Below are positions 1 to 64,000 of a stretch of 64,000 nucleotides of DNA, piece after piece; within the stretch, counting starts at the first letter, position 1, and each line of letters opens with the position of its first letter. The translations under genes were made by a program, and so were the position numbers. This DNA is from Squalus acanthias. Its lineage: Eukaryota. The notes beneath the pieces are model-generated. The model was not told the origin of the DNA, searched no databases, and was given only the letters and a program-made list of their open reading frames with translations. The DNA is taken from NCBI GenBank assembly GCA_030390025.1, contig JASTWF010000330.1, positions 1 through 64,000 of the forward strand. Reading direction: 5' to 3'.

Positions 1-135
1 CTCTGTTATCACTTTACTCTAGTTGTCACTTTACTCTGTTGTCACTTTACTCTGTTTCCCCTTTAACCTGTTTCCCCTTTACCCTGTTTCCCTGTTGCCC
101 CATTGCCCACTCACCTGACCTTTCTGCTTTCGCAG

Positions 136-248
136 TTCTTCATAGCTGAGCAAGCCAAAGATTCGCCGTACTGGATCGGGCTGACTGACGCGGTGACTGA
201 AGGGAGCTGGGTCTGGGTCGATGGGACCAAGGTCATTGACGGAACAAC
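136..248 (+). CDS. C-type lectin domain protein, penultimate coding exon
   Basis: Polypyrimidine tract + cgcag acceptor and gtgagt donor; translates FFIAEQAKDSPYWIGLTDAVTEGSWVWVDGT (WIGL and WxWVDG CTLD motifs); ends in phase 2. Confidence 0.9.
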
Positions 249-269
249 GTGAGTAACAGAGAGGTTCAG

Positions 270-1160
270 GGGTTGGGGTAGGGCAGGGATCAGACCGACG
301 AGTCTGGGGAGCAGGGGATGGACTGAGGCTCAGCAGACGAGGGGATAGTCTGATTTTCAGTGGTCAGACGGAGGGTCAGACGAGCAGGGGATAGACTGTG
401 GGTCAGAGGTTATACTGCGGGTCAGGGGTTAGACTGAGGGTCAGGGGACCAGGGGGTCAGACGCCGGCTCAGGGGTTCGAGTGAGGGTCTGGAGTCAGGC
501 GGAGGATTCGGGGAAAAGGGGTCAGACTAAGGTTTGGGGAACAGAGTTCAGCCTGAGGTTCAGGGGAGGGGTCAGACAGGATCAAGGGACAAGGGGTCAG
601 ACTGAGGGTCAAGGGTTGGGCTGACGGTCAGGGGAGCTGAGTTCAGACTGAGGGTCAGGGGAGAAGGAGTCAGACAGGATCAGGGGACAAGGGGTCAGAC
701 TGAGGGTCAAGGGTTGGGCTGACGGTCAGGGGAGCTGAGTTCAGCCTGAGGGTCAGGGGAGGGGTCAGACAGGATCAGGGGACAAGGGGTCAGACTGAGG
801 GTCAAGGGTTGGGCTGACGGTCAGGGGAGCTGAGTTCAGACTGAGGGTCAGGGGAGAAGGAGTCAGACAGGATCAGGGGACGAGGGGTCAGACTGAGGGT
901 CATGGGTTGGTCTGAGGGTCAGGGGAGCTGAGTTCAGACTGAGGGTCAGGGGTTGGGCTGATTGTCAGGGGAGCTGAGTTCAGACTGAGGGTCAGGGGAG
1001 AAGGGGTCACACAGGAGCAGAGGACGAGGGGTCAGACTGAGGGTCAGGGGAGAAGGGGTCAGACAGGATCAGGGGTTGGACTGAGGGTAAGGGGAGCAGA
1101 GTTCAGACTGACGGTCAGGGGTCAGGCTGAGGGTCAGAGAAACAGAGGTCAGACAGGGTC
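270..1160. repeat. G-rich degenerate tandem repeat (ggggtcagactgagggtca) in the lectin intron
   Basis: Motif recurs throughout, with larger near-identical blocks at about 560-900. Confidence 0.85.
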
Positions 1161-1278
1161 ACGGTAATAAAACAACTGGTTCGAATTGGGGGCAGTTCCC
1201 TTCAGCGCTACGTACAAATAACTCAGCAACCCGGGATTCCACGAGGTGAGCATTTACCCTTTTCTATTTCTTCGTAAG

Positions 1279-1462
1279 ATTCTGGGCAGTTGGACAACCG
1301 GACAACGCTTTCAACAAGACGCACAGGATGACGGAGAACTGCGGCGTCTTGAGCCAGCGACGCTGGTACGACGAGGCCTGCTCGAGGAAGTACGCGGCCA
1401 TCTGCGAAAAGACCGCGATCAGGCTTCACCTGATCTTCCAGCGAATGCGCAGGAGACGCTGA
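1279..1462 (+). CDS. C-type lectin domain protein, last coding exon
   Basis: ag acceptor in matching phase; FWAVGQPDN...ENCGVLSQRRWYDEACSRKYAAICEK...RRRR* with QPD, WxD and conserved cysteines. Confidence 0.9.
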
Positions 1463-1859
1463 GGAGCATTGTGGGGATGGGTGGCGTCTGCTATTGTTTT
1501 TTTATTGTTCCTGTGGGGTTTTTTTGAACAAAGGAGGGGGTGGGTGGGGGGGAGGCGGGGAACCTTTGTCGATCCGTTGTTTCATTCGATTCTCTTTTCA
1601 GATTGACTTCGAGTTTTCGGAAACGCAAAGAAGAGTCGGGAGTTTAAACCCCCCGGGATCTCGCTTTTGCGCCGAGGTTTGCTTTGCTGATTTTTCTTGC
1701 GAGTTGATTTTGGCAGAATGCCGGGCCATTTGCGCTGGCTCCTGACGTCTCCCACCCACCACGCCCACTCGAGGTCACAGAGCAAAGCTCCGGGCGTGAC
1801 AGGACGTTACATTCTGGGCCTCACGCTGCGAGTGTCACAAGGCGTCACACTCGGTGTTA

Positions 1860-2545
1860 CATTCTGTGCATCAAACTGGACATCACGCTCTGGCCGTCAC
1901 ACATTGGACATCACGCTCTGGCCGTCACACACTGGCCATCGCACATTGGATGTCACACGCTGGGCGTCACACACTGGCAGTCACACATTGGATGTCGCGC
2001 TCTGGGAGTCACACACTGACCGTCACACATTGGATGTCACGCTCTGGGCGTCACACACTGGAAGTCACATATTGGACGTCACGCTCTGGCCGTCACACAG
2101 TGGATGTCACACACTGGAAGTCACACATTGGGCGGCATGCTCTGGGCGTCACACATTGGAAGTCACACATTAGACGTCACCCCCTGGGCATCACATATTG
2201 GACGTCACGCTCTGGGCATCACACACTGGAAGTCACACATTGGACGTCACGCTCTGGACGTCACACATTGGACGTCACATACCGGAAGTCACACATTGGA
2301 CGTCACGCTCTGGGCATCACACACTGGCCGTCACACATTGGACGTCACGCTCTGGGCGTCACACATTGGACATCACACACTGGCCGTCATGCTCTGGGCG
2401 TCACACACTGGCCGTCACACATTGGACGTCACGCTCTGGGCGTCACACACTGGCCGTCACGCTCTGGGCGTCACACACTGGCCGTCATACATTGGACATC
2501 TCGCTCTGGGCGTCACACACTGGCCGTCACACCACCTTGTCACCA
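1860..2545. repeat. Tandem repeat of ~14-15 bp subunits (gtcacacattggac / gtcacgctctgggc), probably within the lectin 3' UTR
   Basis: Directly visible; explains the overlapping HT-rich ORFs. Confidence 0.9.
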
Positions 2546-2753
2546 CGAGCCGTGAACACATCAAACTCTGACCTCAGGACCTCCTTTCTGATGCGCAGTT
2601 TAAATTCTGAGTTCCCATGGGGCCGGGTTCTCTCTACATTTCCGATCGTTGCTTGCATGTTAACAGCAGTTATTTCCTGACAAGGTTTAATTTACGTAGA
2701 CTGGGGAGAGATGGCTGGTTGCAAACAGTTTCATTCACTAATTTCCTTGTTGC

Positions 2754-2759
2754 AATAAA
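2754..2759 (+). terminator. Candidate polyadenylation signal of the lectin gene
   Basis: AATAAA downstream of the stop codon, followed by a GT-rich stretch (gtggtgtgtgtt). Confidence 0.5.
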
Positions 2760-2804
2760 AACTCTTTTCATTCCAGTGGTGTGTGTTACAGATATTTCGT
2801 GGAT

Positions 2805-4630
2805 CAGTACTGAGGAAGCGCTGCACTGTGGGAGGGGTAGTACTGAGAGAGCTCCGCACTGTCGGAGGGGCAGTACTGAGGGAGCGTTGCACTGTCGGAG
2901 GGGGCAGTACTGAGGGAGCACCGCACTGTGGGAGGGGCAGTACTGAGGGAGCGCTGCACTGTCGGAGGGGCAATACTGAGGGAGCGCTGCACTGTCGGAG
3001 GGGCAGTACTGAGGGAGCGCTGCACTGTCGAAGGGGCAGTACTGAGGGAGCGCTGCACTGCCGGAGGGGCAGTACTGAGGGAACGCTGCACTATTGGAGG
3101 GGCAGTACTGAGGCAGTGCTACACTGTCGGAGGGGCAGTAATGAGGGAGCATTGCACTGTCGGAGGGGCAGTAATGAGGGAGCACTGCACTGTCGGAGGG
3201 GCAGTACTGAGGGAGCGCTGCACTGTGGGAGGGGTAGTATGAGGGAGCGCTGCACTGTCGGAGGGGCAGTACTGAGGGAGCGCTGCACTGTCGGAGGGGC
3301 ATTAATGAGGGAGCATTGCACTGTCGGAGGGGCAGTACTGAGGGAGCGCTGCACTGTGGGAGGGGCAGTACTGAGGGAGCATTGCACTGTTGGAGGGGCA
3401 GTACTGAGGGAGCGCTGCACTGTCATAGGGACAGTTTTGAGGGAGCACTGCACTGTCAGAGGGACAGTACTGAGGGAGCGCTGCACTGTGGGAGGGGCAG
3501 TACTGAGGGAGCGCTGCACTGTCGGAGGGGCAATACTGAGGGAGCGCTGCACTGTCTGGGGGCAGTACTGAGGGAGCGCTGCACTGTCGGAGGGGCAGAA
3601 CTGAGGGAGCGCTGCACTGTCGAAGGGGCAGTACTGAGGGAGCGCTGCACTGTCGGAGGGGCAGTACTGAGGGAACGCTGCACTGTTGGAGGGGCAGTAC
3701 TGAGGCAGTGCTGCACTGTCGGAGGGGCAGTACTGAGGGAGCGCTGCACTATCGGAGGGCAGTACTGAGGGAGCGCTGCACTGTTGGAGGGGCAGTACTG
3801 AGGGAGCGCTGCACTGTCGGAGGGGCAATACTGAGGGAGCGCTGCACTGTCGGAGGGGCAGTACTGAGGGAGCGCTGCACTGTCGGAGGGGCAGTACTGA
3901 GGGAGCGCTGCATTGTCGAAGGGGCAGTACTGAGTGAGCGCTGCACTGTCGAAGGGGCAGTACTGAGGGAGCGCTGCACTGTCGGAGGGGCAGTACTGAG
4001 GGAACGCTGCACTGTTGGAGGGGCAGTAATGAGGGAGCATTGCACTGTTGGAGGGGCAGTAATGAGGGAGCGCTGCACTGTCGGAGGGGCAGTACTGAGG
4101 GAGCGCTGCACTGTGGGAGGGGTAGTATGATGGAGCGCTGCACTGTCGGAGGGGCATTAATGAGGGAGCATTGCACTGTCGGGGGGTAGTACTGAGGGAG
4201 CGCTGCACTGTCGAAGGGGCAATACTGAGGGAGCGCTGCACTGTCGGAGGGGCAGTAATGAGGGAGCGCTGCACTGTCGGAGGGGCAGTACTGAGGGAGC
4301 GCTGCATTGTCGGAGGGCAGTACTGAGGGAGTGCTGCACTGTCAGAGGGGCTCTACTGAGGGAGCGCTGCACTGTCGGAGGGGCAGTAATGAGGGAGCGC
4401 TGCACTGTCGGAGGGGCAGTACTGAGGGAGCGCTGCATTGTCGGAGGGCAGTACTGAGGGAGTGCTGCACTGTCGGAGGGGCAGTAATGAGGGAGCATTG
4501 CACTGTCGGAAGGGCAGTACTGAGGGAGCCCTGCACTGTCGGAGGGCAGTACTGAGGGAGCGCTGCACTCTCGGAGGGGCAGTAATGAGGGAGCATTGCA
4601 CTGTCGGAGGAGCAGTAATGAGGGAGCGCT
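2805..4630. repeat. 33-bp minisatellite (cagtactgagggagcgctgcactgtcggagggg), about 55 copies
   Basis: Directly visible period; unit matches part of the DeuSINE at 48800-48835. Confidence 0.97.
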
Positions 4631-5013
4631 TGTAAGGGGTATCTTAAGTAAGCGGTTCGAATCGACCAACACCCCTCCGGTTCCTAGACTTTGGGCTTAT
4701 TTAGGGGTTGTGAACAAAATTGCAGTAAACAGGTTCTGATGAAAGAAATTTACTTTATTAAAAGAAAAAGGTAACAAACTTGAAACACACTTATTACTTT
4801 AACACAGATTCGGGGAACACACGGTACAAGCGAGGGAAATGACAGTATATCAAACAAAACCTTATCCCTCCCAAATATCCCACTATCTGGCTAGGTTTTT
4901 GGTTTCAGGAGATCAGGAATAATGCTCACCAACGAGTCCTTGACAGGATATTAGAGTCTTTTTGTTTAAAAGGACTCCGGAAGGCCCTTATGGTTTCTTC
5001 TTGCGTGCTGGTC
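4631..5013 (-). repeat. Partial 3' LTR (R-U5 part only), diverged from the 5' LTR
   Basis: Aligns by eye with 8703-9160 with many substitutions and indels; shared minus-strand AATAAA; terminal CA. Confidence 0.85.
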
Positions 5014-5850
5014 TCTGAGCCTACCACTGTGTTCCCATCCTTCAGGATCTTTCTTAACTGGGTTTTTAAACCATTTATCTGTGTCTGTAATTCCATGTCA
5101 TCCAGGCTATTTATTACAGTGGACCCTGTACTATAGGCAGTGAAAACATCATTCCAGGCTCCCCTTCTTTGTCTACCCGTGCCCATAGGGTTCTCGGGGT
5201 GTATTCTGTATAGCTCTACTTGGTCTATATTGGCAAAATCAAATTCGTAAAATTTCCAAACATTTCCTTCAGCAGGGCCTGGTACAGCTGCTCCGTCTCC
5301 TTAGGACACCACTCAGGTAAGTATACCTCGGTAAGGTTTAATATTACTGAAGCTACTGCATAGTGTACCCCCTGGTATAGTACCTTTTCAGTTGGTACTA
5401 GGACTAACCCATTCCCTGATCCCTTGGTGGTGGTAGGACACTTTTCTTCCAGAGTTTTCGGTACCTGGGTCGTGCGTAGGGGCTTTCGGGTGTGTGCCAC
5501 GAGTTCAGTGGCATTAACTGGGACCAGAATATGTGGGACCACGCACCCATGCAGGCTAGAATCCCACCCATACTCTCCCCGGCATCTTGCCATTGGCTGG
5601 AGAAGATGATGGATACCCCTGTGGGGCAGGTTTCCTCTGATCCCCAAGTACAAACATAGACTCCCTGTTCCGACTCCCACCACTTATCCCAACAAACAGT
5701 AACTCCTCCTTGGGTCCCTGTGATTGTCCGGTGGGTGTCGTTCCCTAATCTTTCCCAGTCGGCTGTATGGTCCCCTGCGTCCCTGTTCAGCTTCCTGAGC
5801 CACCACCACCTATTCAGGGGAATTCGTCCCTTACAGGCAAGGCACACACG
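5014..5850 (-). pseudogene. env: env remnant (frameshifted, truncated before any membrane anchor)
   Basis: N-glycan sequons (NDT, NAT, NLT); furin site RQRR (5174-5163) followed by GAWNDVFTAYSTG and a heptad-like LQTQINGLKTQLRKIL; 5' boundary uncertain. Confidence 0.7.
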
Positions 5851-6249
5851 CTTCCCCTCGGTGACACTGACCCTTGTGGCAACGACCTGTATTCTGGGGC
5901 ATGGGAGGGAGGCCTCCCCGTACGTGAACCCGGCCTGGTTGGAGTATTTAGTAGAGTTGGACCCCAGCCAACTTTAGAACGCTCCCTGCTCTTGGGCGCT
6001 CTTTATCGGGTTGCAACCCTCTTTGGGTGGGACCCTGAAAACTGATACACCTGTGGCCACAGTCGCCTTGGCTGTGGTGTCCGGGGAGACCTTCTTAGGG
6101 CTCTGGCCACTGGGGGTGTGCTTGAGTCCCACATAATCGGGGGAGGGTTCTCTCCTGTGAAACAACACACTGTTCCTCCCGCTGCAGCTTGTGCGTCTGC
6201 CACAGCTGCTGCTGGCTGAGGATTTCTAACTTGGGGGCAGTCCACCTTT

Positions 6250-6876
6250 GCTGGCTGTTCCCCCTTAGGTTTAAACAGTTTGCACTGGTTGATCTCCCAC
6301 CCATGGGTTCTCTGGGGTTCTAACAGCAGCCGATTTTTCTGGTGCTGGCTCCCAAGGTTACTGGCTGCTTGCCAGTGACTCTGTTTTAAAATCTCGTCCT
6401 CTGCCCTGAACAGACCTTCTAGGGACTCCCCACTATCTCTCTTTACCAGGACTGCCTTGAAGACGGGATTCTGAGCTTGGACCTGCTTCAAGTCCGGGGG
6501 CAAAGCTACCCCCTGTGTGCCTCCCTTGTCCCGGATTGCATCTACCAGACCTGCTTTATAGGGATCCCAGAACTCTTCTTCCCTGGCCCCCTGCTTGGCC
6601 AACTTGCCGGCCTTTTGGGTTACCCTCCCACGTGGTATGGAGGGATCCTAAATCTATGTCCAACGGTTTGGACATTGCCCCAGCCTGCTTGTTCCCTGTG
6701 AACCCCATTAAACTGTACGGGACCCCGTTAGACCTGGGTGAATTGGTCAGGTCTGCCGAATGGACCACCGTGCTGGCAGCTCCGCCGGCCACCAAACATC
6801 TCCCCTGCACTTTCTCCACCCCCTTCTTAACATCGTATCCCGGGGAACACAGGTGGACAGGCTGCGCTGGTTCTAG
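6250..6876 (-). pseudogene. pol: pol remnant: degenerate protease, RNase H C-terminus and integrase ends; RT and IN core missing
   Basis: CLVAGGAASTVV (DTGA-like but lacking Asp), LMGFTG, EGN..LAKQGA across a frameshift, LKQVQAQNP, INQCKLFKP. Confidence 0.6.
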
Positions 6877-8700
6877 TCATAGGTCTGCGTTAGGGGGAGC
6901 AGATGGGATTAATGCACCAGTGGCTGCAGCTGCCTTCCCTGGGCCACCAAACAGGACTCTGATGGCCGCTACTATTGTGTCCAGTGTGGGGGAAGAGGTC
7001 AGTGCCTCTACTTTTGGGGCAAAAGCGAGGGAATTCTTTGTTAGCATATCCTTCCAGGGATTCCTACAGTTCTTTCTCCAGTGCCCACTCTTCCCGCACC
7101 CGAAGCAGTTACGCTTCGTGTCGGAAGGTTCACCACCTTCCTGGTGCCACTCCTCCTTATCCTGACTGGGCTTTATTTCATACACCTTTCCTTTTGGCGG
7201 GGGCTCTTCAGCTCCTCTACCGTTCCGGTAGGCTAGGGTCAGTTGTCTGACCACTGCCTCCTCGGTGACCCGGGGATCTCTTGGGTCAAACCAAAGCTCA
7301 GCCTTGGCATTGATTCGTGGCAAGCTGTTTGCCACTAGGCTACGGAGCCAGTGGGCCAGCTCGTCCCTGTTCAGGTTAGCTCGGTCGAGATCCCCATTAC
7401 AAGCACCCTTGTACACAGGCCACAGTCTGTCTGCGAAAGCCTGTGGGGTCTCCCCTGCGAGCTGCACTGTTTTCTCCACCCGGGAGAAAGGACTTCCCTC
7501 ATTCATTCCCATGGCCTCTAAAACCTCCTCGCTGATGGCAGCATACCCGTTCTGTCCTCTCTTGCTCTCAGCAGAGAGGGACTGGTATAGCTTGCCATCT
7601 AATGAGAACAGGAGCATTTTTGCCATCTCGGCATCATCACAGTCGTTGATGCCTGCTGCCTGTTCCACTTCCATGAAGTGGACTGAGGGGTCCCCTTTTT
7701 GTGTGAGCTTACTCAGGTGGCTTACCATAGCCCTAAGCTGTTGTGTACCGTGGGGAGCCAAGAATTGACTTTCAAGGGGTCCCTGACCTCCACCACCGGC
7801 GGGCGGGCAAAACTTTTGCTGTCGTGCTGGGCAGATTGGCCCTGGCTACAACTTCTCCTGCATCGGTTTGCCCCCCTCTCCCTGCTGCCAGACCGAGTCA
7901 AAACTCGGCGCCACAGGTGCTGGTGTGCACTCCCTGTCAGCCTCACAGATTGTCTGCCCTTCCTGCTGCCTAACCAAGCTTCTCCTTGGCGCCATAGGTG
8001 GTGGTCGAACAGTCTCCCCTTGCTCTTCCAGGTCTACCTGGGCCGCACCCGGGCTTACCAGGCACATCATGCCTTTTGTCTTAGACAGAGCAATTTTCAG
8101 ACTCTCAATCTGCTTCTGACAGGGGCCGTGGTCCCCTACCTCAAACCCCCTTGTACTGGCTCATCTGTAAGCTGCCTGAACATCTTTTAAGTTCTCTTTG
8201 AGTTCTCTTAATTGCTTGGCAAGGCGGGTGTTCTCTTCCCGTAATGCCAGTTCACTACTTTTGGCCTCGGTGGCCTGACACTGGAGGTATCCCTTACTGG
8301 CACGGTGTTCCTCTAGTATCTGTGACTGTTCCTGATCTTTTGTGTTTAGCTCTGCTAACAACCTCTCCCCTGCTATAGCTCTGGCACGGGACAGTTGGCT
8401 TTCTTCCTTTAGCTCTTCTGTGAGAGCCTGAATGCGCTTCCCCATAAGCTGCATTTGTTTCTGGGAGCAGACCAACCATATGGCTTTCTCCACAGACTTA
8501 TTGTATTCCTTGCACTCAGTCCATGTAGCTGCAGCGTCCATAGGACGTTCAACATGCAACAGCCTGAGGACCCATTTCTTGGTGACATTGACATTTTTAT
8601 ATACATAGGATGACATCCTCACTTCCATTCTTGCTCTCTCCTCGAAACCAGCATTTACTGCTTCACAACCCTTTCGCCAAAGTCCTGCCGCGGTTGCCAT
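6877..8700 (-). pseudogene. gag: gag, single frame of about 607 codons with two premature stops (8161-8163, 7846-7848)
   Basis: Three track ORFs (8161-8727, 7846-8070, 6877-7761) share one frame; N-terminal coiled-coil region; zinc knuckle CFGCGKSGHWRKNC. Confidence 0.85.
8682..8699 (-). promoter_or_regulatory. Primer binding site, tRNA-Arg(TCG)-like
   Basis: TGGCAACCGCGGCAGGAC, 3 nt after the LTR CA; 17/18 complementary to the recalled vertebrate tRNA-Arg-TCG 3' end GTCCTGCCGCGGTCGCCA. Confidence 0.8.
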
Positions 8701-8702
8701 TT

Positions 8703-10019
8703 TGTAGGGGGTGGAATGTGGGGTCAACCTTCGCCTCTGACTCAGTGAGCGGTTCGAATCGCTCCCACGCCCCTGGTTCTAGACTTTGGACTTGTTTAGG
8801 GGTTGTGAACAAAGATGCAGTAGACAACAGGTTCTGATGAAGGAATTTTGACTTTATTAAAAGAAAAAGGTAACAAACTTAAAATACACTTAATACTTAA
8901 ACACAGGTTGGGGAACACACGGTACAGCCGAGGCGAGAACGACAATATACAAAAAAAACGTCTCCCTCCCAAAAATCCCACTATCTAGCTAGGTTTTGGT
9001 TTCAGGAGATCAGGGATAATGCTCACCAAACGAATCCTTGACAGTTGAGAATTAGGGTTTAGAGTCTTTTGAGTAAAAGGTTTCGTAAGGCCCTTGTTGC
9101 TGCGAGGTGTCCGATGGCCACTGAGGCAGTCGCTCTGGTTTCTCCTTGCGTGTTGGTCTGCTTTCCTCCTTCTGCTCGCGGCTTGTGTTGTCTTGCTGGA
9201 GCAGAGCTGAGAGAGAGCTGTGCGAGCGTTGAGAGCATTGTCAGAGAATCCAGAGAGAGATAGAGTCTTGGGGGATTAGGCCCCCAATTATACTGTTCAT
9301 CCCCTTTGTCCTTTTCGCACCCAAAACCCCTTAATAAATCGGTTTCCTTTAGATTTCAAATGAGCCCTGTTTATTCCATTGTCTTAGTTTTGGCGGGCTT
9401 GTCAGTTTCGATGGCTTTAACTTGGTGTTAAATATGCCCCGATGGCTTCCGATGTTTCCATTTGGGCAGGGTCTTTATCTGCGCGCCAAATCTTGTCCCT
9501 ATTGTCCTAGGTTTTTTGGTGGGCTTGTAAAACTGACCCTGTGGATACCTGGTTGATTGGTTTTTGATGAAGTAATCGGGGTACTAAATGTTTTATTGAT
9601 TTCAGGCTTCTGGTATCCTGTTTGGGCCTGTGAATTTCAAAAGAGGACTTGGTTTATTCATATTTCGATGTGTGTGTGAGGCTTTGGGTTTGTCTCTTCC
9701 TCCTTGGTAGGAATGCAGTGTAAACAAATTCCCCAACAGCTTGATTGGGCCCCAATACCCAAAGCTGTCCACTGCCTAGCCACGCCCCTCTGCAGCCTGT
9801 CTGTGTCTGTGAAAGGTGTCTTTCCCAACAGTAAGATTCAGAAAGTCATTTTCCGCATGTTTTTTTCTTCCCTGATCTTTAAAATGTCCAAAACTGAGGT
9901 TTTTTTTTACCTCAAATCACTTCACTAAGGTCCCATCATCCCAAGTTTGTATGAAAGGTCCAAAAATCACTCCCTTTAGGGTTCTGTTCGAGTTTCTGGG
10001 GGATTTTGCGAAGCCTACA
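8703..10019 (-). repeat. 5' LTR, about 1317 bp
   Basis: 6-bp terminal inverted repeat TGTAGG/CCTACA, TATAA near 9290, AATAAA near 8855, adjacent PBS. Confidence 0.8.
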
Positions 10020-10115
10020 GCAGGTAGGTGGAGTTAAGATACAGACGAGCCATGATCTAAATGAATGGCGGATCAGGCTCGAGGGGCCGAATGGCCTACT
10101 CCAGTTCCTGTATAA
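10020..10115 (+). mobile_element. CR1 LINE 3' tail fragment
   Basis: gccatgatct..gaatggcgga..ggctcgaggggccgaatggcctactcc matches the other CR1 3' ends in this window. Confidence 0.75.
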
Positions 10116-10174
10116 AGTCCGAACACACGCAACCCATTGCCCAATACTGAAACAAAAACCGAGGACGTGTTTGT

Positions 10175-10455
10175 CAGACGATGCTCACAGAATGAGAACA
10201 ATGGACTCTGCATAAAAAAAAGGCACAGATAAGATCTGCCGCAGGCCAGATACAAATTCAGCAACATATGCAAACAAGAGTGAGGAGAGAGACAGCTGGG
10301 AGAGTGTTTGTGTAACCAGAACACGCAATATTGTGAGGCAGCTGACCAGATATCAATTTCCGAGACCCTGACTGCTGCTCACCCGCTAACATTGGGACAG
10401 TAAAGGGGCTGCGATGGTCTCTGCATCTAAATTTCAGGTCAAGCATCACTGAGAG
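10175..10455 (-). repeat. Dispersed ~280-bp element, copy 1 of 3 (candidate promoter/first-exon duplicate)
   Basis: Homologous to 21275-21545 (+) and 48995-49390 (-); shared core gagaccatcgca..tttactgtcccaATGTTAGCGGgtgagcagcagtcag. Confidence 0.8.
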
Positions 10456-10475
10456 TGAATTAGCGAACGATTCAC

Positions 10476-10790
10476 GATGGCATAGTGGTTAGCACTGTTT
10501 CCTCATAGCGCCAGAGACCCGGGTTCGAATCCGGCCTCGGGTGACTATCTCTGTGGAGTTTGCACATTCTCCCTGTGTCTGCGTGGGTTTCCTCCGGGTG
10601 CTCCGGTTTTCTCCCACAGTCCAAAGATGTACGGGTTCGGTTGATTTGGCTATGATAAATCGACCCTTAGTGTTAGGGGGGATTAAATACGTGGGGTTAC
10701 GGGGATAGGGTGGGATATGTGTCGGTGCAGGCTCGATGGGCCGAAGTGGCCTCTATCTGCACTGTGGGGATTCTGTGATTCTGTGATCAT
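10476..10790 (+). mobile_element. HE1-like V-SINE
   Basis: tRNA-like head (tagtggttagcac..gggttcgaatcc), V-domain gtttgcacattctccctgtgtctgcgtgggtttcctccgggtgctccgg, CR1-type tail ending (gattctgt)n. Confidence 0.9.
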
Positions 10791-10869
10791 GCAGTCTGTA
10801 AAACAGAGGCAGTTACTGATCGACCATTGTATATGTATAGTATATTCTCTCTCCAACACTCAGTGCCCA

Positions 10870-11255
10870 TTACTGTCCCTTAGGGGAGGAAACCGGCCAT
10901 TCTTACCCGGTCTGGCCTATATGTGACTCCAGTCCCACACCAACATGGCTGAATCTTAACTGACCTCAAGTAGCCACTCAGTTGTCTCGATCCGCCACCA
11001 GCGATTCAAGAAGGGTACGGGAGCATAGTGGTTATGTTACTGATCCAGAGGCCTGGACTAATGATCCGGAGACGTGAGTTCAAATCCCACCACTGGCAGC
11101 TGGGGAATTTAAATTCAGTTCATTAAATCAATCTGGAATAAAGCTAGTGTCAGTAATGGACCATGAAACTACCGGATTGTCGTAAAAACCCACTGGTTCA
11201 CGAATGACCTTTCGAGAGGGGAACCTTCTCTCCTTACCTGATCTGGGCCTATATG
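10870..11255 (+). mobile_element. tRNA-derived SINE fragments, same family as 49430-49830
   Basis: ggttatgttact..gtgagttcaaatcc..gtaaaaaccc.ctggttcac..cttacc.ggtctggcctatatgtgactccag. Confidence 0.7.
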
Positions 11256-11604
11256 CTCCAGAACTAGCCACGCCTCTAGCCCAACTGTTCCAGTACAGCT
11301 ACAACACTGGCATCTATCCAACAATGTGGAGAACTGCCCCGGTATGTCCTGTCTGCAAAAAACAGGACAAATCCAATCCGAGCAATTACCACCCGATCAG
11401 CCTACTCTCAATCATCAGCAAAGTGATGGAAGGTGCCGTCGACAGTGCTATCAAGCGACACTTACTCACCAATAACCTACTCACGGATGCCCAGTTTGGG
11501 TTCCACCAAGACCGCTCGGCTCCCGACCACATTACAGCCTTGGTCCAAACATGTACAAGAGAGCTGAATTCCAGAGTGAGAGTGACTGCATTTGACCGAG
11601 TGCA

Positions 11605-12480
11605 GCATAGAATCATAGGTTACAGCACAGTAGGAGGCCATTCGGCCCCTCGAGCCCGTGCCAGCTCTCTGCAAGAGCACTTCAGCTAGTCCCACTCCCC
11701 GCACTTTCCCTGTAGCCCTGCATTTTTTTTTCCTTCAGGTACTTATCCAATTGCCTTTTGAAAGCCACGATTGAGTCTGCCTCCACCATCCTTTCAGGCA
11801 GTGCACTCCAGATCCTAACTATTTTCTGAGTAAAATAGTTTATCCTCATGTCGCCTTTGGTTCTTCTGCCAATCACCTTAAATAGAAACATAGAAACATA
11901 GAAACATAGAATCTAGGAGCAGGAGTAGGCCATTCGGCCCGTCGAGCCTGCTCCGCCATTCAATACGATCATGGCTGATCATCCAAATCCAGTACCCTGT
12001 CCCTGCTTTAATCCCCACAGTACACATATCCCACCCTACCCCCGTAACCCCACGTATTTAATTCCCCCTAACATATCCCATCCTATCCCCATAACCCCAC
12101 ATATTTAATCCCCCCTAACACTAAGGGTCAATTTATCATAGCCAAATCAACCTAACCCACACATTTTTGGACTGTGGGAGGAAACCGGAGCACCCGGAGA
12201 AAATCTGTGTCCTCTGGTTCTCGACCCTTCTGCCAATGGGAACAGTTTCTCTGTATCTACACTGTCATCATTTTGAATACCTCTATCAAATCTTCTCTGC
12301 TCTAAGGAGATCAACCCCGGCTTCTCCAGTCTATTCACGTAACTGAAGTCCCTCATCCCTGGAATCATTCTCGTGAATCTTTCCTGCACCCTCGCTAAGA
12401 CCTTCACATCCTTCCTAAAGTGCAGTGCCCAGAATTGGACTCAATACTCCAGTTGAGGTCGAACCAGTGTTTTATACAGG
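11605..12480 (-). mobile_element. Nested CR1 3' fragments plus an HE1 SINE fragment (about 12020-12200)
   Basis: VQERFTRMIPG, FTQKIVRIWSALPE, (atagaaac)n tail, reverse V-domain sequence. Confidence 0.8.
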
Positions 12481-13336
12481 GCATCAAAGAGTCCGAGTAA
12501 AATTGAGGTCAATGGGAATCAGGGGGAAAACATTCCACTGGCTGGTTCATTCCTAGCACAAATGGAGATTGTTGTGGTGGTTGGAGGCCAATCACATCAG
12601 CGTCAGGACATCGCTGCAGGAGTTCCTCAGGGCAGTGTTCTAGGCCCAACCATCTTCAGCTGCTTCATCAATGACCTTCCCTCCATCATAAGGTCAGAAA
12701 TGGGGATGTTCGCTGATGACTGCACAGTGTTCAGTTCTATTTGAAACTTCTCAGATAATGAAGCAGTCCATGCCCACATGCAGCAAGACCTGGACAACAT
12801 TCAGGCTTGGGTTGATAAGTGGCAAGTAACATTTGCGCCACACAAGTGCCAGGCATAGACTATCTCAAACAAGCGAGAGTCTAACCACTGCCCCTTGACA
12901 TTCAACGGCATTACCATCACCGAATCCCCCACCATCAACATCCTGGGGGGGTCACCATTTCTCATTAGCTGGACCAGCCACTTATATAGTGTGGCTACAA
13001 GCGCAGGTCAGAGGCTGGGAAATCTATGGCAAGTGACTCACCTCCTAAATCTCCAGTCTTTCCACCATCTACAAGGCACAAGTCAGGAGTGTGATGGAAT
13101 ACTCTCCACTTGGCTGGATGAGTGCTGCTCCAACAACACTCCAGAAGCTCGACACCATCCAGGACAAAGCAGCCCGCTTGATTGGCACCCCATCCACCAC
13201 CTTAAACATTCACTCCCTCCACCACCGGCGTACCGTGGCTGCAGTGTGTACCATCTACAATATGCACTGCAGCAACTCGCCAAGGTTTCTTCGACAGCAC
13301 CTCCCAAACCCACGAACAATAGCACCTAGAAGAACA

Positions 13337-14005
13337 AACATAGAAACATAGAAAATAGGTACAGGAGTAGACCATTCGGTCCTTCGAGCCTGCACCGCCA
13401 TTCAATGCGTTCATGGCTGAACATGCTACCTCAGTACCCCATTCCTGCTTTCTCGCCATACCCCTTGATCCCCTTAGTTGTGAGTGTTATATCTAACTCC
13501 CTTTTGAATATATTTAGCGAACTGGCCTCAACAACCTTCTGTGGAAGAGAATTCCATAGATTCACCACTCTCTGGGTGAAGAAGTTCCTCCTCAGCTCAG
13601 TCCTAAATGGCTTCCCCTTAATCCTTAGACTGTGACCCCTGGTTCTAGTTTTCCCTACCATTGGGAACATTCTGCCCGCATCTAATTTGTCTAAACCAGT
13701 CAGGATTTTAAATGTCTCTATAAGATCCCCCCTCATTCTTCTGAACTCCAGAGGATACAAGTTCAGTTGACCCAATCTTTCTTGATATGTCAGTCCGGCC
13801 ATCCCAGGAATCAATCTAGTGAACCTTCGCTGCACTCCCTCAATAGCAAGAATGTCCTTCCTTAAGTTAGGAGACCAAAACTGCGCACAATACTCCAGGT
13901 GTGGCCTCACCAAGGCCCTGTACAACTGTAGCATCACCTCCCTACTCCTGTACTCAAATCCCCTTGCTATGAAGGCCATCATTCCGTTTGCTTTCTTGAC
14001 TGCCT
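13337..14005 (-). mobile_element. 5'-truncated CR1 LINE
   Basis: AVKKANGMMAFI..LVRPHLEYCAQFWSP..FFTQRVVNLWNSLP and octamer tail. Confidence 0.92.
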
Positions 14006-14344
14006 GCAAGGGCAGCAGGAGCATGGGAATACCACCACCTCCAAGTTACCCTCCAAGTCACACACCATCCTGACTTGGAAATATATCACCGATCCTTCAT
14101 CGTCGCTGGGTCAGACTTCTGGAACTCCCTCCCTAACCGCACTGTGGGAGTACCGTCAAGATTGTGTTCAAGTTTGCGGCTCACCACCACATTCTCAGGG
14201 CAACATAGAATGGTGAATATAATACCAGGCTTGCCAGCGATGCCCACATCTCGTGATTGAATAAATATATCCGCTACTCACTGGTAAGACAATCCTTGGG
14301 CTGGACTCGCCACACTTTCACCCCACTCTGCTGATGTAGAACAT

Positions 14345-15715
14345 GTTACCCATATCAGAGTCACATCCCTCCCATATCAGAGACATATTCCACCCATATC
14401 AGAGACACAACCCTCCCATATCAGAGTCACATCCCTCTCATATCAGAGTCACATCCCTCTCATATCAGAGACATATTCCACCCATATCAGAGACACATCC
14501 CACCCATATCAGAGACACATCCCTCTCATATCAGAGACATATTCCACCCATATCAGAGACACATCCCACCCATATCAGAGACACATCCCTCTCATATCAG
14601 AGACATATTCCACCCATATCAGAGACACATCCCACCCATATCAGAGACACATCCCTCCCATATCAGAGACACATCCCTCCCATATCAGAGACACATCCCT
14701 CCCATATCAGAGACACATCCCTCCCATATCAGAGACACATCCCACCCATATCAGAGACACATCCCTCCCATATCAGAGACATATTCCACCCATATCAGAG
14801 ACACATCCCTCCCATATCAGAGACACATCCCACCCATATCAGAGACACATCCCTCCCATATCAGAGACACATCCCTCCCATATCAGAGACACATCCCTCC
14901 CATATCAGAGACACATCCCACCCATATCAGAGACACATCCCTCCCATATCAGAGACACATCCCACCCATATCAGAGACACATCCCACCCATATCAGAGAC
15001 ACATCCCTCCCATATCAGAGACACATCCCACCCATATCAGAGACACATCCCTCCCATATCAGAGACACATCCCTCCCATATCAGAGACACATCCCTCCCA
15101 TATCAGAGACACATCCCACCCATATCAGAGACACATCCCTCCCATATCAGAGAAACATCCCACCCATATCAGAGACACATCCCTCCCATATCAGAGACAC
15201 AGCCCACCCATATCAGAGACACATCATACCCATATCAGAGACACATCCCACCCATATCAGAGACACATCATACCCATATCAGAGACACATCCCACCCATA
15301 TCAGAGACACATCCCACCCATATCAGAGACACATCCCTCCCATATCAGAGACACATCCCTCCCATATCAGAGACACATCCCTCCCATATCAGAGACACAT
15401 CACACCCATATCAGAGACACATCCCACCCATATCAGAGACACATCCCACCCATATCAGAGACACATCTCTCCCATATCAGAGACACATCCCACCCATATC
15501 AGAGACACATCCCTCCCATATCAGACACACCCCTCCCATATCAGAGACACATCCCTCCCATATCAGAGACATCATCCCTCCCATATCAGAGACACATCCC
15601 ACCCATATCAGAGACACATCCCTCCCATATCAGACACACCCCTCCCATATCAGAGACACATCCCTCCCATATCAGAGACATCATCCCTCCCATATCAGAG
15701 ACACATGCCACCCAT
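14345..15715. repeat. 22-bp minisatellite (catatcagagacacatccctcc), about 60 copies
   Basis: Directly visible period. Confidence 0.97.
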
Positions 15716-15721
15716 TCCAGA

Positions 15722-15903
15722 GCTCTCTCTCTCTCTCTCTGTCTCTTTGTCGCTGTGTCTCTGTCTCTCTCTCTCTCTCTCTAACTATCTCTCTCTCTCT
15801 CTCTGTCTCTTTCTCTCTTTTTCTCTCTCTCTCTCTCACTCGGCCTCTCTCTGTCTATCTGTCTCTCGGTCTCTCTCTCTCTGTTGGTCTCTCTGTCTCT
15901 CTC

Positions 15904-15938
<35 letters not shown>

Positions 15939-16155
15939 GTCTCTCTCTGTCTCTGAGTCTGTCTGTCTGTCTCTCTCTCTCGGTCTCTCTCTCTATCTCT
16001 GTCTGTCTGTCTCTCTCTCTCGGTCTCTCTCTCTATCTCTGTCTGTCTGTCTCTCTCTCTCGGTCTCTCTCTCTGTCTCTCTCTCTCTCTCTGTCTGTCT
16101 CTCTCTGTCTCTCTCTCTCGGTCTCTCTCTCTCTCTCTCTGTCTCTCTGTCACTC
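15722..16155. repeat. (CT)n/(CTGT)n microsatellite
   Basis: Directly visible. Confidence 0.97.
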
Positions 16156-16449
16156 TGGCCTTGAAATGTGACACAAACACATTAACCTGCAGTGCGGTAC
16201 ATAGAGGCACACCACCCCGAGTGGGAATTAAAGTTATCAATGTGAACCTGTGTAAAGGCTTGTGTAAATGCTTCTTTTTCCGGGCAGTGCGATGAATTTG
16301 ACGATTAAGTAATATGCGCAATGGTTTTTTAAGTGATATCTACTTGTGGCGGCCATTTTAAGAATTATCCATCTGCCTGGCCATTTTTAGTGATATCTCT
16401 CTGTGGCGGCCAGTTTAAAGGACTCTACTCGTAGCAGAGACTTCAAAGC

Positions 16450-17395
16450 ACCGGTTAGATTCAGAGTAAAGCTCCCTCTACACTGTCCCATCAAACACCC
16501 CCAGGGCAGGTACAGCACGGGTTAGATACAGAGTAAAGCTCCCTCTACACTGTCCCATCAAACACTCCCAGGGCAGGTACAGCACGGGTTAGATACAGAT
16601 TAAAGCTCCCTCTACACTGTCCCATCAAACACTCCCAGGGCCTGTAAAGCACGGGTTAGATACAGAGTAAAGCTCCCTCTACACTGCCCCATTAAACACT
16701 CCCAGGGCAGGTACAGCACGGGTTAGATACAGATTAAAGCTCCCCCTACACTGTCCCATCAAACACTCCCAGGGCAGGTACAACACGGGTTAAATACAGA
16801 GTAAATCTCCCTCTGCACTGTCCCATCAAACACTCCCAGGGCAGGTACAACAAAGGTTAAATACAGAGTACAGCTCCCTCTACACTGTCCCATCAAACAC
16901 TTCCAGGGCAAATACACCACGCGTTCGATACAGAATAAATTTCTCTCTACACTGTCCCATCAAACACTCTCAGGGCAGGTACAGCAGGGGTTAGATACAG
17001 AGTAAAGCTCCCTCTACACTGTCCCATCAAACACTCCCAGGGCAGGTACAACAAAGGTTAAATACAGAGTACAGCACCCTCTACACTGTCCCATCAAACA
17101 CTTCCAGGGCAAATACACCACGTGTTCGATACAGAATAAATTTCTCTCTACACTGTCCCATCAAACACTCTCAGGGCAGGTACAGCAGGGGTTAGATACA
17201 GAGTAAAGCTCCCTCTACACTTTCCCATCAAACACTCCCAGGGCAAGTACAGCACGCGTTCGATACAGAGTAAATCTCCCTCTACACTGTCCCATCAAAC
17301 ACTCCCAGGGCAGGTACATCACTGTTTAGATACAGATTAAAGCTATTTCCACACAGTCGAATCACACACTCCCAGTGCAGTTACAGCACGGATTC
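16450..17395. repeat. 67-bp minisatellite (gtacagcacgggttagatacagagtaaagctccctctacactgtcccatcaaacactcccagggcag), about 14 copies
   Basis: Period measured from 16510 to 16577. Confidence 0.97.
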
Positions 17396-17430
17396 TGCTT
17401 AAAGTTCCCTCACACTATTTATGAAATAAT

Positions 17431-18196
17431 TTGCCCGAAAATTAGACCTAATACCGGAGATACGCACTGTGTACTCTCGCGTATTAGATCCCGAAGTGCC
17501 GGTTTCCTGCATGCACTGCGCATGCGCGGGAAACCGGCACTTCGGGTATTGCGAAGGGGGCGGTTCCTAAGTGAACCGCGTGCGCGCTACAGGTTGTGCG
17601 CACGCAGCGCACTTAGTTTTTTTTTCAGGTTTGAACGCGCAGGTAAGTGTTGAAGATTTTACACATAAAGAAAGCAGGCGTAAGACCCCCTTTTAACAAG
17701 GTAAGTAGTTAATTAAGTATTATTTTAAATTTTTTTCAACAGGTTTATCTTTTTTAGAGACTTTAAAGAAAGGTAAGTTTATTTTTATAACTTTTAAAAA
17801 GAATTTAATTTTTTTCAAAAATTTAAATTTTTGTTTAAAGTGGTTAATTTATTTAACTATAGTTATTTTATTAATGTGATGGCTTTTTTTTAATTTAATT
17901 GAGGTTTAGCTGTTCTTTTGGGGGCTTGTTGTATTCATAGTTTTGACAGCTCTTGCTGTCAAAACTATGAATGAAAGATGGTGTGCTGCCATTGGCTCTA
18001 ACTGGCCCACGTGATCCCAGAGGTCACATCGCACTAACTGCGCCTCTGGGACACGCACACACTGCGCGCCGGCACCAGGGAGAGGCCCAGGAACTGAAGT
18101 TCGTGTGGGCCAAAACCATAAAGGTATGAGCGGAGTGCGATATCGCGGGGGATCCTTTCCCCCGCGGCAACCATCGAACTCCAATTTCTGGGTCAA
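17431..18196. mobile_element. Probable MITE / non-autonomous DNA transposon
   Basis: Imperfect terminal inverted repeats ttgcccgaaaatt...aatttctgggtcaa; CpG-rich ends, AT-rich centre, internal hairpin. Confidence 0.45.
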
Positions 18197-19787
18197 TGTT
18201 TACAGTTATAGTGAGGGGGCCTGTCGGACTCTGGTTTGTACACCTGCTGCTGTGGAACAGAAACTCCCTTCAGTGAGTCCAGTGAGCAGAAAGGAATTGT
18301 TGTTAGAGTTATAGATAGATCATAGAGTTATACAGCACAGAAAGTGTCCCTTCGGCCCATCGTGTCTGCGCCGGCCATGATGCCCTATCTATTCTAATCC
18401 CATTGTCCAGCACTTGGTCCGTAGCCTTGTATGCTATGGCGTTTCAAGTGCGCATCTAAATGCTTCTTGAATGTTCTGAGGGTTCCTGCCTCTACCCCCC
18501 TTTCAGGCAGTGAGTTCCAGATTCCAACCACCCTCTGGGTGAAAAAGTTTTTCCTCAAATTCCGTCTAAACCTCCTGCCCCTTACCTTGAAACTATGCCC
18601 CCTGGTTATTGACCCCTCTACTAAGGGGAAAAGTTCCTTTCTATCTACTCTATCCAAGCCCCTCATAATTTTGTACAACTCAATCAGGTCCCCCCTCAGC
18701 CTTTTCTGCTCTAAGGAAAACAACCCCAGCCTGTCCAGTCTCTCTTCATAGCTGAAGCGCTGCAGCCCAGGTAACATCCTGGTGAATCTCCTCTGCACCC
18801 TCTCCAATGCAATCACATCCTTCCTATAGTGTGGTGACCAGAACTGCACACTGTATTCCAGCTGTGGCCTAACTAGCGTTTTGTACAGCTCCATCATAAC
18901 CTCCCTGCTCTTATATTCTATGCCTTGGCTAATGAAGGCAAGTATCCCATATGCCTTTTTAACCACCTTATCTACCTGTCCTGCTGCCTTCAGAGATCTA
19001 TGTACATGCACGGCAAGGTCCCTCTGATCCTCTGTTCTTCCTAGGGTCCTACCATTCATTGTGTATTCCCTTGCCTTGTTAGTCCCCCCAAAATACATCA
19101 CCTCACACTTCTCAGGGTTAAATTCCATTTGCCACTGTTCTGCCCATCTGACCAACCCATCTATATCGTCCTGTAGCCTGAGGCTTCCCTCCTCGCTATT
19201 TACCACTGCACCAATTTTCGTGTCATCTGCGAACTTACTGATCATACCTCCTACATTCATATCTAAATCATTAATGTACACTACAAACAGCAAAGGACCC
19301 AGCACTGATCCCTGTGGTACACCACTGGACACAGGCTTCCAGTCACAAAAACAACCTTCGACCATCACCCTCTGCCTCCTGCCAATAAGCCAATTTTGGA
19401 TCCAATGTGCCAAATTGCACTGGATCCCATGGGCTCTTATCTTCTTGACCAGTCTCCCATGCGGGACTTTGTCAAATGCCTTACTGAAGTCCATGTAGAC
19501 TACATCAACTGCACTACCCTCATTTACACACCTAGTCACCCCCTTGAAAAATTCAATCAAATTGGTTAGACATGATCTCCCCCTGACAAAGCCATGCTGA
19601 CTATCCTTGATTAATCCTTGCCTCTCCAAGTGGAGACTGATTCTGTCCCTCAGAATTGTTTCCAATAATTTCCCTACCACTGATGTTAGGCTCAGTGGCC
19701 TATAATTTCCCGGTTTATCCCTACTACCCTTCGTGAATAATGGTACTAACATTAGCTGTCCTCCAGTCCTCTGGCACCTCCCCTGTG

Positions 19788-20008
19788 ATAATTAACTTTA
19801 TCACACCTCGGCAGATAGTCAGGATGATTTAATTTAGTGGTCTGCAATTGTAAGGTACACATGCTTTGTTTTCTATCTATATATGCTTTGGCGATTCTGT
19901 ATCTAATTTACTTCACCTGAGGAAGGAGCAATCGATAGCTCCGAAAGCTTGTGATTTCAAATAAAACTGTTGGACTATAACCTGGTGTTGTGCGACCTCT
20001 CAATTTTG
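19788..20008 (+). mobile_element. Penelope-like terminal-repeat fragment with 12-bp TSD
   Basis: acctcccctgtg duplicated at 19776-19787 and 20009-20020; cacctgaggaagg..ctccgaaagcttgtg..aataaa motif typical of PLE pLTRs. Confidence 0.65.
19913..19954 (+). ncRNA. Minimal type I hammerhead ribozyme motif
   Basis: TCAC-CTGAGGA-A-GGAGC[aatcgata]GCTCC-GAAAGCTT-GTGA: core boxes, stem II, stem I and palindromic stem III stub. Confidence 0.65.
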
Positions 20009-21274
20009 ACCTCCCCTGTGGCCAGAGAGGTTCTGAAAATTTGTGTCAGAGCCCCTGCAATCTCCTCCCTTGCCTCACACAGCAGCCTGGGATGCATCTC
20101 GTCTGGGCCTGGGGATTTATCCACTTTTAAGCCCGTTAAAACTGCTAGTACCTACTCCATCTCAATACTAATTTGTTCAAGTATATCACAATCCCACTGC
20201 CTGATTTCTATGCCTACATCGTCCTTCTCCATAGTGAACAAAGATGAAAATATTCATTTAAAATCTCACCCACATCTTTCGGCTCTACACACAGATTGCC
20301 ACTTTGGTCCCTAATGGGCCCTACTCTTTCTCTGGTTATCCTCTTGCCCTTAATATACTTATAAAACACCTTGAGATTGTCCTTTTTTTTGCCCGCCAGT
20401 GTTTTTTCATGCCCCCTCTTTGCTCTCCTAATTTCTTTTTTAAGTACCCCCCTGCACTTTCTATACTCCTCTCGGGCTTCCTCTGTTTTTCGTCCTTTGT
20501 ATCTGCCAAAAGCCTCCCCTTTTTTCCTAATCCATTCTTGTATATCCCTTGACATCCAGGGTTCCCTGGGCTTTTTGGTCCCACCGTTGACCTTTACGGG
20601 AACATGTTGGCGTTGTACTCTCTCTATTTCCTTTCTGAAAGACTCCCACTGCTCTGATGTGGATTTTCCTACAAGTAACTGATCCCAATCCACTTTGGCC
20701 AGATCCTGCCTTATCATATTAAAATCGGCCTTCCCCCAATTTCGAACATTTATTTCCGGACCATCTTTGTCCTTTTCCATGACTACCTTAAATCTCACCG
20801 AATTATGGTCACTGTCACCAAAATGTTCTCCTGCTGACACTTCTACCTCTTGCCCGCGTACATTCCCTAGAATTAGGTCCAGTACCGCCCCCTCTCTTGT
20901 AGGACTTTCTACATGCTGGCTCAAAAAGCTCTCCTGGAGGCACTTTAAGAATTCCGCACCCTCTAAGCCTTTCACACTCTGACTATCCCAGTTAATATTC
21001 GGGAAGTTGAAATCCCCTACTATTATTACCCTATTATTTCTACACTTCTCTGAGATTTGCCTACATATCTGTTCCTCTATCTCCCCCTGACTGCTTGCAG
21101 GCCTATAGTACACTCCAAGCAAACTGCTTGCTCCCTTCTTGTTTTTAAGTTCTACCCATATGGCCTCATTAGAGGAACCTGCTGAGATTTCATCCCTCCT
21201 TACAGCAGTAATTGACTCCTTGATTAATATTGCGACACCCCCTCCTCTTTTACACCCCCCTCTGTCTCGCCTGA

Positions 21275-21545
21275 GATGATATTCACAGGTTAAATCCCTC
21301 CCAGTTGACTGCTGGACAACTGCCTGTCAATAACTCCCTCTGATGTACAGATTTAAATACAGAGACCATCGCACTCCCTTTACTGTCCCAATGTTAGCGG
21401 GTGAGCAGCAGTCAGTGTCTGGGACATTGACGTGTGGTCAGGTGCCTCACAGTGTCCCGAGTTCTGGTTACACAAACATTGCCCCAGCTCTCGCTCTCTC
21501 CTCACTCGGGTTTGCATATGTTGCTGAATGTGCACCTGTTTCTTT
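21275..21545 (+). promoter_or_regulatory. Candidate promoter and first exon of the GP2/UMOD-like gene (copy 2 of 3 of the dispersed element)
   Basis: TATA-like tttaaata at about 21352, donor GCGG|gtgagc at 21400/21401, about 1 kb upstream of the leader exon and in the same orientation. Confidence 0.4.
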
Positions 21546-22029
21546 GTTTGTTATGTTATTTCACTGAAAGTCTTTAATTTGCATGGATTCAGCCATATTG
21601 TAGATCACACATGAATCCGATCTGGTGGGTGGTGGAGGGTGAGCTGTCACTGAGTCTGACACCACTCACAGCAGATTGTACCTGAGAGTGAGGAGATTGT
21701 AGGTAAACTGAGCTCACTCCATCTCACACAGCGACACTGCCTTTGAAGACTCTGGTAAGCAATCGGGTATGAATGGACTTTTAGAACAAATGCAGAAGTT
21801 TGTCACTTGCTATGCACGGCCTCATAGGTGTGTGTACTGCTTGCCCTGTCCCGATACAGGGCTCAGTAATGATCTGCTTTGGAATATTAGAAGGGTTTCT
21901 ATACAGGGAGACTGGAGTGGGTCCTGGAAGGAAGAGTGTTGGCAGGTCAAGAACACACGCGGTTTAATCATTGGAGAAATAGGGATGGATTGGAGTCAAG
22001 GAAATGGTGTTTCTCAAGGCTTGTGTCAG

Positions 22030-22350
22030 GGGGTAGTGCTCATCTCTGTCTATAGGGGTCCCAGTGAGAGAGAGAGGCAGCTCATCTCTGTCTGTTTGGT
22101 CCTAGTGAGGGAGAGAGGTAGAGCTCACCTCTATCTATAGGGGTCCCAGTGAGAGAGAGAGGTAGAGCTCATCTCTGTCTGTTGGGTCCCAGTGAGGGAG
22201 AGAGGTAGAGCTCATCTCTGTCTGTTGGGTCCCAGTGATGGAGAGAGGTAGAGCTCACCTCTATCTGTAGGGGTCCCAGTGAGAGAGAGAGGTAGTGCCC
22301 ACCTCTGTCTGTCGGGGTCCCAGTGAGGGAGACAGTCAAGCTCACCCAAT
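22030..22350. repeat. ~43-bp tandem repeat (agagctcatctctgtctgttgggtcccagtgagggagagaggt)
   Basis: About 7 degenerate copies. Confidence 0.9.
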
Positions 22351-22474
22351 ATAGATAGATGTACCCATTGATTCCCGTGCCACTCCCTATTTAAATTTCC
22401 CTCGGATCCCCCATCCCCTTTATGCTCTCTGTCACTAATACCACGTTTTCCTTTCCAGAATATCACCCCGTGAG

Positions 22475-22508
22475 ATGAGGACTCTGTTGCTGATTGTGGG
22501 TTACCTGA
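22475..22508 (+). CDS. Signal-peptide (leader) exon of the GP2/uromodulin-like gene; exon spans 22459-22508
   Basis: ttttcctttccag acceptor; ATG..MRTLLLIVGYL + A|gtaagt phase-1 donor; joins 55355 to give MRTLLLIVGYLIPGSALT-DPC. Confidence 0.7.
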
Positions 22509-22599
22509 GTAAGTAATTTTCATTATAGACAAACTGCACCCTTTGTACAACAAGAGTAAGTTGTGTCTATTTAACGTCTTTATGTAGAATAATCTCCCA

Positions 22600-23560
22600 T
22601 GGTGGTTCAGAGATCTGATCAAAGAAGTAGATGATGTGGCAGAGAAGGAGATGTTTGGATGGGTGGCCAGATGTTTTAGGGAGGGTCTTAAAGGAGGAGA
22701 GGGCAGTGGAGAGGCGGAGAGGTTTAGGAAGGGAGTTCCAGAGCTTGAGGTCTTGGTGGCTAAAGGCACAGCTGCCAATGGTGGGGAAAGGGAGTGGAGG
22801 GAAGAGATGTTCAAGAGGCTTGAGTTAGAGAAACAGAGAGTTGGAGGACATTACAGAGATAGGGACGGGCGAGGTAATGAAATAATTTGAACACGAAGAT
22901 GAAAATTGTACATCAGAGGCCTTTGTGGACTGCGAACCAATGTAGGTCAGCGAGCACTGTGGTGATGTGTGAATGGAACTTGGTGCAAGTTAAGAAACAG
23001 GAAGCACAGTGTTGGATGAGCTCAAGTTTATGGAGAGTGGAAGATGGGTAGCCAGCCAGGAGAGCATTGGAATAGTTGAGGCTGGAAAACGGATGAGGGT
23101 TTCAGCAGAGGCAAGGGCGGAGATGGGTGATATTGCGGTAGTGGAAATAGGCGGTCTTTGTGATGGAGCGGGTAAGAGGTCAGAAGCTGAGCTCTGTCGG
23201 TAGCAGGGCAACATGTTGATAAGAAATAGGAGGGTGCCAAGGATAGGTCCTTGGGGGACTCCAACGGTAACAGGGCAGGAGCGAGTAGAGAAGGCTTTGC
23301 AGGATCTTCTATGGCTATGACTGGGCAGGTATGAGTGGAACCAGGTGAGCAGCAGTCCCACCCAGCTGGACAAGGGAGGAGAGGCGTTGGAGGAGGATGG
23401 TGTGGTCAACCGTGTCAAAGGTTGCCGACAGGTGAAGAAGGATGAGGAGGGTTAGTGTACCACGGTCACAGTCACAGAGGATGTCAGTTGTGACTTTAAC
23501 AAGAGCCGTTTCAGGGCTGTGCCAGGAGTGGAATCCTAAGTGGAGAGGTTCAAACATGGA
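22600..23560 (-). mobile_element. Old L2 LINE fragments
   Basis: GFHSWHSPETALVKVTTDI..LLILLHLSATFDTVDHTILLQRL..GVPQGPILG. Confidence 0.8.
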
Positions 23561-24454
23561 TTTTATATTTAAATTCTTAAATTCCTATTAATTATACTTT
23601 TATTTATATATTTGTAATAAAACTCTTTAATACTTGGATTAATGATTAATCTTATTTATTGCAGAACTGGAACAGATATTTCATATTTGCATCATTGATC
23701 AATATTATACATTTGTAACAGATCTTTAATATTTGGATTATTGATCTATATTATTTATTATGTATTTGTAATAGATATTTAATACTTGTCTCATTGTTTG
23801 ATATTATTTATTGTGGATTTGGAATAGATCTTTAATATTTGTCTCATTAAAGATATTATTTATTGTGGATTTGGACTAGATCTTTAATATTTGTCTCATT
23901 GATATAATTAATTGTGGATTTGGAATAGATCTTTAATATTTGTCACATTGATATAATTTATTGTGGATTTGGAATAGATCTTTAATATTTGTCTCATTGA
24001 TGATATTATTTATTGTGGATTTGGAATAGATCTTTAATATTTGTCTCAGTGTTTGATATTATTTATAGTGTATTTGGAATAGATCTTTAATATTTGTCTC
24101 ATTGTTTGATATTATTTATTGTGGATTTGGAATAGATCTTTAATATTTGTCTCATTGATGATATTATTTATTGTGGATTTGGAATAGATCTTTAATATTT
24201 GTCTCATTGATGATATTATTTATTGTGGATTTAGAATAGATCTTTAATATTTGTCACATCGATAATATTATTTATTGTGGATTTGGAATAGATCTTTAAT
24301 ATTTGTCTCATTGATGATATTATTTATTTGGGATTTGGAATAGATCTTTAATATTTGTCTCATTGATGATATTATTTATTGTGGATTTGGAATAGATCTT
24401 TAATATTTGTCTCATTGATGATATTATTTATTGTGTATTTGGAATAGATCTTTA

Positions 24455-25349
24455 GGGGGAAAAATTAGGCCGCGCCCCATTTGGGGCGCAAATATCGTCT
24501 GGACGAAAATATTAGCGCCTGGCGCTAATTATCGGCACTGACTGGAAACTTCACTTTTACCACCCCGGGAGGTGAGTGGAGCGCTAAATCAGGCGCTGCA
24601 CACCTGTCTTAAGGCGCAAAGGCCAAGGAGTGAGGCGCTAACTCAGAGCGCTGGCGAAGCTCATGTAATGTCAGTCAGCAATGGAACACACATACAATGG
24701 CACGGGCCAGTTCTTAAAGGGGATGGTTAATCTTGCTTTCCATCCACATCCTGTTCATTGCAGCCTTGAATCTTGGCCTGGAGAGACTTGCACATCAAAT
24801 GTGCTGGAAAGAACAATGGAGAGTACCAGGCAAAGAGCTCAGAGTGCAGCTCCCACAGTCTCTGCTAAATCGATACAAGGAATGGCAAATCAAAATGAAC
24901 CTGCAAAGTGCTGCTCAGTACCCAAAATTCCTTCACAGAACGTTGAATCTCTCCAGAAGTCTCTCCCTCTCTCTCTCAGAATGCGTAGTTCAAAAATGCC
25001 ACCAACAATAAAAGACAGGAAGAGGCCCCCTTTAAATAGCGCCCCCCCCCCAGCCCCACAGCGATTGATAGCGTTCCAGTCTTCTGGTCGTTGGATGCGC
25101 CAGGCGGTAAGGCAGGGTGCGCCACTCAATTTCCGCTCCGGGGCGCCACAAGGGCGTTGCACCATGGAATGACGTCACAATCTGCGCGCGCAGGTGGCCG
25201 CAGCGGTAAAGTTCAGCGCCGCCGCACAATCTCTAGTTAAGTTCCCGAGCGGTGCAAACATCGCTGCGCCCGGGCGTTAGCGGCTTTGCGCCCCATTAGC
25301 GCCCTCTTAAGGCGCTGACGGGAGGCGCAACCAACTGAATTTTTACCCC
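24455..25349. mobile_element. PIF/Harbinger-type non-autonomous element inserted in the satellite
   Basis: TIR gggggaaaaatt...aatttttacccc; 3-bp TSD TTA (24452-24454 and 25350-25352) recoverable from the satellite unit gatctTTAatattt. Confidence 0.75.
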
Positions 25350-26873
25350 TTAATATTTGTCTCATTGATGATATTATTTATTGTGGATTTGGAATAGATC
25401 TTTAATATTTGTCTCATTGATGATATAATTTATTGTGGATTTGGAACAGATCTTTAATATTTGTCTCATTCATGATATTATTTATTATGTATTTGGAATA
25501 GATCTTTAATATTTGTCTCATTGATGATATTATTTATTGTGGATTTGGAATAGATCTTTAATATTTGTCTCATTCATGATATTATTTATTGTGGATTTGG
25601 AATAGATCTTTAATAGTTGTCCCATTGATTATATTATTTATTTTGGATTTGGAATAGATCTTTAATATTTGTCTCATTGATGATATTATTTATTGTGGAT
25701 TTGGAATAGATCTTTAATATTTGTCTCATTGATGATATTATTTATGTGGATGTGGAATAGATCTTTAATATTTGTCTCATTGATGATATTATTTATTGTG
25801 GATTTGGAATAGATCTTTAATATTTGTCTCATTGATGATATTATTTATTGTGGATTTGGAATAGATCTTTAATATTTGTCTCATTGATGATATTATTTAT
25901 TGTGGATTTGGAATAGATCTTTAATATTTGTCTCATTGATGATATTATTTATTGTGGATTTGGAATAGATCTTTAATATTTGTCTACTTGTTTGATATTA
26001 TTTATTGTGGATTTGGAATAGATCTTTAATATTTGTCTCATTGATGATATTATTTATTGTGGATTTGGAATAGATCTTTAATATTTGTCTCATTGATGAT
26101 ATTATTTATTGTGGATTTGGAATAGATCTTTAATATTTGTCTCACTGTTTGATATTATTTATTGTGGATTTGGAATAGATCTTTAATATTTGTCTCATTG
26201 ATGATATTATTTATTGTGGATTTGGAATAGATCTTTAATATTTGTCTCAGTGTTTGTTATTATTTATTGTGGATTTGGAATAGATCTTTAATGTTTGTCT
26301 CAGTGTTTGTTATTATTTATTGTGGATTTGGAATAGATCTTTAATATTTGTCTCATTGATTATATTATTTATTGTGGATTTGGAATAGATCTTTAATATT
26401 TGTCTCATTGTTTGATATTATTTGTTGTGGATTTGGAATAGATCTTTAATATTTGTCTCAGTGTTTGTTATTATTTATTGTGGATTTGGAATTGATCTTT
26501 AATATTTGTCTCATTGATGATATTTATTGTGGATTTGGAATAGATCTTTAATATTTGTCTCATTGATGATATTATTTATTGTGGATTTGGAATAGATCTT
26601 TAATATTTGTCTCATTGTTTGATATTATTTATTGTGGATTTGGAATAGATCTTTAATATTTGTCTCATTGTTTGATATTATTTATTGTGGATTTGGAATA
26701 GATCTTTAATATTTGTCTCATTGATGATATTATTTATTGTGGATTTGGAATAGATCTTTAATATTTGTCTCATACATAGATACATAGATACATAGAAGAT
26801 AGGAGCAGGAGTAGGCCATCCGGCCCTTCGAGCCTGCTCCGCCATTTAATGAGATCATGGCTGATCCTCCAAT

Positions 26874-29741
26874 TCAGTATCCCGTCCCCGCCTTCTCTCC
26901 ATAACCCTTAACCCCTTTTGCCTGTAGAAATATATCCAATTCCCTCTTAAATATATTTAATGAGCTGGCGTACACTGTCCTCTGTGGCAATGAGTTCCAC
27001 AGGTTCACCACCCTCTGAGTGAAGAAATTCCCCCTCATTTCTGTCCTAAATGGTTTAGCCCTTATCCTTAAATTATGTCCTCTAGTTCTGTTCTCACCCG
27101 CCAAGGGACACATTCCTTCTGCATCTAGTCTGTCTAGACCTGTCAGAATTTTATACACTTCTATGACGTCCCCTCTCAATCTTCTAAACTCCAGTGTGTA
27201 CATCCCTAAACTACATAGTCTCTCCTCATAGGTCAATCCCGCCATTCCTGGTATCAGCCTGGTGAATCGCCGCTGCACCCCCTCCATGGCAAGAACATCT
27301 TTCCTCAGATGAGGCGACCAAAACTGTACACAGTACTCGAGGTGTGGTCTCACCAGTGCCCTGTACAGCTGCAGCAAGGTATCCCTGTTCCTGTATTCCA
27401 ACCCTTTTGCTATGAAGGCCAGCATACCGTTTGCCTTCTTGACCGCCTTTTGCACCTGCATGCTCGCCTTCAGTGACTGGTGTACAAGAACACCCAGGTC
27501 TCTCTGTACTTCCCCCTCTCCCAATTTATTGCCATTTAAATAATAATTTGCCCTCCCGTTCCTGCACCCAAGGTGGATAACTTCGCACTTGTCCACATTA
27601 TAGTGCATCTGCCATTTATCCGCCCAATCACCCAGTCTGTCCAAATCGCTCTGGAGCTTCCTGGTCTCCTCCTCTGAGCCCACCCCCCCTCCTAGTTTAG
27701 TGTCGTCTGCAAATTTGGAAATGCTGCATCCGACTCCCTGATCCAGGTCATTAATGTAAATTGTGAACAGCTGGGGACCCAGGACAGATCCCTGTGGTAC
27801 CCCACTTGTTACTGCCTGCCATTCCGAAAATGAGCCGTTTATTCCAACTCTCTGTTTTCTATCTGACAGCCAGTTCTCTATCCACGTCAATACTTTCCCC
27901 TTTATCCCATGAGCTTCAATTTTCCCTGCTAATCTTTTATGTGGGACCTTATCGAAGGCCTTTTGGAAGTCCAGGTACACCACATCTACTGGCTCTCCCC
28001 CATCTATTTTACCAGTTACTCCCTCAAAAAATTCCAATAGATTAGTCAAGCACGATTTACCCTTTGTAAATCCATGTTGACTCTGTCCTATCCTGTCCCC
28101 ATTTGCTAAGTGCTCCGCTATTTCATCCTTAATGATGGACTCCAGCATTTTGCCCACAACTGATGTAAGGCTTACAGGTCTGTAATTACCTGCTTTTTCC
28201 CTACCCCCCTTTTTGAATAGTGGGGTAACGTTAGCTACCCTCCAATCCATGGGCACTGTTCCCGAGTCTAATGAATTCTGAAAAATCATACTTAGTGCAT
28301 CCGCTATCTCTAGGGCCACCTCCTTCAGCACCCTAGGATGCATGTTATCAGGCCCTGGGGATTTGTCCGCCTTCAATCCCTTTAGCTTCCTTAACACCAT
28401 ATCCTTAGAGATATTGATTTGCGTCAGTTCCTCCTTTGCAAATGTCCCTATTTTTCCCGATATCCCAGGGAGGTTTTTTGTGTCTTCCTTCGTAAAGACT
28501 GACCCAAAGTATGCATTTAGTTGGTCTGCCATTTCCTTATTTCCCGTTATATATTCCCCCGTATCTGACTGCAATGGGCCAACTTTGGTTTTCACCAGTC
28601 TTTTCCTCTTGATATACTTATAAAAGCTTTTGGAGTTAGTTTTTATATTTTCCGCCAGCTTGCTTTCGTAAGCTATTTTGCCCCTCTTGATTAAGCCCTT
28701 TGTCCTCCTTTGCTCTATCTTAAACTGTTCCCAATCTTCCGCTCTGGCGCTTTTTTTGGCTATTTTATACGCCCTATCTTTGGATTTTATGCTGTCTCTA
28801 ATTTCCCCTGTTATCCACGGTTGAATCACCTTTTTAGATTTCCTTTTATGCCAGATTGGTATAAACAATTTTTGCAATTTTGTCATTCTATCTTTAAATG
28901 CTTGCCATTGTTTATCTACCTCCAGTCCTCCCAGGAACGTTGTCCAATCAGACCTACTCAGTTCCCGTCTAATGGCATCATAATTCCCCTTGTTTAAATT
29001 CAGGACCTTAGTCTCTGAGTCAATTTCTTCGCTCTCCATTTCGAGTGAGAAATCGATCATGTTATGATCGCTCTGACCCAAGGGTCCCCGTACAACAAGA
29101 TTACTAATTAGTCCCTTCTCATTGCACAGTACCCAGTCCAATATAGCCTGTTCCCGAGTTGGTTCCTCGACATATTGATCCAGATAACCATCCCTTAAAC
29201 ACTCAAGGAATTCCTCCTCCTCATTATTTTTACTGATTAGGCTAGTCCAATCTATATGTAAGTTAAAGTCACCTATGATGACAGCTGTGCTCTTATTGCA
29301 CGCTTCTCTAATTTCCCTCGTGATGCCCTCCCCAACCTCTATTTTACTATTTGGAGGCCTATATACCACTCCTATTAATGTTTTTCGCCCCTCGCTATTT
29401 CTTAGCTCCACCCATATAGATTCTGTATTAACTGAGTTAATATCCTTCCTTTCAATTGCATTTATCCCCTCTTTTACCAGCAATGCTACCCCTCCTCCCT
29501 TTCTTTTTTGTCGATCCTTCCTAAATACTGAATACCCCTGTATGTTAAGCTCCCAGCCCTGCTCACCCTGCAACCATGTTTCCGTAATCCCAATTAGATC
29601 ATAATTATTAACCTCTATTTCCACAGCTAATTCATCTACCTTGTTCCTGATGCTTCTCGCATTAAGGTATAAAACCCTCAGGCTTTTTTTATGCTCACAT
29701 TTTTTATGAATTAGTTTGGCCCTTTGTTTTTTGTTCCTCAC
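26874..29741 (-). CDS. CR1 ORF2, APE endonuclease + reverse transcriptase (955 aa)
   Basis: YLNARS, GITETW, GDFN, SDHN, NYRPVSLTS, GVPQGSVLGP, FADD; no stops. Confidence 0.96.
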   Translation of the reverse strand: MRNKKQRAKLIHKKCEHKKSLRVLYLNARSIRNKVDELAVEIEVNNYDLIGITETWLQGEQGWELNIQGYSVFRKDRQKRKGGGVALLVKEGINAIERKDINSVNTESIWVELRNSEGRKTLIGVVYRPPNSKIEVGEGITREIREACNKSTAVIIGDFNLHIDWTSLISKNNEEEEFLECLRDGYLDQYVEEPTREQAILDWVLCNEKGLISNLVVRGPLGQSDHNMIDFSLEMESEEIDSETKVLNLNKGNYDAIRRELSRSDWTTFLGGLEVDKQWQAFKDRMTKLQKLFIPIWHKRKSKKVIQPWITGEIRDSIKSKDRAYKIAKKSARAEDWEQFKIEQRRTKGLIKRGKIAYESKLAENIKTNSKSFYKYIKRKRLVKTKVGPLQSDTGEYITGNKEMADQLNAYFGSVFTKEDTKNLPGISGKIGTFAKEELTQINISKDMVLRKLKGLKADKSPGPDNMHPRVLKEVALEIADALSMIFQNSLDSGTVPMDWRVANVTPLFKKGGREKAGNYRPVSLTSVVGKMLESIIKDEIAEHLANGDRIGQSQHGFTKGKSCLTNLLEFFEGVTGKIDGGEPVDVVYLDFQKAFDKVPHKRLAGKIEAHGIKGKVLTWIENWLSDRKQRVGINGSFSEWQAVTSGVPQGSVLGPQLFTIYINDLDQGVGCSISKFADDTKLGGGVGSEEETRKLQSDLDRLGDWADKWQMHYNVDKCEVIHLGCRNGRANYYLNGNKLGEGEVQRDLGVLVHQSLKASMQVQKAVKKANGMLAFIAKGLEYRNRDTLLQLYRALVRPHLEYCVQFWSPHLRKDVLAMEGVQRRFTRLIPGMAGLTYEERLCSLGMYTLEFRRLRGDVIEVYKILTGLDRLDAEGMCPLAGENRTRGHNLRIRAKPFRTEMRGNFFTQRVVNLWNSLPQRTVYASSLNIFKRELDIFLQAKGVKGYGEKAGTGY

Positions 29742-29815
29742 CCTTTTACCATTTATTTCTGTCTGCCTTTCACTTTCCTCTATTTCACTACATAGGTTTC
29801 TAGCCCCCTGCCATA

Positions 29816-30763
29816 CTAGTTTAAATGCTCCCGAACTGCTTTATCAAAAATTACCCCGAGAACATCAGTTCCATCTTTGCACAGGTGTAGACCGTCCCTT
29901 TTGTATAGGTCACACCTACCACAAAACTGGTTCCAATGCCTCAAAAATTTAAAACCCTCCCTCTTACACCACTGCTCAAGCCACGTATTTAGCCTAACTA
30001 TCCTGTTCTCTGTACTCTTACTAGCACGTGGCACTGGTAGTAATCCAGAGATTACTACCTTCGAGGTCCTACTTTTTAGCTTGGCTCCTAACTCCCTAAA
30101 TTCTACTTGTAGGACCTCTTCCCTTTTTTTAGCTACGTCATTGGTACCAACATGTATCACGACAACTGGCTGTTCCCCCTCCCCCTCCAGAATGTTCTGC
30201 ACCCGCGCCGAGACATCCTTGACCCTTGCACCAGGGAGGCAACATACCATCCTGGAGTCTCGGTCGCGACCACAGAAACCCCTATCTATTCCCCTTACAA
30301 TCGAATCCCCTATTACTATAGCCCTGCCACTCTTTTTCCCTCCCTTCTTTGCAACAGAGCCAGTCATGGTGCCATGAGCCTGGCTGATGGTGCCTTCCCC
30401 CGATGAGTCATCCCCCCCGACAACAGCACCTAAGGCGGTGAACCTGTTGCTAAGGGAGACAACCCCAGGGGATTTCTGCACTACCTTCCTGCCCTTGCTC
30501 TGCCTTTTGGTCACCCATGTACTATCTACGCTGGCCTTAACCTGCGGTGTGACCAACTCACTAAATGTGCTATCCACAACCCTCTCAGAATCGTGGATGC
30601 TCCAAAGTGAGTCCATCCGCAGCTCAAGGGCCGTCATGCGGTCCCACATGAGCTGCAGCTGGACACACTTCCCGCACACATGGTTGTCAGGGACACAGGA
30701 AGCGTCCCTGATTTCCCACATGTTACAGGAGGAGCATGACACAGGTCCGAGCTCTACTGCCAT
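29816..30763 (-). CDS. CR1 ORF1, zinc finger/coiled coil + SGNH esterase (315 aa)
   Basis: CSSC..CGKC, IVIGDSIVRG, HVGTND, DGLHL. Confidence 0.93.
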   Translation of the reverse strand: MAVELGPVSCSSCNMWEIRDASCVPDNHVCGKCVQLQLMWDRMTALELRMDSLWSIHDSERVVDSTFSELVTPQVKASVDSTWVTKRQSKGRKVVQKSPGVVSLSNRFTALGAVVGGDDSSGEGTISQAHGTMTGSVAKKGGKKSGRAIVIGDSIVRGIDRGFCGRDRDSRMVCCLPGARVKDVSARVQNILEGEGEQPVVVIHVGTNDVAKKREEVLQVEFRELGAKLKSRTSKVVISGLLPVPRASKSTENRIVRLNTWLEQWCKREGFKFLRHWNQFCGRCDLYKRDGLHLCKDGTDVLGVIFDKAVREHLN

Positions 30764-31237
30764 GACTTAACCCTTATATTACTTTTTAATTTTCTAGTTT
30801 TAGTTTATTTATTGACTTTTGTTTTCCCGAAGCTTACTTAGACCAATGTATACTGTACTCCTCTTATTCCTTTTTAAACTAACCAAATCCCACTAGTTTT
30901 AGTTTTACTTTCTAGGAAGGTTTGAGGAAAGTACTTACCAGTTAGTCTTACCTCCCTGGTCTTTCGCTGACTTCCCGGTCTTGTGTCCCCTTGGTCCTAC
31001 GCCGACTTCCCGCTCCTCCCGGTTCCTGCCCTGCTGAAAAGAAACTGAGACCAAAAAATTTGTGACCTCTGTTTTTAGACTGTTAAAAGACTAGTAGGTT
31101 AGAGGAGGAGGGCGGGTGGGGGTTCCTACTCTGTAGGAACTCGGGTTTAAGCCACCACCCTCCTTAAATGCTGTTCACCTGGGTGCTTCCCAACTGGTCC
31201 GCTTCCGGTCTCGTCTCTCCCGACAACAGCCTGTGAA

Positions 31238-31822
31238 AGAAAAGCCCGCGAAAGTGAGTTTAAATACTCACTGTGCTGCTGCTCTCTCCGCTCCCGACAC
31301 TGGCCTCTGCAAGAAAAGCCCGCGAAAGTGAGTTTAAATACTCACTGTGCTGCTGCTCTCTCCGCTCCCGACACTGGCCTCTGCAAGAAAAGCCCGCGAA
31401 AGTGAGTTTAAATACTCACTGTGCTGCTGCTCTCGTCTCTCCCGACACTGGCCTCTGCAAAAAAAGCCCGCGAAAGTGAGTTTAAATACTCACTGTGCTG
31501 CTGCTCTCTCCGCTCCCGACACTGGCCTCTGCAAAAAAAGCCCGCGAAAGTGAGTTTAACTATTCACTGTGCTGCTGCTCTCTCCTCTCCCGACACTGGC
31601 CTCTGCAAAAAAGCCCGCGAAAGTGAGTTTAACTACTCACTGTGCTGCTGCTCTCTCCGCTCCCGACACTGGCCTCTGCAAAAAAAGCCCGCGAAAGTGA
31701 GTTTAACTACTCACTGTGCTGCTGCTCTCTCCGCTCCCGACACTGGCCTCTGCAAGAAAAGCCCGCGAAAGTGAGTTTAAATACTCACTGTGCTGCTGCT
31801 CTCTCCGCTCCCGACACTGGCC
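31238..31822 (-). repeat. 74-bp tandem monomers at the CR1 5' end, about 8 copies
   Basis: Unit ggcctctgcaaaaaaagcccgcgaaagtgagtttaaatactcactgtgctgctgctctctccgctcccgacact. Confidence 0.95.
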
Positions 31823-33980
31823 TTGATTGATATTATTTATTGTGGATTTGGAATAGATCTTTAATATTTGTCTCAGTGTTTGTTATTATTTATTGTGGAT
31901 TTGGAATTGATCTTTAATATTTGTCTCATTGATGATATTATTTATTGTGGATTTGGAATAGATCTTTAATATTTGTCTCATTGTTTGATATTATTTGTTG
32001 TGGATTTGGAATAGATCTTTAATAGTTGTCTCATTGTTTGATATTATTTGTTGTGGATTTGGAATAGATCTTTAATATTTGTCTCATTGATGATATAATT
32101 TATTGTGGATTTGGAACAGATCTTTAATATTTGTCTCATTGATGATATTATTTCTTGTGGATTTAGAATAGATCTTTAATATTTGTCTCATTGTTTGATA
32201 TTATTTGTTGTGGATTTGGAATAGATCTTTAATATTTGTCTCATTGATGATATTATTTATTGTGGATTTGGAATAGATCTTTAATATTTGTCTCCGGGTT
32301 TGATATTATTTATTGTGGATTTGGAATAGATCTTTAATATTTGTCTCATTGATGATATTATTTATTGTGGATTTGGAATAGATCTTTAATATTTGCCTCA
32401 TTGAAGATATTATTTATTGTGGATTTGGAATAGATCTTTAATATTTGTCTCATTGATGATATTATTTATTGTGGATTTGGAATAGATCTTTAATATTTGT
32501 CTCATTGAAGATATTATTTATTGTGGATTTGGAATAGATCTTTAATATTTGTCTCAGTGTTTGATATTATTTATTGTCGATTTGCAATAGATCTTTAATA
32601 TTTGTCTCATTGATGATATTATTTATTGTCGATTTGGAATAGATCTTTAATATTTGTCTCATTGATTATATTATTTATTGTCGATTTGGAATAGATCTTT
32701 AATATTTGTCTCATTGATTATATTATTTATTGTCGATTTGGAATAGATCTTTAATATTTGTCTCATTGATATTTTTTATTGTGGATTTGGAATTGATCTT
32801 TAATATTTGTCTCATTGATGATATTATTTATTGTGGATTTGGAATAGATCTTTAATATTTGTCTCATTGATGATATTATTTATTGTGGATTTGGAATAGA
32901 TCTTTAATATTTGTCCCATTGATGATATTATTTATTGTGGATTTGGAATAGATCTTTAATATTTGTCACAATGATGATATTATTTATTGTGGATTTGGAA
33001 TAGATCTTTAATATTTGTCTCATTGATTATATTATTTATTGTGGATTTGGAATAGATCTTTAATATTTGTCTCATTGATGATATTATTCATTGTGGATTT
33101 GGAATAGATCCTTAATATTTGTCTCATTGATGATATTATTTATTGTGGATTTGGAATAGATCTTTAATATTTGTCTCATTCTTTGATATAATTTATTGTG
33201 GATTTGGAATAGATCTTTAATATTTGCCTCATTCTTTGATATAATTTATTGTGGATTTGGAATAGATCTTAAATATTTGTCTCATTGATGATATTATTTA
33301 TTGTGGATTTGGAATAGATCTTTAATATTTGTCTCATTCTTTGATATAATTTATTGTGGATTTGGAATAGATCTTTTATATTTGCCTCATTCTTTGATAT
33401 AATTTATTGTGGATTTGGAATAGATCTTAAATATTTGTCTCATTGATGATATTATTTATTGTGGATTTGGAATAGATCTTTAATATTTGTCTCATTGATG
33501 ATATTATTTATTGTGGATTTGGAATAGATCTTTAATATTTGTCTCATTGATGATATTATTTATTGTGGATTTGGAATAGATCTTTAATATTTGTCTCATT
33601 GATGATATTATTTATTGTGGATTTGGAATAGATCTTTAATATTTGTCTCATTGATGATATTATTCATTGTGGATTTGGAATAGATCTTTAATATTTGTCT
33701 CATTGTTTGATATTAATTATTGTGGATTTAGAATAGATCTTTAATATTTGTCACATTAATGATATTTATTGTGGATTTGGAATACATCTTTAATATTTGT
33801 TTCATTGATGATATTATTTATTGTGGATTTAGATTAGATCTTTAATATTTGTCACATCGATACTATTATTTATTGTGGATTTGGAATAGATCTTTAATAT
33901 TTGTCTCAGTGTTTGATATTATTTATTATGTATTTGGAATAGATCTTTAATATTTGTCTCATTGATGATATTATTTATTG

Positions 33981-34502
33981 TGGCCTCTGCAAGAAAAGCC
34001 CGCGAAAGTGAGTTTAAATACTCACTGTGCTGCTGCTCTCGTCTCTCCCGACACTGGCCTCTGCAAAAAAAGCCCGCGAAAGTGAGTTTAAATACTCACT
34101 GTGCTGCTGCTCTCTCCGCTCCCGACACTGGCCTCTGCAAAAAAAGCCCGCGAAAGTGAGTTTAAATACTCACTGTGCTGCTGCTCTCTCCGCTCCCGAC
34201 ACTGGCCTCTGCAAAAAAAGCCCGCGAAAGTGAGTTTAACTATTCACTGTGCTGCTGCTCTCTCCTCTCCCGACACGGGCCTCTGCAAAAAAGCCCGCGA
34301 AAGTGAGTTTAACTACTCACTGTGCTGCTGCTCTCTCCGCTCCCGACACTGGCCTCTGCAAAAAAAGCCCGCGAAAGTGAGTTTAACTACTCACTGTGCT
34401 GCTGCTCTCTCCGCTCCCGACACTGGCCTCTGCAAGAAAAGCCCGCAAAAGTGAGTTTAAATACTCACTGTGCTGCTGCTCTCTCCGCTCCCGACACTGG
34501 CC
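33981..34502 (-). repeat. Orphan block of about 7 CR1 5' monomers, part of a ~2.7-kb tandem duplication
   Basis: Same monomers and the same downstream satellite variants as 31375-33980 (offset 2680). Confidence 0.93.
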
Positions 34503-37500
34503 TTGATTGATATTATTTATTGTGGATTTGGAATAGATCTTTAATATTTGTCTCAGTGTTTGTTATTATTTATTGTGGATTTGGAATTGATCTTTAATAT
34601 TTGTCTCATTGATGATATTATTTATTGTGGATTTGGAATAGATCTTTAATATTTGTCTCATTGTTTGATATTATTTGTTGTGGATTTGGAATAGATCTTT
34701 AATAGTTGTCTCATTGTTTGATATTATTTGTTGTGGATTTGGAATAGATCTTTAATATTTGTCTCATTGATGATATAATTTATTGTGGATTTGGAACAGA
34801 TCTTTAATATTTGTCTCATTGATGATATTATTTCTTGTGGATTTAGAATAGATCTTTAATATTTGTCTCATTGTTTGATATTATTTGTTGTGGATTTGGA
34901 ATAGATCTTTAATATTTGTCTCATTGATGATATTATTTATTGTGGATTTGGAATAGATCTTTAATATTTGTCTCCGGGTTTGATATTATTTATTGTGGAT
35001 TTGGAATAGATCTTTAATATTTGTCTCATTGATGATATTATTTATTGTGGATTTGGAATAGATCTTTAATATTTGCCTCATTGAAGATATTATTTATTGT
35101 GGATTTGGAATAGATCTTTAATATTTGTCTCATTGATGATATTATTTATTGTGGATTTGGAATAGATCTTTAATATTTGTCTCATTGAAGATATTATTTA
35201 TTGTGGATTTGGAATAGATCTTTAATATTTGTCTCAGTGTTTGATATTATTTATTGTCGATTTGCAATAGATCTTTAATATTTGTCTCATTGATGATATT
35301 ATTTATTGTCGATTTGGAATAGATCTTTAATATTTGTCTCATTGATTATATTATTTATTGTCGATTTGGAATAGATCTTTAATATTTGTCTCATTGATTA
35401 TATTATTTATTGTCGATTTGGAATAGATCTTTAATATTTGTCTCATTGATATTTTTTATTGTGGATTTGGAATTGATCTTTAATATTTGTCTCATTGATG
35501 ATATTATTTATTGTGGATTTGGAATAGATCTTTAATATTTGTCTCATTGATGATATTATTTATTGTGGATTTGGAATAGATCTTTAATATTTGTCCCATT
35601 GATGATATTATTTATTGTGGATTTGGAATAGATCTTTAATATTTGTCACAATGATGATATTATTTATTGTGGATTTGGAATAGATCTTTAATATTTGTCT
35701 CATTGATTATATTATTTATTGTGGATTTGGAATAGATCTTTAATATTTGTCTCATTGATGATATTATTCATTGTGGATTTGGAATAGATCCTTAATATTT
35801 GTCTCATTGATGATATTATTTATTGTGGATTTGGAATAGATCTTTAATATTTGTCTCATTCTTTGATATAATTTATTGTGGATTTGGAATAGATCTTTAA
35901 TATTTGCCTCATTCTTTGATATAATTTATTGTGGATTTGGAATAGATCTTAAATATTTGTCTCATTGATGATATTATTTATTGTGGATTTGGAATAGATC
36001 TTTAATATTTGTCTCATTCTTTGATATAATTTATTGTGGATTTGGAATAGATCTTTTATATTTGCCTCATTCTTTGATATAATTTATTGTGGATTTGGAA
36101 TAGATCTTAAATATTTGTCTCATTGATGATATTATTTATTGTGGATTTGGAATAGATCTTTAATATTTGTCTCATTGATGATATTATTTATTGTGGATTT
36201 GGAATAGATCTTTAATATTTGTCTCATTGATGATATTATTTATTGTGGATTTGGAATAGATCTTTAATATTTGTCTCATTGATGATATTATTTATTGTGG
36301 ATTTGGAATAGATCTTTAATATTTGTCTCATTGATGATATTATTCATTGTGGATTTGGAATAGATCTTTAATATTTGTCTCATTGTTTGATATTAATTAT
36401 TGTGGATTTAGAATAGATCTTTAATATTTGTCACATTAATGATATTTATTGTGGATTTGGAATACATCTTTAATATTTGTTTCATTGATGATATTATTTA
36501 TTGTGGATTTAGAATAGATCTTTAATATTTGTCACATCGATACTATTATTTATTGTGGATTTGGAATAGATCTTTAATATTTGTCTCAGTGTTTGATATT
36601 ATTTATTATGTATTTGGAATAGATCTTTAATATTTGTCTCATTGATGATATTATTTATTGTGGATTTGGAATAGATCTTTAATATTTGTCTCATTGATGA
36701 TATTATTTATTGTGGATTTGGAATAGATCTTTAATATTTGTGTCATTGATGATATTATTCATTGTGGATTTGGAATAGATCTTTAATATTTGTCTCATTC
36801 TTTGATATAATTTATTGTGGATTTGGAATAGATCTTAAATATTTGTCTCATTGATGATATTATTTATTGTGGATTTGGAATAGAACTTTAATATTTGTCT
36901 CATTGATGATATTATTTATTGTGGATTTGGAAGAGATCTTTAATATTTGTCTCATTGATGATATTATTTATTGTGGATTTGGAATAGATCTTTAATATTT
37001 GTCTCATTGTTTGATATTTATTGTGGATTTGGAATAGATCTTTAATATTTGTCTCAGTGTTTGATATAATTTATTGTGGATTTGGAATAGATCTTAAATA
37101 TTTGTCTCATTGATGATATTATTTATTGTGGATTTGGAATAGAACTTTAATATTTGTCTCATTGATGATATTATTTATTGTGGATTTGGAAGAGATCTTT
37201 AATATTTGTCTCATTGATGATATTATTTATTGTGGATTTGGAATAGATCTTTAATATTTGTCTCATTGATGATATTATTTATTGTGGATTTGGAATAGAT
37301 CTTTAATATTTGTCTCATTGATGATATTATTTATTGTGGATTTGGAATAGATCTTTAATATTTGTCTCATTGATATTATTTATTGTGGATTTGGAATACA
37401 TCTTTAATATTTGTCTCATTGTTTGATATTAATTATTGTGGATTTAGAATAGATCTTTAATATTTGTCACATTGATGATATTTATTGTGGATTTGGAATA

Positions 37501-40500
37501 CATCTTTAATATTTGTTTCATTGATGATATTATTTATTGTGGATTTAGAATAGATCTTTAATATTTGTCACATCGATACTATTATTTATTGTGGATTTGG
37601 AATAGATCTTTAATATTTGTCTCAGTGTTTGATATTATTTATTATTTATTTGGAATAGATCTTTAATATTTGTCTCATTGATGATATTATTTATTGTGGA
37701 TTTGGAATAGATCTTTTATATTTGTCTCATTGATAATATTATTTATTGTGGATTTGGAATAGATCTTTAATATTTGTCTCATTGGTGATATTATTTATTG
37801 TAGATTTGGAATAGATCTTTAATATTTGTCTCAGTGTTTGATATTATTTATTATGTATTTGGAATAGATCTTTAATATTTGTCTCATTGATGATATTATT
37901 TATTGTGGATTTGGAATAGATCTTTAATATTTGTCTCAGTGTTTGATATTATTTGTTGTGGATTTGGAATAAATCTTTAATATTTGTCCCATTGATGATA
38001 TTATTTGTTGTGGATTTGGAATAGATCTTTAATATTTGTCTGATTCTTTGATATAATTTATTGTGGATTTGGAATAGATCTTTAATATTTGTCCCATTGA
38101 TGATATTATTTATTGTGCATTTGGAATAGATCTTTAATATTTGTCTCATTCTTTGATATAATTTATTGTGGATTTGGAATAGATCTTTAATATTTGTCTC
38201 ATTGATGAATTATTTATTGTGGATTTGCAATAGATCTTTAATATTTGTCTCAGTGTTTGATATTATTTGTTGTGGATTTGGAATAGATCTTTAATATTTG
38301 TCCCATTGATGATATTATTTGTTGTGGATTTGGAATAGATCTTTAATATTTGTCTGATTCTTTGATATAATTTATTGTGGATTTGGAATAGATCTTTAAT
38401 ATTTGTCCCATTGATGATATTATTTATTGTGGATTTGGAATAGATCTTTAATATTTGTCTCATTCTTTGATATAATTTATTGTGGATTTGGAATAGATTT
38501 TTAATATTTGTCTCATTGATGATATTATTTATTGTGGATTTGGAATAGATCTTTAATATTTGTCTCATTGATGATATTATTTATTGTGGATTTGGAATAG
38601 ATCTTTAATATTTGTCTCATTGATGATATTATTTATTGTGGATTTGCAATAGATCTTTAATATTTGTCTCATTCTTTGATATAATTTAATGTGGATTTGC
38701 AATTGAACTTTAATATTTGTCTCATTGATGATATTATTTATTGTGGATTTGGAATAGATCTTTAATATTTGTCTCATTCATGATATTATTTATTGTGGAT
38801 TTGGAATAGATCTTTAATAGTTGTCCCATTGATTATATTATTTATTGTGGATTTGGAATAGATCTTTTATATTTGTCTCATTGATGATATTATTTATTGT
38901 GGATTTGGAATAGATCTTTAATATTTGTCTCATTGATGATATTATTTATTGTGGATTTGGAATAGATCTTTAATATTTGTCTCATTCTTTGATATAATTT
39001 ATTGTGGATTTGGAATAGATCTTTTATATTTGTCTCATTGATGATATTATTTATTGTGGATTTGGAATAGATCTTTAATATTTGTCTCATTCTTTGATAT
39101 AATTTATTGTGGATTTGCAATAGAACTTTAATATTTGTCTCATTCTTTGATATTATTTATTGTGGATTTGGAATAGATCTTTAATATTTGTCCCATTGAT
39201 GATGTTATTTGTTGTGGATTTGGAATAGATCTTTAATATTTGTCTGATTCTTTGATATAATTTATTGTGGATTTGGAATAGATCTTTAATATTTGTCCCA
39301 TTGATGATATTATTTATTGTGGATTTGGAACAGATCTTTAATATTTGTCTCATTCTTTGATATAATTTATTGTGGATTTGGAATAGATCTTTAATATTTG
39401 TCTCATTGATGATATTATTTATTGTGGATTTGGAACAGATCTTTAATATTTGTCTCATTCTTTGATATAATTTGTTGTGGATTTGGAACAGATCTTTAAT
39501 ATTTGTTTCATTGTTTGATATTATTTATTGTGGATTTGGAATAGATCTTTAATATTTGTCTCATTGATGATATTATTTATTGTGGATTTGGAATAGATCT
39601 TTAATATTTGTCTCATTGATGATATTATTTATTGTGGATTTGCAATAGATCTTTAATATTTGTCTCATTCTTTGATATAATTTAATGTGGATTTGCAATT
39701 GAACTTTAATATTTGTCTCATTGATGATATTATTTATTGTGGATTTGAAATAGATCTTTAATATTTGTCTCATTCATGATTTTATTTATTGTGGATTTGG
39801 AATAGATCTTTAATATTTGTCTCATTGATGATATTATTTATTGTGGATTTGGAATAGATCTTTAATATTTGTCTCATTGATGATATTATTTATTGTGGAT
39901 TTGGAATAGATCTTTAATATTTGTCTCATTCTTTGATATAATTTATTGTGGATTTGCAATAGAACTTTAATATTTGTCTCATTGATGATATTATTTATTG
40001 TGGATTTGGAATAGATCTTTAATATTTGTCTCATTGATGATATTATTGATTGTGGATTTGGAATAGATCTTTAATATTTGTCTCATTGATGATATTATTT
40101 ATTGTGGATTTGGAATAGATTTTTAATATTTGTCTCATTGATGATATTAATTATTGTGGATTTGGAATATATCTTTAATATTTGTCTCATTCTTTGATAT
40201 AATTTATTGTGGATTTGCAATAGAACTTTAATATTTGTCTCATTCTTTGATATTATTTATTCTGGATTTGGAATAGATCTTTAATATTTGTCTCATTGAT
40301 GATATTATTTATTGTGGATTTGGAATAGATCTTTAATATTTGTCTCATTCTTTGATATAATTTATTGTGGATTTGGAATAGATCTTTAATATTTGTCTCA
40401 TTGATGATATTATTTATTGTGGATTTGGAATAGATCTTTAAGATCTGTCTCATTGATGTTATTATTTATTGTGGATTTGGAATAGATCTTTAATATTTGT

Positions 40501-43500
40501 CTCAGTATTTGATATTTATTGTGGATTTGGAATAGATCTTTAATATTTGTCCCATTGATTATATTATTTATTGAGGATTTGGAATAGATCTTTAATATTT
40601 GTCTCATTGATGATATTATTTATTGTAGATTTGGAATAGATCATTTATATTTGTCTCATTGATGATATTATTTATTGTGGATTTGGAATAGATCTTTAAT
40701 ATTTGTCTCATTATTTGTAATTATTTATTGTGGATTTGCAATAGATCTTTAATATTTGTCTCATTGATGATATTATTTGTTGTGGATTTGGAACAGATCT
40801 TTAATATTTGTCTGATTCTTTGATATAATTTATTGTGGATTTGCAATAGAACTTTAATATTTGTCTCATTGATGATATTATTTATTGTGGATTTGGAATA
40901 GATCTTTAATATTTGTCTCATTCATGATGTTATTTATTGTGGATTTGGAATAGATCTTTAATATTTGTCTCATTGATGATATTATTTATTGTGGATTTGG
41001 AATAGATCTTTAATATTTGTCTCATTGATGATATTATTTATTGTGGATTTGGAATAGATCTTTAATATTTGTCTCATTGATGATATTATTTATTGTGGAT
41101 TTGGAATAGATCTTTAATATTTGTCTCATTGATGATATTATTTATTGTGGATTTGGAATAGATCTTTAATATTTGGCTCATTGATGATATTATTTATTGA
41201 GGATTTGAAATAGATCTTTAATATTTGTCTCATTGCTGATATTATTGATTGTGGATTTGGAATAGATCTTTAATATTTGTCTCATTGATGATATTATTTC
41301 TTGTGGATTTGGAATAGATCTTTAATATTTGTCTCAATGATGATATTATTTATTGTGGATTTGGAATAGATCTTTAATATTTGTCTCATTGAAGATATTA
41401 TTTATTGTGGATTTGGAATAGATCTTTAATATTTGTCTCATTGATGATATTATTTATTGTGGATTTGGAATAGATCTTTAATATTTGTCTCATTGATGAT
41501 ATTATTTATTGTGGATTTGCAATAGATCTTTAATATTTGTCTCATTCTTTGATATAATTTATTGTGGATTTGGAACAGATCTTTAATATTTGTCTCATTC
41601 TTTGATATAATTTATTGTGGATTTGGAATAGATCTTTAATATTTGTCTCATTGATGATATTATTTATTGTGGATTTGGAACAGATCTTTAATATTTGTCT
41701 CATTCTTTGATATAATTTGTTGTGGATTTGGAACAGATCTTTAATATTTGTTTCATTGTTTGATATTATTTATTGTGGATTTGGAATAGATCTTTAATAT
41801 TTGTCTCATTGATGATATTATTTATTGTGGATTTGGAATAGATCTTTAATATTTGTCTCATTGATGATATTATTTATTGTGGATTTGCAATAGATCTTTA
41901 ATATTTGTCTCATTCTTTGATATAATTTAATGTGGATTTGCAATTGAACTTTAATATTTGTCTCATTGATGATATTATTTATTGTGGATTTGAAATAGAT
42001 CTTTAATATTTGTCTCATTCATGATTTTATTTATTGTGGATTTGGAATAGATCTTTAATATTTGTCTCATTGATGATATTATTTATTGTGGATTTGGAAT
42101 AGATCTTTAATATTTGTCTCATTGATGATATTATTTATTGTGGATTTGGAATAGATCTTTAATATTTGTCTCATTCTTTGATATAATTTATTGTGGATTT
42201 GCAATAGAACTTTAATATTTGTCTCATTGATGATATTATTTATTGTGGATTTGGAATAGATCTTTAATATTTGTCTCATTGATGATATTATTGATTGTGG
42301 ATTTGGAATAGATCTTTAATATTTGTCTCATTGATGATATTATTTATTGTGGATTTGGAATAGATTTTTAATATTTGTCTCATTGATGATATTAATTATT
42401 GTGGATTTGGAATATATCTTTAATATTTGTCTCATTCTTTGATATAATTTATTGTGGATTTGCAATAGAACTTTAATATTTGTCTCATTCTTTGATATTA
42501 TTTATTCTGGATTTGGAATAGATCTTTAATATTTGTCTCATTGATGATATTATTTATTGTGGATTTGGAATAGATCTTTAATATTTGTCTCATTCTTTGA
42601 TATAATTTATTGTGGATTTGGAATAGATCTTTAATATTTGTCTCATTGATGATATTATTTATTGTGGATTTGGAATAGATCTTTAAGATCTGTCTCATTG
42701 ATGTTATTATTTATTGTGGATTTGGAATAGATCTTTAATATTTGTCTCAGTATTTGATATTTATTGTGGATTTGGAATAGATCTTTAATATTTGTCCCAT
42801 TGATTATATTATTTATTGAGGATTTGGAATAGATCTTTAATATTTGTCTCATTGATGATATTATTTATTGTAGATTTGGAATAGATCATTTATATTTGTC
42901 TCATTGATGATATTATTTATTGTGGATTTGGAATAGATCTTTAATATTTGTCTCATTATTTGTAATTATTTATTGTGGATTTGCAATAGATCTTTAATAT
43001 TTGTCTCATTGATGATATTATTTGTTGTTGATTTGGAACAGATCTTTAATATTTGTCTGATTCTTTGATATAATTTATTGTGGATTTGCAATAGAACTTT
43101 AATATTTGTCTCATTGATGATATTATTTATTGTGGATTTGGAATAGATCTTTAATATTTGTCTCATTCATGATGTTATTTATTGTGGATTTGGAATAGAT
43201 CTTTAATATTTGTCTCATTGATGATATTATTTATTGTGGATTTGGAATAGATCTTTAATATTTGTCTCATTGATGATATTATTTATTGTGGATTTGGAAT
43301 AGATCTTTAATATTTGTCTCATTGATGATATTATTTATTGTGGATTTGGAATAGATCTTTAATATTTGTCTCATTGATGATATTATTTATTGTGGATTTG
43401 GAATAGATCTTTAATATTTGGCTCATTGATGATATTATTTATTGAGGATTTGAAATAGATCTTTAATATTTGTCTCATTGCTGATATTATTGATTGTGGA

Positions 43501-46500
43501 TTTGGAATAGATCTTTAATATTTGTCTCATTGATGATATTATTTCTTGTGGATTTGGAATAGATCTTTAATATTTGTCTCAATGATGATATTATTTATTG
43601 TGGATTTGGAACAGTTCTTTAATATTTGTCTCATTCTTTGATATAATTTATTGTGGATTTGGAATAGATCTTTAATATTTGTCTCATTGATGATATTATT
43701 TATTGTGGATTTGGAATAGATCTTTAATATTTGTCTCATTGATGATATTATTTATTGTGGAATTGGAATAGAGCTTTAATATTTGTCTCATTGATGATAT
43801 TATTTATTGTGGATTTGGAATAGATCATTTATATTTGTCTCATTGATGATATTATTTATTGCGGGTTTGGAATAGATCTTTAATATTTGTCTCATTAATT
43901 GTTATTATTTATTGTGGATTTGGAATAGATCTTTAATATTTGTCTCATTATTTGATATTATTTATTGTGGATTTGGAATAGATCTTTAATATTTGTCTCA
44001 TTGATGATATAATTTTTGTGGATTTGGAATAGATCTTTCATATTTGTCTCATTGATGATATTATTTGTTGTGGATTTGGAATAGATCTTTAATATTTGTC
44101 TCATTGTTTGATATTATTTATTGTGGATTTGGAATAGATCTTTAATATTTGTCTCATTGATGATATTATTTATTGTGGATTTGGAATAGATCTTTAATAT
44201 TTGTCCCATTGATGATATTATTAATTGTGGATTTGGAATAGATCTTTAATATTTGTCTCATTGATGATATTATTTATGTGGATGTGGAATAGATCTTTAA
44301 TATTTGTCTCATTGTTGATATTATTTATTGTGGATTTCGAATAGATCTTTAATATTTGTCTCATTGATGATATTATTTATTGTGGATTTGGAATAGATCT
44401 TTAATATTTGTCTCATTGATGATATTATTTATTGTGGATTTGGAACAGTTCTTTAATATTTGTCTCATTCTTTGATATAATTTATTGTAGATTTGCAATA
44501 GAACTTTAATATTTGTCTCATTGATGATATTATTTATTGTGGATTTGGAATAGATCTTTAATATTTGTCTCATTGTTTGATATTATTTATTGTGGATTTG
44601 AAATAGATCTTTAATATTTGTCTCATTGTTTGATATTATTTATTGTGGAATTGGAATAGAGCTTTAATATTTGTCTCATTGATGATATTATTTATTGTGG
44701 ATTTGGAATAGATCTTTAATATTTGTCACATTGTTTGATATTATTTATTGTGGATTTGAAATAGACCTTTAATATTTGTCTCATTGATGTTTTTATTTAT
44801 TGTGGATTTGAAATAGATCTTTAATATTTGTCTCATTGATGATATTATTTATTGTGGATTTGGAATAGATCTTTAATATTTGTCTCATTCATGATATTAT
44901 TTATTGTGGATTTGAAATAGATCTTTAATATTTGTCTCATTGTTGATATTATTTATTGTGGATTTGGAATAGATCTTTAATATTTGTCTCATTGATGATA
45001 TTATTTATTGTGGATTTGGAATAGATCTTTAATATTTGTCTCATTCTTTGATGTTATTTATTGTGGATTTGAAATAGATCTTTAATATTTGTCTCATTGA
45101 TGATATTATTTATTGTGGATTTGGAACAGTTCTTTAATATTTGTCTCATTCTTTGATATAATTTATTGTGGATTTGGAATAGATCTTTAATATTTGTCTC
45201 ATTGATGATATTATTTATTGTGGATTTGGAATAGATCTTTAATATTTGTCTCATTGATGATATTATTTATTGTGGATTTGGAATAGATCTTTAATATTTG
45301 TCTCATTGATGATATTATTTATTGTGGATTTGGAATAGATCTTTAATATTTGTCTCATTGATGATATTATTTATTGTGGATTTGGAATAGATCTTTAATA
45401 TTTGTCTCATTGATGATATTATTTATTGTGGATTTGGAATAGATCTTTAACATTTGTCTCATTATTTGTTATTATTTATTGTGGATTTGGAATAGATCTT
45501 TAACATTTGTCTCATTATTTGTTATTATTTATTGTGGATTTGGAATAGATCTTTAATATTTGTCTCATTATTTGATATTATTTATTGTGGATTTGGAATA
45601 GATCTTTAATATTTGTCTCACTGATGATATTATTTGTTGTGGATTTGGAATAGATCTTAAATATTTGTCTCATTGTTTGATATTATTTATTGTGGATTTG
45701 GAATAGATCTTTAATATTTGTCTCATTGATGATATTATTTATTGTGGATTTGGAATAGATCTTTAATATTTGTCTCATTGATGATATTATTTATGTGGAT
45801 GTGGAATAGATCTTTAATATTTGTCTCATTGTTGATATTATTTCTTGTGGATTTTGAATAGATCTTTAATATTTGTCTCATTGATGATATTATTTATTGT
45901 GGATTTGGAATAGATCTTTAATATTTGTCTCATTGATGATATTATTTATTGTGGATTTGGAATAGATCCTTAATATTTGTCTCATTGATGATATTATTTA
46001 TTGTGGATTTGGAACAGTACTTTCATATTTGTCTCATTCTTTGATATAATTTATTGTGGATTTGCAATAGAACTTTAATATTTGTCTCATTGATGATATT
46101 ATTTATTGTGGATTTGGAATAGATCTTTAATATTTGTCTCATTGTTTGATATTATTTATTGTGGATTTGAAATAGATCTTTAATATTTGTCTCATTGTTT
46201 GATATTATTTATTGTGGAATTGGAATAGAGCTTTAATATTTGTCTCATTGATGATATTATTTATTGTGGATTTGGAATAGATCTTTAATATTTGTCACAT
46301 TGTTTGATATTATTTATTGTGGATTTGAAATAGATCTTTAATATTTGTCTCATTGATGTTTTTATTTATTGTGGATTTGGAACAGTTCTTTAATATTTGT
46401 CTCATTGTTTGATATTATTTATTGTGGATTTGGAATAGATCTTTAATATTTGTCTCATTGATGATATTATTTATTGTGGATTTGGAATAGATCTTTAATA

Positions 46501-47969
46501 TTTGTCCCATTGATGATATTATTTATTGTGGATTTGGAATAGATCTTTAATATTTGTCCCATTGATGATATTATTTATTGTGGATTTGGAATAGTTCTTT
46601 AATATTTGACTCATTGATGATATTATTTATTGTGGATTTGGAATAGATCTTTAATACTTGTTTCATTGATGATATTATTTATTGTGGATTTGGAATAGAT
46701 CTTTAATATTTGACTCATTGATGATATTATTTATTGTGGATTTGGAATAGATCTTTAATATTTGACTCATTGATGATATTATTTATTGTGGATTTGGAAT
46801 AGATCTTTAATATTTGACTCATTCTTTGATATAATTTATTGTGGATTTGGAATAGATCTTTAATATTTGTCTCATTGATGATATTATTTATTGTGGATTT
46901 GGAATAGATCTTTAATATTTGTCTCATTGATATTATTTATTGTGGATTTGGAATATGTCTTTAATATTTGTCTCATTATTTGATATTATTTATTGTGGAT
47001 TTGGAATAGATCTTTAATATTTGTCTCATTATTTGATATTATTTATTGTGGATTTGGAATAGATCTTTAATATTTGTCTCATTGATGATATTATTTATTG
47101 TGGATTTGGAATAGATCTTTAATAGGTGTCTCATTGATGATATTATTTATTGTGGATTTGGAATCGATCTTTAATATTTGTCTCATTGATGATATTATTT
47201 ATTGTGGATTTGGAATAGATCTTTAATATTTGTCACCTTGTTTGATATTATTTATTGTGGATTTGGAATAGATCTTTAATATTTGTCCCATTGATGATAT
47301 TATTTATTGTGGATTTGGAATAGATCTTTAATATTTGACTCATTGATGATATTATTTATTGTGGATTTGGAATAGATCTTTAATACTTGTTTCATTGATG
47401 ATATTATTTATTGTGGATTTGGAATATATCTTTAATATTTGTCTCCTTGTTTGATATTATTTATTGTGGATTTGGAATAGATCTTTTCTATTTGTCTCAT
47501 TGATGATATTATTTATTCTCCTCCTTCTTGGACTCGAGATCATTGAGAAAATGTTATATCTTTAAGATTCTCCATCATCATTGTTCTTTACTTACCCAAA
47601 TATTGTAAATCTTTATATACTTCTTTCTAATATTTAGCTAAATGTATTTGTTCTTTTAATTTAATACTTATATTTATATATTGGTCCATTAAAAAATTAA
47701 TTACATTGATTTATTTGGTTATATTTCCAATTGTAATTTATTTGTTATGATTCCATTCAGTTCTTATTTTTAATTTAAAATGTATATTTCATATACTCAG
47801 TGTTTAGATAGTATATTTAGCAGAGCATTTATATAATGTATTATTGAAATACTATTTACAGTCAGCCTCCAATTTATTTATATATTCAATATTTATAATT
47901 TAATAGTTTTATCAATGAAGTACCAGCAACAGAGAGTTATTCCAAATCTAATTTCACCTGGGGACTGAG

Positions 47970-48478
47970 ATCATAGAATCATACAGCACAGCAGGGGGCC
48001 ATTTGACCCATCGTGCCTGTGCCGGCTCTTTGAAGGAGCTGTCCAATTCGTCCCAAGGCCCCTGGCTCTTTCCCCATAACCCTGCAAATGTTTCCTTTTC
48101 AATATTTCTCCAATTCCCTTTTGAATCTGCTGCCACCACCCTTTCAGGCAGTGCATTCCAGGTCATCGTAACTCGCTGCAGAAAATACGTTTTTCCTCAT
48201 CTCCCCTCTGGTTCTTTTGCCAATTATCTTCAATCTGTGTCCTCTGGTTAAGGAACCTGCTGCCACTGGGAACAGTTTCTCCCTATCTACTCTATCAAAC
48301 CCTTCATGATTTTGAACACCTCTATTCGGTCCCTGCTTCAATTTCTCTGCTCGAAGGAGAACAACCCCAGCTTCTCCACATAACTGAAGTCCCTCATCCC
48401 TGGACCCATTCTAGTCAATCTCCAATGCACCCTCGCTAAGGCATTGCCATCCTTCCCAAAGTGTGTTCCCCAGAATTG
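47970..48478 (-). mobile_element. CR1 3' fragment, decayed
   Basis: GFDRVDREKLFP..TRGHRLKI, WNALPERVV, (gattctat)n tail. Confidence 0.85.
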
Positions 48479-48945
48479 AAAGAAAGACTTGCATTTATAA
48501 AGCGCCTTTCACGACCACCAGATGTCTCAAAGCGCTTTACAGCCAATGAAGTACTTTTGGAGTGTAGTCACTGTTGTATTGTGGGAAGCACAGCAGCCAA
48601 TTTGCACACAGCAAGCTCCCACAAACAGCAATGTGCTAATGACCAGATAATCTGTTTTTGTTATGTTGGTTGAGGGATATATATTGGTCAGGACAGCAGG
48701 GATAACTCCCCTGCTCTTCTTCAAAATAGTGCCATGGGATCTTATACATCCACCTGAGAGAGCAGACGGGGCCTCGGTTGAACGTCTCATCTGAAAGATG
48801 GCACCTCCGACAGTGCGGCACTCCCTCAGCACTGCACTGGAGTGTCAGCCTAGCTTTATGTGCTCCAAGTCCCTGGAGTGGGACTGTGAACCCACAACCT
48901 TTTAGACTCAGAGGCGAGTGAGCTACCCACTGAGCCACACCTGAC
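48479..48945 (-). mobile_element. DeuSINE (SacSINE1-like)
   Basis: tRNA-like head, Deu-domain gcactgtcggaggtgccatctttcagatgagacgtt..gatcccatggcactatt..gcaaattggctg, tail ataaatgcaagtctttcttt. Confidence 0.85.
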
Positions 48946-48994
48946 ACTACGACAATGTTGGCCTGTAAAAAGTGGGAGGATGTTGTGTTTTCCA

Positions 48995-49390
48995 GAGAAT
49001 GCTCACAGACTGAGAACAACAGACGCTTCTTATCAGTGGCACAGATAAGATCTGCTGAAGGTCACAGGTGCACATTCAGGAACATATGCAAACCCGAGTG
49101 AGGAGACAGCGAGAGCTGGGAGAATGTTTGTGTAAGCAGAACACAGGACACTGTGAGGCACCTGACCACACGTCAATGTCCCAGACACTGACTGCTGCTC
49201 CCCCGCTAACATTGGGACAGTAAAGGGACTGCGATGGTCTCTGCATTTAAATCGAGTCAAGCATCACCGAGGGTGCTTTTGGCAAAGGATTAGTGCAGTC
49301 TCTACAGCAGAGGGGGTTATAGAGAGACCATTGCCCAGTACTGACCCATTACTGATATGGGAGGGCTTCATCCTGTGAATATTCTCCCTC
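48995..49390 (-). repeat. Dispersed element, copy 3 of 3 (splice donor lost)
   Basis: Inverted homology to 21275-21545 and direct homology to 10175-10455; reads ATGTTAGCGG-gggagc. Confidence 0.8.
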
Positions 49391-49429
49391 TAACACTCAG
49401 TGCCCATTAAAGTTCCAACATACCTTTCG

Positions 49430-49830
49430 GGGTACGGTAGCGGTTATGTTACTGGACCAGTAATCCAGAGGCCTGTATAATGATCTGGAGACGGTGAGTT
49501 CAAATCCTGCCGCAGCAGATGGGGAATTTAAATTCAGTTCATTAAATAAATTTGGAACAAAAATCAAGTATCATTTACTAGCAGATGGTTGTAAAAATCC
49601 GTCTGGTTCACCAATGTCCTTTAGACAAAGGAAACCTGCCGTCCTTACCTGGTCTGGCTTATATGTGACTCCAGACCCACAGCAATATGGTTGACTCTTA
49701 ACCACACTGTGCAATGGCTTAGTGAGACACTCAGTTGTTTCGATAAGGTGGCCCCCCACCGCCTTCTTGAGGGCAATTAGGGATGGGCAATAAATGCTGG
49801 CCTTTCCAGTGATGCCTACATCCCGTGACT
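49430..49830 (+). mobile_element. tRNA-derived SINE with LINE-derived tail
   Basis: Head ggtagcggttatgttact..gagttcaaatcc; tail gggcaattagggatgggcaataaatgctggcc..gatgcctacatcccgtga. Confidence 0.75.
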
Positions 49831-49837
49831 CCCTCAT

Positions 49838-50240
49838 CACTGCACTGGGAGTGTCAGCCCAGCTTTATGTGCTCGAGTCACTGGAGTGGGATTTGAACCC
49901 GCAACCTTCTGACTCAGAGGCGAGTGTGCTACAGCTGACACTGAATTGGACACCATACTCCCGCTGAGGCCGAACCAGTCATTTATAAATGTTCAGCATA
50001 ACTTCTTTGCTTTTGTACTCTATGCCTCTATTTATAAAGCCCAGGATCCCATGTGCTTTTACTAAATAGCTTCATGAACTTGTCATGCCACATTTAAAGA
50101 GTTGTGTACGTTCACCCACAGGTCTCCCTGTTCATCCAACCCCTTTAAAATTGTTTCATTTAGTTTCTAATGTCTCTCCTCACTCTTTCTTCCAAAATGC
50201 ATCACTTCACATTTCTCTGTGTTAAATTTCATCTACCAGG
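49838..50240 (-). mobile_element. DeuSINE head fragment followed by an old CR1 fragment that resumes after the Gypsy insertion
   Basis: 49838-49940 matches 48830-48940; CR1-like ttaaatttcatctaccagg|tgtctgcacatt is split by the Gypsy. Confidence 0.6.
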
Positions 50241-53200
50241 TGTCGTAAGAATGAGCCTTACACGTGGTGAACTTAAAGTAAGCTTTAATCAACTAAAAAG
50301 GTGCTACATACAAAAGAGGTCTTACTCTATGCCTCTCCAGGATCCAACTGATCAGCCCAGTATTTATCCTGGACTAATCACAGGAAGTGATGTAATAAAG
50401 TTCGAGTCACAGGAAGCTGTATTGTGTTACCACATTCTCCCTCCATTTCGTAGCCGCTGGACGAGGGAGAGCCGCACCCGTTTGGGTTCTCGTAGCGGTA
50501 GAGGGCCCCTAGCCCGTTTACCCGCCGCGGGCCGTGGACCAGAGTCCAAGTGATCCAGCCCGCTCTGTGAAGGGTCAGGACGATCCTGACTGTGTACTGG
50601 TGCCCGAACGGGTGTCGGGCAGGGCTGTGGCAGATCCGTTTCCGAGCGTATGGTACGGGGTGGATCGTGGCTGCGCGTGCGAGCCCCGACGGGCTCATAG
50701 TCAGTCTGCCCCAGGTTGGCACGCTGGAGTGAGGTACCAGCCGGCGTCAGATCCAGATCGTGATGAGAGGCACCTGGCGAGCCCAGAGATGTGCCTGGTA
50801 CAATATCATCCCCTGGTGTCCCTCTATGTTTCGGCGGGCAGGGAGCCAGATCCCGCAATGACACGGTAGATTCCCGACCGTCAGGATACCGAATATAGGC
50901 GTAGGTAGGGTTGACGTCAGTGAGCTCAACCTCATCTACCAGGGGGTCATTCTTAGACGCCCGAACATATCTTCGGAGTAGCACTGGTCCCGGTGCAGTC
51001 AGCCATGACGGGAGCGATATCCCATAGGATGAGCGACGCTGAAATCGGAAGAACCGTTCATGAGGCATCGTATTTGTGGCAGTCGAAAGGAGGGACCGTG
51101 TGGAGTGTAATGCGTCTGGAAGTACTGCTTGCCATTGCTGGTTGGGTAGGCCCCGAGATCTCAAAGCCAGACGTACCGCATTCCAGATGATAGCGTTAAA
51201 ACGCTCGACTTGCCCATTCCCGACCGGATGATAAGGCGTCGTTCTGCTGGCAGCAATACCCCATTCCGAGAGATAGGCCTTGAGTTCTCCTGACATAAAA
51301 GAAGGGCCCCGATCCGAATGAACATAGGATGCCATGCCACAGAAAGCAAATACCTGCTCAAGGCAGCTGATAACCGTGGTCGTCAGCATATTGGGGCAGG
51401 GAAAGGCAAATGGAAAACGGGAATACTCATCGACCATGGTCAATAGATAAGTGTTGCGAGTTGAAGAGGGCAACGGCCCCTTAAAATCGATGCTAAGCCG
51501 TTGCATTGGCTGGGTCGCATGTATGAGTATACCACCCGAGGGGCGGAAAAACTGAGGTTTCAATTCCGCACAGACTCTGCAGTCCGAGCACATCTTCTTT
51601 ACATCCCCGGTAGAGAATGGGAGATTTCGGGACCGCACAAAGTGCAGCATGCGAGTAACGCCCGGATGACACAACCCATCATGGATGTCTACGAGCGTAG
51701 AGGGTGCCATGGCGGAGCAGAATGCTCGTGTGAGGGTATCCGGAGCCACATTCTCCTTGCCAGGTCGATAGTGGATGGTGTAACCAAAAGAGGCCAATTC
51801 CAGCCGCCAAAGCTGGATTTTATTATTTTTAATTTTGGTCCGTTTTCGATTATCGAGCATGAAGGCGACCGATCGCTGGTCCGTGATTAAGGTAAAGTGC
51901 TGGCGAGCTAGGAGATGAGTCCACTTCCGTACTGCCTCTATGATGGCTGTAGCTTCTTTCTCGACTGGAGGATAATGTAGCTCAGCCCCTTGAAAAGTCC
52001 TGGACAAAAATGCCACCGGACGACCTTCCTGATTCAGAGTGGCCGAGATCGCCACCTCCGAGGCATCACACTCAACAACAAAAGGAAGACACTCATCGAT
52101 GGAGTGAAGAGCCGCTTTCTCCAACTGTTTTTTCAGGAGGTTAAAGGCTGCAACAGCCGCTGTGTCTAGTGGGAATGTGCTGGCCTTCAGTAGAGGTTGG
52201 ATTCAGTCCGAGAAGTTAGGAATCCATTTAGCATAGTATGCAAACAGGCCGAGGGCCCGGCGCAAGGAGGCCGGATTCTTAAGTGGCGGGAGTTCTTGGA
52301 GTGGGCGAAGCCTTTCAGGGTCAGGTTTAATGATGCCATTGCCCACACATTAGCCAAGGATGTTGACGGTTGGTTGTGACTCAATGGATTTAGCCGCATT
52401 TAATGTCAAATTACGGTGCTGGAGTGCATCCCAAAATCGTTGGAGATTGGCGTCATGTTCCCGCTGATTGCGACCTGCGACAGTAATATTGTCCAGATAA
52501 GGAAACGTATCCTTTAAGTCTTCCTGTTTGACCAGGTCATCCATTGCTCGCTGGAAGACAGCCACTCCATTAGTGACCCCAAAGGGGAGGCGACGAAATT
52601 GATACAGCCGTCCATTGGCTTCAAAGGCCGTATACTGCTTGTCTGAGACCTTCAAGGGTACCTGATGATAGGCACTTTTCAGATCATATGTTGAGAACAC
52701 CGTGTACTCAGCCAGTTTATTAACCATATCATCGATGCGCGGCAATGGGTATGCGTCCAAGTCCGTATATTGATTGATGGTCTGTGAATAGTCAATGCAC
52801 AGCCGTTTCTTGTGAGGTTGTAGAGGGTTCTTAACAATAACGACCTGGGCGCGCCATGGCGACGAACAAGGCTCGATGATATCCTCTGCTAAAAGCCGAG
52901 AAATCTCAGCCGCAATAAAAGACTGGTCTTCCTGACTGAAACGTCGTGACTTTGTTATAATCGGTTTGCATCGAGGAGGGATACTGGTAAACAGTGAGGG
53001 TTCATCCAGTGAAGCTGCTGACAATGCACAGAACGGTAATCGAGGTCGTATATTAGAAATAGTGAGTTCAGGTTTGGATCCGCCGAACTCAATGGTGAGC
53101 TTCTTATGCTGCTTTTGAAAATCTAGCCCTAAGATAAGATCACTACATAAGTCCTTGAGCACCGAAAGCCGGGTGGAGGGATACCTGTGACCATTAAGTG

Positions 53201-54649
53201 TTATTTCAACCATACAAAAGCCAGAAATTCTGGTATTAAGTGATGACTGAGCCATCGCAATTGACTGGTCCGATGGGAAAACATGTAGCTTTAACTCTGC
53301 AACAATCTGTTCCCTAATGAAACTATCAGTGCTACCTGAGTCAATTAAGGCATCTAAAGTATGTCCATTAATTGATGCTTTTGTAGCTGCATGGAATAGG
53401 TTCTGAGGACAAGCAGCTGTAATTGGTGTCGTTGCACAAAGAGTGGCTGAAACTCTAGGTGTGTTTCTTCGAGAGAAAACCCGAGAGGAAGCACGATAGA
53501 TTTTAGCCGGAACATCTTGATAGGCCCTTACCGGGGCAGTTCGGTAGGACTTAGCTTGATAAGCCCTCGTAGAGGCTCTTGATAGGCAAACCTTTGCAAA
53601 ATGACCCTTTTTGTTGCAATGACTGCAAAACGCATTGCGAGCAGAGCAGAATTTCCGAGGGTGAAACTCATCACCACAAAAGAAGCATTTCTTAGATTGC
53701 CAAGAGGCTGCCACAGTGGGGTCATCATCCTCTTCATCAGTGAAGTCATCAGATTGATCGTCAGGGATAAAGTCCTCCCCAATAGAGTTCACCTGTGGCC
53801 TCTTAAATTGCCTGACTGTAGTTAAGGCAGCAGACCGAGGTCTGGGCACTGTATAAAGGTCTGTATTTCTTTTTGCCAGATCTAGAGAGCAAGCCATGTC
53901 ATAAGCTCTCTGAAGCTCAAGTGTCTTACTTTCCAGTAGACGCTGGCGTATAAATGGGGAGGCAAGCCCGCAGATGAAAGCATCACGGATCATTTCTTCA
54001 CGGTACAGCTCAGCTGAGGCCGCCTGAAAGTTACAGTCCATACTAAGTCTGCGAAGCTCTTGGAGGAATTTATCAATGGATTCCTCCGGCCCTTGTTGGG
54101 CTGTAGCTAGTAGATGTCTGGCATAGACCTCATTCGGTGTCTTAGTATATAGTCTTTTAAGCATCCGAATTGCCTCCTCGTAACTGCCCCATTCCTCGAC
54201 ATACTGAAATACATTCGGGGTGACACAGTTGATGAGTATCCGCAACTTTGAGTCATCATCAGCCTTGCAATATTCGAGAAAATTGTCAAACGTGCGATAC
54301 CGGTGTTTCCACACCTTACCGGCTGCTGGGGTGTTTGGGTCCAAGTCAAGACGCGATGGTTTAAGGATGTTTTCCATGATGGGTGATTCCCTGGATCCTT
54401 AGTTCCGAGTTCGTCCAAAAAGTTTGAGTGCGAAGTTTTTCAAAGTTGATTAAATTGTCGTAAGAATGAGCCTTACGCGTGGTGAACTTAAAGTAAGCTT
54501 TAATCAACTAAAAAGGTGCTACATACAAAAGAGGTCTTACTCTATGCCTCTCCAGGATCCAACTGATCAGCCCAGTATTTATCCTGGACTAATCACAGGA
54601 AGTGATGTAATAAAGTTCGAGTCACAGGAAGCTGTATTGTGTTACCACA
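50241..54649 (-). mobile_element. Full-length young Ty3/Gypsy LTR retrotransposon (Mag-like), 4409 bp
   Basis: 194-bp LTRs at 50241-50434 and 54456-54649 (TG..CA, one mismatch seen), 5-bp TSD CCAGG, PPT ggagggagaa. Confidence 0.97.
50427..54377 (-). pseudogene. Single gag-pol frame (about 1316 aa) with two nonsense codons (52350-52352 TAA, 52203-52205 TGA)
   Basis: Two CCHC knuckles, protease LIDSGS, RT (YDLKSAYHQ, LPFG, YLDN), RNase H (CDAS, EKEA, TDQ), integrase HHCC + DDE; both track ORFs share one frame. Confidence 0.93.
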
Positions 54650-54734
54650 CCAGGTGTCTGCACATTTCACCAGTCTGACATTTCGGACAAAAACTCATGA
54701 TATTTCTCATTGATCATAGCGTGAAAAACCTTCT

Positions 54735-55225
54735 GCACTCAGTGTTCATCTGAGGACTGAGATACCCCATGATATCTCTCACTGACCATCGAGTGTACCC
54801 CACCATCTGCACTCAATGTTCACCTGGGGACTGAGATACCCCATGATATCTCTCACTGACCATCGAGTGTCCCTCACCATCTGCACTTAGTGTTCACCTG
54901 TGGACTGAGATAATCCATGATATCTCTCACTGCCCATCGAGTTTGTCATCATCTGCTCTCAGTGTTCACCTGGGGACTGAGATACCCCATGATATCTCTC
55001 ACTGACCATCGAGTGTACCTCACCATCTATACTCAATGTTCACCTAGGGACTGAGATACCCCATGATACCTCTCACTGCCCATCGAGTGTACCTCACCAT
55101 CTATACTCAGTGTTCACCTGGGGACTGAGATAACCCATGATATCTCTCACTGCCCATCGAGTGTACCCCACAACCTGAACTCAGTGTTCACCTGGGGACT
55201 GAGATACCTCGTGATATCTCTCACC
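54735..55225. repeat. 73/74-bp intronic minisatellite, array 1
   Basis: cagtgttcacctggggactgagataccccatgatatctctcactgaccatcgagtg.. units. Confidence 0.95.
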
Positions 55226-55354
55226 TGCTTTAGAGAAGGAGGAAAGTGTCCAACTTTAACTTGGGGAATTTTCTAGCGGGGCGGAGAGTGAACCTGAGTT
55301 TATTGCTACTTCCGGGGGGTAGAAGCCCACATTAACCACCTTTCTGTCATTCAG

Positions 55355-55499
55355 TCCCAGGCTCCGCACTCACTGACCCGTGTGTAAATCACACAGTCCT
55401 GGACCAGCCCTGGAGGAGCACGGATTGTCGTGGGACTCAATGCTACCGCCAGTGGAAGTGTGATAACAATCTTCACTATGGATGGTACAGATTTCAAAG
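55355..55499 (+). CDS. GP2/uromodulin-like D10C module 1, exon a
   Basis: ag/gt bounded, phase 1-2; PGSALTDPCVNHTVLDQPWRSTDCRGTQCYRQWKCDNNLHYGWYRFQ. Confidence 0.92.
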
Positions 55500-55935
55500 G
55501 TAACGTATAGGGAAAATGAGAGATAAACTAGTCGATAAGCGAGGAATAAATGTACAAAAGAGACCGAAGTGTGAGTGCAAGAATGGAAACTGCTGGGAGT
55601 CCGGTATTATCAGTCAGAGGAATGTGGCAGGGAGGGGATACAGGGAAAGGGGAACAATCGGACTCTAAAGAGAGAAACACAGAGACTAATGGAGAAAACA
55701 CTGGATAGGGGGGAATATAGAACGGGAACAGAGAGTAAAGGGAGATACCCGGGATAGAGGGAATATAGAACGGGGATAGAGAGTAAAGGGAGATACCCGG
55801 GATAGAGGGAATATAGAATGTGGACAAGGAGTAAACGACGGGCCCCAGTTTCTGTTACTCTCTGCCGGTCCCAGTCTTTCTATCAGTTAATAAGGTCCAT
55901 CAGTTCAGGGGCTGACTCTGTGATTGTTGTTTCAG

Positions 55936-56012
55936 TTCTGGTGGATGGAAGATTCCGGAGACTGAAGTCCCATTGGATCACTGCTCCACAAACTCTCCAG
56001 GCTGGTTAAAGG
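55936..56012 (+). CDS. D10C module 1, exon b
   Basis: Phase 2-1; SGGWKIPETEVPLDHCSTNSPGWLK. Confidence 0.9.
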
Positions 56013-56105
56013 GTACTTTCAGACTTGCTAATATCAGATTTACATTCACGGTCCCGCACTGTTCACATCGGTTACATTCGTCAATATTTACAATCCTCAT
56101 TTCAG

Positions 56106-56270
56106 ATGGTCATCCCACCGTGGGAGAGGCAGAAGTAACGAGGACAGTTTGTTTTCCCTGGGGTAGAAATTCCTGCAACAGGACCCTGGAGATAAAGGTC
56201 AAAAACTGCTCCAGTTACTTTGTTTATGAGTTGAAGCCGGCACCCCTCTGTAATGGTGCTTATTGCACAG
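56106..56270 (+). CDS. D10C module 1, exon c
   Basis: Phase 1-1; GHPTVGEAEVTRTVCFPWGRNSCNRTLEIKVKNCSSYFVYELKPAPLCNGAYCT. Confidence 0.92.
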
Positions 56271-56399
56271 GTATGTTGCTGTTTATAACTGACCCAGAGG
56301 GGTGACTCTGGGATGTCCCATTTCATCAACAGAAATAACACAGTTACAATGGGGACACAAGGAATAAAGGAACTGAAGCACATCGTTTATTTGTTATTG

Positions 56400-57805
56400 T
56401 GTTTTAGGGGATTGGGATGCAGCGACTGAGGGGCGTAGCTTGTTGTGTTTTAGGGGATTGGGATGCAGTGACTGAGGGGCGAGGTTATTGTGTTTTAGGG
56501 GATTGGGATGCAGTGACTGAGGGGCGTGGTTATTGTATTTTAGGGGATTGGGATGCATCGACTGAGGGTCGTGGTTATTGTGTTTTAGGGGATTGGGATG
56601 CAGCGTCTGAGGGGCGTGGTTATTGTGTTTTACTGACTATCGAGTGTCCCTCACCATCTGCACTCAGTGTTCCCCTGGGGACTGAGATACCCCATGATAT
56701 CTCTCACTGCCCATCGTTTGACCCTCACCATCTGCACTCAGTGTTCACCTGGGGACTGAGATACCCCATGATATCTCTCACTGCCCATCGAGTGTCCCCA
56801 CCCTCTGTACTCAGTGTTCACCTGGGGACTGAGATAACCCATGATATCTCTCACTGACCATCGAGTTTGCCATCATCTGCTCTCAGTGTTCACTTGGGGA
56901 CTGAGATACCCCATGATATCTCTCACTGATCTTCGAGTGTCCCCACCCTCTGTACTCAGTGTTCACCTGGGGACTGAGATAACCCATGATATCTCTCACT
57001 GCCGATCGAGTGTCCCCACCCTCTGTACTCAGTGTTCACCTGGGGACTGAGATACCCCATGATACCTCTCACTGACCATCGAGTGTCCCCACCCTCTGCA
57101 CTCAGTGTTCACCTGGGGACTGAGATAACCCATGATATCTCTCACTGACCATCGAGTTTGCCATATTCTGCTCTCAGTGTTCACTTGGGGACTGAGATAC
57201 CCCATGATATCTCTCACTGATCTTCGAGTGTACCCCACCATCTGCACTCAATGTTCACCTGGGGACTGAGATACCCCATGATATCTCTCACTGACCATCG
57301 AGTGACCCTCACCTTCTGCACTCAGTGTTCACCTGGGGATTGAGATAACCCATGATATCTCTCACTGACCATCGAGTGTCCCTCACCATCTGCACTTAGT
57401 GTTCACCTGTGGACTGAGATAATCCATGATATCTCTCACTGCCCATCGAGTTTGTCATCATCTGCTCTCAGTGTTCACCTGGGGACTGAGATACCCCATG
57501 ATATCTCTCACTGCCCATCGAGTGTCCCCACCATCTGTACTCAGTGTTCACCTGGGGACTGAGATACCCCATGATATCTCTCACTGACCATCGAGTGTAC
57601 CTCACCATCTATACTCAATGTTCACCTGGGGACTGAGATACCCCATGATACCTCTCACTGCCCATCGAGTGTACCTCACCATCTATACTCAGTGTTCACC
57701 TGGGGACTGAGATAACCCATGATATCTCTCACTGCCCATCGAGTGTACCCCACAACCTGAACTCAGTGTTCACCTGGGGACTGAGATACCCCAGAATATC
57801 TTTCA
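56400..57805. repeat. 45-bp repeat (5 copies) followed by 73/74-bp minisatellite array 2
   Basis: Directly visible periods. Confidence 0.95.
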
Positions 57806-57936
57806 CCTGCTTTAGAGAAGGAGGAAAGTGTCCAACTTTAACTTGGGGAATTTTCTAGCGGGGCGGAGAGTGAACCTGAGTTTATTGGTACTTCCGGGGG
57901 GTAGAAGCCAACACTAACCACCTTTCTGTCACTCAG

Positions 57937-58081
57937 TCCCAGGCTCCGCACTCACTGACCCGTGTGTAAATCACACAGTCCTGGACCAGCCCTGGAGGAG
58001 CACGGATTGTCGTGGGACTCAATGCTACCGCCAGTGGAAGTGTGATAACAATCTTCACTATGGATGGTACAGATTTCAAAG
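57937..58081 (+). CDS. D10C module 2, exon a
   Basis: Identical to 55355-55499. Confidence 0.92.
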
Positions 58082-58284
58082 GTAACGTATAGGGAAAATT
58101 AGAGATAAACTAGTCGATAAGCGAGGAATAAATGTACAAAAGAGACCGAAGTGTGAGTGCAAGAATGGAAACTGCTGGGAGTCCGGTATTATCAGTCAGA
58201 GGAATGTGGCAGGGAGGGGATACAGGGAAAGGGGAACAATCGGACTCTAAAGAGAGAAACACAGAGACTAATGGAGAAAACACT

Positions 58285-58760
58285 GGATAGAGGGGGAATA
58301 TAGAACGGGAACAGAGAGTAAAGGGAGATACACGGGATAGGGGGTAATATAGAATGGAAAGAGAGAGTAAGGGGAGATACCCGGGATAGAGGGGAATACA
58401 GAACCGGGACAGGGATGAAAGGGGCATACCCGGGATAGAGGGAAATATAGAACGTGGACAGAGTGTAAAGGGAGATACCCGGGATAGAGGGGAATATAGA
58501 ACGGGGACAGAGAGTAAAGGGAGTTAACCGGGATAGAGGGGAAAATAAAACGGGGACAGAGAGTAAAGGGAGATACCCGGGATAGAGGGGAATATAGAAT
58601 GGGGACAGAGAGTAAAGGGAGTTACCCAGGATAGAGGGAAATATAAAACGGGGACAGAGAGTAAAGGGAGAGACCCGGGATAGAGGGAATATAGAATGGG
58701 GACAGAGAGTAAAGGGAGATACCCGGGATAGAGGGAATATAGAATGTGGTCAGGGAGTAA
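58285..58760. repeat. 48/49-bp purine-rich intronic repeat, about 10 copies
   Basis: gggatagaggggaatatagaacggggacagagagtaaagggagataccc. Confidence 0.95.
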
Positions 58761-58861
58761 AGGATGGGCCCCAGTTTCCAGCACTCTCTGCCGGTCCCAG
58801 TCTTTCTATCAGTTAATAAGGTCCATCAGTTCAGGGGCTGACTCTGTGATTGTTGTTTCAG

Positions 58862-58938
58862 TTCTGGTGGATGGAAGATTCCGGAGACTGAAGTCCCATT
58901 GGATCACTGCTCCACAAACTCTCCAGGCTGGTTAAAGG
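58862..58938 (+). CDS. D10C module 2, exon b
   Basis: Identical to 55936-56012. Confidence 0.9.
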
Positions 58939-59031
58939 GTACTTTCAGACTTGCTAATATCAGATTTACATTCACGGTCCCGCACTGTTCACATCGGTTA
59001 CATTCGTCAATATTTACAATCCTCATTTCAG

Positions 59032-59196
59032 ATGGTCATCCCACCGTGGGAGAGGCAGAAGTAACGAGGACAGTTTGTTTTCCCTGGGGTAGAAATTCCT
59101 GCAACAGGACCCTGGAGATAAAGGTCAAAAACTGCTCCAGTTACTTTGTTTATGAGTTGAAGCCGGCACCCCTCTGTAATGGTGCTTATTGCACAG
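59032..59196 (+). CDS. D10C module 2, exon c
   Basis: Identical to 56106-56270. Confidence 0.92.
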
Positions 59197-59324
59197 GTAT
59201 GTTGCTGTTTATAACTGACCCAGAGGGGTGACTATGGGATGTCCCATTTCATCAACAGAAATAACAAAGTTACAATGGGGACACAAGGAATAAAAGAACT
59301 GAAGCACATCGTTTATTTGTTATT

Positions 59325-60720
59325 GTGTTTTAGGGGATTGGGATGCAGCGACTGAGGGGCGTGGTTATTGTGTTTTAGGGGATTGGGATGCAGCGACTGA
59401 GGGGCGTGGTTATTGTGTTTTAGGGGATTGGGATGCATCGACTGAGGGTCGTGGTTATTGTGTTTTACTGACTATCGAGTGTCCCTCACCATCTGCACTC
59501 AGTGTTCCCCTGGGGACTGAGATACCCCATGATATCTCCCACTGACCATCGAGTGTCCCTCACCATCTGTACTCAATGTTCACCTGGGGACTGAAATACC
59601 CCATGATATCTCTCACTGCCCATCGAGTTTGCCATATTCTGCTCTCAGTGTTCACTTGGGGACTGAGATACCGCATGATATCTCTCACTGACCATTGAGT
59701 GTCCCTCACCATCTGCAATCAGTGTTCACTTGGGGACTGAGATACCCCATGATATCTCTCACTGCCCATCGAGTGTCCCTCATCATCTGCACTCAGTGTT
59801 CACCTGGGGACTGAGATACCCCATGATATCTCTCACTGCCCATCGAGTGTCCCTCACCATCTGCACTCAGTGTTCACCTGGGGACTGAGATACCCCATGA
59901 TATCTCTCACTGACCATCGAGTGTCCCCCACCATCTGTACTCAGTGTTCACCTGGGGACTGAGATACCCCATGATATCTCTCACTGACCATCGAGTTTGC
60001 CATCATCTGCTCTCAGTGTTCACTTGGGGACTGAGATACCCCATGATATCTCTCACTGACCATCGAGTGTACCTCACCATCTATACTCAATGTTCACCTG
60101 GGGACCGAGATACCCCATGATATCTCTCACTGACCATCGAGTTTGCCATATTCTGCTCTCAGTGTTCACTTGGGGACTGAGATACCGCATGATATCTCTC
60201 ACTGACCATTGAGTGTCCCTCACCATCTGCAATCAGTGTTCACTTGGGGACTGAGATACACCGTGATATCTCTCACTGCCCATCGAGTGTCCCTCACCAT
60301 CTGCACTCAGTGTTCACCTGGGGACTGAGATACCCCATGATATCTCTCACTGACCATCGAGTGTCCCTCACCAGCTGTACTCAGTGTTCACCTGGGGACT
60401 GAGATACCCCATGATATCTCTCACTGACCATCGAGTGACCTTCACCATCTGTACTCAGTGTTCACCTGGGGACTGAGATACTCCATGATATCTCTCACTG
60501 ACCATCGAGTGTCCCCACCATCTATACTCAGTGTTCACCTGGGGACTGAGATAGCCCATGATATCTCTCACTGCCCATCGAGTTTGTCATCATCTGCTCT
60601 CAGTGTTCACCTGGGGACTGAGATACCCCATGATATCTCTCACTGATCTTCGAGTGTCCCCCACAATCTGAACTCAGTGTTCACCTGGGGACTGAGATAC
60701 CTCGTGATATCTCTCACCTG
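59325..60720. repeat. 45-bp repeat (3 copies) followed by 73/74-bp minisatellite array 3
   Basis: Directly visible periods. Confidence 0.95.
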
Positions 60721-60846
60721 GTTTAGAGAAGGAGGAATGTGTCCAAATTTAACTTGGGGAATTTTCTAGCAGGGTGGAGAGTGAACCTGAGTTTATTGGT
60801 ACTTCGGGGGGTAGAAGCCCACATTAACCACCTTTCTGTTACTCAG

Positions 60847-60991
60847 TCCCAGGCTCCGCACTCACTGACCCGTGTGTAAATCACACAGTCCTGGACCAGT
60901 CCTGGAGGAGCACGGATTGTAGTGGGACTGAATGCTCTGGCGAGCTGAAGTGTGATAACAATCTTGACTACGGATGGTACAGATTTCAAAG
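60847..60991 (+). CDS. D10C module 3, exon a
   Basis: PGSALTDPCVNHTVLDQSWRSTDCSGTECSGELKCDNNLDYGWYRFQ; splice sites intact. Confidence 0.92.
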
Positions 60992-61194
60992 GTAACTTCA
61001 AGGGATAATTAGAGATAAACTAGTTGATAAGCGTGGAGTAAATGTACAAAAGATACCCAAGTGTGAGTGCAAGAATGGAAACTGCTGGGAGACCGGGATT
61101 ATCAGCCAGAACAATGAGGCAGGGAGTGGATACAGGGAAAGGGGAACAATCGGACCCTACAGAGAGAAACACAGAGAATAAAAGTGGGAAACAT

Positions 61195-63665
61195 TGGATA
61201 GAGGGAATAGAGAACGGGAACAGAGAGTAAAGGGAGATACCCGGGATAGAGGGGATATAGAACGGGCACAGAGAGTAAAGGGAGATACCCGGGATAGAGG
61301 GAATATAGAATGGGCACAGAGATTAAAGGGAGATACCTGGGATAGAGAGGAATATGGAACGGGGACAGAGAGTAAAGGGAGATACCCGGGATAGAGGGAA
61401 TATAGAACGGGGACAGTGAGTAAAGGGAGATACCCGGGATAGAGGGGAATATAGAACGGGGACAAAGAGTAAAGGGAGATAACCGGGATAGAGGGGAATA
61501 TAGAACGGCGACAGAGAGTAAAGGGAGATACCCGGGATAGAGGGAATATAGAACGGGGACATTGAGTAAAGGGAGATACACAGGATAGAGGGGAATATAG
61601 AACGGTGACAGAGAGTAAAGGGTGATACCCGGGATAGAGGGGAATATAGAACGGGGACAGAGAGTAAAGGGAGATACCCGGGATAGAGGGAATATAGAAC
61701 GGTGACAGAGAGTAAAGGGAGATACCCGGGATAGAGGGGAATATAGAACGGTGCCAGAGAGTAAAGGGAGATACTCGGTATAGAGCGGATTATAGAACGG
61801 GGACAGAGTATAAAGGGAGATACCCGGGATAGAGGGGAATATAGAATGGGAAAAGAGAGTAAAGGGAGATACCCGGGATAGAGGGGAATATAGAACGTGG
61901 ACAGAGAGTAAAGGGAGATTACCGGGATAGAGGGGATATAGAACGGGGACAGAGAGTAAAGGGAGATACCCGGGATAGAGGGGAATATAGAACGGTGACA
62001 GAGAGTAAAGGGAGATACCCGGGATAGAGGGGAATATAGAACGGGGACAGAGAGTAAAGGGAGATACCCGGGATAGAGGGGAATATAGAACGGGGACAGA
62101 GAATAAAGGGAGATACCCGGAATAGAGGGGAATATAGAACGGGAAAAGAGAGTAAAGGGAGATACCCGGGATAGAGGGGAATATAGAACGGGGACAGAGA
62201 GTAAAGGGAGATACCCGGGATAGAGGGAATATAGAACGGTCACAGAGAGTAAAGGGGGATACCCGGGATAGAGGGGAATATAGAACGGGGACTGAGAGTA
62301 AAGGGAGATACACGGGATAGAGGGGAATATAGAACGGAGACACAGATTAGAGGGAGATACCCGGGATAGAGGGGAATATAGAACGGGGAGAGAGATTAAA
62401 GGGAGATACCCGTGATAGAGGGGGATATAGAACAGAGACAGAGAGTAAAGGGAGATACCGGGGATAGAGGTGGGAAAAAAACCGGGACAGAGAGTAAAGG
62501 GAGATACCCGGGATAGAGGGGAAAATAGAACGGGGACAGAGTGTAAAGGCAGATACCCGGGATAGAGGGGAATATAGAACGGGGACAGAGAGTAAAGGGA
62601 GATACCCGGAATAGAGGGGAATATTGAAAGGAGACAGAGAGTAAAGGGAGATACCCGGGATAGAGGGGAATATTGAAAGGAGACAGAGAGTAAAGGGAGA
62701 TACCCGGGATAGAGGGAAATATAGAACGGGGACAGAGAGTAAAGGGAGATACCCGGGACAGAGGGGAATATAGAACGGGGACAGAGAGTAAAGGGGGATA
62801 CCAGGGATCGAGGGAATATAGAACGGGGACAGAGAGTAAAGGGAGATACCCGGGATAGAGGGGAATATAGAACGTGGACAGAGAGTAAAGGGAGAAACCC
62901 AGGATAGAGGGGAATATATTACGGGGACATAGAGTAAAGGGAGATACCCGGGATAGAGGGAATATAGAACGGAGACAGAGAGTAAAGGGAGATACCCGGG
63001 ATGGAGGGGAATATAGAACGGTGACAGAGAGTAAAGGGTGATACCCGGGATAGAGTGGAATATAGAACGGGGACAGAGACTAAAGGGAGATACCTGGGAT
63101 AGAGGGAATATAGAACGGGGACAGAGAGTAAAGGGAGATACCCGGGATAGAGGGGAATATAGAACGGGGACAGAGAGTAAAGGGAGATACCCGGGATAGA
63201 GGGGAATATAGAACGGGGACAGAGAGTAAAGGGAGATACCCGGGATAGAGGGGAATATAGAACGGGGACAGAGAGTAAAGGGAGATAACCGGGATAGAGG
63301 GGAATATAGAACGGGGACAGAGAGTAAAGGGAGATAACCGGGATAGAGGGGAATATAGAACGGGGACAGAGAGTAAAGGGAGATACCCGGAATAGAGGGA
63401 ATATAGAACGGGGATAGAGTTTAAAGGGAGATACCCGGGATAGAGGGTATATAGAACGGGGACAGAGAGTAAAGGGAGATACCCGGGATAGAGGGGAATA
63501 TAGAACGGGGACAGAGAGTAAAGGGAGATACCCGGGATAGGGGAAGATAGAACGGGGACAGAGAGTAAAGGGAGATACCCGGGATAGGGGAATATAGAAC
63601 GGGGACAGAGAGTAAAGGGAGATACCCGGGATAGAGGGGAATATAGAATGTGGACAGGGAGTAAA
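61195..63665. repeat. 48/49-bp purine-rich intronic repeat, about 50 copies
   Basis: Period measured from 63121 to 63170. Confidence 0.97.
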
Positions 63666-63765
63666 GGACGGGCCCCAGTTTCGAGCACTCTCTGCCGGTC
63701 CCAGTCTTTCTGTCAGTTAATAAGGTTCATCAGTTCAGGGGCTGACTCTGTGATTGTTGTTTCAG

Positions 63766-63842
63766 TTCTGGTGGATGGAAGATTCCGGAGACTGTTGTCC
63801 CAATCCTTCACTGCTCCACAAAATCTCCAGGCTGGTTAAACG
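63766..63842 (+). CDS. D10C module 3, exon b
   Basis: SGGWKIPETVVPILHCSTKSPGWLN; splice sites intact. Confidence 0.9.
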
Positions 63843-63935
63843 GTACCTTCAAACTTTATAATATCAGATTTACATTCACTGTTCTGCACTGTTCACCTTG
63901 GTTGCATCCTTCAATATTTACAATGCTCATTTCAG

Positions 63936-64000
63936 GTTCTCATCCCACCGTGAGTCAGGGAGAAGTGACGAAGACAGTTTGTTTTCACTGGTTTGAAAGT
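63936..64000 (+). CDS. D10C module 3, exon c (runs off the window)
   Basis: SHPTVSQGEVTKTVCFHWFES... Confidence 0.88.

Follow-up and report, generated by a model that had tools for sequence, protein, structure and literature searches.

The Ty3/Gypsy LTR retrotransposon at 54649-50241 on the minus strand of the window (the whole 64,000-nt stretch of Squalus acanthias DNA analyzed here) probably primes its reverse transcription with a segment of its own LTR, cut after an AAA, in place of a tRNA. All features of the element given below lie on the minus strand. The primer-binding position, TTTAATCAACT (54444..54454), lacks a TGG and is the complement of an arm, AGTTGATTAAA (54499..54509), inside the 5' LTR. 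This arm is the predicted self-primer end and includes the ATTAAA hexamer 54504-54499, and the cut is predicted between 54499 and 54498, after the AAA and before a GC. A single spacer nucleotide (A, 54455) separates the CA of the LTR from TTTAATCAACT, and the two segments (54454-54444 and 54509-54499) are exact complements that pair over exactly 11 nt. The initial annotation had described an 11-nt self-complement one nucleotide past the 5' LTR and no tRNA-type TGG site, and its coordinates were reproduced exactly; when the LTR was shuffled with its dinucleotides preserved, 21 of 100,000 trials reached at least 11 nt at a start offset of 0–3. A 70-nt segment folds with the duplex (z = -3.49; 1 of 200 shuffles was as good), and when longer flanks are added the duplex is kept in the minimum-energy fold with z values that are not significant (-0.86 and -0.35). 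Contigs of related runs reveal a subfamily with one extra arm base at window 54508, which would lengthen the duplex to 12 bp.

The element spans 4,409 bp, and its TG..CA LTRs, target duplication, polypurine tract, and order of protease, RT, RNase H, and integrase are those of Ty3/Gypsy. The 5' LTR (54456..54649) and the 3' LTR (50241..50434) are both 194 bp long, differ by one mismatch, and are flanked by a 5-bp target-site duplication, CCTGG (54650..54654 on the left and 50236..50240 on the right). The polypurine tract GGAGGGAGAA is located at 50435..50444. A single frame encodes gag, protease, RT, RNase H, and integrase and is broken by two in-frame stops: the gag-protease-RT part (52350..54377) ends at the first of these, and the RNase H-integrase part (50427..52202) continues in the same frame after the second (52205-52203) and terminates within the first bases of the 3' LTR. 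The 3' LTR holds a second copy of the arm, with no partner downstream of it. A domain scan of the element detected no chromodomain and no Tf2-type SH3 at the integrase C terminus, in agreement with its earlier description as chromodomain-less, and Rfam gave no match anywhere in the element.

The window element is a young copy of its family. Its own genome (G000, 3.7 Gb) gave 40 scored matches to the window family, all near-identical, and 3,191 places in that genome bear both arms exactly, spread over three families. In the surroundings of the element, a 74-bp tandem array adjoins its left end (window 54728-55224 and beyond), a 52-bp satellite occupies window 40000-47517, and dispersed repeats of about 49 bp, 45 bp, and longer lie to its right (window 58246-63808). 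One family copy (L195:4480-4560) has 74 extra nt at its 3' end, where the 37-nt start of the LTR is duplicated and a second purine tract precedes the 3' LTR. Three 5' junctions spaced by 4,247 nt (G000 C1:566513, 570760, and 575007) suggest a tandem array of elements.

No host tRNA matching the primer site was found in a partial survey of tRNA genes (15 loci scanned, 14 of which held tRNAs, Lys and Cys only); the tRNA search called for by the initial annotation was thus negative over the Lys and Cys loci. The 11-mer followed by a B box within 8–38 nt occurs once in the genome, at a locus that is not a tRNA. Throughout the clade to which the element belongs, the primer sites lack TGG, and their sequences differ between families. 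In three other Gypsy elements, two of which have a TGG site, the complement in the LTR is merely 5–7 nt. A further Gypsy element with two frames and a MYND finger at the start of pol (L174:1243-1300) shows neither a TGG directly after the LTR nor an LTR complement. A primer made by splicing was rejected for the clade: each arm is an unbroken stretch of 10–22 nt in the genomic LTR, the window LTR has a GT..AG span of only ~33 nt, and contigs that cover the LTR show no joint. A conserved RCC after the arm was considered as a cut signal and discounted, as the TGG-primed element L193 also has AATAAAGC.

The pairing was followed across the relatives of the element. There are 511 longer homologs, and those among the 120 listed are mostly frames of ~1,200 aa; the named proteins among these 120 are from insect, nematode, tunicate, and ctenophore. 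The arms were read from metagenome contigs and from G000. A gag start was seen at 28 metagenome loci; two of these were too short and two lacked a recognizable LTR, and the remaining 24, together with eight further loci, gave 32 scored elements. The LTR end was fixed by comparison of the 5' and 3' LTRs in 15 of these and set by eye in 17. In this set, in which the placing of LTR ends by eye leans towards the pairing pattern, the cognate duplex has a median length of 13 bp versus 5 for 992 non-cognate pairs. Pairing over at least 11 nt is seen in 11 of the 15 elements with a comparison-fixed LTR end; the remaining four comprise one that reaches 17 once G-U pairs are counted, two whose matching arm is found in the 3' LTR, and one with a primer site altered by a single substitution. 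When the offset was left free, 20 of 23 duplexes of at least 10 bp began 1 nt after the CA, a figure that counts one element whose LTR end had been placed 1 nt too far.

Each of 26 families was represented by its best-matching copy, a choice that likewise leans towards the pattern. At positions 1–11 of these representatives, 267 of 286 cells are paired, against a permutation mean of 192.7 (0 of 20,000 permutations were as high), and at positions 12–16 the count is 88 of 130 against 49 in permutations. The 26 families hold 20 distinct 11-mers. Seventeen families are perfect and two (L064 and L078) pair at only 6 of 11 positions; the duplex is usually 13–16 bp long and reaches 22 bp. On the RT tree, in which 17 rows have arms, one side of the duplex changes 42 times, and in 39 of these cases the partner changes with it, compared with 7–18 when the partners are slid. 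The primer position pairs with the LTR arm of its own element and covaries with it clade-wide. Compensatory changes between the primer site and the LTR, proposed at the outset as a check, are therefore found across families as well as within the host genome. Viral contigs searched with the clade alignment gave no match, and the protein atlas returned unnamed gag-like clusters only. As separate observations, one relative has an 18-nt direct repeat in U3 and right after its primer site (L022:2150-2330), and animal-type Gypsy elements occur in contigs filed as bacterial MAGs (L162-L186), probably as host contamination.

Within the host genome, the covariation can be seen at a single pair. The arm and primer-site states are T-A in 3,191 copies, C-G in 24, C-A in 3, T-G in 12, and G-G in 1. 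The primer-site base is G in 24 of 27 copies with C in the LTR versus 12 of 3,203 copies with T in the LTR. The C-G pair, a switch from U-A, is confined to one subfamily, which represents one event. Among the mismatched copies whose 3' LTR was found, 9 of 12 hold the pairing base there, and the mismatched states are mostly changes after insertion. A G-U intermediate on the route to the C-G subfamily was rejected, because six of eight T/G copies with a 3' LTR have C in that LTR, which marks CpG decay after insertion. This decay is asymmetric in the C-G subfamily, with LTR C changed to T in nine copies and primer-site G changed to A in none.

Rearranged insertions provide footprints of reverse transcription. 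A search pattern for read-through, which encoded one sister family only, found four places that correspond to three independent insertions (L265-L272; G000 C2:121178886, C25:14935030, and C36:26981 and 33024, the one on C36 being tandemly duplicated). Each has a perfect 5-bp duplication, and in each the U5 and the A are followed directly by the complement of the arm and then by U3. Two of the three chimeras extend past U3 and the polypurine tract to internal sequence of the 3' part (297 and 1,625 nt in total) and then switch back, which identifies them as template-switch products and not simple inversions. In the third, a minus-sense U5-R piece ends within 1 nt of the predicted cut between AAA and GC, with no microhomology to the next piece. 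This end, a single event, is consistent with an RNA template that ended at the cut. The read-through can also stem from mis-annealing of a 13-nt plus-strand end to any R arm. Given this alternative, the chimeras support engagement of the arm and do not fix which R supplies the primer.

Here, we propose a priming mechanism based on the pairing, the chimeras, and analogy with Tf1. The arm in R would anneal to the primer site over 11–22 bp, and the RNA would be cut just after the AAA of the arm, probably by the RNase H of the element as in Tf1. From the resulting 3' end, RT may then copy the 1-nt spacer, U5, and what is left of R. By analogy with Tf1, the minus-strand DNA would jump to the 3' R and the plus strand would copy the primer back; such copy-back would keep the two arms complementary. 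In this host, the primer is predicted to be an internal segment of R at the end of a longer RNA, with the start site upstream. The initial annotation had suggested Tf1-like self-priming. The tRNA-independent, covarying pairing with the LTR supports that idea, and the part of it that placed the primer at the very front of the RNA is made doubtful by the TATA-like box, which predicts a start upstream of the arm.

The TATA-like box GATAAATA at 54576..54583 has a homolog in two sister families, where it takes the perfect form TATAAATA. In all three host families, the box lies 74–92 nt upstream of arm position -11, and a pyrimidine-purine step is found about 30 nt past it. The position of the box and this step together predict a start near 54553 in the window family, and the predicted RNA start in the host families is 44–62 nt upstream of the arm (44 in the window family and about 60 in the sisters). 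The duplex persists in the fold of a longer RNA that begins at the predicted upstream site. The start at 54509 that had been predicted from the initiator-like sequence is doubtful on this prediction. The TATA box itself sits in a short inverted repeat (window 54572-54587; LTRs of L194 and L197) whose flanks vary from family to family, CCAG..CTGG in one case and GAG..CTC in the other.

These data bear on the source of the primer. That the internal primer comes from the 5' R of an RNA with an upstream start is a reading we hold tentatively, at somewhat below an even chance. A strict Tf1 geometry, with the start at or beside the arm (54509) and the first 11–13 nt of the RNA as the primer, would account for the window duplex of exactly 11 nt and for the composition of the arms, in which G stands at position -10 in 22 of 26 and either A or T at position -11 in 24 of 26. 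Such a composition would be expected of an initiator-like motif, to which the conserved G at -10 could belong. In 21 of 23 non-host families, no TATA-like box was found in the 130 nt upstream, so that a TATA-less start at the arm is possible for these families. This geometry is nevertheless unlikely, given the TATA box far upstream in the three host families and pairing that extends in most families to positions 13–16 and at most to 22 bp. A TATA-like box at 25–35 nt before the arm was found in none of the 26 families. We consider it similarly improbable that the primer is supplied by the arm of the 3' R, either in the same RNA or in a second one packaged with it. The two chimeras that continue through U3 and the polypurine tract imply a template contiguous with the 3' part of the RNA, as priming from the 3' R would give, and an upstream start would leave 44–62 nt of R for strand transfer; identical chimeras follow, however, from the mis-annealing described above, and the minus-sense piece of the third chimera ends at the predicted cut, which is what cleavage within the 5' R would give. 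The sampled copies included none able to separate a 5' from a 3' origin.

The duplex might alternatively serve only to hide the poly(A) signal of the 5' LTR, with priming left to a protein, a host RNA, or a tRNA fragment. In 13 of 26 families, the last bases of the arm are ATTAAA or AATAAA, and in the window element the ATTAAA lies within the arm and the partner occurs solely after the 5' LTR; to this extent, the earlier suggestion that the duplex suppresses premature polyadenylation is plausible. It does not apply generally, because the hexamer is non-canonical in the other 13 families (in some by decay) and a canonical signal lies outside the duplex, uncovered in the loop, in 4 of 26, so that occlusion of the 5' poly(A) signal can be no more than a secondary role, a possible by-product of the duplex. 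As its only function it is very unlikely, since the partner lies exactly where a primer site belongs, the element has no second primer site, and 20 different 11-mers cannot match one host RNA. The partial tRNA survey (Lys and Cys loci) and a presumed resemblance of the arm to a tRNA D-loop motif are what could be said for chance complementarity in AT-rich sequence or for a host tRNA half that matches the site. Against this stand the shuffles, the cognate median, the excess of paired cells, the coincident changes on the tree, and the single genomic 11-mer with a B box at a non-tRNA locus. The covariation refutes this reading, save for the case that every family has a site fitting a tRNA of its own host, and we regard it as extremely improbable.

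The U5 hairpin CGTAAG/CTTACG (54459..54477), noted at the outset between the two arms, is present in the window element and in the host families and is not conserved clade-wide (3 of 24 families versus 2.7 expected). A small hairpin is predicted directly after the arm (54486..54498); a hairpin at this place is found in 6 of 24 families versus 1.0 expected, four of the six being close relatives. A third duplex of the type in the Tf1 'pretzel', between leader and LTR, is at chance level (mean rank 0.52 over 24 families), and folding of the loop is only marginal (p = 0.048).

The RT and RNase H tree (68 rows, LG+G4) contained 30 rows of the clade and 17 rows of chromoviruses; the latter were picked by domains, host, and similarity to L241 (fungal-type, with a chromodomain), and Tf1 and sushi themselves are absent from the tree. 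Retrovirus-like loci were mostly what the SH3_Tf2 search returned, and three of them were used only as outgroup; those from the host genome (L187-L190 and L199) have a second RNase H and an MLV-type integrase C terminus. The clade has 100/100 support on a long stem and the chromoviruses separate at 99/96, with a weakly ordered backbone. Joining of the clade with the four vertebrate sushi-like rows was rejected (p-AU 0.012). A sister relationship to 12 fungal, vertebrate, and protist chromovirus rows (p-AU 0.234) was not rejected, nor was grouping with Mag-type elements (p-AU 0.44), the label 'Mag-type' being given from a primer-site motif. The RT is thus placed outside the known Tf1/sushi group, on a separate branch, as the initial annotation had supposed. 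Since nesting with the sushi-like rows is rejected, the clade is not a member of Tf1/sushi, and a single ancient origin of self-priming stays compatible with the tree. The label 'Mag-like' for the clade is unproven. Chromodomain and Tf2-type SH3 are absent in all five relatives scanned and both are present in the control L241, and the domain lists of the 120 listed homologs contain neither. A search of the own genome for a sushi-type gag gave no match, with controls likewise silent. We also put forward, with less than even confidence, that this pan-animal clade evolved self-priming independently of Tf1/sushi and in a different form. Priming would rely on a piece from within R that ends on the poly(A) hexamer and is cut from an RNA with its start well upstream (or is supplied by the 3' R), one duplex would both make the primer and gate polyadenylation, and copy-back would keep the arms in step.

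In the cited accounts of Tf1, a segment of ~11 nt within the LTR base-pairs with the bases that follow the 5' LTR and an RNase H cut makes the primer (PMC7175516), the primer region is described as a 'pretzel' of three duplexes (PMC10085805), and about half of the cDNAs keep the copied primer site (PMC11042837). Self-priming is given in the literature, as far as the cited portions go, for Tf1/sushi, Tcn1, and the plant TAR copia elements (PMC3601003, PMC6934838, PMC6238403, PMC4600332, PMC2864245, PMC5341516, PMC7175516, PMC9873768, PMC3286476, PMC6317226, PMC5006619, PMC11042837, and PMC10085805). Tf1/Tf2 of Schizosaccharomyces pombe, Tj1, Tosmo/Tcry, and the Tf1/sushi group of chromoviruses are described as having, like the present clade, no tRNA site and an LTR pairing of ~11 nt (PMC7175516, PMC4600332, and PMC10085805); the group and the clade also share, according to these portions, the Ty3/Gypsy domain order and a predicted cut at the edge of the duplex. 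Unlike Tf1/sushi, the clade has no chromodomain or Tf2-type SH3, its RT/RNase H identity to chromoviruses is about 29%, its arm ends in a poly(A)-type hexamer, and its duplex is usually longer than 11 bp. It further differs from Tf1 in the RNA start, predicted upstream of the arm in this host, and in the third 'pretzel' duplex, which is at chance. For the Tcn1 chromoviruses and the plant Ty1/copia elements TAR, Houba, and Osr-1, the cited part of PMC6317226 gives self-priming as predicted from sequence, as here, so that self-priming had already been proposed outside the strict Tf1/sushi group; these are other lineages, including those of plants, whereas the clade consists of non-chromodomain Gypsy elements of animals. 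Fungal GalEa Copia, bivalve TRIMs, and Dictyostelium Skipper likewise have no canonical primer site, but are described in the cited portions with inverted repeats in the internal region or no LTR complement (PMC6934838 and PMC5006619), whereas the partner in the clade lies in the LTR and covaries.

The Mag lineage (Mag and SURL) and the Cigr-1 clade resemble the present clade in short LTRs, a 5-bp duplication, compactness, and the absence of a chromodomain. Cigr-1, with a single reading frame of about 1,210 codons, is our best guess for the published name of the clade; the tree held no named Cigr-1 or Mag reference sequence. A tRNA site that starts with TGG, expected of the Mag lineage, is absent from the clade, and the Mag-type group of the host, with a TGG site in the one copy seen (L193), forms a separate branch with about 28% identity to the clade. 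In Culex, the primer sites of Mag elements are those for tRNA-Leu, -Ser, or -Arg (PMC3286476), and Cigr-1 is placed under Mag in the supplement of PMC6238403. No report of self-priming in a non-chromodomain animal Gypsy clade was found in the literature covered; older Tf1 and Cigr-1 papers, Butler 2001, Repbase, and GyDB lie outside that scope and may mention the pairing.

Of the self-priming elements in the sources cited, Tf1 has experimental proof, whereas its chromovirus relatives and one plant copia lineage are predicted cases. Annotation tools based on primer-binding sites would overlook or misassign elements of the present type. With a primer that lies inside R and shares bases with the poly(A) signal, if this is correct, priming would be coupled to 3'-end formation, an arrangement not found described in these sources. 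If true, self-priming would be extended to a large non-chromodomain clade of animals with more than 3,000 copies in the host genome. It would predict escape of these elements from control by tRNA fragments, and would bear on whether tRNA-free priming is ancestral or has arisen repeatedly.
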